NCBI GenBank assembly: GCA_010015585.1
Contig: ML975151.1
Direction: 5' to 3' (one strand)
DNA: 64,000 nucleotides
From: Eremomyces bilateralis CBS 781.70
Taxonomy: Eukaryota
The first letter of the stretch is position 1, and each line of letters begins with the position of its first letter. Below are positions 1 through 64,000 of the stretch, in pieces. The notes beneath the pieces are model-generated. The model did no database searches, was not told where the DNA came from, and was given only the letters and a program-made list of their open reading frames with translations. The translations under genes and the position numbers were made by a program.

Positions 1-316
1 CCCGTCTAGATGCCGCCTCAGCCCCAAAACGCAAGAAGAAGGTTCGGATAGATCCCAATGTTAAGTTCGCACAGATTAAAGAGATCAAAGTAGCGCAAGA
101 GGCTGTACGGCTTCTGGAGGCAAATACTATACTAGAACAGAGTATTCCCGTGGCTGAAACTATACCAGACGCTCCCCAAGATGCTGTACAATAGTCCTAT
201 GGTTTGAATTTTCAATATAATTACGTGGTGGTAGAGATGTCACGGTTTTCATGATGGTGGCTAAGATGGTGATACTGGCCAAGTAGGTGGTTGGCCAACA
301 GGCAGGGGTTCGAACT
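1..316 (+). mobile_element. Right end of a Fot1/pogo-family (Tc1/mariner superfamily) DNA transposon: transposase C-terminus plus putative terminal inverted repeat
   Basis: Frame 3 from base 3 reads RLDAASAPKRKKKVRIDPNVKFAQIKEIKVAQ...Q* (stop 192-194), matching the basic KRKKVxxDPNxKFAxI tail of Fot1-type transposases. 271-316 on the minus strand reads AGTTCGAACCCCTGCCTGTTGGCCAACCACCTACTTGGCCAGTATC, with an internal TTGGCCA direct repeat. It is followed by TA at 317-318, the expected target-site dinucleotide. The left end lies outside the window. Confidence 0.72.
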
Positions 317-1121
317 TAATTCCTAATAATTACCACTTCATCTCTTCCTTTGACTTCGCTGCATGGGATGAAATTGAATGAATGATAAAGCTGAGATCTC
401 GATCGTATGAAACTCTTAGTACAGTTACGCCCTTTTTACACATTCGATTTGCCTGTGAATTCCTCTTGACGTTAACACATCGGCCCCGTTGGATTGAGGG
501 TACTCTACGGTATCAAACTTAATCATCGTATGGACCTCCAACCAGGAATGCCGGATTTTCAAATCCTACTAATGGAAAATGGATGAATATCTATCTCTTT
601 AGCAAAGGGCTGGTTAGTGTTTGCTATAGGATCCCCAGCTAGAGTCCGAGTTTGTTGTGCTCCAGATCCTCTAGGACTTCAAATAATTGCTCTACGGTTC
701 CATTCTCAGGAATATAATAACATAAGTAGGAATATGTGAGATTACAGGAATAGGAAGAACTTGGTGCCTACCACATGCATTACATACTATATCTTATTTG
801 ATTATCGACTCTCAATCATGCCCCTTTCTCACATTTCTCTTTTCTTATCTCTCAATCTTCTGCTCGGGGGCAACATTCACCTCTTCACTCAACTATGCCT
901 TTTCCACTTCTTTGTTTACTTTCATATTACCATAATAACAACATCCTTTCTGCACCCTCTGTGCATGCTCGCTTCTTTACCTCAGCTCCGCTTCCGTTTT
1001 GGCGTGCTACTCTATATACCGTTACCTTTTGGATGTTCTCTAGCATGTGAACCAACCTATATTTACACGTTCCTTCCTTCAGAATAACAAATTTTGTCTC
1101 CAAACCCCATTGAAGCTAAGA

Positions 1122-2965
1122 ATGGCGTTTAACAGACCCGGATGCAGCCTTTGCGGGTATGGTATCGTCGACGAGAAAGGTGGTAGACCAGGGTCGACTA
1201 CAGCTCGTGCGGTATGCATAAACGGAGACGAGTGGGATAATGCCCATTTATCCGGAATAGGGACTGTGGACGAGCTCAGTGGCGCCATTTTACCGAGGAA
1301 TCCTTGGGATCGAGCGAGAACTACAGATGACATAGACTTCGACTCGATCCTCTACTCAGGAATGAAACCCGAATTTATCGACAACGGTGAAGGAGGTACC
1401 AATCTAGAATCACCGAGAGTTGGCCAAAAGAGCTGGGATACTTGTTCCATGCTTGTTGCTGGACGACTCTGGAAATTATTTATTCATCCTATCACAAGTC
1501 AATGTCCGGACCTTCTTGTGGATTTTCAGTTCGTTTCCTGTTGAGCTTCGGGCTATAAATTGGGAGCATGACTATGGAAAGGCATACGCACAGGTAAATC
1601 CCACTAGGATGCCCTGGGGATGTCTCATCAAATTTCGCCTCCCACCCAGGGCCGGGTCGGGACCTTCGAGCACCGAATGGCTCACCCCTCTTTTCCTCAA
1701 TTCGACGGAGTCAGACCATAGCTCGGAGTTTCCTGTCTCAAGTAGGGGTGGTGTCAGCGAAAAGGATCCGTTTTCACGCCTCGCTTATGAGCTCAAGGAA
1801 TAAGTGGTCATGCAAATCCCCACTTCCGATGTACGAGGACTCCGATTTGCCTCGAAGGCAATGGCAGCTGTACCACGTTCCGGGCGCTCTGGAAGTCTCG
1901 ATTTGCTCATGGCCATGAATTTGATTTTCTCATTGACCTGAGCATGCTTCGTTCGGAAACCCAACCTCCAGAGCGGTTCATCCAGATTGGAGGTTTATCT
2001 ACACGAATATGAAGGCTATAGGCGGACGTCAAACCCCGGCATAGTTTGTTAGCCTTCGGCAATGGGACATGTGGATTATTCGACCTCTAGCACATGTTAT
2101 CGTTCAATTGGCCGGCCTTAAACCACAAGGACAACCGCCGCGAACATATTGGGGACTGACCGTTAAAGATGTCGAGAATGTCGTAGAGCAAGTCGGCGCC
2201 TTAATTGAAGGGCAAGCGGCCTTCTTTAGGAGGCGAATCTTCCTCAGACCGAGTCATATTGCCTGAGTCAATGCCTTCGTCCTGCCACACCACAACACGA
2301 GATTCATTACCTGCCTAAGGTTCTACTATACAGACGACGAGTCGGTCGATCTGGGCTACATCATCCCCAGAAGTCAGGTATCGTTCAACCTCAACCCGTG
2401 TGGGACAAGCCAGAAGAACACACTCCGTGGCTTTACCGTTGCGAAGGGCGCTCAAGGAAATTTGTGCTCAAACCAATCCTTCGAAACCTTCACACTATTT
2501 CACACTGGGCTGGAAATCCGACTGGCTTGGAGCAACAGTGGTTGGAGTGGGACGAAACGAATCAGCTACCGCTATCGGCTCAATTCTATGTAACCTGGGT
2601 GATACCTACATCACAGCATAGACTATCGGTGTATTTAGGGGCTACGAATGATCTCTTTGGCCATTCCTTCCGAGCTGGCGATTTCTTGAGCTGATCTCTG
2701 ATCGGCCACATGGACAATGTTACTACCACTACCCCTTTCGCAGGGGAGTTAAAACGTAGAGAACTTGATGGAACTTGATGTGGTCTCAACATCTTGCCTA
2801 GAAGGCAACACGGGACAAAAATCAATTTCTTTGGGAAGAATACAGAACAGCGGTGTTACGTGGCTACGTGCTGTACTGCTAGGGCTTCGAACATCTCCTA
2901 CATGGAATGGTGGTCGAGACTCATCCGCGCCCGTGGAAGTCCTCTACTTGCGATGGGATTCCTAA
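1122..2965 (+). pseudogene. Disrupted fungal F-box domain protein gene
   Basis: Family motifs are scattered over three frames: CSLCGYGI...HLSGIG (from ATG 1122), GYLFHACCW (1436), INWEHDYG, an F-box-like DPFSRLAYELKE*VVMQIPTSDVRGLRFASKAMA with in-frame TAA at 1801-1803, then LWKSRFAHGHEFDFL and DWRFIY in another frame. The 3' end is approximate. Confidence 0.7.
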
Positions 2966-4848
2966 CTGCAGTTCGCAGTATATCATGTTTGATGGTTAGA
3001 CGCGCTTGGCCGGGAAATAGTTCAACGATATTGAACGTGAGCAATACAAAATGAACTAGGGACCGTCCCTAAGACCCCCCGTTAAGGCGTTTCCGGGCCA
3101 TGAAAAGACCAAATTGACTCATAGGATGTATCTCCGGATTTAGCATGTTCGCCTGAGCGACTCCTCAAAAGTGTATGCTGCAAAGCCAACTGACCGACCA
3201 GTCAACCCTCCACGCAGGTCCCCAGACGACATGTCAGACGTTGGGTGAGCGCCACCAATTAATGACCGGAATCGATGACTAGACCGAACCAAGCGTGCAG
3301 TAAGCCTATACAATTGCAAGGACGATCGGTTCCCCAGATATCAAAGGCGACGTTTCCGGTGAGACAAACTGCCCCCCAGGCATAGATGTCGGCGCTCTCC
3401 GCTTCAAACGAATGGCAGGGCAGCGAATGACGTTCTTGCAACAGCGTGGGAGGGACACGACCTTGTCTTCTTGCTCAACCGAGGGGAGAACACACCCGCA
3501 AGCCGGATGCATCGTAGACGATCGAATACATATAGGAATTATGAATTTCAGACCCTGGCCTACCCAAAGCCTTGTGCAACGCTGCCCGGGGATGCGGATC
3601 CGCCTTTGAAAATGTAGCAATATTTTAACATCACACCTTGAGGAAACCGAAATGCTCCCCAGAGCTTGTCGCACTGCATTTGGGCGCAACGTGGTATGAT
3701 TAGAGGCTTTGTTGGCCGCCTGCTGGGGCACGAGAAAAGCTGAATGAAGCCCATTCGCAGGCCACTACATACTGAACGGGTTTACTGGGAGGTTGACGCG
3801 TCAACGGAATTGGGACTCCGCGTTGGATCGACTTGTGTACAGGTCGGACGTTATAGGATAGGTCGGACCAAGGGACTTGGAAGAAGGAATATCCATCGAA
3901 CATCCTCGGATCTCAGAAGGTTGGTGATGAGGTGCAGCTGACGGCATGTTAAAAAGCGATTCCACATGGCCGAAGAACGGGAGGCTGACTGGCCACCACC
4001 TGCCTGCCTGGAGATGGATGAATTCACAGCATGGAAGACCGCGTGGGTTGATCAAGTATGCCTTGTCCTAATGGATGTGTTTCCAATGACAAACCGACCA
4101 TCCGGGCTTCGGATCCATCCTCTACACGTGGGCGTTGAAGCAATTTCGGTTCATGAATCTCGTTTCCGAATATGACCGCCCTGAACTTGAATAGCGCCCA
4201 GGGCGGGTTCCAGAAGACTATTCGCAAGGAGAGTGGGGGTTCTTAGGGTTTTATCGGTTTAACCACTTTGCATAGCCTCCCGGTGAGCGGCCTACCTGCC
4301 ACTCCGGCATCTGAAGTCGATCTACAACACGAGGATCCCGCTACGATGTGCTAAAGCCTAAAGGAAACGGCCAAAGTCCCGACGGCTGGCTTATCAGAGG
4401 GGACAAGTGGATGGATTGGAAATCTTGAATGTGGTTTACCTATTCAAACGACGAATGAGGCCGCGGCCTGTAGGAAGGCATCGAGAATGGATGTGCTGCC
4501 TTTCTTGCCCGGCGCCCTGAACGATCCTCAGCCTTGTAGGATGGTGACGCGAGCTCGAGGTATATCATCCTCTGTGCTGCCATCCATTTTCGGTCCGGGT
4601 TTGTTCTAAGGTTTACTTCTCTCATATACTCAAGGTGTCTTCATATTACTTTTCGCTCAGCCTACGCTATTCATTTCATCATATTACTTCAAGCTTTATC
4701 TGTCCTACATTCCTCTTTCAGATCAGCCTAGTACTCACTTCGGTGGTATCCCCGTTCCCGCTCCACCTCTTCTTGTCTTCCGTAGAGTGTTTTGAAAGCC
4801 TCTTGTCAAGTACGTGGTTAGCTTTGGAGCATTGTGGTAGTCGTTGAC

Positions 4849-7124
4849 ATGTTAAGCTCCGAGCCTCGAATGGACTACTATGGCGTTTGGCTAGACGAAA
4901 CCATAAGCCCTTTTGGGCCGAGTCCTTCCTTAACCGCAATATCCGATGGTGGTACAGGACTGAACGATGGAGACATGCCTCTTGAGGCCCTGTTCGAGTA
5001 CAGCCTCGATCCCAACGACGGGGGAAACTTCACAGGCGATGGCCCACTCATGTATCGCAATGAGACCCCTCCCGAATCCATTGCCGGGTCCTTTTTCTCG
5101 CAGGATCTGGAGTTTCCCCGTCTTGACACGGCGGCCCATTCGAAACCGATTGACATCCCCATGTCAGCACCTAACGGGCAGATCATGGTGCCCAAACACT
5201 GGGGGTCGGCAAAGGTGGACGCGGAGCTTCAGAAGTTCCCGACTTGGGATCCGGAATATCAACCAGGGGAAAACTTCTTCGACCAGGAGACGGAACTAGA
5301 CAACTTGTCGGTAGTAGAACGACCGGCTACCGATTCTGTGAATGTACAATTTCAGTACGCACAAGAGCAGTTCGACATTCCACAATCGGCCCATCTTTCG
5401 GGCAACTTCAGTTTGTTGACGAGCTTGTTCCAGCACGGCCAGCCGATTCCGATAGCACCGCCCAAGGCGGCTCCGGCACCGCCCGTCTTGAACACACTAC
5501 CCAAGCCTGTCAACTTGCTCGCTCGGAAGGGCAGTGAGAAGGGAAAGTACGCCGAGAAATCAAGGGTGACCAAACAGAGGTCCCGAGCAAGCAGCTTCAA
5601 CGGTTCCAACGGCAACAATGTTACAAGCAACAACTTCATGTTGTATGGGCATATGGAAGGCAGTGAGCACCTCCGGTTTATTGAGGGCTCCAATATGAAG
5701 AAACCCAAGGGCCGAAAGAATGCGTTGACCCCCGATCAGCGCCGTGATGCTGCCCTGGTACGTGAAATGGGAGCCTGCCAGTCATGCAAAGACAGAAAAT
5801 GCAAGGTAGGCTGAACTAGAAGCTCTCCCTTTGCTTCTCGTACTGACAGACGGCTCCAAGTGCGACCAAACCGTTCCTTGTCAAGCCTGCATACGCCATT
5901 ACAAGACGCAGCTGATCTATAAACCATGCCGTGGGTTTATGTTGAACAGCCTTGTGGCCACCTTGATCTGCGCCGAGACATTCCCAACAAGTCGGTCGTT
6001 GGATCGATTCCTTGGGAAAGACCAATACTGGGTCTGCAAAGAACAACAGCGTATGCGGTTCAGTTTCGGGTTCGGTGAATCCTTCACACGCAACGTCAGA
6101 ATCGTGGTACCACGCAATCGGAGCCAGCTCAACCATGAGCACGTGGTCTATCCATGGCCGCCGAAGAAGGATGGCACGGCGACGAAGACGCACGTCAATC
6201 ACAAGGTCCTTCCAGTCGTCCTCGCGAGGACGGATGACCTTTTTGAAATGCTCGATCGGTACTTGGAGAGGCTCGTGGAGGACCCGGAGAACTTCCGGAG
6301 CTTCCCCGTGTATGCCTCGCAACTCGGCGTCCTTCGGCAGATTTATATGTTCAAGCGACGGTCCCAGAGGGTAAGTGGAGCAGTAAGTATTCCATTGCAG
6401 CAGGGACTGACAAGCGAATAAGCCCGAAGCCGATATGCTCAAGCAAGCCCTCAAGGCGCTCGTCCTGGTCCACACTGCTGGCAACATCAAAGTGGATGTT
6501 GAAGACCCAGGGGTCAAGCCGATCATGGCGATGCATAGGGTCACAGATACCACACGTGTCATGCCATGCTTTGTCCGGGGTCAGCTCGGCGTGGTCATGC
6601 CTCAGCTTGCAAAGCGCTTGATGGATACCACGCTCAAGAAAATGGAGCCGCATCTCTACAGCCGGGACTGCGAGGAATGGCCCCTTGTTCTTGCAACGTT
6701 CATGGTGCTTCTGATGACAATCGAGAGCATTCAGTACCATGCGGCTAAGGAAGCGTACCACGCGCTCTTTGATCGCATTTCCGCCGATCCCGGGGCCCCA
6801 GCCTTCAGTGCGCATACTGGACCGCACAGCAGCAAGATCGATGACAAAACCGCGGTCTGCCTTTTGGAGCAATACAGCAAATGCTTCCAAAAGTGCCACA
6901 AGAAGCTGACCATGACCGCACCGAAGACCCTGGCTTCTCCGTCTTCAGTCGGATCCAGAGCTGACCAAGAAGCATGTGATCGGTTCATTGACGACCTGCG
7001 AAGCACGATTGAGCGGTGCAACCCGTACCTAGAGCAACGCTGTGAGTTGAAGGTGGACAGGGCCGACAATATGTCCTTTTTCTTTGATCGTTTGGTGGCG
7101 AAGCTGTTGCTTCTCAAGTTCTAA
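4849..7124 (+). CDS. Zn2Cys6-type fungal transcription factor (atypical internal cluster), 3 exons
   Basis: Exons about 4849-5805, 5861-6370 (or 6382) and 6423-7124. Splicing joins GACQSCKDRKCK|CDQTVPCQACIRHYKTQLIYKPC, preceded by basic KKPKGRKNALTPDQRRDAALVRE. Introns have GTAGGC/GTAAGT donors and CTGAC branch sites. Confidence 0.85.
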
Positions 7125-7468
7125 AGGCTGAAGACTCTGAGCGGGCTGGGCGGTTGTATTTTGGACTTTTCCTGGCGCCGGCAGCTCCTTTGTTTCTACG
7201 GAATGTATAACACGGGCTTTTTCTCGAGGTAGTTGTGGGTTTGCTATAAGTCATTGTGTATTATCAGGTAGTGTTTGAGTATGGGGTATTTGCGTTGACA
7301 GTCTGATGGCCTCGACGAATTGCGGTTTTAAGCACGGCGTTGGGGAATAATTTCGGTCGTGCTTAGTTTCTTTGGCTGTACATATTAGCTTGAGCTGCCA
7401 TATATCAATATCCAATTATCGGTTCCGTCTTCTTGCTGGGCGACTTTGCTCATAAAAAGACATGCAGC

Positions 7469-8188
7469 TTATGACGAGTCACCCAAGAGCGTATCGACTC
7501 TTTCCTGGAATGCGTCGATCATGACACTTGCAACTTTTGGTATTACCGGCAGCGACATTGCCGTGTACAGAGGGTTGTTGAACGCGAACTCAATGCTCAA
7601 TGTCACCAGCGTCCGATCCATCCCTCTTTGTGATGACCTGACAATGCCTTCTTTCAACCCTTGAGTGACTTCCGACCGATTCTGCAGAGCCTCCACTGTC
7701 CACCTGGTTGATAATAGCCGGAATATCGAGTTCCCATTCGTCTCATCTGCATCGTGCCCATCCTTAAGATGATGCGCAATCTCCTCCGGTTTTAGTCTGC
7801 TCTGTGACATTCCGGCCACCGCCTCGACAACCGATCCCGGAGCACAATATACCCGGCTGGTGAAGCTCTCTTCCACCGCACCCCATCCTACCACGAGAGT
7901 CGCTTCGGACGGCCACTGCTTTCCAGAGATCGCGTCGGGGGCAGACAAGCGCGTCACGACGGAGGATTTGCAGTAAGGCACGAACTTAGAGTAGCGAGAG
8001 ACATCGGCTACTATGTTATAGATATCGTTCGGAGGATAAGGCAGTGTACGGGACTCATGGACGCGTTGAGGCGGTGGAGCGAAGGCGGAGTTGAGGAATG
8101 TTCGGTGACAAGGCGGTTTGGTGAGGAAAGCCGCCAATTGTAAGGACGGACGGGAAAGAGGGATCGGAAAGGATCGACATGATGGCAT
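7469..8188 (-). CDS. COQ10: Coenzyme Q-binding protein COQ10 (START/polyketide cyclase fold), mitochondrial
   Basis: ESRTLPYPPNDIYNIVADVSRYSKFVPYC, ESFTSRVYC and IEFAFNNPLY motifs; N-terminus resembles a mitochondrial presequence; intronless 239 aa ORF. Confidence 0.9.
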   Translation of the reverse strand: MPSCRSFPIPLSRPSLQLAAFLTKPPCHRTFLNSAFAPPPQRVHESRTLPYPPNDIYNIVADVSRYSKFVPYCKSSVVTRLSAPDAISGKQWPSEATLVVGWGAVEESFTSRVYCAPGSVVEAVAGMSQSRLKPEEIAHHLKDGHDADETNGNSIFRLLSTRWTVEALQNRSEVTQGLKEGIVRSSQRGMDRTLVTLSIEFAFNNPLYTAMSLPVIPKVASVMIDAFQERVDTLLGDSS

Positions 8189-8462
8189 TGCTCTCTAGCC
8201 ACCCCCTATGGGCGTGAAACCCTTCGAAAGGATACGAAGAAAGAATATTGGTCCTGGCAGCAATTATTGTCAACTGGATAAAGTCCAGAACGAACCAGAC
8301 AACTTGATATTCCTTCTCACCCTTGCAAGTTGCAACCCTAGGACCCACATATTGATAAATTTCTTATCGATAAGCCGACAGTTTTGGATTTCCACTTCTT
8401 CAAGATTTCACGATCGTCCCATAACCCGTTGTTCATAACACCCTGCTTACAGATATTACGAG

Positions 8463-9803
8463 ATGGACGAGATTAGAGAGGGCGAAATGGCTGAAGCCCA
8501 ATCGGCTACGCAGAAACGCCAGCAGCTTTCCAAGGGCATGGAACACCTCCGCAGCGTTGTCACCGTCGACGACCTCGCCGAGTCAGCCCCAAACACCGTT
8601 GCCGAGACCGATAAAGCATCGACAGCTTTTGAACCGGTCCGGGTACTGCCTCATCGCTCTCACGACCCCGGAAACAATCTCAAGCGCAGCGATCCCTTCC
8701 AATTCGGGTCACGATACCTCGAGCAAGGGGACAACATCTTCGAGTTTAATGCCTGGGACCACGTAGAGACGGACGATGCGTATAAAGAGTTTATGGAATC
8801 ACAATATGCGAAGCAGCGGGAGTCGCCTGTTTCAGAGGCGGATAAAAGTACTTGATACCGCGACAGCGATGTCGATGGAGGTATACCTCCACATCGTGTA
8901 TGATTCCAGACTGACATGATGGTAGTCAAGTACAATTCCGCGCCGGAGACGTGGTGGGATAAGTTCTACGCTGTAAACACGTCCAATTTCTTCAAGAACC
9001 GAAACTGGTTGTTCCAGGAGTTTCCGGTGCTTAAGGAAGTTACTCAACCGACTGCGGGTGAGAAGGTGCTGCTCGAAGTGGGAGCAGGAGCAGGAAATAC
9101 GGCCTATCCGATATTGGCAAATAACGAAAATCCGACCCTGAGAATCCACGCGTGCGATTTCTCCAAGAAAGCTGTGGAAGTGATTCGAAGCAACGAGGCG
9201 TACGATGGCAAGATGGTTCGAGCCGACGTCTGGGACGTTGCCGGTACTGGCGACGCGTCCTTACCGCCTGGCATTGAAGCGGGGACCGTGGATGTAATTC
9301 TAATGATTTTCATCTTCAGCGCGTTGTCTCCAGACCAGTGGGCGCAGGCGGTTCGAAATATATGGACGTTGCTGAAGCCTGGCGGCGAGGTCTTCTTCCG
9401 GGATTATGGCCGTGGGGACCTAGCCCAGGTGAGGTTCAGGAAGGGGCGGTATATGGGGGAGAATTTCTACGTGAGAGGAGACGGGACGAGGGTCTATTTC
9501 ATGGCTAAGGAGGAGCTGGAGAGTATCTGGAGCGGTGATGAAGAGTTTTGGAGTCAGAACAGGCAAAACTGGAGGAAAAGTCAGGCATGTCAAGAGGATG
9601 ACGGTGAAAAGGACATTAGCACAGAGCACGGGGAAGAAGCAAAAGAGAGGTCGGAGAAGAAAGATCAGGAGACAATGGAGGCAATGCCTAAATTTGATGT
9701 GCTTGAGGTCGGTGTCGACAATCGGATGCTGGTCAATCGGCAGCGAAAGCTCAAAATGTTCCGCTGTTGGCTTCAAGCACGCTTTCGCAAACCGAAAGAA
9801 TGA
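8463..9803 (+). CDS. ABP140: tRNA m3C32 methyltransferase (Trm140/Abp140, METTL2/6 family), 2 exons
   Basis: FGSRYL...FNAWDHVE, WDKFY...NFFKNRNWLFQEFP, SAM motif LLEVGAGAGNT and FRDYGRGDLAQVRF; intron 8848-8925. Confidence 0.92.
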
Positions 9804-9980
9804 TGACACCTATTTTCTCGGATTTGGGCAACCGCTCATGGCTCAATCAACCTTATGTCTACAATTGTCCATATTGCGGTGACAATATGGCCTGACATAC
9901 TCTCCGTTTATTGCATTGCTGCATCATCATGCCTCATCAAAGATCGGGAAATGGCCACGGAACAAGAGCAACTTTGCCAT

Positions 9981-11687
9981 TCATTCTCTACTGGCGTTAA
10001 ACTGGATAGTCTCGGCTTCGAGAGTATCCGAATCGATCAGCACGATTGTCCCAGTCTCGGAGAACTTGGGAACCGCGATCAAGCGCACGGACTGGCCAGC
10101 CTCCCCTTCGATCACTGTCGTATCGAACTCCGGTTGGTTACCGACGAAGAAGACGTGTGGGCAGTCGTTGATGATAAATGGATCGTCGTCTTGGAATGGA
10201 AAAGACCCTGCGAGAGGTTAGAGCTGGAAGGGCAATTGAAACCACCCAGAAAACTTACATAACGTATCAGGCGCAGTCGGGACATTCACACGCCACCGCA
10301 AGATGTGTTCCATCATCTGGACCCGGTCTTCAGTGCTGACATACTTGTATATGTCGTCGATTGGTTGCCCGCCATTGCCGAGGAATCGCCAACCGTCAAT
10401 GTCTCCTTCCCAGGGGTTGGTGACAGCATCTAGCCAACCGGCTTGAGGGTCCTTGTCGATCGGGAGCTTCGAATATGCGCGGCCTTTCGGATATAGCGCA
10501 GGATGAAGTGGCTGCTGTGGGAGGGATACATTCACCGGATCACTGGCTCCAGGAAGGACGGTGATGGGTAGTGAAGGCAACAAGGTGGAAAGGAAGGAGT
10601 CGAGGTTCTCGGTAGGGGCGGCATTGTACGCAGTTGCATCATAGCCGTACGTTTTTGACGTCGTTTTTCGGATTGCTACTTGTTCTCGTGAGGGTATTGT
10701 CGAGGAATTCGCTAGAGTATCGCCAGCAATAATGAGCCGCGAGATTTTCGTTGCCTCCGTCTGCTCTTCGTCGCCTAGCGACTCGCCGAGGAGATATTCT
10801 GTCAGGAGATCGAGCCGCAATTGGGAAAGAGAATCGTCCCCGATCCCTAGTCCGCTCACCACGGCAATCTTTCCACAATTTGGTCTATTTTTCTTGATTT
10901 TGCCTTCGTCAATATCGTCACGCTCCCATCGTTGCGGCTGGCGGGGAAGGTCGGCAATCCTCGTGTCAAGGACTTCGAATTCGCCATCTGCATTCTCAGT
11001 ACCAAGCGCTGCAACGATGCATCCTGTGACTAGCAGCTCTGATTGTAGCCAAGATCCGGTGAGACGCAGCCGGCCGGACTCGTCTTCCACCATGACCCTT
11101 GTTCCATCGTCGTCTTTGATATACTTGTGTCGCAATGGTGGCGCTGCAATCCAGTGCTATGAATAGTCAGACCAGAACTGATTAGCTTCCCACAACGTAC
11201 TGGTCCTTACCTCTTTTGATATATCATCAAGAACATTGGGTTTCAGTGGCATTTCCATATAGATCGTGCCAGTTACCCAACACAGCTCACCTTGACGGAC
11301 ATCTAGGACTCGCTCAACTCCACGTGCACGTATCCCTCCGACCTATGTATCCATTAGCCCTATGTTCTCTCGGCGAGAAATATCGCAATGAGAGGAACAC
11401 AATAAGACCAACCTCGAAGTCATGCCATGATTCGGTAGCGATCTTATCGACGACTGGCTTCAATTTCGCTAACCGCAGGAAGTACAGATCCGCATACTGT
11501 TGTTGATAGTGTTTTTGTTCGCCTCTTGGTAGATCGAAGGTATGGAGGGGGTTGTAGAAGGATTTCTGGCGGGTTCGCTCTGGTGGTGTGGTTGATCTGC
11601 GCCCAGTTAGTATCTGATAGTATCTGATTGCAATGCATAAAGAAATGCTAGGACCTACGAAGGAGCCTGTAATAGAGGATTGGCCAT
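9981..11687 (-). CDS. POL31: DNA polymerase delta small subunit (Pol31/Cdc1/POLD2), 5 exons
   Basis: Exons about 11687-11659, 11596-11413, 11342-11211, 11156-10259 and 10207-9981 give YQQQYADLYFLRL, LKPNVLDDI, EDESGRLRL, LPQQPLHP, PTAPDTLWSFPFQDDDPFII and CPHVFFVGNQ. Confidence 0.93.
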
Positions 11688-11808
11688 TGTGTTTAAACTC
11701 ACTGAAGGTTATAAAACATTTGGGGTTGAAATCTTATATTCCCGTGTATCTGTAGCCTGAACGTGATAACGTGATATGTAAAGCGTAGCGAAGGTGTTGA
11801 ACTTTTGA

Positions 11809-11848
11809 GTCGCGATACTCTAACTCTCGCAGTCGCGCCTTGACGCGT
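11809..11848. promoter_or_regulatory. MCB-like (ACGCGT/CGCG) cell-cycle elements upstream of POL31
   Basis: ACGCGT at 11843-11848 plus two more CGCG cores (GTCGCGA, GTCGCGC) within about 40 bp, 120-160 bp upstream of the POL31 ATG. MBF control of replication genes is established in yeasts. Confidence 0.45.
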
Positions 11849-12290
11849 TCCTGCCCATTGGCGATTCATGTGGTCAGCATACCAGGGCTGTCATTGGCCC
11901 CTTCTACTGGGAATTCCCCCCTAATTCAGCGGCTCTTACTCGTGGGTTCCCAGTCAAACGCTAGAGAGCGCCACATGTCGGAGCCACACCTGGCCAGCCA
12001 GGGTCTACGTGTACTGTGGACTGCCCAGAACGACTTGACGTCATCAGTGGATTTAATTTGTATTCGCAGAGTGACACAGACCCAGAATGCCATCACGGTG
12101 CAAATAACGATCCCAACTTCCAAGGAAAGATCCGATGGAACTTGGAAGACATCAGGATAAATTCGTAAGGAAGCATCTTTGATCTTACACGTACACCGGA
12201 GTCCGGAATGGATTAAGTCGAACTACTGTCCTTGCCTTTTTCACGATAGCTCTCGTGTGCGTATTTGTTTGAAGAATTTCCATATCCGCA

Positions 12291-15200
12291 ATGGCGGACG
12301 GTGAGGAGGATACACGACATACCCAACGAAATTACCTGGGCCCCTATACACCGAAGAATCCAATTCCAACTATCCAACACTATCAAGAAGTAAAGCAACA
12401 GCGCCGTAAAAATGCGCAGTTATCAAGAGACGATACCGGTGCCGGTGCATCGGAAGATCTTCAGGAAGAAAATCAAGATCCTACCTACGACCTAGGCAGG
12501 GAAGAGCTGGATGGCCCGTATAAGAGTCGAAATCTGAATATTGTAAATGCTTCGGCATCTTCTCAGGGCAGCAAAGAAGAGCGTGACGCAAACGGAGTGG
12601 ACAAGGAACAAAATGGAGGGCTGGATCGAGTCAAAGAAGGGCAGGGAGAGGAGAGTCGGCCCCAGGGGGAGTCCGAGACTATGGAAGACACATCTGAGAT
12701 GATACTGGGGGCTCAAGATCCCAAACAAAGGAGAAAAGCAATGAAGAAGCGAAGAGATGAGGGCGCAGAGCGGCAGGTGACAGACCCTGTCACCCATCTT
12801 CCAGTCCAAGTTCACGATTTTACTGGCAAGGATCTGAAGAGCACACCGCGGAATAACGAAGTGCTAAATCTGAAGCATGAGTCGACGACGAGCTTGAGCG
12901 GGTTAGACGAGGATCGATTGGAAGACGACAGGAGGGTTGCCCAGGATGGCGTCATGCAAATGCTCAAGCTATTTCCGCCTCCACAGTTCGATCAGGCAAA
13001 AGAAAACTTTGCAAGGCAGAGCCGAAATTTGTTCATCTGGGTATCGACTGGAGTTGCTCTGGTGACTCTTTGTCTCTTCCTTGTGGCAACACTATTTAAT
13101 GTGTCCGAACCGTTTGGTCGGACTTCATGGAAAGGCGTTGCCATTAGGACCATCCTCTCGACGGTGCTGATTGCAATCCCTGCTGTCGGGTCCATTTTCT
13201 TCTTAAGCGGGGTCCTCGAGAGGAAAGCAAGGGGCATTTGGGACTCTGAAGTATGGGAAGCAGAAAGGCAGGAAGGCAAAATGATTGCGAATTCCATGAA
13301 AATTCCCGAATCTGCGCAATGGCTGAACTCCTTGATTGCGTCGGTCTGGCCCCTAATCAATCCAGACCTCTTCACGAGCCTGGCGGACCGCTTGGAGGAT
13401 GTCATGCAAGCCAGTTTGCCAAAGACGGTGCGGATGGTGAGCGTTGAAGATCTAGGGCAAGGAAGCGAGTCGATCCGAATCCTTGGCGTTCGATGGCTGC
13501 CGTCTGGAGCGGCAACCGAATCCGTCACATCGGAAGGCAAGGTCCAATCCTCGGAGGAATCTAAAGAAGAGCATGGCAAGGAAGCAGAGGACCAAGGAGC
13601 AGAGACCATGGAGGCTGAAGAAGGGGACTTCATCAATCTGGAGCTGGGCTTCTCTTATCGTGCCCGGGCAGAATGGAAGGGTTTGAAGAATCGATCAAAG
13701 CAGGCGCATCTTTATCTTGCCTTTTATCTACCCGGAAACATCAAGTTTCGTACGTACTCTCTTCCGGTATGCGGACTATTGCTAACCAGTCTCCAGCCGT
13801 TTGGGTGGAATTACGAGGGATTGTTGGTATCATGCGAGTCCGACTTCAGCTGACCCCTGATCCCCCGTTCTTTTCTTTGGCGACGATAACATTCCTGGGT
13901 CAACCGAAAGTGGATCTTTCATGTGTTCCGTTGATGAAGAAAGGATTGAACATCATGGACCTTCCCCTGATATCAAACTTCGTCCAGAGCGCCGTCGATG
14001 CTGCGACCGCGGAGTACGTGGCACCCAAAAGCCTTACCTTGGACCTGAAAGACATGATCGTCGGAGATGATTTTAAGAAAGACACCAGTGCACGCGGCGT
14101 AATGGTTATACGGATCATTCGAGCCTTCGATTTCAAGCAAGGCGACGCCGGTTTTGGCCCATTCAAGGAAGGTAGCTCTGATGCCTACATCAGTGTCGGT
14201 TGGGCCAAATTTGGAAAACCGTTGTGGTCCACAAGAGTCATTCAGACTGACATGGAACCATGGTGGGATGAGACCGCATACGTCCTGGTTACCCCAGAGG
14301 AACTGAACGTAAATGAAAGCTTGAGGATCCAGCTGTGGGACTCAGATCGCTTGACTGCGGACGACGACCTTGGGCGCATCGAGCTGGATCTTAAGACGCT
14401 CATGCGCGACCACCAAACCAGTGGCAAGATGTGCGATAGAAGCGACGGTTTTAGAGCATTGAAGAAAGGCCATAGCATGCCTGGAAAATTGGAATGGAGT
14501 ATTGGCTATTACTCCAAAACAAGGCTTCTCGACTCTCAGATTGCCCAGCAGGACGATGATACCGATATCAAGTCTATGAAACAGCTAGAAGAGAAGGTGG
14601 AAGCAGAAAGCAAGGGAAAGCTTCAAGAAGCGAAGAGAAATGAGAAGAGCGAATTTGAGCAGCAAAAGGCACAGGACATGAAGGCAATGCAAGACGATAT
14701 GATCGGCAATGTCCCCCCCCCAGAAGAGTACCCAAGTGGAATTCTCTCGATCCAAATCCATCAAATCACCAATCTCGAACTTGAGGCGACAAACAAAAAT
14801 CAGACGGCAGCGAAAGAGTCCCGAAGCGACGAAACGGAGGAGGGCGATGACTTACCTAGCGGCTATTGTACCATCATCCTCAACCATTCGAAGATCTTCC
14901 GGACTCGAACGAAGCCGAAGAATTCGAAGCCATTCTTCAACGCCGGATGCGAGCGATTTATCCGCAATTGGAAGACGACCGAACTCCACGTGTCTGTACG
15001 CGACTCTCGAGTGCACGAGGATGACGCGCTTATGGGAGTGGTATACCTGCCGCTCGCCCATATTCTCAAACGACGGTCCCAGGTCAGTGAGTTCTTCCCT
15101 CTTGCCGGAGGGGTTGGATTTGGTCGGATACGGATTTCTCTCGTCTTTCGATCTGTCCAATTGCAATCACCACGACAAATGCTCGGGTGGGACTATGTGA

Positions 15201-16039
15201 CCTGCGATATCTCATCAGGGGTCAAAGTCATTGACGGCTGCGAAGGGTTGGAGAACTGCAAGATCAAGTTCAGGACAAACGCTGGGAAAGGCAAAATGAA
15301 ACCGTCGGGCCAAGTTGAAGACAAGCATTCATGGGAGACAAGAAAGAAAAGCCCGATAATGCTCGCTGTAAGGAAACGGTACTCCACGGCCTTACTGATC
15401 AAATTCCAACTTTCCTCCACCTTCGCCGACAAGACGCCTGCTTTTGCCGTCTTGTGGCTTAAGGATGTAGCGGATGAAGAGGATCAATCGTTCCAACTTA
15501 GCGTCTGGAAAGGGGATGTTGAGAGAGCGATAAAATGCTCCATGCCAGAATACGGGCAAAGAGTCGGGACGATCGAGATGCACATGAAGCTTTGGAGCGG
15601 CCTGAGCGGTTGTCACGCTGGACTCGCAAGCAACAACCCGAACCTTGAGGACATCATGGAAGTCCTGGACTGTACCAATGCCAGCGATGACGTCTCCGAC
15701 ACTGGTCCCGAACTTGATGCAAATGATAGCAGCGATTCGGATTCGGATTCCGAAGGTGACGAAGAATCGCTGTCAAACTCCGGAAGCAGGGGCCCGATTA
15801 GGGAAGCCAAAGAGTACAGGAATAATGCGAAGGACCTACACCGGAAGCATAAAGGAATGATGCAGTGGAAGGTAAGTTCATCTCCGGATCTTCTATCAAC
15901 CAGATTCGGCCTCGACTAACTATTCCAGGGGCCTCGAACACTCCAATGGCTGAAGCACAAAGCCGAACACGGAGGACAAAGAGTAGAGGGACTGTTCAAG
16001 CATCATGACCGGAATTCTGGTTTCGAGACTGAGGTTTGA
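12291..16039 (+). CDS. Membrane-anchored SMP + multi-C2 domain protein (Mug190/tricalbin-like), 3 exons
   Basis: VTDPVTHLPV, two TM segments, SMP start ESAQWLNSLIASVWPLINPDLF, C2 motifs (SDAYISVGW...QLWDSDRLTADDDLG); introns 13750-13796 and about 15872-15928; ends ...GFETEV*. Confidence 0.88.
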
Positions 16040-17286
16040 CGTTTTGGTTACACCGGATGCTGTCAGCCAGCAAGGCTTCTTCGCCATCCAACCAGAGCTT
16101 GAAGGTCTCGGAATGTACTCTGTACCTGAACAGGTGTCATTTGCATCATGTTGCGAGGATAACAGCGTGGCATGTAATTGCAGAGCCGCAATTCCACTAC
16201 CACAGGAGAGCCGGAAGGGGAGGTGTCCGATGATTTGACCGGAGTGGACAGTAATCCTCGACCCTTCGGGTCGGATGCTCGCCGGACTAGAGCTACATGA
16301 TATTCATGAGGGTGCCTGCAGGGCAACTTCACGAGACAGCCTAAATCGAAAGAGCCAATCTGTAGTCCATATGGGGGTCTCAGTTGGGGGTTGGCGTGAT
16401 GTAGGGTGATGTAGGAGTCCCGAAGCCAGCTGCTGCCAGTTCACTTCAGTGACCGGAAAGAGATATACTGTCCAGAGCTTAATCTGCTGCGGCGTGTATT
16501 CTGTTGTAGTCAAGCCGCCTTGGTCAGAACACCGCCCGATGATAGTTTAACGGCGGAGCGTCGATGATGCTTATATTGATTCCAATCAACAGCGACCTTC
16601 TCGCCTTCAAATATCAATGCGTTACCGTTGGATTTCGAGGTTTATATGAAGAAATGGCGGGGATCCCAGCACCCACTTCTGCACAGCCTTGCTGATCTCC
16701 CGACCCAGTCTGTTGGCTAAGATCGCACAAGGCCGCGGCCTACTACGTACGGACAACAGATCCGCAATCTGCAGTCTGAGAATTAGCGTTCTTGTCTAAA
16801 CCAAAGTCTGGTCAAGCCTGTCAAAGCGTGGTTGGGCGGTGGCTGAGCTGGGCGTTGGAGAGCGGGGACAGGGCTTCTTCTCCAGTTCAGGGATTTCCTA
16901 GCTGATTCCCAATTCGTCTCCGGTCAATTCAATAAGTGCTCACCGGCCACACGGCGGGATGACTGACCACCCGATCGTTCCAGTGGGTTTTTTCCTTCTC
17001 GCAAACAGTTTCAACTTTCAAATGAACGATTCTTGATCCGTGATGCAAGCGGTCGATTGTAGCGCGTCTTGGCGATCCCGGTGATCTTGGTTCTACGTCC
17101 TCTTATTGCTTGCACCTTCCGCCCTCTTGTCTCATTCTCGCTGCCTTGCTCCGCCCTCGAAACAGGATACCGAGAAAGTCATCGAGGCAACTGTGATAGT
17201 ATTATTGATGCCCATCTGTCCCTCTCACCGAAGCCCAGATTTCGTCACTTTGAGAGTGCCACGAAGTCGTTCTTTTGGACCGCGAG

Positions 17287-19929
17287 ATGACGGCTTTTTG
17301 CGACGCGACCCGAGAGAGTATTGGGGCATTTGCACGACTTTCACCGGCGTTTAATACCATCGGGGAATTTGAAGAACAGAATGACCAATTTTATGGTTTC
17401 CCGACCGAATCGGGTTTCTCTGCAGTTGGAGTCTCCCCGAGTGTATGGTCAACTGAGGTGGATCTAGACTATATTGGATCCGCATCGCTGAACATCGACA
17501 TCAATCTCAACTCGCAAGATTCAGACCTGTCGGTCTCTCCTTCAACGGTGCCGCTTATGAACCATAATCCGCCGATGATTCTGCAAGCAAGGTCAATACA
17601 AGGTCCCAATGGCTTCCCGCATCAGCGGATGACGCAGCGGGAGAGCACGAGGGACCGATATACTGGGGATTTTACACAGCGGGCGTCGCGATCCACACAA
17701 AGTAATACTCGAAGTTTATTTATTAGAGGATCATTAGAACTAACTATCTAATAGCAAGCCAGTCGACCTATGCGCCATTCCAATCTTCTACACCAGCTGT
17801 CCGGACGCCATTCGGATCGAGCGTTGATGCCTTTCAACATGACGCTCAATTCAGCGCTGTAAGCTATGACACGCGGCCACGAGGGGCATCTTTTAGTTTT
17901 GAAGAAGAGCCATGGTCCCCTGAGATACCACAGCATCGGCCATCTGATGCTCCCCAGCCAGATTTCAATCTTTTTGGACCCCCTTCAGACAATACTCCGG
18001 AACGGGTGCTCGGCTCCTTTGGTGAGGCGCATAGCTATATCCAATCTCATACCGGATCCTTCCCATCGGATAGCCCCATCAGCCCTGGCTTCATGTCGTC
18101 AAGACAACTTTCAACTTCATCTTTTGACCGGGGAGATCAGGCTCCGATACGGATATCAAGCCAAGGCCTTATCACTGACACGACGCTATGTGTGCCAGGG
18201 TCCAGTGTTGTGCGGCACCCTCTATCAGAATATTCGGATAGGATATCCATAGAAGGAGCGCTTTCTTCTGGGGCCCCATCGGACCCGGATTGGTGTTTGA
18301 TACACCACATGTCAGAGTCGTCTGGAAGCCCATTACCAACTGAAAAGGAAGAGCCGGCAAGTCCGCACTCCTCCTCTTCAGAATTTAAAACGAGCACTGT
18401 CTTTGTCAACCAATTTCAAACCGAGGCTATTCCAGCTGTGAAACAAGAAGCCACGCCAAAAGGTCCTGCTCGTCGGACGAGCAAGCGGCCCGGCGGACGG
18501 GCTCGCGGAACCCATTTGACACAGGACAAGGCGGAAAAAGTCAAAGAGCTCCGAGACATCGGATCCTGCTGGCTATGTGCGATCCAAAGAGACGAATGCA
18601 CCCCGGGGAGCCCCTGTGACCGATGCTACAAGCGTGCCCTGCGCCCGCAAGCAGACTTGATATTGGGATGTGACCGGACAAAGCTCCCTGATCTCAAGGA
18701 CTATTTCATCCCGGATGTAATCACGTCGATGCATGATACGAATACGTTGAAGAATTTCGTGAATCGACATATCCGCCGCTTCACCGGGAATACCATACGG
18801 ATCAAGTTTACGTTTATCTACGGCTTGCCTGGCCTAGACCATGATGTTGTGGAGTTTGAACCGAAGACGAATGAGCTGCTGCGACAGTTTCAGTACATAA
18901 TCGACCCGGCTACGGGCCGGCAGGATCGAGTGGAAAAGGCATCGCCTCCGCTTGGGATCACGAAATTTGATAACGAGGACACGAAGATATGGGAAAAGTA
19001 TCTGAATGATCTGGTGGAGCACCATCTGGATGGCTTTGCGGAAATATGTTTTGAGGATGAGCCTAATGATTTCCAATTCCGACTGCTGAAGCTAATGTGC
19101 AATTTGAAGCCCGAGGATAAGAACGAGGTATGTCTCAACGCTCCTATCTCGTGCCGCTTACTGACGAGTCACAGAAACTGCTCCTTCGAGAGATGTTCCG
19201 ATTGCTCATGGTCACTTACATCATGGGACATACCGTGACCATCCCCGACGCATCACGCGAGCAATATCTCTCCAAGCTCAAGAATTTCCGGAGCGCCCCG
19301 TACGGCCGCGACTGCTCTCCCCGCATGGCCAACCGGCAATTCAAATATTTTTTCCTCACACTGCACAAGGAGATCATGAACTCGGTCCTCCGCAAACTGC
19401 AGTTCCTCATCCGTAGCAGCAAAGGGTGCACCAAATGGACGTCCGCCTTCTGTACGATCCTGGGGCTCGCCATGGTCCTGGAAGATCAGCAGCGGACGAT
19501 CCACCTAGTCACTGATACGGATTTTGCGCAAGGCAAGATCACCGCGGAGCGAGCGGCCCGGCAAGCGGAGGATACGTGTCGCGTGATCGACGACCAGTTC
19601 CTGTTCCTGGCGAGTCTCTTCCGATGGAAATATAACCGACAATTCAACCCGCTTCGGGATGGGGTGGATAAGAAGAACGAGAAGATATTTGGGCCGCGAG
19701 CGATGCTGTTCATCAACGAGGTCGACAATTTGGTGCGCGAGAAATGTGAGTGCTTGCCTTGCGTGATCCGGCTTCCATGGAACGTTTATTGACGAGATTG
19801 GCAGCCGAGTATCTTCGTGCCCGAGAGCACATCAATATCTCAACGGAGAATCAGGAGAAGTACACGTCCCGACTCGTGTCTCGATTCCTGCTCTCTTTCT
19901 TTGGACCAGAGTCGCCATCGTCACGATAG
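17287..19929 (+). CDS. Zn2Cys6-type fungal transcription factor (atypical internal cluster), 4 exons
   Basis: GRARGTHLTQDKAEKVKELRDIGSCWLCAIQRDECTPGSPCDRCYKR...GCDR; introns 17702-17754, 19128-19174 and 19746-19804 keep the frame. Start codon uncertain. Confidence 0.82.
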
Positions 19930-20262
19930 TGCTTATACACGCTGGATTTTCAAACTTACGTCCTTGGATCCTAGACAGGATCACGAATTACGGCCCTTGA
20001 CATGACATAACAGATGTTTTCAAATACGGATGACTTTGTAATACCCGGATGACTTTGTATTTTGGTATCTCATGTATATGCTACCATAGTTTAGCATTCC
20101 GGTTAGCTTTCATTTGAATATCGCCTCTACAGGGCGACTATTGCACCCATCTGATTGCATCTATGCGAAATGCTGCGTTCGCCTGCTCATTGGGACACTG
20201 GATGGCGTGATCCGACATCCTTTCCGTCGATCTTCAATATAACCACTTCCTCGATCTCCCGG

Positions 20263-20817
20263 CTACGCGACTCCAAACGTAACCCGAATCCAAAGGCTAC
20301 ACCCTCTACACCCCACCACTAGTTCCCCCGTACTCCTCCCCTCCACCAACGCCCCTTCCAGCTCCCCTTCCGTAACCACGAACCCCTCCTCCTCTCCACA
20401 CCGACACGCCCACGACCACCGCTCCCGCGCCTCGTCAAACGCCATCTCCTCCAAATCTACCGTCTCCAACCCATCGTCATCCCGCCCCGTCCCGCTCGGC
20501 AGCGTGCCGTCGGGCGTCGTCACCGCGCCATTCCGTCGGAGGAGCAGGTCGCGGTCGTATACGCGCCGGGATTCCGGGTCGGCGAGGGTGGCGTAGGCGT
20601 GTTTGATCTCGTCGATCGTCGGCGGCGGCGCGGCAGATTTGCTCAGGGAGAAGCCATGCTCGGGTTCTGGGAGGCGGACGGCAAGCTCACTGTCTCGGAG
20701 TGCTTTATCGGGGTGGAATCGTAGGAGGGTGCGGTGGTAGGCGGTCTTGAGGGTCGCGGGTGATGGTGGGCCGTCGCCGGAGGGGGTTGGGAGGGAGAGG
20801 ATTTCGTAGTGGTTCAT
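20263..20817 (-). CDS. DPH4: Diphthamide biosynthesis protein 4 (J-domain + CSL zinc finger)
   Basis: MNHYEILSL...YHRTLLRFHPDK J-domain, then VDLEEM...CRCG...GCRGCSLWIRV. First ATG is at 20817. Confidence 0.92.
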   Translation of the reverse strand: MNHYEILSLPTPSGDGPPSPATLKTAYHRTLLRFHPDKALRDSELAVRLPEPEHGFSLSKSAAPPPTIDEIKHAYATLADPESRRVYDRDLLLRRNGAVTTPDGTLPSGTGRDDDGLETVDLEEMAFDEARERWSWACRCGEEEGFVVTEGELEGALVEGRSTGELVVGCRGCSLWIRVTFGVA

Positions 20818-21113
20818 GCGACTTGGTGTAAGCGAGGGAGAGACATACAGGGATTGAGCCAGGCCTCCTCGCAATGCCTCATCGATTCGAGGGTGAATTA
20901 TCCATGTTGGAAAGTTAAAAGAAAGAGTATGTTCTAACGGAGTGGGTGGAAAACCGGCATCATATTCCGGGTTGCTCCGTATATTTCATACTTTGGCCGG
21001 GCCCGTGATCGGCATCCAAACTCGACAATCGACACATCGTCATCATAGCTTGTTTTCAAGTGCTCACTTTCACGTAACATCGATCAAGTTGCCGTGTATT
21101 TCCAATCGAGAAT

Positions 21114-22090
21114 ATGGCTTCGTCAACGATCCCCCGGTTTCTGCTCCCAAGAATTTCTTGGAAAACACCCGGCGCAGTCGGAAGAAGAGCAAGGGAATCC
21201 GTCTCGCAATGTCGCGGTCTACATATCGCAACTCGATCTCCGGCCGGTTATATATACGCTCAACGAAAGGTTGCATTCTCGAATGGCGACGCTCCCAAGT
21301 CGAGGTCCGAAGCGACGAGGCAGGCAGGTTTGGCCTCCGCCATTCAACGCCGGACGTTCGCCAGCACCGCTCGGAGACAGCGAGACCACCATTTCGACAC
21401 GCTGAAGTTCGTTCAGCGGCTGAAGGAGGAAGGATTCACGGAAGAGCAAGCCGTAGCGATGATGAAGATCCTCGGCGATGTTATTGAGGAGAGGTACGAT
21501 CCTGTCCCGCACTCTATCACTCTACTTCGTTCCAACTAACGAATCCTATCTCTATAGCATCCAAAACCTCACCCGCACCATGGTCCTCCGCGAAGACCAG
21601 GAAAAAACCACCTACACCCAAAAAGTCGACTTCGCGAAACTCCGCTCGGAGCTGCTGACTGCCGATTCCACCGAGTCGTCCCTGACGCGCGGGTCACACG
21701 ACCGCCTGACCAACGAGATCGCCAAGCTGAACTCGCGGCTACGCGACGAGATCCAGCGGACGCAGGCGTCGGTGCGGCTGGACCTGAACCTCGAGAAGGG
21801 GCGCATCCGTGAGGAGGCGAACGTGCAGGAGATGAAGCTCAAGGAGACGGAGACGCGGATCGAGCAGGAATCGGCAGTGCTGACTGAGCGGTTGGAGGCG
21901 GTTAAGTTTTCGACGTTGCAGTGGCTGATGTGAGTAATTTGAACACTTTCGGCGTAGTTGCGGCAATTATGCCTTGCATTGCGGCTACTTTCAACGGAGA
22001 TGGCCAGGCATACTAACTGGATTTGCTTGTAGGGGCGTCGCAACGGGTACGGCAGCGTTGATTCTTGGTGCTTGGAGACTGCTCATGTGA
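21114..22090 (+). CDS. FMP32: Mitochondrial DUF1640 protein (Fmp32/CCDC90/MCUR1-like), 3 exons
   Basis: HHFDTLKFVQRLKEEGF, YTQKVDFAKLRSEL, ASVRLDLNLEKGRIREE and C-terminal TM LQWLMGVATGTAALILGAWRLLM; introns 21494-21557 and 21930-22032. Confidence 0.9.
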
Positions 22091-23357
22091 GATGGATGAC
22101 GAGCAAGATGGCGATGAACCGTTAGTTTCAACGAGGCTAAGTTGGACCAATAGCTTCCTGGATCTACTATTGTTCGGGCAAACCATAGCGCACCGATGTG
22201 AAATGATGTTCGATCTGATCTGAGACCCACAGCGGTTGTTTAATGTTGTTTCGACATGTGACCTTGGTGTTGTTGTGATCGAAAAGTTGGCCATGGTCTC
22301 TCAGCCTCCCAGACCATCAAGAGAGGCCGGAACAGGCTTCATCTGCTGTGCTGGACGTGGGTTGCTGCAGTTACATGGGTACCTTCAATTTCTTCGCAGC
22401 CAGTGGGAATCCGAGATGGAGGGGGCGACCACTGAATTGTAGACATGTGCAGATGGATATGTACTAGCGAAATACCTGCCCACGATGACCGGTCCCAGGA
22501 GGGCGAAGCACTCTGGTAATTTTCCCGCATATTTGGCGGATAATACAGTAACGCCGGTGTCTACGCCACTCTGGTATGGGGCCGGCCATGACGTTCTAGA
22601 GGGTTCGGAGATGAGTTGGACACATGCCGCCCTTTGCATCAACCTGATTCAGTGCGATAACGCGTCTCCGTATATTTCACTTGTCACTTGTCAGGATGAT
22701 TTAAAGGCACCGTATCCTAGTCACGCAATCCAAAGTAACACGACTACACGGGGGCAGTAGCGCAACTAATGGACAGTAGGAGTAACAGTGTACTGGAATT
22801 GTGTGGAGTGAGCTGGTACGATGGTTGTAGATGTTGCCATGTTGGGGGTCGGGGGAGTGAGAAGAAGGGCGGAATAATCACGATCATCAGTATGGTTGTT
22901 TGGCTAGGGGTAAGGGTAACACACCATCCATTCCATTGATGACTACATATCTCATATAGGCTGTGAGGGAGAAATGGTTGAATCCTGCTGAGTGAAACGG
23001 TGTATCATGTATGAGTTGTTTCCAAGTCTCTCCTCCCAACCGTCCAAGTCTCCCACTCCGAGTCAAGTGTCAACCCCGTGACCGACTGCGACTTCCGTCT
23101 GAGGGGCATTCCCAACACAGACTAGCGTGACTTCACCGTAGAGCGCAGTCGCAACCCAGCGCTGCTCCTGCCCTCTCGCATTTCCCTCCACCACCTCCAC
23201 CACCTCCACCACCGCAGCCAGACCTTCTTAGTTCTTTTCCATCAACAACCTCCCACTTCCCCCACACAATCCCCATCTGACACCACTCAACCCGTTCCAT
23301 TTTCTTCGTTGACCATTCCACGACCCAACTACTACTCTCCTCCACATCATCTCCACG

Positions 23358-24765
23358 ATGACTTCTGAAGTGAGTACTCTCCTACCTATACCCTCCAGTG
23401 CTTGCGCTCGCGCCCGTGTCTGCTACATCATACCCCTCTAATCGTTCCGTGTATTGTTGATAACCGTTTCCTGGTCGCTAACATGCCTTTCTGCATCGCA
23501 GCGCGAGAAGTACGTGATCTTGACTCCGAGTATTCCTCAACTATGGTGGATTGACCGTATCCAACAGCAAAACCTTCCTTGCCCGGCTGTGCGAGCAGGC
23601 TGAGCGTTACGATGGTGTGTCCACTCCCTCCACACCTCCACATCCTCTCCGCCAACGATGAAACATGTTACTGACTCGCAGCAACGTAGAGATGGTCACG
23701 TACATGAAGGTAAGCTGGGAGCGACGATGACTGTTTACGAGCAAATTTTGACTGACTCTCGCCATAGGAAGTTGCCAAGGTACGCCTTCCCGATCCAGTT
23801 TGAGGCGCCTGCAGCCGCGCGATTACATGAAGATGCGGTCCCATGTAGATTACATCCCATCTAACACCACCTTGCTCACAGCTCGGCGGCGAACTCACCG
23901 TCGATGAGCGTAACCTCCTGTCCGTGGCCTACAAGAACGTCGTGGGCACCCGCCGCGCCTCGTGGCGCATCATCTCCTCCATCGAGCAGAAGGAGGAATC
24001 CAAGGGCTCGGATAAGCACGTCTCAACCATCCGCGATTATCGTCAGAAGATCGAGACCGAGCTTGAGAAGGTCTGCCAGGATGTGCTGGACGTCTTGGAC
24101 GAGAGCCTGATCCCCAAGGCTGAATCTGGCGAGTCCAAGGTGTTCTACCACAAGATGTAAGTTCTCCCGAACCTGACATTATCTGGTTGAAAATGCAGCT
24201 TCAATGAGGTCCTGGCCGTACGGTTGTTGTTAGAGTTCTAACTCATGAATTACAGGAAGGGTGACTACCATCGCTACCTTGCCGAGTTCGCTTCTGGAGA
24301 CAAGCGCAAGAACGCTGCTACTGCCGCGCATGATGCCTACAAGGTGAGACGAAGCAAATTCGTTGCCGCCTGAGCTCCAACTAACAGGGACTTTAGAACG
24401 CTACCGATGTTGCTCAAACGGAGCTCACCCCTACCCATCCAATCCGCCTGGGTCTGGCGCTCAACTTCTCCGTGTTCTACTACGAGATCTTGAACTCCCC
24501 TGACCGAGCTTGTCATCTCGCCAAGCAAGCTTTCGATGACGCCATCGCTGAGCTTGACTCGCTTTCTGAGGAGTCGTACCGGGATAGCACTCTCATCATG
24601 CAGTTGCTCCGGGACAACCTCACCCTGTGGACGTCATCGGACGGCAACGAGCCTGAGGCGGCCGCGGAGACGAAGGCCGAGCCGGCCAAGGAAGAGACCA
24701 AGGCAGAGGAGCCAGCGCCTGCACCGGAGCCCGCGAAGGAGGAGCAGCCCGCTGCTGCGGCTTAA
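23358..24765 (+). CDS. 14-3-3 protein (Bmh/Rad24 family), 8 exons
   Basis: Exons 23358-69, 23502-09, 23568-614, 23690-709, 23768-79, 23882-24156, 24256-343 and 24397-765 translate to [52 protein letters not shown]...[20 protein letters not shown]...[17 protein letters not shown]. Confidence 0.97.
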
Positions 24766-26287
24766 ACGGTCTTCTTTTGCGTCGTCCCAGTCCATCGATC
24801 GCGTGAGACACGTTTCAAAGATGTTTCATCTCCTCCCACCTCGCCCTCTCTTCGATCGCAGATGATAAAACGGATATCATAGACGCAGGCACACCTGCCG
24901 GTGTTCTGAGGTAGCTGGACTCTAACGCATCGGAGAGCGGAGATAGACAATAACACGAGACTCATGGAGAACGTAGCCTTCGCAGTCGAGGGTCTCTTGG
25001 CACCGGCACAGGCACAGTTCGGCGTCGTCACTCATGTTTGGCACGGCTATTCTACAGGTCATTCTGGCAGCTGATATCAATCTCGTTGACCCTTGCGTTT
25101 TCCCTTTCCTTTTATCCAACATCCCCTTCCTGAAATATCCAGTCTCGACCATCATGTTATGCTTCCCCCCGATCACAGCACCCCTTTCCCTCTCTTTTCG
25201 TCGTGCTGCGCAAGCTCCGTTCAAAATTGGTTTCCCTTACACGTAGCGATAGGTGATGGATAGTCCTCTAAACGAGGTTATCCGGGCATGATATCAAAAT
25301 CAGAAGTATTCTATGGATGTCTGTCTCCGCTGTGATTGAGATGGCGACATGAATGCCGAGGACGTTGATAGTGTCACCTTCGATTGCCAATATTCCTTCC
25401 AAGTGCCCCCCATGATCCATGCAGGTATTGTATTTGCAAGCGATTTTGGTCCATCTGAGCGTTTTCTGGTAGAAACATCAGATGTGGTACGTAGCCTTCC
25501 GTGGCTGAAGCGGACCCAGCCGTGTGACGGTTTCCCAGCCCGGCGCTTGCAGAGTGAAACTCACCCCGTCACCACGCATGTCCAAAGCGAGCGCATGTCT
25601 CGCGATGGGCCGTATCCACCTTGCATCCGAGCGAGCCTATCTAGATCATAGAAATGTAAGGAATCGCTAGACGACCAGGAATCGGATGACGTGGATGGAC
25701 AACCGTGAGAAGTGGGAAATGTGCGATACCGTCCACGTCGCGGTGATTGGCGCACGCGGGGCATCGGGGAACTTTCTAAGCGCGCTGTTGTCCCCCCCCT
25801 CCACTCTTCCCTGGTGGCCCATGATGTGGCCAGCCCCTTGGCGAATTGACGATGAGGACAGGCTTGGGATACTTGTACTCTTCGGGCTGGACGGGCGGCT
25901 AACTTACTGTTTATTCGTCGCCGGGGCTGGGTGGGACGTGAGAGACTTGGATTTGGACGCTTGAGGCTCCTTGTCAAGGACCACATCGCCGCCCAAGCAC
26001 CTGATACTATTAGGTATTGATCACGGCCATCATTTCTCGAATCTCAATCTGTCGCTGTAATTATACCTACTCAGCCCATCCCTCTTTTAGTTGGGGTTTC
26101 GAGTTTGATCTTAACTTCTTGACTTGATTCCTTCTTACTCTAAACATTGTATCCGTCTATAACTCCACCTGGAAGCTTGGGTTCACCCGCACTCCACTTC
26201 CCCGCCGAGTCCATCTCGGTCAGGGCATATTGACTTGGTGCGCTTGCATCACCGCAACCGGAACCCCACGACCACTCCCAAGCGACG

Positions 26288-29200
26288 ATGGACTCCAACG
26301 GCCGCCGTCACGGCCGGCCTGAAGAGGAACTGTTCTTCAAAAAACCCACCGACGAACCCGACACTCCCACCGTCGGTCCGTTGCGCATCAACAAAGCCAG
26401 CTCTCCAGAAGCCACCAGCAGCGGGAGCGGGAGCGCCGCAGACGTGGTCCCAGGCCATCCAGCGTTCTCCTTCCCCGCCCCTCCCACCGCGTCGAACCCG
26501 CTACCATATCCCGACGATCGACCCCCCCAGGCTGCCGGCGGCCGCTACACCCCCCTCTCCGAGCGCGACCGCACCTCGAAGAACTCGACTCCGGAGAGCG
26601 GCCGACCAAGGGAAGACAGCACGTCTCAAGGGTCTCCCCGCGCGCGATTCAGCGCAAACGATCCGAATCGCCCGACCCTGTCGGGATACGCGCATGCGCC
26701 CACCGGGTTTGACGGGCGGACGACCTCGCCGCAGAGCTCCTCGCTCTCGGAGCGCCGGCAGAACGTCCCCCGGCCGCTCCCCGAATCGCCGGGCCCAGAT
26801 GCGCCGGATAAAGAGGGCCTGTTCCAGCGACCGCCGCAGAGGGGGCCCGCTGCAGTAGCTGCAGCTGCCCCGCAGGATGGGGGGCGGAGACCATCGCAGG
26901 CGGAACTGAACCCGTACCCGGAGTATCATCAGCAGTACTGGCCTCCCCCCAACTCGGGAGGGCCAGACGGGAGTAAGAGCAGTGCCGGGGGGGGAGAACT
27001 GAGGATTCCCAACCCCGCGGGTATTAATCGATTGAGCTCGACGGCGTCGACGTCGACGACGCGAGCGCAGCGAGGGTCTCCGCCGCCGCCGGAGACTCCA
27101 GCGGCGGAGACCATGCCCGGGGGCGGGATTGAAGCGCGATTCGCTGCCGCTGGGGTGGCGGGAACGGGGACGTTGACCAACATGCAAGCGCAGAATCTGG
27201 CGGCGGCGCAACGGGCGCAGCCGTATCAAGGACTGCGGCCGAGGACAGAGAGCGCGGCTGCACAACAGCACCAGCAACAGCCGGCAAGAAGACCGTGGAC
27301 GCCTACTGAGGATCCGGGGAGCCAGCCGCATGGTCCTCCTACTGTCTATCATGGAAATTCCGAAGTGACAACATCGCCACCGCATGGGGCGGCAGGACAG
27401 ATGTCCCCCCCAGGTACTGCTGCCGCTCCGGGACGTCTCCCTGCCGAACATCCGATCGAGCATGATATGTCGCGGCTCAACATCACTGAGGAACCACCGC
27501 CAGCATATTCAACTTTGCAAGGGGCCCCTCAAGGGGGTCCTGGCGGCGTGACGGCTCGGGGATATCCGAACGAAAAGCACCCAGGAGCAGCCGGAGCTGC
27601 TGTGGGTGGCGCTGCGGTCGGCGCTGCGGTCGGCGCTGGCGTCGCAGGAGCCGCTCTGAGCCAACCTACGGCGACGACCGCTCCGATTCCCGCGGCGGGA
27701 GGCACCATGCCTGCAGCGGGACATCAAACGCATCCCGCGTTCGCAAACGATCCACGGCAGCAAACCGGATCTCCTCAAGCAGGACCATCGGGGACCCAGC
27801 AACCGGCGGTGAACACCTCGCCAGCCCCTGGGCAGGCACCGCCAGCGTCGCCACCTCCACTCCCGGAAGGCTGGATCGCGCATCTGGATCCTAACTCGGG
27901 ACAGTATTATTATATCCACCTGACGACCCAGTCGACCCAGTGGGAGTTCCCGAAAGGACCGACACCCTTGAATCTGAACGAGCCGCTGTCTCCAACGGGG
28001 ACGTTTGTCAATCCGCTGGCATCTCCCACGGTGGCTTCGTTCGGAAAACCGCTCGCGTCGCCTGGATTGCCAATCGCCCAGAGTGCAACGTACCACGACG
28101 GCATGGTTGGCGTTGCTGGACTCGCGAGCCCGACCGCCGCAGGGTTTACCGGGCCTCCACCCTCCGCGGGTGTGGATGTCTACAAGGTCCAGCCCACCAA
28201 CGGCGTCTACTTCGGACCCTACCTCCGCTACACGAACATGGACATCGAGCGTGGCCTGTGGCTCGGCTCCATCCTCCTCGTCACCGACGCACCGCAACCC
28301 CCAACCATCCACATCCACCAGAGCACCGACCTCTCCACGAATCCGCGCCAGTTGAAGTCCAACCCTATCTACAGCCACCAGCGCTGGATGTTCTACCGCT
28401 ACGACATCGACCTGAAAATGGAAGACGAAGGCAGCGTCAAGTGGACCTACGCCATCACCTCGCACCTCGGCTGCACGCGGTACGAATTCCTCGTGGCCGG
28501 CCGCTACGAGACCGCCTGGCGCTTCATCGCGCACTCTGGCAACGACTTTGCGCTGAACGTCTCGGCGAACGAGAGGACGCGCCTCGGAGGCGTGGGCTTC
28601 ATGTGGAAGGACATCCTACAGAAGCACATCGAGTGCAACGGGTTCCATGCGCAGCTGGGGCTGGGTGACCAGATCTATGCGGATCGCATGTGGAAGGAGC
28701 TCCCGCTGCTGCGGCAGTGGACGGCGATGAGCGGGAGGGAGAATCGGAAGAACGCGCCGTGGACGGCGAGGCATGAGGAGGATGTAACGCACGCGTACTT
28801 CCATTACTATACGAGCCACTTCGATCAGCCGCATTTGCGGGAGGCGTTTGCGCAGATCCCGCATGTGCTGACATTGGATGATCATGACATGTAAGTTCCC
28901 GTCGATGGAAACGACCAGGCAAGTTGCTCACCCGAAACCAGATTCGACGGCTTCGGCTCTTATCCCGAATACATGCAGTTCTCCAACATGTTCAAAAACA
29001 TCGGCCGCGTCGGCGTCGAGATGTACCTTCTCTTCCAACACCACACCACCCTGGAAATCCTGCGCAACGTTTCCAACGATATGGACCTCTTCACCATCAC
29101 CGGTACCGGCTGGCATTTCCTCAAGTACCTTGGCCCGGCTGTTGTCGTTGTCGGACCAGACACACGCTCGGAACGGAACCCGCACCAAGTCATGGCCGGC

Positions 29201-30195
29201 CCGACGTACCAAGGCCTCTTCCCCAAAGTGGCCCTGCTCCCACCCAGCGTGCAGCACTGCATCTGGATGGTCCCTGTACCGCTCGTGTATCCACGGCTGG
29301 AGAGCATGGAGCATCTCGCGCAGACGGTGGCGACGGGAAAGAAGGTCGCGACTGGGACGTTTAATATGCTTGGAAAGGTGACTAGTAGTGTGGCGGGTGT
29401 CGTGGGTGCGAAGGGGGTGGTCGGCGAGGGGTTCAATAGCGTGAAGAAGGCGGTTGGCAAGAGTGGGCTGATGAGCGGCATTTTGAGTCCATTTGGGGAG
29501 CTGGGCGTTTCGGATGAGTTGAGAGATTCGTGGATGCATGAGAGCAAGGTGGGTTATCCCGCCAATAGCTGGGTTGCATTGTGCTAATCTATGTGGCTTT
29601 AGGACTTGGAGCGGACTTATCTGATTCGGACGCTGCAAGGGATCGCGCACAATAAATCTTTGCGTATGACGTTCTTCTCAGGAGGTAAGCATTCGATCAC
29701 CCCTAACTCCACAGCTTTTATGCTAACCAAACTCCAGACGTCAATTGCTGCGGTGCCGGTCTCGTCCACGACCCGTCCCACCCCCAGGACCACAAAACCA
29801 TGTACCAAATAATCTCCTCAGCCGTCGGCAACGCCCCGCCCAGCCCCTACGTCCTCCGCCTCCTGCACAACAACCGGCCTCTCTACGTCCCCGCGAACGG
29901 CCACCGCTCCACCCACCAGCCGTCTGACACCAAAGAGGACATGATGGAGATCTTCTCCACCGATGTGAACGGCACCGCCCGGGAGATGAAGAAGCTGATG
30001 GCGCGGCGGAACTACGTCGCGTGCGTGGCGTACGATCCCGAGATCGTCGAGAGCCAGTTTGGGCAGGCGACGCCAGGGAAGGGGAGCGGGCGGATGAATT
30101 TGGCGGTGGACTTCTTGGTGCAGAACGAGGGGGTGTACGGGCAGCCGATGAAGTATGGGCCAGTGATTATTCCCAGCTTGGAGTATGGGAGATGA
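26288..30195 (+). CDS. Pro-rich, WW-domain, PhoD-like phosphatase domain protein, 4 exons
   Basis: WW domain LPEGWIAHLDPNSGQYYYIHLTTQSTQWEFP; PhoD-type GDQIYAD and LDDHDIFDGFGSY; introns 28891-28941, 29549-29602 and 29685-29737. Confidence 0.88.
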
Positions 30196-30428
30196 TGAGG
30201 TGATGACCTGGGAATATACATTGAATGCGTAGGATATGGCATTGACTTTCGGCGACTTGCCTTGTTTTCAGCGAGCGGTTGGTGATAAGCGAATTGAAAT
30301 CATTGGAATTACAAGGAGCCAGCTGCACCAGATGCGTCGCATGATAACCAGCTAGATGACCTGTGGTGCCCGTATGAGAGATGTACCGTACTCGCGGTCC
30401 GACAACCCGGTGAGACCGACTTTCTGCA

Positions 30429-32151
30429 CTATATCATCATACACCGTAACGGAGTCCACTTGTCTTCCGGCCGAGCTGACAAGCATTCCATCGTAGCCTT
30501 CGCATAAGCCACGCCCATCCGATGCCCTAACTGCTCCTCCGCCGTCACCTGAAAGATCCCCTGGATCCGCTTCGGAGCCAGCCGCTTCAAGTCCCGATTC
30601 GGTCTCGCTTCAGCCAGGATATCAGCCAACGGCCTCCACAACACGACCTCGAGCAGTACCAAACCCAGCGCGTAAACGTCGTGCGCCTTGCTGAACCAGG
30701 TGGTGGGAGAGCCCTGGCGGGCGGGATGTTGGTAAATGTTCTTGGACCAGACTTCGTCGAAGCCGGTGTATTCCGTTGCATCGGCTTCCAGCCGGGCATA
30801 CTCGAACCCGACCAGGTATGGGGATTCGAAGTCGATCTCCCCTCCCAGGGATTCAAAGAAGACAATGTTGCTGCTTCGGATCGACTTATGTAGCCAGGAT
30901 ACGGCGTGGAGATACCAAACAGTCTTTGCCAGGCGTTCGGCCAGCCTGAACCTCGTTTCTAATGACGGTGCATGCTTGGGTTCAGTGGCTTCAAGAGCAG
31001 ACCGCAAGGAGAAAAAGGAGGCGGAGGATGTATTCTCTGGGAAGTCGAATACAAAAGCGTGGCGCTCTTTTCCATTGACGTAACTTCATTCTATGAGCCC
31101 GCGGAACGGCAGCGTCTTGAGATCTGGATCGGACGAAGCCGCGAGTAGGTTTGCCAACTGGTTCACGGCGGTCATGTTTTTCTCCAGTCCCAGATCCCCA
31201 TACTCTTTATATTCTGCGAGTACATTCTCTGCTCTCCCAGGACCTGCGGTTAGCGTTACTAGAGCCAGTGACTCGTCACCACGCTGCGTGAATGACTGAA
31301 GCCCAAAATCTTTCAGCTCGAACCCCGATATATCCACATTTGGTTGCAAGGTAATCCTCTTTAGAGACATGAACGGCGCCAGACCAAAGGCCTTCCCCGC
31401 AGGTTCCTTTGTCTCCTTGAGCAACGCCTCAGATACAGCGGGTGGGTATCCATTTGCTACATGTATGATCTGATCCATCATACATCCCAGACTAATTTCT
31501 TTCAGCTTACCGTTCCAACATTTGAAGGACACCAAGATGCTCTCGAACTTCCGCCTTGTATGTAAAGCCCATTTTAAACCAGTAGAGGTGTTGGTCCACC
31601 AGCTGGCGCCTCCTTTTTGAGTCCATTCTTCGGTTGTGATCAGGGTGTTGCGTTTGCGGGGAGTCGAGTTCCAAGGGAAACCCAATCAGATAAGGGGCCG
31701 CTTGGTCGTCGTTGAATAAGGCAGAGTGTTTCGGTATCCGCGCCTCTGGTTCGTCAGCTGAAGCTTACTCATCCTCAGTTTTGAGGGCGCTCCCAATGAG
31801 CAAGTCCTTTGCAGCGAGGGCTTGGTAATCACTGAATAGACGGTGGAGCTGCTGAAGATCATATTCGATCAATTCGAGCCAATGCTATTACAGTGAACGT
31901 GAGTTCATGTCGTTGAATGTCATACTGTGGGGCCCCTCACCTTTGTCAAGACTCCCAAACTCCGAGTTGGCCAGGAAACGCTGACCAAAATCCCTCAAAA
32001 ATAACACCTCGTGATGGAAATCGATGCACAGCTTGAGTTTCTCTGGTACGGCATTATTTGCTGGTTCGATGACTTTGTAGATTGTGGGAGACAGAAGGAA
32101 GACTGCTTTGAACACCGTTACGGCCGCGAAGGCCAAGCTGAGGGGTTCCAT
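30429..32151 (-). pseudogene. HeLo-like N-terminal domain + kinase-like domain gene, disrupted
   Basis: Hydrophobic start MEPLSLAFAAVTVFK; intron 31940-31885; HeLo-type LKWALHTRRKFESILVSFKCWNGKL; kinase-like C-lobe RFRLAERLAKTVWYLHAVSWLHKSIRSSNIVFF, PYLVGFEYAR, YQHPARQG, DVYALGLVLLE. In-frame stops TAA (31765-67) and TGA (31086-88), plus a frame change near 31700. Confidence 0.78.
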
Positions 32152-32716
32152 TCTCAAATCGTCCCCGACTGTTGAAGGTCCGGTCATGGACTGTGAAGTC
32201 ACGGCCAGAGAGTCTCATCGGAAATGGACAGAATATCTCATATTCATTGTGTATACATGACTCTGACCATGTGTTCCAGGCGAGTTATAATTGATACTTG
32301 TGCCTTATCACTTCCACCCTTTCTCACCCCCCATTCTCCATCCACCGCCTGTTGGTTGTCATGCAACCCAGGATAGGATTATGGATTGCAGGTCTAGAAG
32401 GGCTTGGTGAGTATAATCTATTGGTTCTTACTTCGATGGATGGCAAAAAGCCACCAATTTACAACTCATCAGTACAACCCAGGGGCTTCAGCATGGGTTG
32501 GCGCTCAGTTGCAGAAATGGTGCAGCTTGAGGCTCAAGGCTGTGCCAGAGGGCCAGAACATCATATCCTTTTATCATTATCGAAAGGTTTATCGTATCAT
32601 AAAGATACGGTGCCTAGCTACTACTTGCTAATTGTCTCGTCGGCGTTTCATCTTGCCATCATCCTGTTTATACATGTCTTGACTGTATTGTTGAGTCTCG
32701 TCTTCAGCCTTTTAAC

Positions 32717-34748
32717 ATGGCTTCCCCTACTCCAACTTTTTTTAAGTGGTATCGTTTGAGCGTGGAAAGTCTCCCTAGAGTTTGCCTTGATGTGATCAAC
32801 GATGGAACGGCTCCTCAGAATGGCAAGCTGCAGATGGCACCAGTCGGCAATTACACCGGCCAGCATTGGCAGTTTATTCCATCTCCTGGAGGGTCCTTTG
32901 CACTACTGACTTTATATACAGGCACTGACATGTTTCTTCGGAACGACAATCGCATTCCTCATCTCGGCCTCGACCACATCGATGATAGATGGCGATTGGA
33001 GCACCTCCCTTCCCTGGGAGCGGAAGAGATTACGCGGTTCAGACTGTACTCGGAAATTGGGGCCCCTTCGAAGCTCTATTTTGGACCAGAGAGTGATCGC
33101 ACCTGGTTCAATGGACAGAGACTCCATCTTCGGTCATCTCAAGCCCGCCATGCTACTGTCTGGATTCTTTCGGAGATAAGACCCATCTGGGAGCCGGAGT
33201 TCCTCATTTCACCATTAATATCCCCAGAGTCAACTGGTGACTGGACAAATGTCCGTACTTCGGAGGGAAGTCGAAAGGATGGGCAGGCCAACATGGTTAC
33301 AGATGATGTAGACCACTTGGTGGTGTTAATACAGCGGCTAACTGCTCGCAAAGCACCTCCTGGCTCGTAAGTTTTACGATTTCCTTATTCCGGATCTTTT
33401 ATTTGACTCTTGAAAGGACATATAAACTTAGTCCATCGGGAAATGCGCTAATATATCTCGATATTCGTAGGTTGGACTGGCAAAGTGCGACGGCGGCATC
33501 AACGTCCTTACCTTCGGATTCTCACCTTCTAGAGTTCTCTTCCTGGTCACGAACGAGCGGTACGGTAAACAATCTTACCCTCAGGACATACCTAGGGTTG
33601 ATGAACCCCTCAACGACAACCATCCTGGATGTCTCCGCGGGCTTTCGCTCCCCAGAGATCTCGAGAAATATTGCCGACTCCAATCCAGCCAGTTCCGGGG
33701 GTTCACCCGCAATTGCCTACAGCGAGAGTACTCCCAGCTACACCAACCTTTACACTCTTGTGTCTCAAAGAAATGACACTTCAGGGCTGATCTACATCTT
33801 TATCATCCGTCCTGGGACTATATTTACGAAACGGGGCATGGTGACCTCCCATCCTCACAAATGGATTTGCCAAATTGAGGGCGACCTCACAAGTTTCAGC
33901 ATCAGCTCTTTCGGGTTACGACGGATTGGCCAGGGCGATAATATACCGCAAAACTATATTTGGAGTGACAAAGGTGTGGATGCTCAATTCAGAAACCGCG
34001 AGAACCTACCTAACCAACATATCGCGTATCTTGGACATGGTCTACGTACCAAGATCTGGTCCTACTTTGGATGTCTGGCGAACGGCCTTATGCATATGCA
34101 CGCGAATGGTATCCGACATCGAGACATAAAACCTCGCAATATCCTTGCCACATTGATGGGCCTTTATATGCCGACTTTGGTAATAATTTCCTTCAGATAG
34201 GTCGAACATTTCGCTAACGGTATCAGGCATTACCAGAGAATTTTCGGACGCGTTGGGAAGCACCACTTCCGGTCCTACGACAAAGACGTATGAATATTGC
34301 GCCCCGGAAGTAGCTGATGGCACAGAACGAGGCCGCAGTGCCGACATCTTTCTCGCTCGGATGCGTATTTCTTGAACTACTGACCGTTGTCACCGGCTTC
34401 TCCACATACCAAGAGTGTAGAACACGCCGAAACAAAGGGCCCGACTCATCATACCATGCGAATATGGAAAACACAGGGAAGTGGATGAATGACATTTACA
34501 ACCAAGGGCTCGAAACTGCCGAAGAACCTGGTGAAAGTGGGATCAGCTAGTTGTCATTGCTGATCCGTTCAATGATGCACCCACAGCGAGAGAAGCGGCC
34601 TTCGGCGTCAATGGTCTGGAAGTTCATTCGAGAGACAAACTTCTTACCTCTTGGGAAAGCGGACAGAGGGCACTTATTAGGACCTTGCTGTCTTCAATAT
34701 CCGGTCATTCGTTTGGAATCGCAAGAGAAGGATGGGGAACAGAGCTAG
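32717..34748 (+). pseudogene. Ricin-B-lectin-like N-terminus + Ser/Thr protein kinase gene, disrupted
   Basis: CLDVINDG...LQMAPVGNYTGQHWQF (QxW lectin-like); intron 33367-33470; FGCLANGLMHMHANGIRHRDIKPRNIL; frameshift near 34150; YADF|G across intron 34180-34226; YCAPEV; SADI then an extra T near 34350 before FSLGCVFLE; in-frame TAG 34548-50; EKRPSA. Confidence 0.78.
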
Positions 34749-37180
34749 AAAACGAATCTAATCAAAATAGCATACATAATTTGGAACAGGAGTACCTATA
34801 CTTTCTTGTCAGGCTCGAGTTGACGCCTCGATAACATGTTTCAGTCCTTCCGTGGCTGGATCAGGTCTTATATTGGCCGTTGCCCGTTGGAGGTTCTTTC
34901 TCACTTAGAAATGCCAAATTTTGGTCAGACACAATCAGATTGTTCGCTCGAGCAGTCTACCGTGTAAGTAAGGCATACTTGTGGTCATATGAAAATATGG
35001 ATTGGAGAGTGGATTTAAAAGGTGGTAACTACTGATGTTGACTGACCGGGCAGATTTTTCTTCCACAATAGAGCCGAAGCATAGCAAGATAGGGCCACGT
35101 ATGAAAATAGAAACGCTTCCAAATCTTACCTGATAATTGATACCCTCTAACCCTTTTATTTGTCAACAAAATGACTAATATCAGCGATCATGACCAACCT
35201 TCCCTTGGTATGTACAAGCCATCAGTGATACTGACGAAGGCCTCACAACATGCTCAATGGCGCTCCTAAGACTTTGACGTCGGGGTTACGTTGCCTCTTG
35301 CCCGAGACAGGTCGTACTTCCGACCCTCTTCCGATTCACAATCAATCAAATATCCGACTCTACGGAGCCGCAAAGCCGCATCCGGTCAGGAGTTCACCCA
35401 GACCAGGCAGCAAATGCATATCATCACTGACGCAACCCCGGAACCGGGGTGGCGAATGGTCGGATTCTGCCTCGCAAGGCTGAGGGCGGTGTTGGTATTC
35501 TGACACATCACCCCGCACGGGATTCGCGTCGTGGGAAAGAACTTAAATTGTCCTCCGCCTGCTCGGTCAATTGATCAGGTCGGTCGGGATGTCCTTCGGG
35601 TTTTAGGCTTCCATATAGACGTGAAACGTGGTGGAACGGGAGGACTGGTCGAGGATATCCGGTTTCAACTTTTGTTTGCAGCTTCGGATTTCGGACACGG
35701 TGTTCTTAGCCTATCATTAGCCATCGTGTTGACTCTATGGTATATTTCTCATTGATTAGCAATTAATGGCTACCACCGGTGAGTTCGACGGAAAGGGATA
35801 GGAATAGACTGCCTCCCGTTGATCGATGGTGTAACGACCGTGATACGGCAGCTTTCACGGTCGGAATGACGGGAAGTATATGGTAACGCCTAGGAAATCG
35901 TCATAGAAGTCAGGATGCCTTTTCGACTGGTTTCTAATGGAGTTCGAGATGAGGGGGTGATGGCAGTTTTCGTCCCGAGCGGCTTCAGACTAGTTATGTC
36001 CGGTCGGTTTGGATCAGGATTTGCCGGAAATTCACATGGCACAACTGCTAATTATTGCGAATTGTAATGCATCAAGTTTACAGGCTGCACGGAACCGTAT
36101 CAGCGAGGGAGCGGGCCGCCAACCGCTCGCATATGAGCCAGATTTGATCCCACCACTGGCAGACCACGACCAGAGGCATGGCGATAGATGACTGGTAGCG
36201 ATGGGATTATGAACCGTGATACAGCGTCTGAAGCGTCCCAGCAGCAGGGTCATGGAGCCGATTTGGCAACCATAAACCTGGGAACATTGGATTCTAGTCG
36301 TTGTTGACCGGAAGGTTGAAAATGCCGGGGTTAGGTGGAATACGAGGATCGAGAGAAGCGTTGGATTGGTGGCAATGCTCGGTGTGCGACGTCTCAAGGT
36401 CATTGTTTGATGATAACCGAAATGCTGGCTTCGGACACTGCTCCTCTCGATCTGGTGGACATCCTTTTGTTGAACGGTAAAAGTTTGATTTCTGTCTCGT
36501 GAAAAATCTGTCGTGACATGTTCCCAGCGTCCCAACAGAAGGAAATTGGGGAAGATGAAGCGGCGAGAATGGAAATATTGAGGACTGGACCGACAAAGCC
36601 CCGCGGATCGTCATGCGTCTTAACTCCTAGTACGGATGGAAATAAATACTTCCCCGGTCATTCGATTGGTTTGCCGCCAGACCATCAATCCAAACACGTT
36701 CTGGTTTCTTGTTGCATAACTTGCATTAGCAATGCCTCCTCATTCGCCCACCACCATCCCTGACCCCCTCTCCTCCACACAATACTCATGCACACCATCA
36801 TTCTTTTATGTCGTCTCACAACATGTGGATGCCTCCGGCCTTCCAGACCGGTCACTTGACGATCCCTCTAAGCCCAAACTGGTGACCAGAGAAACAGTTA
36901 GTAGAGACCGACGGACCGTCCATTGCTGTTCAGCCGTGGCCGGATGGGGGTGCCCGGTAAGATATACTAAGACGATGGACCGCAACGGCTACGGCATTTC
37001 CAACATGGCATTCCCATGTGGTCGATCTTCACATATCTAAAAGACTAGTCCTTGAATCGAAGTTCTGTAGTTCCTCCCAGTTTCTTCCACATCTCTCCAC
37101 TCCAGAGTTTTGGCTTCATATCATGTCGTTTTAATAATTTTCTTTTTCTTCGTACGATCTTTTACCACCCTCTCTTCGTA

Positions 37181-39363
37181 ATGGAGAACCGCGAATCCAT
37201 CCTGCAGATGGTGCGGTGGGGCACCCGTTTGTCCCTCGCCTTGTTCTCCGTGAGCGGTGCCTCCGGCGATCTCAACCGCCTCGCGAAGAAAGTCAATAAG
37301 TTTTCCCTCGTTCTGCGTCAGGTTGGGTCACGATTTCAGGAAGAGAGCATTTCGTCTCCCCAATCTGCGAGAGCCGTCACCCACATCCTACACCAAGCAC
37401 AAGGGGTGTTCGGCGAGATCGAGACAATAGTGCCCCAAGCGGCGGAATATGTCAGGGATACGAGCACGTCGTGGACATCAGTGAAGGTGGGGACAACATG
37501 GCAGTGGGACGAGGCGGCCGAGGACAAAGCGCATTATCTGCTGGAACATCTCGAGGCGTTGGCGTTGACACTTCAAGTGATGCTGCAGACGTTCTATACA
37601 GTCAAGATTACAGTGTGGGCAAGGTAAGCTTAGGGACGTCAAAATATAGAATTAATGCTAAATCGGTGCGGTACAGACAACAGACTACTCAAAACGCACG
37701 AGACGCTGTATCTACAGAACGACTACAGCTTCAGAGCTTGATCATCGAACAGCAGCTCTGCATATTGAATACACACCAACTCCACCTCGACTATCGTTTA
37801 GATAATGTTCCCTCTCGTTCCCAGGTGTTGACGGTACTCGAGGAACGGCAACCATGCCCCCAACATCTCGTCTCTTACCAGGAGGAATCCTTGGTCGCCA
37901 TCGACGTAGATAATACGGAATCCCAGCGGTTAGAAGTTGTTCGCAAGGTGGCAGGTTCGTACATCGACGAACTTCTGAGACGATGGACAAGACTAGAAGA
38001 AATTGAGCAGGACATCCGTCAAGAGGAGTTTCAGACTCGAGCACAACAAGAGCGTGAGATGCAAACCGTATCGAGGAGAGCTTCGCAGCAACCAAGCGTT
38101 GAGGAAGATGATGAGGAGCACAACCTCAAGCATCCGGTCCCCAAAAACTGTGCCCCTGGCCCTCTCCTGACACCTATGAGCGAGACTCACTACGCGAAGG
38201 CTGGTACGACTCCAATCTCCATACCCGGATCCAAGGATCGTGTTGACAATGGCATCCCATCAGGCTTCAACCAGTTCACAAGGCCCAACTTCTTCCCCCC
38301 GTCCCCGGCTCAATCTGCTCATTCGGGATGTATACCAACATCCCCCCGCCCCAGCATCGCCGAGTCTGTGCGATCGGCTCCGATCATTGAAGAGTCGGAA
38401 GGCATGGGAATTCCATGGACGCTGAAGATCCACAAGCACCGCTGGGACTACAACGACAACATCATAGTCGACTCGAACTCACAGCTGCAGCCGTCCCAGT
38501 CCCCGGCTGATAAATCGGGAATCACGGAAATCCACCAGAGTTGGGTCCGTCCCGAAGCGATGGAAGAGGTCGACTATGAGTTCGTTAAGGTCACCAAGGA
38601 AATCATCGAAAATGGGCGTACCAAATTCGAACCGTGTTTTCAAATCCAAAAGCGCCTATCCTTCGATGAAGTCGAGAACTTGGTCACCCGGAGTGCAGAG
38701 ATCTTCAGCAAAACTCACCCGTCCACTCCGCCATCCCCAGATCTCCCTCCAACCCGGACCGATCCTCCGCCCCTTGACCGCGCTATGTCTCTGCCTATTT
38801 CCGCCCTTGTACACTCCGTCCCAACGCTCCAACAGTCCCAGCATATCTATCCACTCCCTTCTCCCTCCGACTCTCGCACCCAGTACGACCCCCGCCGCCC
38901 TCGCCGCCTAAGCACCAACACCATGCCACCCCCGACCCTACAACCACCACCCCCAACCATCCCCCACCAACGCTACGCCCCCTTCTCCCCCCATTCCCCT
39001 CAATTCCCCCTTCCCCCTCCCCACCACCTCCGCTCCAGCGACTCCGACCTCTCCGACTCCGACCACTCCCGCCACCTCCACGAGCGCTCCTACCGCGAAC
39101 ACCGCCAGCGCAGTCGCGCGCGCCGCGACTCCGGGACCTCGCGCTCGGGCACAGCGTTGGTCTACAGTGAGCCGGGGGCGGGGAACCGGAAGGCGCGGGG
39201 AGAGGGCGGGCGGAGGAGCGGTAGCGTGAGTGGTGGGGGGAAGAAGGGGGGGAATGGGCTTGGGTTGGGTGTGGCGAATCGGGGGATGTTTAAGGGGTTG
39301 ATGGCGGGGTCGGGTGTTGCTGCGTTGGTGGATGGGTTGGCGGAGGGGTTGGGGGGGCTTTGA
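37181..39363 (+). CDS. Hypothetical fungal protein (helical N-terminus, Pro-rich C-terminus), 2 exons
   Basis: ATG 37181; intron 37624-37676 (GTAAGC..GCTAA..CAG) joins two long ORFs in frame. Confidence 0.75.
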
Positions 39364-41269
39364 TAGGGGGATTTCATTTGTTTGATTTTTGGGGGGTTTT
39401 TGGACCGGGGCGATTTTGGGTGGGTGGATTGATATAATGATATCCCGGGCCATGGTTGGCTGGTTAGGGTGGTAACTTGTACTTTGTCTGTGTTCTAGAT
39501 GTCTTGCTACTATGTCTTCAGGGGAGAGTTGGATAACGCTCGTTATGGTTTCTTAAACAGCTTCGATGATTAACATTCTATCGCATGTCATAATACCCGA
39601 ACTATATATTTTTCACTATTCTCTCCTATGAAATACGCCCTTGAATCTTGAAGCGCACTTCGCGGCTACGTCGAACGCAATAACGGACCTCCAAGTGTTC
39701 TCCATGTCGATCTCGCCAAAAGCGAATACGACTCCTCCGTTGCCTCGCTCACATCTTCCTCGGACCGGGCGAAACGATCGTCCTCTTCTTCTCCCCATCC
39801 CTGAGCGGGTTTCTTCACCCCCCTCTTTTGCTTGTTGCCGACTGGCCCACTAACCGGTCAAACCCCATCCGTCGAGATCCTTCCCTCCGCATCACTCCTA
39901 TCTCCTCCCATATTACTCTATCCATTCTTGAAGCGTCCGGCACTTGCCTCTGCTATCTATCCTTGTGCAGTATTCGGACCCTTTTCGAATTCGTTTGCCT
40001 TTAGGCGCGGAGAATTAGAGAGGGTAGGTATCAGTGACGATCAGTTGCCTGGCTGGCACCACAGCAATCGAAACTACATGGAGCTGACCGTGATCATCCC
40101 GGCCCAGCGGCTCATTCAGTGGGTCGAGTGTGACCGGTTGCACATCAGTGGCGAATGCCTGGTGTTGTGGAACTGATTCGGAGTAGGTGAAATTCATGGT
40201 CCTGAAGTATATCTCCAGGGCTTCAAAACTCCTAATCGCCACCTTCTCTTTGTCTCATGCTACCTCTCTATCGACACCGGATGGCTGTTGTACGTTCCAG
40301 TTAGCTAGACAGGTTAATCATCTCCGTTTACGTAGGGCAGGTGTTAGGGGCGAAGCACTATCAACTTCGCCCATCAGGGCGCATTTTGTTTGTGCATTCC
40401 AGTATTAAAATGTGTGGAACATGGACTACCAGTCCCCCGGGGTCGTCAACGAGCACAGCATCAACAACCCTGTTGTTAACATTTGTTAATTGGAGACGGC
40501 ACTTATTCGTTTTCGACGTCCAGAATCAATGCGGAGGCAAGTGAACCGATCAACGTTGACTCAGTGTGTCTTGATGCTAACTGAATTCGGTTTGTAGTAC
40601 ATTGAACTGCCATAATAAATTCCATTCGGACTAAGACTCGCGCTACAATTCCCATTGAAAAAGCGCCTGCAACCTCAATATTGCGGAGTCCTAGTTCCTG
40701 TGGCCGAGTTATTCTTTGGTACTTGCTTTTCCAGGGACGAATTTGTTGCACGATGGCCAGTGGAAGGAAGGTAGGTGGACTTAAGACGAGACACCGCGTC
40801 CATAGTCGAAGCCGTATTACCTCCCTGAGGATGGCAGAGTTTCGTCCTCGAGCAGGGGATATCCGGAGGCGACGGTTGAGCAGTGACGGTCGTAGGATAA
40901 CTCGGTGTGCGGGTCTCCGTCTGATCCCAAGTACATTTAACACATTGTTCAGGGGAAGCAGAGGAATCCTCCCGTTCAGTCTCCTTTGATGGTCATCTAG
41001 ATTTTCCCCGAGCGCTCTTGATCATCAGGAGTGTGATTCATTGGTTCCTCGAATCGGAATATCCCAGGCACTCCCGAATCGAATGAACCGCGCCTATACC
41101 GTCGTAGCTCGTAATGCCATGGTAGGGCCACTTTCGCCTCCAGAGTTGATCCGTGTTCGCCTTCTCGTCGGCTTTGACATTATTGTCAAAATGTCCGGGA
41201 GTTGTCCGCGCGCATCGAGAGCGGAACCCCAATTCTCCAAATTGCACAAACTCTTACATTCGCACTCCC

Positions 41270-41966
41270 TCAAGAGCCCGGTGCCTCCGGCAGACGTTCA
41301 ATTACGTACTTGCCCCGTGCAACACTCATGATGGGCACACCGGGAATTTTCCGAATCCGGCGCTTGAGGTCTCGATCGTTCGTAGCGACGATGTAGACAC
41401 GCTGCTTGAGACAGCGGTCGATGATGCAGTCATCGGCGTAGGTGCCCTTGTGATCGCACTGGACGCGCTCCCAGCGCTCGTCGCGGGCGATGCGGAGGGC
41501 GATGCGGTACTTGGTGCCCAGTTTCTCGAGTTCGGCCATGACGCAGCTGGTGATGATAGGGTGGCAGGTGGCGTAGAGGCAGTTCATCATGGTGGGGAGG
41601 AGTTCGAGCTTCTTTTGGACGGTGTGGGAGAGGAAATTGGTGTCGACCAGAACTTGGTAGGGGGGTTGGAGGGCCTCATTGTGTTGGAAGAAGAGGGCGG
41701 ACGGAACTTGTGGGCTGAAGTAGAGATTAGCTTTATTCGGAGACTTTGGGGAGAGGGCTTACATTTCACGAGTAACCTCCCCATGAACGGTTTGGAGCTT
41801 TTTCTGGTGCTCTTCTTCAGCCTTCATCTTGTTCTTCTTACTGGAATCTGGAGATTAGCGTGTGCTGAGAGTGATTTCGGTGGTTGTGGACATACAGCCT
41901 CTCATCTCGTTGGCCAATGAGGCGCTTGACCTGAGCGAACTTCCTTGTCTTCTTTTGGACCCCCAT
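41270..41966 (-). CDS. FCF1: rRNA-processing PIN-domain nuclease Fcf1/Utp24, 3 exons
   Basis: MGVQKKTRKFAQVKR, YQVLVDTNF, CDHKGTYADDC and YIVATNDRDLKRRIRKIPGVP; introns 41895-41841 and 41762-41715. Confidence 0.95.
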
Positions 41967-42880
41967 TGTAGGATATGTGAGGTTTGAGTGAGCGATATGG
42001 GAAGGCAAAGTTTCATGAAGTGGAAATCGCAAAGATTTTGGGAGGGGAAGGAATGATAGACAGGCATCAAGGCAGGAACATACAGGGTAAATATACGCCT
42101 AACCGTATATGGACTAGCATGACTTGGCGTATATTAACAATGAAGACATATTGTTGAATACAAATTGTTGAATTCATGCCTGAGGCAAATAAGGCATAAC
42201 CCCCTTGTCCTGCATCGCCCCGTACAACCGCAGCACTGCAAGAGAAATGCAACAAATCCACCCAGTGCAACCAACTTCGGTTCAACCAAACCTTCCATCT
42301 CCCTACTCTCCAATCCCTTTAAACCCTCGTTTCCAACTTTGGCTTCCCCCCTGGCCCTGAACCACCGCTCACTGCACCTCGAGTCTCACACGTCCCTATT
42401 CCTGCGTCGACTACGACCACCCGCCCAAGCATCCTCCCGATTCCCTTCCATTCCCTTCCGATTCCCGTCCGTATACTGTCTGCTCGTGCTGACGTGCGCT
42501 GCTTCCCCTTGCATCACCCGACCGACGCTGTCACGACATCGTCAATTAACGCGGCCGCTAGATCGGTCTCCATCACCGCTCGGCGACTATCGTGAACATC
42601 GTGAACTGGTCGTAGGGTGGGCTAGGAAGGAGAAGGAGACATAGTGGCTTTTGGGAGACATTTCGCCTTTTTCCTGGGTCTGGGAGTGGCTTTCCATCGT
42701 TAAATCGTCTGATTCCTCCCATTCCTTCCGATCGTTGACGTCGCACTCGTTCTATTGAGGCGCAGCTTATTGGATACTTGTCCTTGAATCACCTTGGACG
42801 AGGAACTTCATATTCCTTGACACTTATCCTTCCCATCGACCGACTTCACGGATCACACAACACATCCCTCCACCGACACA

Positions 42881-44152
42881 ATGAGAATACAAACCCGTGG
42901 AGCCTCGAGGCTCTATGCCCCGTTGGCTCTCGTACCTCTGCTGGCCCAGCACGCCTATGCTCAGCTCGATCTCCCGGACTTGGGACAGCTCAGCGACATC
43001 GAAAATCTACCAACTTCGACGAAAGCCGAAGAGACGAAATCCGAAGCCACATCCAAAGAGACCACCAAAGAAACCACCAAAGAAACCTCCACCGCCAAAA
43101 CCTCAAGTAAGGACGACGACGAGACCAGCACCGGTTCGGCCGCGTCCGCCTCCTCCGCCCCCTCCATCACCGATGCCCCCTCGCTCTCCACCACCTCCAA
43201 CTCCGCCTTCAAACTCACCGGCCTCCCCACCATCGCCGGCGCCGGCATCCCCACCATGATCGTTCCCAACACCGCCCAAGCGCCCTTCATGCAGAAGTCC
43301 AACCTCCCCGAAGGCACCGTCTTCATCGTCGTGGCCGCCATTCTCGGCTTCCTCGCCTTCTGCGTCCTCGTCTGGCGCGCCAGCATCGCCTGGTCCCTCA
43401 AACAATCTGTCCGCCGCGCCGCCATGGCCCAGACCCTCCCCGACAGTAAAGCCCTCCTCGCCCCCGGCGGCGCCCCCAACGCCCCCGGGTCCCGAGGCCG
43501 CGTCTACCCCCACGGCACCGCCAACAACATGAGCTCCTCCCTCTCCCTCGAGAAGCTCTCCAACGCCGGCAAGGGCACCAGCCTCATGAAAGACAATCCC
43601 AAGCGCAAATCCACCGGCCCCGCCCCCGGCCCCTCCACCTCCCTCTTCTTCTCCCCTACCGCCGGCGCCGGAATCCACACCTCCACCTCCCCCGTCCCCG
43701 GTATCTCCCCCTCCGCCACCCGCACCCCTTCCGCCTACCTCCCCGCGGGGTACTACCCCACCGGCACCGGTCTCCCCGCCGGCGGCGCCAACAGCACTAC
43801 TCTCGGCGCCGTCCCCGGCGCCCCTATGGGCGGCTCGCTGCTGAACATGGGCCCGTCCGCGCAGGGCTATCAGCGTGCGCGCAGCCTCGGGACCGACGAG
43901 CCGGGGAGCCCACAGCTGCCGCCGTCGCGCGGGTACGATCGAGGGAGCGTGTATGATCGGAGCAGCATCGTTGGGACAGTGAACGGTGGAGGAGTAGGAG
44001 GGGCGGGGGTCGGGCAGGGAGGAGGGCCGCTGTATAGTCAGCCGAGTACGAGTACGTTGAACTTGGGGGCGCCGAGGGATCCCAACCAGCGGGTGCCGAG
44101 TGCGTATTTGGAGGATATCTTCAATCGGCAGGATGGGAGGGATAGGTTTTGA
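42881..44152 (+). CDS. Single-pass membrane glycoprotein, Csi2/Prm5-like
   Basis: Signal peptide, Ser/Thr-rich ectodomain, PNTAQAPFMQKSNLPEGTVFIVVAAILGF TM segment and C-terminal RVPSAYLEDIF. Confidence 0.78.
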   Translation: MRIQTRGASRLYAPLALVPLLAQHAYAQLDLPDLGQLSDIENLPTSTKAEETKSEATSKETTKETTKETSTAKTSSKDDDETSTGSAASASSAPSITDAPSLSTTSNSAFKLTGLPTIAGAGIPTMIVPNTAQAPFMQKSNLPEGTVFIVVAAILGFLAFCVLVWRASIAWSLKQSVRRAAMAQTLPDSKALLAPGGAPNAPGSRGRVYPHGTANNMSSSLSLEKLSNAGKGTSLMKDNPKRKSTGPAPGPSTSLFFSPTAGAGIHTSTSPVPGISPSATRTPSAYLPAGYYPTGTGLPAGGANSTTLGAVPGAPMGGSLLNMGPSAQGYQRARSLGTDEPGSPQLPPSRGYDRGSVYDRSSIVGTVNGGGVGGAGVGQGGGPLYSQPSTSTLNLGAPRDPNQRVPSAYLEDIFNRQDGRDRF

Positions 44153-45442
44153 GGAAGGGGTTGAGCGAGGAGGATGAGCGAGGAGGATGAGAGAGGGGGA
44201 TGAGCGAGGGGATGAATGACGCCGTGGCTGGTCGATTGAAGGAGTAGACTGAATTTGGGGGATGAAGCATTAATGAAGCGGAAGCGGGTTGGTATGACGA
44301 GGAGGCGGGATCCGACGAATAGGCGGCGGTACGAGCGAGCTTTTTCATGTAATTACCGATGCGTGCGTGCGGTTGGTTAGAGGCAGGAGCGCAAGGCCAC
44401 CGGTTTTCGAATAGGGGATACAGGTACTGCATGTCGGGGTATGACAGTTGGGCGGACGGTAATTTCAGCTATTATCCAGACGTTTTTGCTCCTCCTTTCG
44501 CTCTCATCTTGCTTTTTCCCCGTCTTCGAGTGCGTCGAACCGTTGAGAACGGTCTCGCCTCCCGTGTGCGACGGTCGTAGCCGGTGGCGAGGCGGTTCGT
44601 GCGGAGCTAGCGAGGCGGCGATGTCGAGGACTTCAGGGAAGGGGATTGGAGGAGCGGACAGGCAATTTTGAGGACCGTTGAGGCGGGAGTGGGGTTTCGC
44701 CCGCAGTGGCAGATTGTGGCGGGAGCGTGGAGATATATGGTTCGCCTGGGGCGGCAGTGCCTTGAGCGCGGTGACACCAACGCTTCACGGTGCGACGATC
44801 ACGAGAACCACGACAGCATGTCGAGCGTTCTGAAGGGCCATTGAATAGTGTGGATTTCTGATCGCGTATCATTGACCCCTCATAATGGATACACGGAGTA
44901 ACTAGTGCTATTTCATCCATGGCATAAACGTTGCGCTGCTGTCCTTATCACTGTCACGTAATGGACCAGCTTTCGGATCCCGTACCGACGATCTCGTACA
45001 TTCTGCATCCTCCGCCGCCCATATTCAGTAGAAAAGCGTTCTTCATAATCAAACACACTCGAAATGAAAGGGTCGTGGAGCACTCAACCCGACCGGGGAG
45101 TGCTCTTCGTGTGCAAACATCCTCGTCCCACTCGTCATACAATCCATCTTTCGCAACCCCATCCGATCCGTGATGCGGATGACACGCAAGTCCAATTTTC
45201 GGACATGTCCCTGATTTGACCGTGTTCCCTCCTGAACCGGGAAAATCGAGCCAGTGGAACGCCTTGAACACCGCGACAGTTGACATACAGTCATGTCTCT
45301 TATGGCGTGAAGACCCGGCCCTTCGCGGTGACCCTTGAAACTTCGTCAAATATAAATACACTACTGCGGAAGAGCAAGTAAGAGCCCATGGCCGTGGAAC
45401 AACAGCTGGGGGTTCCGTTCGCCATGATCAGGCTTGACCGAC

Positions 45443-46361
45443 TCAGTCCATGTAAAAGTCCCCCTTCAGGATCCGCTCTTGCGTAGAATCGAGCGTCCGG
45501 GGCTTGGCCACCTCTTTCGGAGGTTCCATGACGGCCACGCTCTTGGCCCGTTGATGAGGAGGGACGGTAGACGGCGCAGCGGGGCCGGACGCGGTGGAGA
45601 TAGAGGATCGCTCGGCTCGTGTGCGGAGATTGTCGGCGAAGTTGAAGCCCTCACCTGCGCGGCGCACGAGCCCGTTAGCATGAGTTGATTAGCAGAATGG
45701 AGTGACGAAGGAGATAGGGGGAGTGGGGAGTCGACGACACGGGGGACGACGAGTGAGGCGTGTAGAAGGAGAAAGGGGGGATAGACGCGGGAAGGGAACC
45801 TCGGCGGCCAGAGGCAGAAGACGAACCTCGACCTTTGGCAGCCGGGGGAGACACGGTCTTGCTGGCGCCGGTGCTGCTGGTGCTGCTGATACTGCTCTCG
45901 GTGTGCTTGCTGCTGCTGACGGTGGCGTTATTGGAGATGGAATCTCTACCATTGACTGCACCCGCAGATCCCCGCGTCTCGCGCATCGCCCGCGCCCCGA
46001 AGCTCATCCGCCGCCCGAACGGGGTGCTCGGCACGCTGGCGGACGCGGCGGTAGCGTCGGCGTCCTCGAACGGGCTCTCGTCCACGGTGCTGCTGTTGGC
46101 GCTGGACAGGCTCTCGCCGCGGGAGCGCATGTTCGAGAACGGGGAGGACCCGGTGGGAGAGCCGGAGAGGCCGACGGTGGTAAGGGACAGGCGACGGCGT
46201 TGCTGGGCCTGGGCGGCGGCGGAGATGGGGCCTGGATATGCGGAGGTCCCGGTGGTGGAGCTGGAGGGGTTGCGATTGATCAATTCGGCCCATTGACCAG
46301 CGATGCTAGAGCGTCGACGGCCGATGGGTGGCTCGGACGGGGGAGTGTGCTTGTCGGACAT
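45443..46361 (-). CDS. Conserved Ser/Arg-rich hypothetical protein, 2 exons
   Basis: ATG 46361; intron 45826-45655 gives KGR|GEGFNFADNLRTRAER...QERILKGDFYMD*, a C-terminus I recognise from uncharacterised Pezizomycotina proteins. Confidence 0.78.
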
Positions 46362-47140
46362 GATTCTGGGGAGATTCGGGGATAGCAAACGGAGGTGGGT
46401 GGTTCGTTCCAGGAAATGACGCGGGGTCGGAAAAATAAGAGACAAAGAACCAGGGTTGGATGGAGTGGCAATAATCACCAACAGAAACGATGGTTAGGGC
46501 TTGATGGAGATTGGGAAGAGTCGAAGGGATGGAATTGCGAGCTGAAGGAGATGGACGGGTGCTTGGGGAGAGACGTGGTGGAATGACGTATCGAAGGCAG
46601 ATTAATACGGAAATGGATTTCGATTCAAAGTCGCGTGGCAGCCCCAAAGACCTCCCGCCCATGCACCGGATCTTTCATCAACGGACAATAGGAGAGTGGG
46701 ACGGTAGAAGACGAAACGGAAGCAAATTGCAAGAATATAAGAATAAGAATTCAGGTGGATGAGCGACGTTTATGAGGAGTTGCACGTGTAATATCTGGAA
46801 TATGGGGGATTTCTGGGGATCGTTGATCCGTGTGGAGTAGAACAGGACACGGGAGCTGGCGAGGAGGAAGGAGCGCATGGATGACGGCGGACGGGAGGGG
46901 GGAAGGAGCAATCGAACGAATGGGAGGTGGCCAGCCAGAGTTGGAGGGGAGACGGTGGCCGGGTGCCGAAGCTTAGGTGGTCTTGGCTGGCCCAGGCCCA
47001 GGGTTCAGTCTGGGGGAGAACGGCGATGGGAGGACATATTTGGATGACCGCATGGCATGAGATGATGAGAGGCATGAGAGGCAAGGCGTCCCGAGGTGCT
47101 GATGCCTGGAAGCCGCACGACAAATAGAACATTGATCATC

Positions 47141-47167
47141 ATTCATTATTCATTATTCATTATTCAT
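47141..47167. repeat. Tandem 7-mer (ATTCATT) x about 4
   Basis: attcatt attcatt attcatt attcat read directly. Confidence 0.8.
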
Positions 47168-48704
47168 AGACCATCACAAACGGTATTGGGCATCACATAT
47201 TGAACATGGCGGCACCAGACAGAGTAGCCAGAGTCCGCTTTGCATCTGCCGCCTCTCCTAGTTAATTCCCATGGATTTCTTCACGTCGACGGTATCTAGG
47301 TTACCCCAGTTCATATCCCAGACAACCAATCCCTGATGAGAAAGCGATATGACTCTCGTAAGGAATTGAAACGGTCGGCGATCATCACTCCTCCACGAAT
47401 GCCGCCCTACCTCCAGCATTCTCTCTGCACGGCTATCAATCCCCGTCCAAGAGTACATGATACTGGGTAGATACTTGCATTAACTTGCCAGCTTCCCGCA
47501 TTTCCCTTCTCATACTTACATTCGCCATGCTCTAGAGCTCTATCGAATCCCTATCGACATGCAGCAATCATCATCAATCATCAATTCAATCCACCGCGTA
47601 CCCCCAGGACATCATTCGAATCTCGAACCCTTGCCAATATCAAAGCAATATATTCCCCTCTTATTGGCCCAACATCCCCTTCACCTATCTATGTGTTAAT
47701 GTGCTCTCTTTGTCCCCATATCCACCCCTCAACCCCCGATCTCCCCGACCCGACGTACAATCGTTCGCCTGTGTCTTCTTTGTGTAGCGCATCAAAGAAC
47801 CAGACGTGGACAACGCAACACGCATCATCGCTTCCCCGCACTTTGACCCTCCCGCCCTATCGGCCTCCGTCCCATTCAGTTGGTTGCTTTGCGTTTCCAT
47901 CCCGCCTGCGATCAGTGCTGAGAAAAGGTCGAGGATCCGGTGGTCGAGCTCCCAGCTCCCAGCTCCCCCGCATATCGCGTACGACGGCATACGTGGTCGT
48001 GGCGATCACCATAGCCTATCAACCTCCGATGGGTTAGGGTCGGATCTATTGATCTCATTCTAGAGCGTGGTTCTCTGCAGGCAACCGTTATTTGCTACCA
48101 ATTCACCGCAGATATAGATCGCCTGAGAATGGTCCATGGTGCCGTGAGGGCCGTATCTTGAGGTTCGGGACATGCCGTAGAACCATGACGCAGCATCTTG
48201 ATATCGTAGATTGGCGGAGAGAACCCATGACTTCGGTGGGTGGGACAAAGAACGTGCAGGAAGGAGGGTCCGTTATCCCGCGACTTCCATTTCTAGGGTG
48301 TCACGGTAGGACGACTGATCCGACTGACCAAACGGGTCCTCCATTCGGTTGATGGTTTTCTTCATCTCGTCGTGAGGATCACCAAGTCTTCCCTCGCCAT
48401 GGAAGTCGCTTCTTCATCCAGGATCTCTCGAAGATAGTCGGCTATTATCGTTTCACGCATGTGATCTATGTGGATTGCGGACTACGTTGTACTGTGGAAA
48501 TTGCTGCAGATAGGAGAAAAGCCAATCCCAAATAACTCCATTGACTCCGGACTATTCAGAAGACCACCGCGATTAGACCAAATATAGCCCTGTCCCAATT
48601 CGCACGAGAAAGTAAATTGCACGAGAAAGAGAACTAAGCACAATGTACGGGGCAAGGCATCCCCAATTAAGCCGAAGATCCCGCCAACTCCCAATTATAG
48701 AACG

Positions 48705-50308
48705 TTACTGCTCCTCCGCTCTCCGAGCCATGACCCCTAGCTTCTGCACGAATGGTTCCGGGGCCAGCAGCCGCGACGCCCGCTCCTGCAGCGCTCTAAG
48801 CTGGCGATGAAACGGCGCCAGCAGTTCGTCCGGGACGATATCCAGCGCCTGCAGCACGAACAACTCCTCCTCATCCCGCCCGCCATGCCGAACCAACGTC
48901 TCGTACAAGTTGCTCACTGTCGGCGCATCGATCGCCGCCCCGGCTCGATACCACCCCAATCGCTCATACGCCGGCCGCGCCCACGCCATGACCTTGTCCA
49001 GGATCTCGAGCAGCGTCCCGATCCCGCGATACGCCGCCGCCGTCGGCTCACTGTGCTGGATCCGCTCGCTGTCGTCCGAGTCCGACTCATCGTCCATGAA
49101 CATGTCCTGGTGGGCGTCCGCGAGCTTCTCCAGCCACCGCCCGATGAACTCGACGATCTGATCGAGGTCCTCCGCGCACGTGCGCACGCTGTGCACCGGG
49201 ATCGGCCCGCGCGGACCGTACGTGATGTACCGCTCCAGCGCGTCGAAGGCCTGCGCGACGCGGGCGTGCGCTAACTCGAACGCCACCGCGGCACAATCGG
49301 CCACGGGGAACATCTCGAGGAGGTCGTGGAAGAAGGGCGGGTCGCGCGCCGCCTGCTCGATCATTCTGTCGAAGAAGCGGGAAGTCGTGAGCCGCGTCTG
49401 GCTTTCCATGGATCGTAGGTATTTGTCGCCCAGGGTGCCGAAGAGGTCGAAGACGGAGAGCCGGTCGTTGGCCTGCGCGCGACGCATGGTGAAGCCGGTG
49501 CATTCTTGGATGGACTTCGGGAGGTCTTCGATTCCGATTTCGTCGCGAATCATCTCGTAGGGGGAGATCTCAACGGTCCGCGCGCGAGCTCCACGGGTGA
49601 TTTTGATCCGGGTGCAACGAGGATTGATTTCGATTGTTGGCGCCTTAATGCCTTTCTTGCGGCACCACGCAATTGCAAGTTGATCGACGAACCAAAAGAT
49701 GTGCTGGCGATACGTGTCAGAATGAGCAGGTACAGCACACGGACCCGGTCATACCTGGCAGGCGATATCCCCTTCCTGCGGCCCACCAGGGGCTCGCTCG
49801 GGGTCGGTGCAGCTACAGGTGAGACGTCGATCATCATACGCCTTGATGGTGGTCCGACCACTGAATTCGTACGAGTACAGGGACAGGTCTTCGTCGTTGG
49901 GTTGCTGTGTCAGGTACAGTTCCTTCTTATGCTCAACCACGGCTTCCATCCGAGCATCCATTCGGTCTTTCATCGCCGGGAACTTGTACGTGAAACGATA
50001 ACCATCTCCTCTCAAGTTGTCCTCCTCACGAACAAACGACAGACTGCTCCGAGTATGATGGAACACACCCTCCATATCTTCCTCCTCTTCCTGCTCCAGA
50101 TTGAGATTTTGAAAATCTGCTGTGGGGGAGATAGGGGAATTCATGAGGCGAATGGAGAAAGCAACTGACTTCAACAAGACGATAAGATCAGGACCGAACA
50201 AACCCTCCGAAGGCTTTTATGTCTGCCTACCTTAGATACTTCGCCGTATACGAACGACAGACGGTGAGCACGCCTCTTGACTTGGGGCAATGACTTATTG
50301 GGCCGCAT
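48705..50308 (-). CDS. SWIM-type zinc finger protein (5' end uncertain)
   Basis: Intron 49754-49704 joins LTCSCTDPERAPGGPQEGDIACQ|HIFWFVDQL (CxC-xn-CxH) and continues into the 282 aa ORF ending at 48705. Confidence 0.7.
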
Positions 50309-52503
50309 GATGCTGTGCGACTGGCGAAATTCAAATCCACATGAAGAAGACGCATTCACATCCGTATCCATACTGCTGGGTCGAATGTTAATTGATCATG
50401 CTCGCATTGACGGGATCAATTTCAACGGGTGCCCACGCAGCACCAGCAAGGTGGAGGTAAGCCGACAAGGCGTGACTGTGACGTCTGATAGTGTGCCAAC
50501 CCTCTCCACATGTCAGTGGTCACTCCCCAACCCAGGGTCGAGGGGATTGTCTCGTCCCAATGCGGCAGTCAACGGCTCCAACGCCCACCGCATATCGAGC
50601 ACGACCTGCAGCTCCGGGAGGGCAAAGCGAACTTGTCCGAGCGAACGGCACGACGATGAGCGACGGCGAGAACGATTCTCTAGCGGAAAAGCGTGGGTTG
50701 GCTCCGTGGTGTCATGCTACTCGGTCAAGGCTCACCTCCATTCTGTCCGACGCGGCGTAGCAACTAGCGATGAGCCACGGGGCAAAGGCCCGGATCGGAA
50801 CGCTTGAGGCACCCGCACCACCATTGCCGCACCAAGCGTAGGGAGAGCGGGGAGGGGTGTTGGATTCTTTATTTTGGGGCGTTCCATTGGTCGCAGGCGA
50901 GATAGCGGGAAGAAAAACCAACGGAACAGTTGCGAATCATTGGGAGCCGGAGTTTTAGGTTTAGTTAAATAATTAAGAGGTGCGATGTGTGGAGATTATT
51001 GAAGATGAAGAGAGATGTTCGAGAACGAGACACAGAAACTGTTGCATAGAGGTACAAGGGCCCCCTCCCGGCAGTCGGCGAGCACAGACGATACAAGCCA
51101 CATTTGGGGGGGCAACGACGCCAACGACGCCACCAACGCCCCCTAACCGCAACGAACCAATCTTGAATCATCTCCTTCGACCGAAATTCACGAGACTGAC
51201 TTCATATGCGTCATGCCGCCAATCTATGTTGACCATTGAATTCCAAAATCAAATAATGCTTTTTGATCCTTCTCCAGAATGAACTACTGCCATGATGCAG
51301 GAAATAAGCAAATCAATACCTTATGCACTAGCCCGTTAGTCTTGTAGGGCTCATGCAGACGCCAGACAGACATCCACGTCCAGTCCTACTTAAACAACGT
51401 CCCACACTGGACCATCACCACCATCCAATAAAGTCCGAATTCGAGCACACGTCAATATACAGTACATAATTTTGAAGAGTATTTGAAAAAAAAATATGAG
51501 CTGAGATGACTCTTGGAATCATTCCATCATTTGCATACCAGACAGGAGTCCTCCCAAAGCCCATGTAACCGCCGGGGGGTTTGCCTTCACCAAAACCGTG
51601 CCTCTCCTAAGCGCCTAGTCATGCTTCCCAAACTTTTTCGACAACTCCCCTTCCTATCGCCCACCTCCAATGCAAATGTCCATGATCTAATGGCTGCCTA
51701 TCATAGCGAACATCCCTACCCGCGTCTCCAATCGAGAGAGAGAAAATAAGACAAAAAACAGGGGACGAAGTTGGTTACGCCTCCCAAGGCCGGCTTGAGG
51801 GGCACAGCGGTGCCATGAGATCCACCGTTGGCTCCCGTTGCCGTTCCCCTGGGCGAGGGAGCAATGAAATACAGGTGGACGAACCGAAGGAGATGGACTA
51901 ATTAAGAGGAACGCAAAATCCACCCAAATCCCTGGCAAAAACGCCGACCTTTCCCACTGATTCACTGAAATGTCCCCGTATACGGAACATGGCAACCGGG
52001 ACCGCACACGTTCGACGGCAACGCCTAATATCCTTTCTGCAGCTACCACGCCCCGAGCACGTCTCCGCAAGGATGTGGCATCGAAAAGTGGAAGAGACGT
52101 CACCCGATCCGAAATGAATGCCGGATGGGGTTCGCCTATGCATTTATGCATCCCACCATCCACGCCCGTGGCTCTCCAGCGGGAAATAAAGACTACAACC
52201 TTGCCGAAGCATGTGTTCATCGTTCACAAAGACCCGCACTGCTAGAACCCCAATCGGAAAAGGAACGCACCGCACCGGAATTTGTCATTCATGGGACTCT
52301 CTTCGATGCCGGGGGCCGCGGAAGATGGGGCGGTCGTCGATGGGTGTACGGAGCATATCGCCATGCAGGAAGCCCTCGTCCCCATGCGAATCTCTCGCTG
52401 AGCTGGAGCCCCATCCGGTTCATCCTTCGGACATGCCATGTCAGTTCAACCTTCTCCGTCCGGTTCGCAATCTTCAAGACTCACTGGGCGCTCGGTGGGT
52501 GGC

Positions 52504-52959
52504 TTACTGAGAGCTGCTGCCCGCCTGCGGCGTCCCGGCCATCGGCGCGGCCGTGTCTTGCGATCCGGCTTGCGACAACTTTTCCCGTTCCACGCCCGTC
52601 TGGATGACGTGTTGCATGGAGATACCACCCCACGGCAGGCCTTCGAGGTTACTGGGTTGGTCGAGTTCCGAGGACTCAGGCGCGCTGTAGGAGGCGCCGG
52701 CGCGCTCCTGATTCTGTTTATCACGCTCCATTTCGTCTCTCGCTTCTTTTGCCCGTTGACCTGTCCGACATCAGGAAGTGTTTCTTGTATTGCATGCTTG
52801 AGAGGGCATGAACGTACGGAATCTCCTCTGGGCCATCTTGTTCTGCTCCCTCCTTCTTTCGGCGGCATCGTTGACCTTCTGCGAAGAGTCTGTGCTTGAT
52901 GCTTCTGACACTGCCATTCCCGCCGATCTCTCTTCTTTTTGGGGTTGATCTGAAGACAT
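52504..52959 (-). CDS. Small bZIP-like basic-region protein (ends uncertain)
   Basis: DAAERRREQNKMAQRRF|RQRAKEARDEMERDKQNQERAGASY...LEGLPWGGISMQHVI, joined by intron 52817-52761. Confidence 0.75.
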
Positions 52960-55366
52960 GAAGATCCACTGAAATCTATTAGTGAGCTTGTCGGAGTCGC
53001 ATATATGAGATAAGATGAGACGAAGCGAAGTTCATGCATTGAAAGAACCTGGATTTTCAGGGAACAGGAAAAGTCGCATACGATGAGTCTTTTAGAAGCA
53101 TATTTCACTGACTGCTTCTCCTTCTGCCTGCGCCTGCGCAGCAGAGTGACTAAAATGTTTGAAATGAATGACTGGTCTGAACGCTGAGCTGAGTGCAGAA
53201 CGGATGTGGCCCATGGAGGAGAAGGCAGCAGTGTCAGCCTATGTGCCGGACGAAATATGGAATTAAAGATCGATTTGGCCACGGGAAAGATCATTTGATA
53301 CGTCCTCTTCGACGAAGAACTAGAAACCTGAGGGTTGGGTTCTGGAGAGGAGGAGTTAGAAAAAATATGCCGTCGAGAGAACCGTTGCAGACGCCTTACG
53401 GCTGGGATTCCCGGATCGACCACTCACATCGGCAATCGCGACGATTAAACATTCCCGGTCTACAAAACCAACACTTTAACGGACCTCATTGGTTGTCGCA
53501 TGGTTCTTCGCTAACCTTGGGTCCCGTCAGTCACTGCAAGTGGAATGATGGTAGGATGACAGGCTAGGCTGCAGATTCCCCTACGTAGCTGCATCCTGTA
53601 CCTGTCCCAGGGCGATGGGCAGGTCGGAGAGGACGGTCGGAAACTAGCATAAACTTTTTGATTATCGGGCCTTCCGTTTGCATGCTTCGTTGGAGAGGAG
53701 CATATCTTTCGCCATGTTCCACGGTACAGAACGGACGCAAGCAACGAAGTCGTATCCTGGGCATACATTTAGGTTCAAGGGAAGGCATGGATAGAGTCAA
53801 ACGTGGTAAACCCGAGAACAGAGAGCTTCGGGCCCAGCCATAGCACATGAACACCGAACAGTCAACCGTTACGCGTTCAAAGGCTGAAATTCGAACGGCT
53901 GGACAAGGGCCAATCCGAGCGGACGGGAAACCGTCGCGCAGCGGCGTCCAATGGGCGCGCGGAAAATGGGTGTCCAAGATTTGGAACATCGTAGGATAAA
54001 GCAAGGGTCGCCAGCTAATTGGATACTGAGTGATTTGCTGCCTGATATTGGCGTCACTGGCGGGAGGAACCTGATGCAGGATCCAGGAGAGGAGTGAGCA
54101 CGATGGAGAATCGGGAAGACCAGTTCGGAGCTTCGAGGATCCTCCCCACCCCTGGGGCTGAAGGCTGAAGGCTGTATCTGATGCAGGATCAGCCACTTGG
54201 GCGTCATCGACGTCCTCGGTGTTGGAGAGAGAACACAAGATAGTAATCACGGAGTAAGCTTCGACCGGCTGCAGGGGGTGGAGATCATAGGGCTTGTAAT
54301 ATGGTCGGTAGTTTGGAAACCATCTCTTTTCTTAATCTGCAGCTGAAACTCATATTCTGGCCGATCTTGGTACAACGCATATGCACGCCCTCGTCCGGTC
54401 AGTTTTTTAAGGTGCGTCCTAGCGGGCATAGCGAGAATGCCCAGAAGGCTGGTGGGTCCCGAATGGACGGACTAGTAGATGAGTTCCACAGCCGAGAATT
54501 GCAGCAGGAAGTGTGACTGGAGTCGAGGCATTGCTTCATGGTTACCAATTAGTCCTGGCTTGGTCCACGGGGGAAGCGTCGTGAAGTGGTGGATATGGTG
54601 GTGTTCTCAAAGAGTGAAGGGAATCAAGGGATGAGGTTGGAGGTCGGTGAAGCCGTAAATGCGATATTGAAGGCCAGCCAATCATGTCGCCCTGACCGGT
54701 CAATTGGAAACAACCCTGTACCAGTCTTCAAACTTAAAGTATTCTGTAAAGTTCACTAATAAAGATCACTTTACTCTCTTGCTCCGAATCTCCTCCATTC
54801 ATGTCGCTAGCCAACGTCCGGAAGGCCTGTTTAGTACCGGAAGATAGTCACTTTACCATTTCGTACGGCTGGTGGCTTGAATAACTGCAATCCACGTCTT
54901 GGTCGCTCACCGTCTTCACGAGAAGCCACGGGAGAGAGCACAGCCTCAACGCCCTCCGCAGTGTGCACTGTCAGTCTGTCACCCATCAGAGACCAGTGGC
55001 GGCACCAAAATTGAGGCTGTGCATCTGCCTCGCGAAGTGCCGAATTCACAGTTGATGTGGCTTGGTTCGTGCAAAACTTTCCCGAAATGCCGAGAGCAGT
55101 CATGGGATGGGTCTGGACTCTGGAAGCTCCAGCAGTTCAAGCGTCGACGAGGTCCGAGACATATGGCATATCGCGTGTATTCCCACACCACAGGAAAAGA
55201 GCTGCTGGAATGGGCAATTATCCCATTGATGGTCATCAAACATATCATATCACACACTAACTCTGGCTGAACGGTTGATCACAGGAGTCAGGAGAGTATG
55301 TCATGCTTGTCTGAAGAGTTTGTCGACAACTCAACGCTAAAGAACTTCAATTTACATTACTACAGC

Positions 55367-56410
55367 CTATAGCCTGCTGCTGTTACCCAAGAACGATTGG
55401 GCGAGATTGATCTGGTCGACCGCCTCCCGGACCATCTCGTCGACAATCTGTCCCGCGGGCTTGATGTCTCCGATGATACCGGCGACTTGTCCCATTAGGA
55501 ACGGCGGATCGACCTCTTTGCCTTTCTCCATATCATGCTCGAGCGGCGTCACTCCTGAATCGCACAGCCGCTTGATCTCCTCCGGCTGGGCCTCCCACTC
55601 CTTGATATAGTCGTTCGCTCGCACCCGCAGCGGTCGCCCGCTGATGACCAGCGTCCGGATGGTGTCGACGAAATCGGCCGACACCACGTTCTCCTTGTGC
55701 ATCTGCGAGCAGCCGGCCTCCTTGCTGGCCACGAACCTCGTTCCCACCCACACCCCCTCGGCGCCCTGCATCAAGCTGCTCGCCAGACTCCGTCCATCGC
55801 GGATCCCTCCCGCGGCAACCACCGTAGCGGGCTTGCCGGTCAGCGGGCTCGTGTACGTCTTCGCGATGTCAACGACCGCGGGGATGAGGATGCTGTTCGC
55901 GATGTCGCCAGTATGTCCGCCGCCCTCGCCGCCCTGCGCACAGACGACGTCGACACCGGCATCCAGCGCCTTGACGGCGTGCTTGGGGTGGCCGACCATG
56001 TTCATGACTAGGATTCCGGCCTCGTGGAGCCGATCGATGACGCGCTTCGGGGGGACGCCGACAGCGCTGACGAACAGCTTGGCGCCGTTCTTGATCGTGA
56101 CCTCGATAAGGTCATCGAGCTGGCCGTGGGTGTAGTCGTGGTTCGTCTTGCGCGCGCTGCCGCCCACCTGCGGGAGGGCCAGGTCGACACCAAACGGTAA
56201 CGACTTGTCGGTCAGGTTCGCCTTGAGCTCGTCGATGATCTCCTGCAGTTGGTCCGGAGTGTAGCCCAAGCCGCCGATGACGCCCAGGCCGCCGGCGTTG
56301 GATACGGCGGCAGCGAGGGGACCGCCGGAGGTCCTAGCCATACCGGCCAGGATGATGGGGTATTTGATGCCCAGGAGCTTGCATAGCGGAGTTTGGAGTG
56401 TAGGGGCCAT
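55367..56410 (-). CDS. Nitronate monooxygenase / 2-nitropropane dioxygenase family flavoprotein
   Basis: PIILAGM, LAAAVSNAGGLG, AQGGEGGGHTG, VAAGGIRDGR and GVWVGTRF; intronless 347 aa. Confidence 0.92.
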   Translation of the reverse strand: MAPTLQTPLCKLLGIKYPIILAGMARTSGGPLAAAVSNAGGLGVIGGLGYTPDQLQEIIDELKANLTDKSLPFGVDLALPQVGGSARKTNHDYTHGQLDDLIEVTIKNGAKLFVSAVGVPPKRVIDRLHEAGILVMNMVGHPKHAVKALDAGVDVVCAQGGEGGGHTGDIANSILIPAVVDIAKTYTSPLTGKPATVVAAGGIRDGRSLASSLMQGAEGVWVGTRFVASKEAGCSQMHKENVVSADFVDTIRTLVISGRPLRVRANDYIKEWEAQPEEIKRLCDSGVTPLEHDMEKGKEVDPPFLMGQVAGIIGDIKPAGQIVDEMVREAVDQINLAQSFLGNSSRL

Positions 56411-57262
56411 GGTGATTTGACTTCACGTAGATCGGTTGCTATCGGCGAATCCGCGGTTGTATTCCGTTTCGCAGGGATGATCTGGTCAGGTTCGGACGAT
56501 GGGATGAAAACGAGATATTGTGATACTTTTGGGATTGCGTTTTGATTGAAGCATGGCAAGTCCGAAGACTTGTCGTTCTATTTAGTTCACCAGATCGGCA
56601 TGGGCGGTTGTGGGAAATGGCCGAGGTCTTCGGATGGTGATGAATGGTGGGCGGGAGCCTCGTGATCGCTGGCTTTCGGGTGTTCGTCCCCCAGCAACGG
56701 AAACGGGTAACCATATTACCCCACATATTCCCTACCGCACTACCACAAGGTCTTGAATCTGGAGGCTTGACCACAAGCCGTCGGTCGTCCGGCCATCACG
56801 GTGCCGCTGAGGGGTTGAAGCATGTGCTTCCAACCTAGGAGGTCGAATTAAATAGGTGATTATCATCTGGTGCATTTTGATTTTTGATATATCGGCCAAT
56901 AGCATTTGGGCATGGAAAATGCAAATTCCACATCTTCAGTAATTGGTGTATCGATTGGCACCATATTGGTGAGACAATGTTAGCAAAGGCTCTGCGTTAC
57001 GGTTTGCGATTTGCATTTCGCCCTCATTGTGCCGCATGGATTTCAGTATGTTCAATGAGAGTCCATCCTGCAAATATCTGCGCATCCTACCTACCTTCTG
57101 TGATCCTGTATGGCATGACCTGTACGGTGGGATTAAAAAGCGCCATAGGCTTCCAGGAACCCGATGCGGAGCTTGTCAGTAGAGGTGATAAATCATGGAT
57201 GAACAGTACAATGATGTGTAATTCCATATGCTATGCTAAGACATGCTCGAAGACCAGCGTTC

Positions 57263-59029
57263 TTAATGCTTGACTCCATTGGTCTTCATCCTACCATTGG
57301 GACCACCTGGGGTCGTTCCTGTCGACGGAGTCGGCAGGACAGGCTTGGCTGGAATCGCGGGTTCTTCCTCGGTGTCGTCGTCGTACTCACCTTCGCTCAG
57401 CGCGTCGTCCTCCTCGTAGTCGTACTCGCTCTCCGTCCCATCCTCGTCCTCATCCTCATCGTCGTCGTCCTCATCTTCGTCGTCGTCGTCCTCTTCCTCG
57501 GTGGTGTCGTGCACGGGGATCTGCCCACGTCCCTGGGCCTGCATACCCCTGCAGAGCTTCTCTAAGTTGTCGTTCTTCTTGCGAAACAAGTCGAGCTCTT
57601 GTTGCAGCCGAGTTCGCTCTTCCGCCATCTCGAGGATGTTGCGGTTCGTCGCTTCTTGCTTGCGCGTCAAAGCATGGTTTTCCTTCTCCAGCCGTTTAGT
57701 CTTTTTCGACATATCTTCCATTTCCTTCCGGAACGTTAAGAAAAGATCGTTCGAGCTGTTGAGCGTGTCTTCCACCTACTTAGCTGTTAGCACAGGTGTC
57801 GTCCGAGTCGAATTATACATACCTGTTTGAACTTCTCGACGTAAATATTCAGCTGGCTTCGGAGCTCCGTCTCGGTTTGCGAGAACGTTGATACCTGACG
57901 CGTAAGCTGGTGAGACTTGCTGGATTCCACCTCTTGAGCCTTCCGTTGCTGCTCCAGTCGTGCCATCTGATACTGCAGCTCCAACTCCTTGGTACGTAGC
58001 AGGGAGATGAACTGCAGTTCACGGAGTTCATATTGCTCAACGAATGACTTGAACTTCTGTCGGAAGCTGTTTTGAAAAAAAGTATTAGCCGTGGTCTCCA
58101 ATTGGGAATGTTTGTCCTACTCTGGATCCTCAGTAGTGACTTCGGCATCTTGGCCGCCATGCTCGTCCTTCTTGCATACTTCATCCACTTCGGAGATCAT
58201 TCGGTCGAGTCGCTGATGGAGTTCGGTGCGATGGTTTGCTTCGATGCCTTGAAGTCTATCCACCATCAACTAACACCAAGTTAGACGACGAACTTCGGCA
58301 AATCGGCCGCGAGTCCTGGGAAGCGTACCTTGAGGCGCTTGTTCTCCGTCACATTCTCCCGCGACATCTTCGCAAACTTGTCCTTGAGGGTGTTTGCCTT
58401 GGTCAGATCACTCCTAGCAGTATCTCGCTCTTTCTGCAGCAGGTCCGCCCGCTTCTTGGACTTCTGGTGCTCGCGCTCGAGTCGCTTCATGTCGCCGAGG
58501 AGTTGCACATATTTGTCTCGTACCGTATCGAGTCGCGAAGAGGAGGTCTCGATATTGGCGAGGAGGTGAGAGAGCTCTCGGTTTGCCTTGCGGACTTCCC
58601 GGTCTATTTCAATCCAGTCAATATTTTCCTGGACAACCTCATGGTTATACCCTGAAATCGCGGCATAGGTGGCGCCGTCAAAGTCGCCCGGAATTGATCG
58701 CGACATGGTAATATACAACTCTCGAGATGGAACCAAAAGCCAAGCCAGAGTACAGTTGTAGTTGCAGCAGTGCGAGTGAAGAAAGAGATTGTGGCTCGCT
58801 TTGCGACGGCTGCCGGCAAGTCGCAAAACAAGGGAAACGGAAATGAAAACGAATAAACATATCACGCACCTATCTCGGCATCTTGATCCTTTTCCCCTGC
58901 GGTTTCCAACTCCAGCTGGGCAATTTTGGCGGCTATTTGTTTCGATGCATCGATCGGATCCGGGTTTCCCTTCACTGCAGTCTTTGCCTTCGCTGGCACC
59001 GCTCCTGCGGATGCTTGCGAGGGCGGCAT
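57263..59029 (-). CDS. Taxilin-family coiled-coil protein, 5 exons
   Basis: Exons 59029-58870, 58603-58329, 58269-58121, 58066-57823 and 57775-57263 give IAAKIAQLE..AEIDREVRKANREL, FVEQYELRE, LRSQLNIYVEKFKQVEDTLNSSNDLFLTFRKEMEDMSKK and LEKLCRGMQ, followed by an acidic tail. Confidence 0.9.
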
Positions 59030-60092
59030 TGTACTGGCTAATTCCCACTATGTTTCCAAGCGTGTTTTACTGTTCCCGGCCGTGGGTACATCAAGAAAAT
59101 CCTCAACGGTGGTATTCTTCTGATGAGAAGTCGGCGAGCCGCTCATCGACAAAGGAGGAGTGTAGGGTCCAGATCGTCGCAATAGGAGTATGTAACTTCC
59201 AAGAATCGTTCTATATGATGTCTGTACAATGTCAGTAACACGTGAAAGTCTAACAATGTTTCTCGAGGGATGGACACGGCACCGGATGCAGAAGTGACTC
59301 GGAGTGGAAGGCAGTATTTGGGGGACAGTTACCGGTGAATACCGAGACAATCCAGATCTTGATAGTAAGGAGGCGGCTGAGGGGGGCTATTTGTAATTCA
59401 AAAAGATATAGACAGGTATCAAGAGCGGAGGGTTGTAAACGGGATCAGAATCTAAGCGTGCTGGTGTGTTGTGCAAAGTTGGGAATGAAGTCAAGAGTCC
59501 AGTGCTTGGTTTCTACACCATATTTCATTACGTGTATCGATGGTATGGCATTGCCCACTCAGTGATCGAGGATACGTCAAATTGAGGTTGCACTAGCTAT
59601 TTTGGGATAGACAGTACCAGTATATCGGTTCACAGTTCACATCACTGCCTGGGTCTTCATGACAGAATTGCTGTTCTTTGACTTCCAGAGCACTAAAATG
59701 GTGATATTCCGTAACCCGGCTCTATACTTATTTATTATGCATTGACTTGGAGCATTTCTAAGCCTCGCATAGCATTCTATATTGACATCTTGCCTTCGGT
59801 ACTGGTTCCGTAGCTATGGAAATTAGATTTAAGCTAGTCTGTACTACTGCGTAGTACGTCCTGTAATGTCAGCCAATAGCTTAGTCATCACAATCACTGT
59901 ACCGCACTAAACTATTCTTATCATAACTACATCGTCTCAGACGCGCGGGTATCACGGTAGAGCGGCACGTAATGGCGCCGATGGGTCTCGATGGATCGGT
60001 TTTTATTTGCCAGCCATCCATGATGTTACAACATGAAGACATGGACACAACTTCTTTCTTTGTGTTGTAGTGTCCTCATCTTTCCCAGACAG

Positions 60093-63000
60093 ATGGCTAT
60101 GCTACGTGTGAGCCGCTCATCTTTATGGGCTGCTCGTCAATCCGGCCCCTTCCTTCGTTCGCCAGCACGGTCGCGACATATCCGCTCCTTTGCCTCTGTG
60201 ACCGACCTCAACACACTCCCCAAGCCCGGAGAGAAGCTACATGGCTTCACATTGCAGCGGACCAAACATCTGCCCGAGTTAGAGCTCACCGCTCTTCAGC
60301 TTCAGCATGACAAGACAGGGGCGGAGTATTTGCACATCGCAAGAGATGATGCCAACAATGTTTTCTCCATCGGCTTCAAGACCAATCCTCCAGACCGGAC
60401 GGGCGTGCCACATATCCTCGAACACACGACGTTGTGTGGTAGCAAAAAGTATGCTTTCACCATCCTACCCGCAACTCAGTACTAATATTTCTCAGATACC
60501 CCGTCCGCGATCCATTCTTTAAGATGCTTCCTCGCTCCCTCTCAAATTTCATGAACGCCTTCACCTCTTCCGACCACACGACATACCCCTTCGCTACCAC
60601 GAACGCGCAAGACTTCCGAAATCTCATGTCCGTATATTTAGACGCCACTCTGAACCCGCTACTCAAAACACAAGACTTCCACCAGGAAGGGTGGCGCATT
60701 GGACCCGAGAATCCCCTTGCGGAGGTCGAAGGCGGCTCTGAATCCGCCAAAAGTCCTTTGGTGTTTAAAGGTGTGGTGTACAATGAGATGAAAGGTCAAA
60801 TGTCCGATTCAGGCTACCTCTATTATATCCGCTTCCATGAGCAGCTGTACCCGTCATTGAACAACTCTGGAGGCGATCCTCAGGCGATTACCGATCTAAC
60901 ATATGAGCAACTCCGGAATTTCCATGCGGATCACTACCATCCAAGCAACGCGAAAGTGTTCACATATGGCGACATGCCAGTGACAGACCATCTCCCAGGC
61001 ATTGGCCAGTTTCTGGATTCGTTTGACAAGATTGCAGTCGATCACAATATTAAGCACCCTATTTCGCTCGATAGCCCCAAGGAAGTGACGATCAAAGGAC
61101 CAATCGAGACTCTTGTCCCACTGGACCGGCAATACAAGACATCTATTACTTGGCTCATGGGGGACACTTCCGACGTTGTGGAAAACTTCTCCTTGAGTAT
61201 TCTCTCTTCGCTGTTGATGGATGGTTATGGCTCGCCACTATATCAGTCTCTGATCGAAAGTGGCTTGGGTCTCGACTTCTCTCCAAATACAGGATACAGT
61301 GCGTCAACTAGGAGGGGCGTATTCTCCGTCGGTGTGACCGGTGTTCGGAAAGAAGACACTCCAAAGGTCAAGGAGACCATCCAAAAAGTGTTTGCGGACA
61401 GTCAAGCGAACGGTTTCAACGACGTGAAGGTGCAAGGCATCTTACACCAGTTGGAACTTGGACTTAAACATAAGACGGCGCACTTCGGCATGGGACTGGT
61501 ACAGCGCTTGAAGCCATCGTGGTTCAACGGAATTGATCCATTCGACGCTTTGGCCTGGACGGAGGTGGTCGATGCTTTCAAGCAGAGATATGAAGCAGGC
61601 GGTTATTTTGAAAGCCTGATTGAGAAATATCTTGTCAATGAGCGGACTTTCACCTTCACTATGGAACCCTCGGAGTCGTATGCCCTGGATCTCCAGGCAG
61701 AAGAGCAGGAAAGGCTATCGACCAAGATCGCCGAGGCGTCTAAGGATGTCTCCTCCGCAGACGAGGCATATGCACGATTGGCCGAGCGTGAGCTTGAGCT
61801 CGTTCGTGTTCAAGAAGAAGCAAGAAACCAGGATCTAAGCTGTCTGCCCTCCGTTCACGTAAAAGACATTCCAAGGCAAAAGGAGCGCAATCCGGTCTCG
61901 GACTCGAACGTGGAGAATGTCCGAGTGCAGTGGCGGCAGGCTCCCACCAATGGCCTGACTTATTTCCGTGCCATCAATGTCCTCGAGGGTCTTCCATCGG
62001 AGCTCAGATCCATGCTTCCACTGTTCTCGGATGCAATCCTTCGGCTGGGGACGAAGAAATTGACCATGGAACAGCTGGAAGAGCAGATCAAGCTCTATAC
62101 CGGAGGAATCAATTTTGGCTACCATTCAACCACGTCCCCGCACAACCTTTCGCACTTTGAAGAGGGCTTCAGCGTCTCGGGGATTGCCTTTGACCGAAAC
62201 ATTCCCACCATGTACGAGCTGATCCGTACTTTGATCACCGAGACCAACTTCGACGGACCCGAAGCCGAATCCAAAATTCGCGAGCTGTTGCAAACGGCCT
62301 CCAGCGGCGCAATGGATGCCATCGCCAGCTCCGGGCACGCGTATGCTCGGAGATACGCTTTGGCGGGATTGAGCCCGGCGGGCCAAATCCGAGAAGAAAC
62401 GTCCGGTCTGGCACAGGTGCAGCTGCTGACCGCTTTGTCCATGCGCAACGCGTCCGAAGGTCTGAATGATGTGGTCGACAAACTCAAGCAAATCCAAGCC
62501 TTCGCGCTTTCGAAAACACAGGGCTTGCGTTTATCGATCAACTGCGGCCCCGAAAGCGTCCAGGCGAACGAAAAGGCATTGCAGCGATTCATGAGCGGCA
62601 TGTCATCCCCCGCAGCCAGTTTCGATCAGGTACAGCCCTGGAGCCCGCAAGAAGCGACGAAGATTTTCTTCCCGCTACCATATCAGGTTCACTATGCTGG
62701 CTACGCTGTTCCCTCCGTGCCGTACGTGGATCCATCCGGCGCATCGCTTCAAATACTCGCGCAGCTGCTTACCCACAAGCACCTCCATCACGAAATCCGA
62801 GAGAAGGGCGGTGCGTATGGAGGCGGTGCGTTCTCGCAGGGCCTGGAAGGAGGCTTCGGCTACTACAGCTACCGTGACCCGAACCCGCTGAACACCATCA
62901 AAATCATGGAGGAGGCGGGTGTCTGGGCCCGAGACCGCACCTGGACCGAGCGAGACATCGAGGAAGCCAAGCTCAGCGTTTTCCAGTCCCTTGATGCGCC

Positions 63001-63247
63001 GAAGAGCGTCAGCCAAGAGGGCATGACCCGCTTCGTGTCAGGCATCGACGATGGGATGGCGCAGAAGCGACGGGAACAGCTCCTCGATGTCACGCCTCAG
63101 GACGTTACGGACGCCGCGGACCGTTTCTTGATCCAAGGAGCGAAGCACGGCAGATATGCGTTGCTAGGGCCCAACCGAGACTGGATCACCGAGACAGCTG
63201 GTTGGAAGTTCGAGAAGCTCGAACTCAATCAGCTGGACTCCGCTTAA
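60093..63247 (+). CDS. CYM1: Mitochondrial presequence protease (M16C, PreP), 2 exons
   Basis: Presequence-like start, inverted zinc motif [22 protein letters not shown] across intron 60449-60495, IREKGGAYG and SYRDPN. Confidence 0.95.
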
Positions 63248-64000
63248 TTATTGGCGCCTTTCATGTCGCGGCTCAATGCGTTTCATTCACTCTACTCTAT
63301 CTTTAGGGAAGGCCGAGAGCCTCTGTACAATATTGTCTGGGCGGATTGTGCATATGACGGAGTTGGGATACCCTGTAAACAATCTGCCGAATACTAGACG
63401 CGTCCTTTCGACTCCTCTTTACTCTATGACCAACTTACCGTGTGTAGGGCATCTTATACATGCTCCTAGAACCGAATCTACGTCTGTAGCCTGCTTCCAC
63501 AGTTTATAGATCACGAGTTAGGCATTAATGCTGAGCGCAAGATCAATTACTTCAACTCTGACTCAACTATATGGATGGAGACCTGTTCACGTAGATTATG
63601 CTAGTAATTGAGGACATAAATGAATGCGACGCTTACCATTCCAGCAGCTTTTGAGCGGAACCTGATGCCCCATACAAAGGTCGAGTATTGATTGTTCCTT
63701 TGGGATATGTAAAATAATAGGCACTGAGTATCAGACCTAGCTCTGGCCTCTGGTCAAGGTCAATGTGAGATATACTGCTAGTGGGTCTTAAAAGGGGCTT
63801 AACATGGACAACAATGAAAAGGGCATGAACCTTTAGATGTGATTCAAGACCTGTACGTAGGAATATATATTTCGTTATCTGAATGCATCTATCGTATAAA
63901 CATCGTATCCAGCATCATTGCATCCCAATCATGTGTATTCCTATCCATCTGCGCCGATTGGTAATGCTAAATCTAAATGCTACCTATATTCTCTTAGGCC

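Follow-up and report, generated by a model that had tools for sequence, protein, structure and literature searches.

In an Eremomyces bilateralis-like genome, two divergent genes lie head to head in the 64,000-nucleotide stretch of DNA analysed here (the window), and we conclude that they are probably what is left, after decay, of a two-gene unit conserved in fungi, composed of an executioner with an MLKL-like layout and a divergently transcribed kinase. The start codons (ATG 32151 on the minus strand and ATG 32717 on the plus strand, 565 bp apart), the motifs, and the N-termini named in a first-pass annotation of this DNA were all located in the sequence, but neither gene retains an intact reading frame. 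Both are pseudogenes, with stops, frameshifts, and the loss of an N-lobe, and thus the working immune module that had been proposed does not exist at this locus. What we see is likely the dead copy of a two-gene module that is real and conserved and apparently has not been described. Intact pairs stand side by side in many other fungi and therefore point to a necroptosis-like cell-death module.

Results

Both genes at the locus are disabled

The features of the pair are listed in Table 1. Its upstream neighbour (26234-30195), a WW plus PhoD_2 phosphatase gene, appears intact. In the intact pair L003, the ATG-to-ATG gap is ~460 bp.

Table 1. Features of the divergent gene pair, in window positions
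Feature	Position	Strand	Basis or remark
Linker and pseudokinase (DUF7580) domain	30376..31493	-	Pfam DUF7580, P0003 alignment
Remainder of HeLo domain (WLELIEYDLQQL...KWALHTRRKFESILVSFKCWNGKLKEI), in two frames	31494..31884	-	tblastn with P0003, P0004, P0005, P0011
Short dispersed repeat	31734..31795		Inside a 19-20 residue insertion relative to homologs, bearing in-frame TAA 31767-31765
Minus-gene intron 1, 56 nt, GT..AG	31885..31940	-	Joint 31884>31941 in RNA-like run X3, not in DNA runs
Minus-gene exon 1: HeLo N-terminal hydrophobic helix and helix 2 (MEPLSLAFAAV...GSLDK)	31941..32151	-	Homology to P0011, L003
Shared intergenic region, presumed bidirectional promoter	32152..32716		565 bp between divergent ATGs
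Plus-gene exon 1: ricin-B-like beta-trefoil head (GQHWQF and degenerate repeats), open frame	32717..33366	+	P0040 homology
Plus-gene intron 1, 104 nt, GT..AG, frame-preserving	33367..33470	+	Joint 33366>33471 in X3
Middle domain of unknown kind, open frame	33471..34029	+	Common to P0040 only (alignment A1)
Kinase remnant: G-loop, helix E, catalytic loop	34030..34179	+	P0040 alignment; tblastn with L037, L040, L048, L063 kinases
Plus-gene intron 2, 47 nt, GTAATA..GCTAAC..CAG	34180..34226	+	Joint 34178>34226 (cut +1) in X3
Kinase C-lobe remnant, ITREFSD..YCAPE to ..HPQREKRPSA..	34227..34748	+	tblastn with L037, L048 kinases

The minus-strand gene begins with a hydrophobic N-terminus (MEPLSLAFAAVTVFKAVFLL). 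Exon 1 shares 36% identity with the intact relative P0011 over residues 1-102 (tblastn E 2e-11) and 41% identity with the first exon of the L003 gene, and its 87 N-terminal residues, taken alone, meet no Pfam family at E<=1. Once intron 1 is spliced out, exon 1 no longer reads into the conserved HWLELIEYDLQQL frame and meets a stop at 31861-31859, after ~78 codons of the mRNA. Further lesions include a frameshift, from frame -2 to frame -3, between 31663 and 31637 (tblastn with P0003, P0004, P0005, and P0011), in-frame stops at TAA 31767-31765 and TGA 31088-31086, and a second frameshift near 30500-30480, with the conserved tail VYDDIVQKVGL in another frame down to 30376. Word depth in the dispersed repeat is 1347/4020, versus 144/214 beside it, and loose ends and pieces of other large contigs fall there; no second copy was found within the window. 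The pseudokinase region is 59% identical to P0003, with a stop within the alignment, and 30432-31085 on the minus strand meets Pfam DUF7580 (PF24476) at 27.5 bits against a cut-off of 27 (E 3e-6). The non-canonical kinase motifs HKSIRSSN (30890-30867) and GFE (30809-30801) occur on this strand as they had been named. Homology thus places the minus gene in a family of HeLo plus kinase-like (DUF7580) proteins.

Exon 1 of the plus-strand gene is 46% identical to P0040 residues 2-218 (E 5e-47). With phmmer, its N-terminus matches 350 library proteins at E<=1e-3, many with three matched stretches; among them, P0041 (E 2.5e-22) and P0043 (E 1e-20) have a RicinB_lectin_2 or Ricin_B_lectin domain that passes the Pfam cut-off. 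The window head itself falls below the Pfam threshold for RicinB_lectin_2 (E 0.068; 14.3 bits versus 25.6). Based on these relatives, the head is homologous to ricin-B-type beta-trefoil lectins (PF14200 / PF00652), in agreement with the lectin-like N-terminus first suggested. The middle domain has no match in Pfam and no usable match in Atlas. The 3' 54 nt of the preceding intron translate to a P0040-like stretch (YKL..L.YLDI.RL; alignment A1).

In the kinase part of the plus gene, the G-loop LGHG (34030-34041) abuts helix E and the catalytic loop (HRDIKPRN, 34117-34140), and so ~75-100 N-lobe residues have been deleted. A frameshift at 34168-34170 lies just before ADFG (34170-34179), and when the true frame of exon 2 is followed, exon 3 is translated in the wrong frame as far as TAG 34311-34313. 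The C-lobe remnant contains a frameshift at 34349-34352 (ADIF/SLGCVFLELL), an in-frame TAG at 34548-34550 across which the tblastn alignments with the L037 and L048 kinases run, and a last stop at 34746-34748; record 21 of X3 spans this remnant with 0 other letters. The canonical motifs reported earlier are all present (HRDIKPRN, DFG at 34173-34179 plus 34227-28, and APE at 34301-34309), but in three different frames rather than in one ORF. Against Pfam PF00069, the piece scores 29.0 bits, below the cut-off of 31.7, and covers profile positions 100-131 only. A complete protein kinase in the plus gene was rejected, as the N-lobe is deleted and DFG and the C-lobe lie in other frames; the plus-gene kinase is a remnant.

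Three sequencing runs were compared with the window: X1 and X2 are DNA-like, and X3 is RNA-like and comes from another sample and study. Over 30300-34900, none of them holds other letters or indels, and this agreement indicates that the lesions are not assembly errors. Two frameshifts do fall in short homopolymer runs (e.g., TTT 34349-34351), as might be expected if the genes were intact and the stops and frameshifts were sequencing or assembly mistakes. However, three lesions are substitutions to stop codons and one is a ~75-100 codon deletion, and with three concordant runs we regard such mistakes as scarcely credible. The introns of both genes are spliced in X3. We therefore consider it likely that both partners decayed by disabling mutations and are still transcribed and spliced, with truncated products only.

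It is very unlikely that the window genes are alive through shorter products put to a new use, such as a protein of ~480 residues, made up of the lectin head and middle domain, that would act as a decoy or lectin. After removal of the RNA-supported intron, the plus frame is open from ATG 32717 to 34179, and RNA-like contigs with spliced joints span both genes, as would suit such a product. In contrast, the minus mRNA ends early, the N-lobe, DFG, and C-lobe are gone from the plus product, and the kinase sequence downstream has more frameshifts and a stop, as expected without selection. The plus-gene protein model is also absent from the two protein libraries searched.

The HeLo-DUF7580 family is predicted to have a dead active site

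Decay of both genes remains our preferred reading, and the family to which the minus gene is assigned has intact members. At E<=1e-5, 38 relatives were found, with DUF7580 (PF24476) in 23/38 and HeLo (PF14479) in 17/38; for HeLo, P0012 scores 25.3 bits against a cut-off of 23.2, and P0011 falls under it at 21.1. The family profile A3, which includes two window N-terminal pieces, matches the HET-s HeLo structures 2wvo, 2wvn, and 2wvq over positions 2-232 (E 6e-15 to 1.5e-13), so that the HeLo-like N-terminus proposed for the minus gene is borne out at the family level. A model of P0011 residues 1-195 is all-helical (pLDDT 75); Foldseek against PDB gave no match for it at E<=1e-3, and a wider fold search returned generic helical bundles (best Z 9.6).

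Residues 234-568 of P0011 are modelled as a kinase fold (Z 20-21, with 250-270 residues aligned to BRAF, MerTK, and JAK; at least 500 Foldseek matches at E<=1e-3). Across 70 family sequences, W-x-H-K is invariant in this domain, the catalytic Asp column is not among the columns conserved at 75% or more (it is Ser in the window), and G replaces the D of DFG in 64/70 (GF[ED]). Alignment and model together identify the domain as a predicted pseudokinase, a kinase fold without the HRD Asp and the DFG Asp. The kinase-like part of A3 matches IRAK4 and LIMK1 at E 4.7e-10 to 4.9e-10 and MLKL (4btf) at 8.5e-10; since the scores of IRAK4 and LIMK1 are no worse than that of MLKL, the domain is not established as an ortholog of MLKL. 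A Ser/Thr lies 10-13 residues after GF[ED] in 61/62 pseudokinases (Thr in 52 of the 61), where ~42% would be expected from composition, and the same activation-segment Ser/Thr is found in 15/15 unpaired pseudokinases too.

A divergent kinase recurs beside the HeLo-pseudokinase

The first-pass annotation had staked its proposal on the adjacency of homologs elsewhere, and such adjacency was found. Clustering of 80 metagenome loci at 90% identity gave 55 clusters, 36 of them informative upstream and 33 downstream; the counts refer to these metagenome loci, and the closest minus-gene relatives, P0003-P0008, and the sole relative of the plus gene, P0040, lie outside the neighbour check. A divergent Pkinase ORF occurs within 2.5 kb upstream in 21/36 informative HeLo-DUF7580 clusters (20/35 when the full 2.5 kb of upstream sequence is required) and downstream in 0/33 clusters on metagenome contigs (Fisher p = 2e-8), against 1.05 kinases expected from far-flank kinase density. 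Pkinase was above the Pfam cut-off in 25/27 tested ORFs, covering all 21 paired clusters, and the median ORF-to-ORF gap in the 21 pairs is 684 nt; intact pairs include L003, L048, L040, L020, and L063. The kinase is missing from 15/36 informative clusters, so the HeLo-pseudokinase can exist without this partner; in some of these, the upstream position is taken by a patatin-like phospholipase or a Zn2Cys6 factor.

The intact partner kinases match Pkinase (PF00069) at 52-131 bits. All 21 keep H-x-D-[ILVM]-K-x-x-N, with the catalytic Asp, and 20/21 keep DFG. Ankyrin repeats are present in 12/21 and TPR in 1/21, the repeats being C-terminal (at least 13/21), and Pfam detected neither NACHT nor NB-ARC in the partner ORFs. 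By these features, the partners look active and sensor-like. The lectin head on a kinase stands for the window gene but is an exception, as at least 13/21 partners have ankyrin or TPR repeats instead; the combination of an N-terminal beta-trefoil lectin-like head with the middle domain was found here and in one Elasticomyces protein. The idea of a RIPK3-like kinase failed: with partner-kinase profile A4, the best solved matches are GCN2, EGFR, CTR1, TYK2, ULK3, and Aurora, no RIP kinase is among the best 60 matches listed, and the partner is a generic eukaryotic protein kinase. Of the 21 partners, 20 belong to the non-RD kinases, a class independent of activation-loop phosphorylation.

Paired clusters occur in both halves of the pseudokinase tree, two partner-kinase clades track these halves, and the window's own 30-row pseudokinase clade contains 11 paired clusters versus 1 unpaired. 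The co-phylogeny anticipated for the two gene families was recovered, with kinase and pseudokinase distances co-varying (Mantel r = 0.32; 0/5000 permutations as high). Judged from these trees, the pairing of kinase and HeLo-pseudokinase is old. The window kinase groups with partner clade B and P0040 (support 98/94), and the window pseudokinase falls in that half of the tree where clade A supplies most of the partner kinases. As just 102 columns remain for the window kinase, the AU test rejects neither its placement with clade A (p 0.22) nor one with generic kinases (p 0.21).

Adjacency and co-divergence show that the two genes are linked and inherited together, not that one protein is the substrate of the other. 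The two genes might share regulation only, with a bidirectional promoter serving two independent stress or defence proteins and a kinase that does not act on the HeLo-pseudokinase. The evidence is of adjacency, orientation, and co-divergence only, 15/36 informative clusters lack the kinase, and patatin, another death-related neighbour, may take the kinase's place, which fits a looser "defence island". We nonetheless find this rather unlikely, as the association is strictly head to head and close (median 684 nt; 0/33 downstream), pairing persists in each of the two deep halves of the family and the kinase clades match them, and both partners decayed jointly in the window. A pseudokinase fused to an executioner and switched by a cognate kinase also has a precedent in MLKL, as described in the available part of PMC12881547.

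Discussion

Executioners of the HeLo and 4HB type are known from fungi, plants, and animals; to our knowledge, a kinase acting on a fused pseudokinase is known as an executioner switch only in animals. We tentatively propose, as a possibility short of an even chance, an ancient and widespread fungal module in which a mostly non-RD sensor kinase would phosphorylate the activation-segment Thr of a divergent HeLo-pseudokinase, freeing HeLo to perforate membranes. The executioner, MLKL-like in layout, joins a membrane-targeting HeLo domain to a kinase-like domain that is catalytically dead, and the divergent neighbour, across a shared intergenic region of about 0.5 kb, encodes an active-looking Ser/Thr kinase with a presumed ligand- or partner-binding part. 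A trigger would be sensed by the repeat or lectin part of the kinase, which would then engage and phosphorylate the pseudokinase domain of its neighbour, probably at the conserved Ser/Thr in the activation-segment equivalent. Release of the HeLo domain would permeabilise membranes and lead to cell death, as with RIPK3 and MLKL.

The direction of control could also be reversed, with the pseudokinase as an allosteric activator or scaffold of the kinase (a role known from other pseudokinase-kinase pairs), HeLo as a membrane anchor, and the kinase as the output. This would be in keeping with a dead kinase and a live one being conserved as a pair and with the 20/21 non-RD partners. We consider it highly unlikely, however, as the N-terminal domain is homologous to the HeLo of HET-s, whose described role is membrane permeabilisation, and the sensor-typical repeat arrays are on the kinase, not on the pseudokinase.

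Should the sensor-kinase reading be true, the module would be a phosphorylation-gated counterpart of RIPK3-MLKL, either independently arisen or inherited, and would add a third way of controlling fungal executioners to amyloid templating and proteolysis. The intact pairs open the question of phosphorylation-gated, necroptosis-type killing outside animals, and the repeats and lectin heads of these kinases would be candidate sensors of a new, non-NLR class in fungal immunity or allorecognition. The dead locus is valuable as a pointer to these intact pairs and as an example of the joint decay of partners.

Parts of this arrangement have appeared in print. The available part of PMC12881547 describes HeLo domains as death effectors that target membranes and are related to the 4HB domain of MLKL, the activation of MLKL by RIPK3 through phosphorylation of its pseudokinase domain, and the frequency of two- or three-gene clusters among fungal death pathways. 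HeLo/HELL-kinase fusions are noted there already, so the earlier impression of an undescribed arrangement does not extend to the fusion itself; it does hold for the adjacent kinase, as the accessible text of the literature searched on these fusions names no dedicated adjacent kinase partner. The term DUF7580 was not found in the literature searched.

The likeness to mammalian RIPK3-MLKL lies in an executioner with an N-terminal helical membrane-targeting domain and a pseudokinase, in a separate active Ser/Thr kinase as the candidate activator, and in the place of MLKL (4btf, E 8.5e-10) among the best solved relatives of the family kinase-like domain. In contrast, the fungal partner kinase is no relative of RIPK3 and carries ankyrin/TPR repeats or a lectin head, the fungal genes are adjacent and divergent, and phosphorylation is putative here. 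With HET-S/NWD2 and HELLP/PNT1, in which NLRs control a HeLo or HeLo-like executioner by amyloid templating, the module shares an N-terminal HeLo domain homologous to that of HET-s and a two-gene cluster of sensor and executioner; it differs in its C-terminal control module, a pseudokinase rather than a prion-forming amyloid motif, and in its neighbour, a kinase with repeats rather than a NOD-containing NLR. HET-Q1/HET-Q2-type gasdermin/protease clusters likewise place a pore-forming executioner beside an enzyme often fused to ANK, TPR, or WD40 (PMC12881547, available part), whereas control there is by proteolysis, not by the phosphorylation proposed here, and the executioner fold is different. 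Plant MLKLs have the same layout as HeLo-kinase fusions (10.1101/681015, as far as its available text goes), and both share it with the family described here; the accessible sources name no dedicated neighbouring kinase for either.

Decay of both genes of the divergent pair

The locus is very probably a decayed member of a conserved gene pair. A first-pass annotation had described two divergent genes, head to head with 565 bp between their ATGs; the genes and this arrangement are real, yet both are pseudogenes. The minus gene, searched as a read-through of 30432-31685 with its single TGA entered as X, has 38 relatives at E<=1e-5, with PF24476 (DUF7580) in 23 and PF14479 (HeLo) in 17, and in translation it shares 95% identity with a protein model from the dothideomycete E. 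bilateralis CBS 781.70; the relatives include named proteins of Mollisia, Monosporascus, Tuber and Trichoderma. The last 218 residues of the window gene score 27.5 bits for DUF7580, against a Pfam cut-off of 27, and the reported non-canonical kinase motifs are present. Alignment of four relatives by tblastn places two in-frame stops and two frame changes in the gene, the second of which makes the conserved tail VYDDIVQKVGL unreadable. Once intron 1 is spliced out, exon 1 no longer shares a frame with the conserved segment that follows, and the mRNA therefore reaches a stop after roughly 78 codons. The public model (P0002, 444 residues) escapes these lesions only at the cost of omitting conserved parts.

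Exactly within the insertion bearing the in-frame TAA lies a short dispersed repeat; word depth indicates many copies of it in the genome, and pieces matching it at one mismatch occur on other large contigs. Its minus strand carries intron-like signals (GTAAGC..CTGAC..CAG, 23 nt apart); splicing of the repeat was not seen, and it may be an introner-like element or the footprint of a small transposon. Repeat-induced point mutation was considered as the cause of decay and rejected, as the TpA/ApT ratio (0.64-0.67) and composite index (1.18-1.20) resemble those of the rest of the window. The upstream neighbour, a gene of three exons whose protein combines a WW domain with a PhoD_2 phosphatase, looks intact, and its GC content (0.62) is much above that of the pseudogene pair (0.49-0.52).

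The canonical kinase motifs reported for the plus gene are likewise present, but the kinase itself is broken. Alignment with P0040, a relative from Elasticomyces elasticus (LTS10_013304; 46% identity, E 5e-47) whose model stops within the kinase N-lobe, and with intact partner kinases shows that the glycine loop LGHG runs directly into helix E and the catalytic loop, with a deletion of about 75 to 100 N-lobe residues that takes in the beta-3 lysine and helix C; two frameshifts and an in-frame TAG follow. The proposed lectin-like N-terminus was borne out: exon 1 reads through in one open frame, and its product is related to beta-trefoil lectins of the ricin-B type, with 350 proteins at E<=1e-3 in an exhaustive HMMER search, two of its best matches having RicinB Pfam domains above cut-off. 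The window's own head is sub-threshold in Pfam. For the middle domain, there was no usable match in the ESM Atlas, and an hhalign comparison of the plus-gene/P0040 alignment with the N-terminal extension in the partner-kinase profile was uninformative (probability 2.9%).

Contigs from three sequencing runs were compared over 30300-34900, two of them DNA-like (X1 and X2, both from one sample, possibly the assembly's own source) and one (X3) from another sample and study. All three agree with the assembly, with zero differing letters and zero indels. X3 behaves as RNA, for it shows four GT..AG joints with no counterpart in the DNA runs; it is RNA-like by these joints alone, no run listed being recorded as RNA. 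Spliced in this way, the plus mRNA has an open frame over 32717-34179, after which it meets a stop. A shorter first plus intron, drawn from P0040 homology (50 nt), was superseded by the RNA-supported one, whose 3' 54 nt have an in-frame translation homologous to P0040 (YKL..L.YLDI.RL); either former coding sequence is now spliced out in the window, or an intron is retained in the P0040 model. The low-depth joint, with a 30-nt side, points to a plus-strand transcript beginning within the 5' end of the minus gene, or upstream of it, and skipping the plus ATG; alternatively, the contig may be chimeric. The X3 contig over the plus gene (5080 nt) extends more than 3.2 kb past 34900, to about 38150, heading towards a 687-residue ORF that has a Pro/Ser-rich tail and no Pfam match.

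Features of the pseudogene pair, its surroundings and selected metagenome loci
Feature	Position	Strand	Remark
WW-domain/PhoD_2 gene	26234-30195	+	upstream neighbour
Second frame change	~30500-30480	-	tblastn with relatives
GFE	30809-30801	-	in place of DFG
HKSIRSSN	30890-30867	-	in place of HRDxKxxN
In-frame TGA	31088-31086	-	inside conserved LPFRG-x-I stretch
Frame change	31663 to 31637	-	tblastn with relatives
Dispersed repeat	31734-31795		
In-frame TAA	31767-31765	-	within 19-20 residue insertion absent from P0003, P0004 and P0005, the close relatives aligned there
Minus mRNA stop	31861-31859	-	after intron 1 removal
Minus intron 1	31885-31940	-	56 nt; spliced in X3
Minus-gene ATG	32151	-	
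X3 joint	32406-32920	+	low depth
Plus-gene ATG	32717	+	
Plus exon 1	32717-33366	+	lectin-like
Plus intron, superseded	33367-33416	+	P0040 homology
Plus intron	33367-33470	+	X3 joint
Intron 3' part	33417-33470	+	homologous to P0040
LGHG	34030-34041	+	glycine loop
HRDIKPRN	34117-34140	+	
Frameshift	34168-34170	+	directly ahead of ADFG
DFG	34173-34179	+	
X3 joint	34180-34226	+	
APE	34301-34309	+	
Plus mRNA stop	34311-34313	+	
Frameshift	34349-34352	+	ADIF/SLGCVF
In-frame TAG	34548-34550	+	alignment with P0040 and partner kinases
ORF	37300-39363	+	
Patatin-like phospholipase	L056:6193-7905	-	divergent, upstream; locus without partner kinase
Patatin-like phospholipase	L071:3632-5221	-	as above
Patatin-like phospholipase	L073:6381-8291	-	as above
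Patatin-like phospholipase	L080:6391-8013	-	as above
Non-RD partner kinase	L063:6719-7900		
Non-RD partner kinase	L003:1114-3993		
ORF with GGACT / AIG2-like domain	L020:4488-7601	-	C-terminal ORF

A family of HeLo-pseudokinases

The suggested HeLo similarity of the minus gene holds for its family. A profile of 22 family sequences, both window N-terminal pieces included, matches the solved HET-s/HET-S HeLo structures 2wvo, 2wvn and 2wvq (E 6e-15 to 1.5e-13) over profile positions 2-232, and its C-terminal part matches IRAK4, LIMK1, MLKL (4btf, 8.5e-10) and BRAF. In the AlphaFold model of an intact relative (P0011), an all-helical N-terminal part is fused to a kinase fold at residues 234-568, which aligns over about 260 residues with BRAF and MerTK (Z about 21). 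The modelled HeLo part alone had no PDB match at E<=1e-3 in Foldseek, and a wide (VIA) search with it gave generic helical bundles only; the full-length model gave generic kinase matches only, with MLKL not among the best 50 matches listed.

By its motifs, the kinase-like domain of the family is a pseudokinase. Across 70 members W-x-H-K is invariant, the catalytic Asp position lies outside the columns conserved at 75% or more, and GF[ED] stands in place of DFG, with G at its first position in 64. A Ser/Thr lies 10 to 13 residues past that G in 61 of the 62 sequences with a locatable motif (Thr in 52), compared with about 42% expected from composition.

Recurrence of a divergent partner kinase

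The head-to-head arrangement recurs in metagenomes. When contigs were scanned with the family alignment, 125 stretches were confirmed, and the best 80 loci among them were used; L001 and L035 were left out for having no pseudokinase ORF match, and the other 78 formed 55 clusters at >=90% identity. Thirty-six clusters were upstream-informative, 35 with at least 2.5 kb of upstream sequence and one shorter but showing a kinase. In 21 of the 36, the 2.5 kb ahead of the pseudokinase ORF hold a protein-kinase ORF on the opposite strand (median gap, 684 nt), whereas none of the 33 downstream-informative clusters has a kinase within 2.5 kb downstream (Fisher p = 2e-8). The kinase density of the far flanks (4 genes in 341,693 nt) predicts 1.05 against the 21 seen, and two of those four are themselves displaced partners: in L060 the kinase is in tandem, about 1.3 kb upstream, and in L071 it is 3.6 kb upstream, past a patatin gene, so that kinase, patatin and HeLo-pseudokinase fall in about 7 kb. 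Pkinase is above the Pfam cut-off in 25 of 27 ORFs tested, which cover all 21 clusters. In L003, whose intact pair is the nearest to the pseudokinase of the window, about 460 bp separate the two ATGs, compared with 565 bp in the window. The remaining 15 informative clusters lack the kinase; among 22 upstream ORFs tested from unpaired clusters, four, from three clusters, are divergent patatin-like phospholipases and three, from two clusters, are Zn2Cys6 factors.

These tightly linked partner kinases look active, retaining H-x-D-[ILVM]-K-x-x-N in 21/21 and DFG in 20/21, and all but one are non-RD (HKD, HGD, HND, HED or HSD); HRD occurs only in L048 and the window remnant. Ankyrin repeats are C-terminal in 12 of the 21, and one has a TPR_10/TPR_12 array; Pfam detected neither NACHT nor NB-ARC in the partner ORFs. 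Since most partners carry ankyrin or TPR arrays, the window's lectin head and middle domain would be an unusual sensor-side variant, common in its entirety only to P0040 among both protein libraries. In L020, a GGACT / AIG2-like gamma-glutamyl cyclotransferase domain (27.4 bits; cut-off 22.8) sits directly ahead of the partner's ankyrin repeats. The likening of the partner to RIPK3 did not hold up: among the matches listed, the closest solved kinases are generic (GCN2, EGFR, CTR1, TYK2, Aurora and IRAK4), not RIP kinases.

Judged from the trees, the pair is old and its two genes have been inherited together. The pseudokinase tree has paired loci in each of its two deep halves, and the window gene's 30-row clade (SH-aLRT 96) holds 11 paired informative clusters and one unpaired. 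The partner kinases form well-supported clades A and B (100/99 and 98/94) that largely track these halves, with two generic flank kinases falling outside both. Kinase and pseudokinase pairwise distances correlate (Mantel Spearman r = 0.32, 21 pairs, 0/5000 permutations as high), which on such sequence comparisons shows co-inheritance rather than strict co-evolution. The window's kinase remnant falls with clade B, as does P0040, though on 102 columns an AU test rejected neither clade A (p 0.22) nor the group of generic kinases (p 0.21) as a placement for the window kinase.

Proposed mechanism and relation to known systems

The immune-module interpretation is right in kind at the level of the family, whereas the window copy, with both partners decayed, is dead. 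By analogy with RIPK3-MLKL as treated in the accessible text of PMC12881547, a trigger would be received through the repeat or lectin part of the kinase, which would then phosphorylate the pseudokinase, the conserved activation-segment Ser/Thr being the candidate site, and so unleash the HeLo domain. We offer this full scheme tentatively and think it somewhat improbable as a whole. Three observations speak against it: 15 of the 36 clusters have no kinase, patatin-like or Zn2Cys6 neighbours occur in unpaired clusters, and the Ser/Thr is equally present in unpaired members.

In the full texts searched (PMC12881547, PMC10197012, PMC9815663 and PMC12258605; subscription papers and supplements aside), the accessible parts name no dedicated neighbouring kinase, and a full-text literature search of like scope did not find the term 'DUF7580'. 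Fungal death pathways are often encoded in clusters of two or three genes, according to the accessible text of PMC12881547, which also already mentions HeLo-kinase fusions as such. The dead copy in the window points to a kinase/HeLo-pseudokinase pair that appears to be an undescribed variant of this fungal sensor/executioner gene-pair theme.
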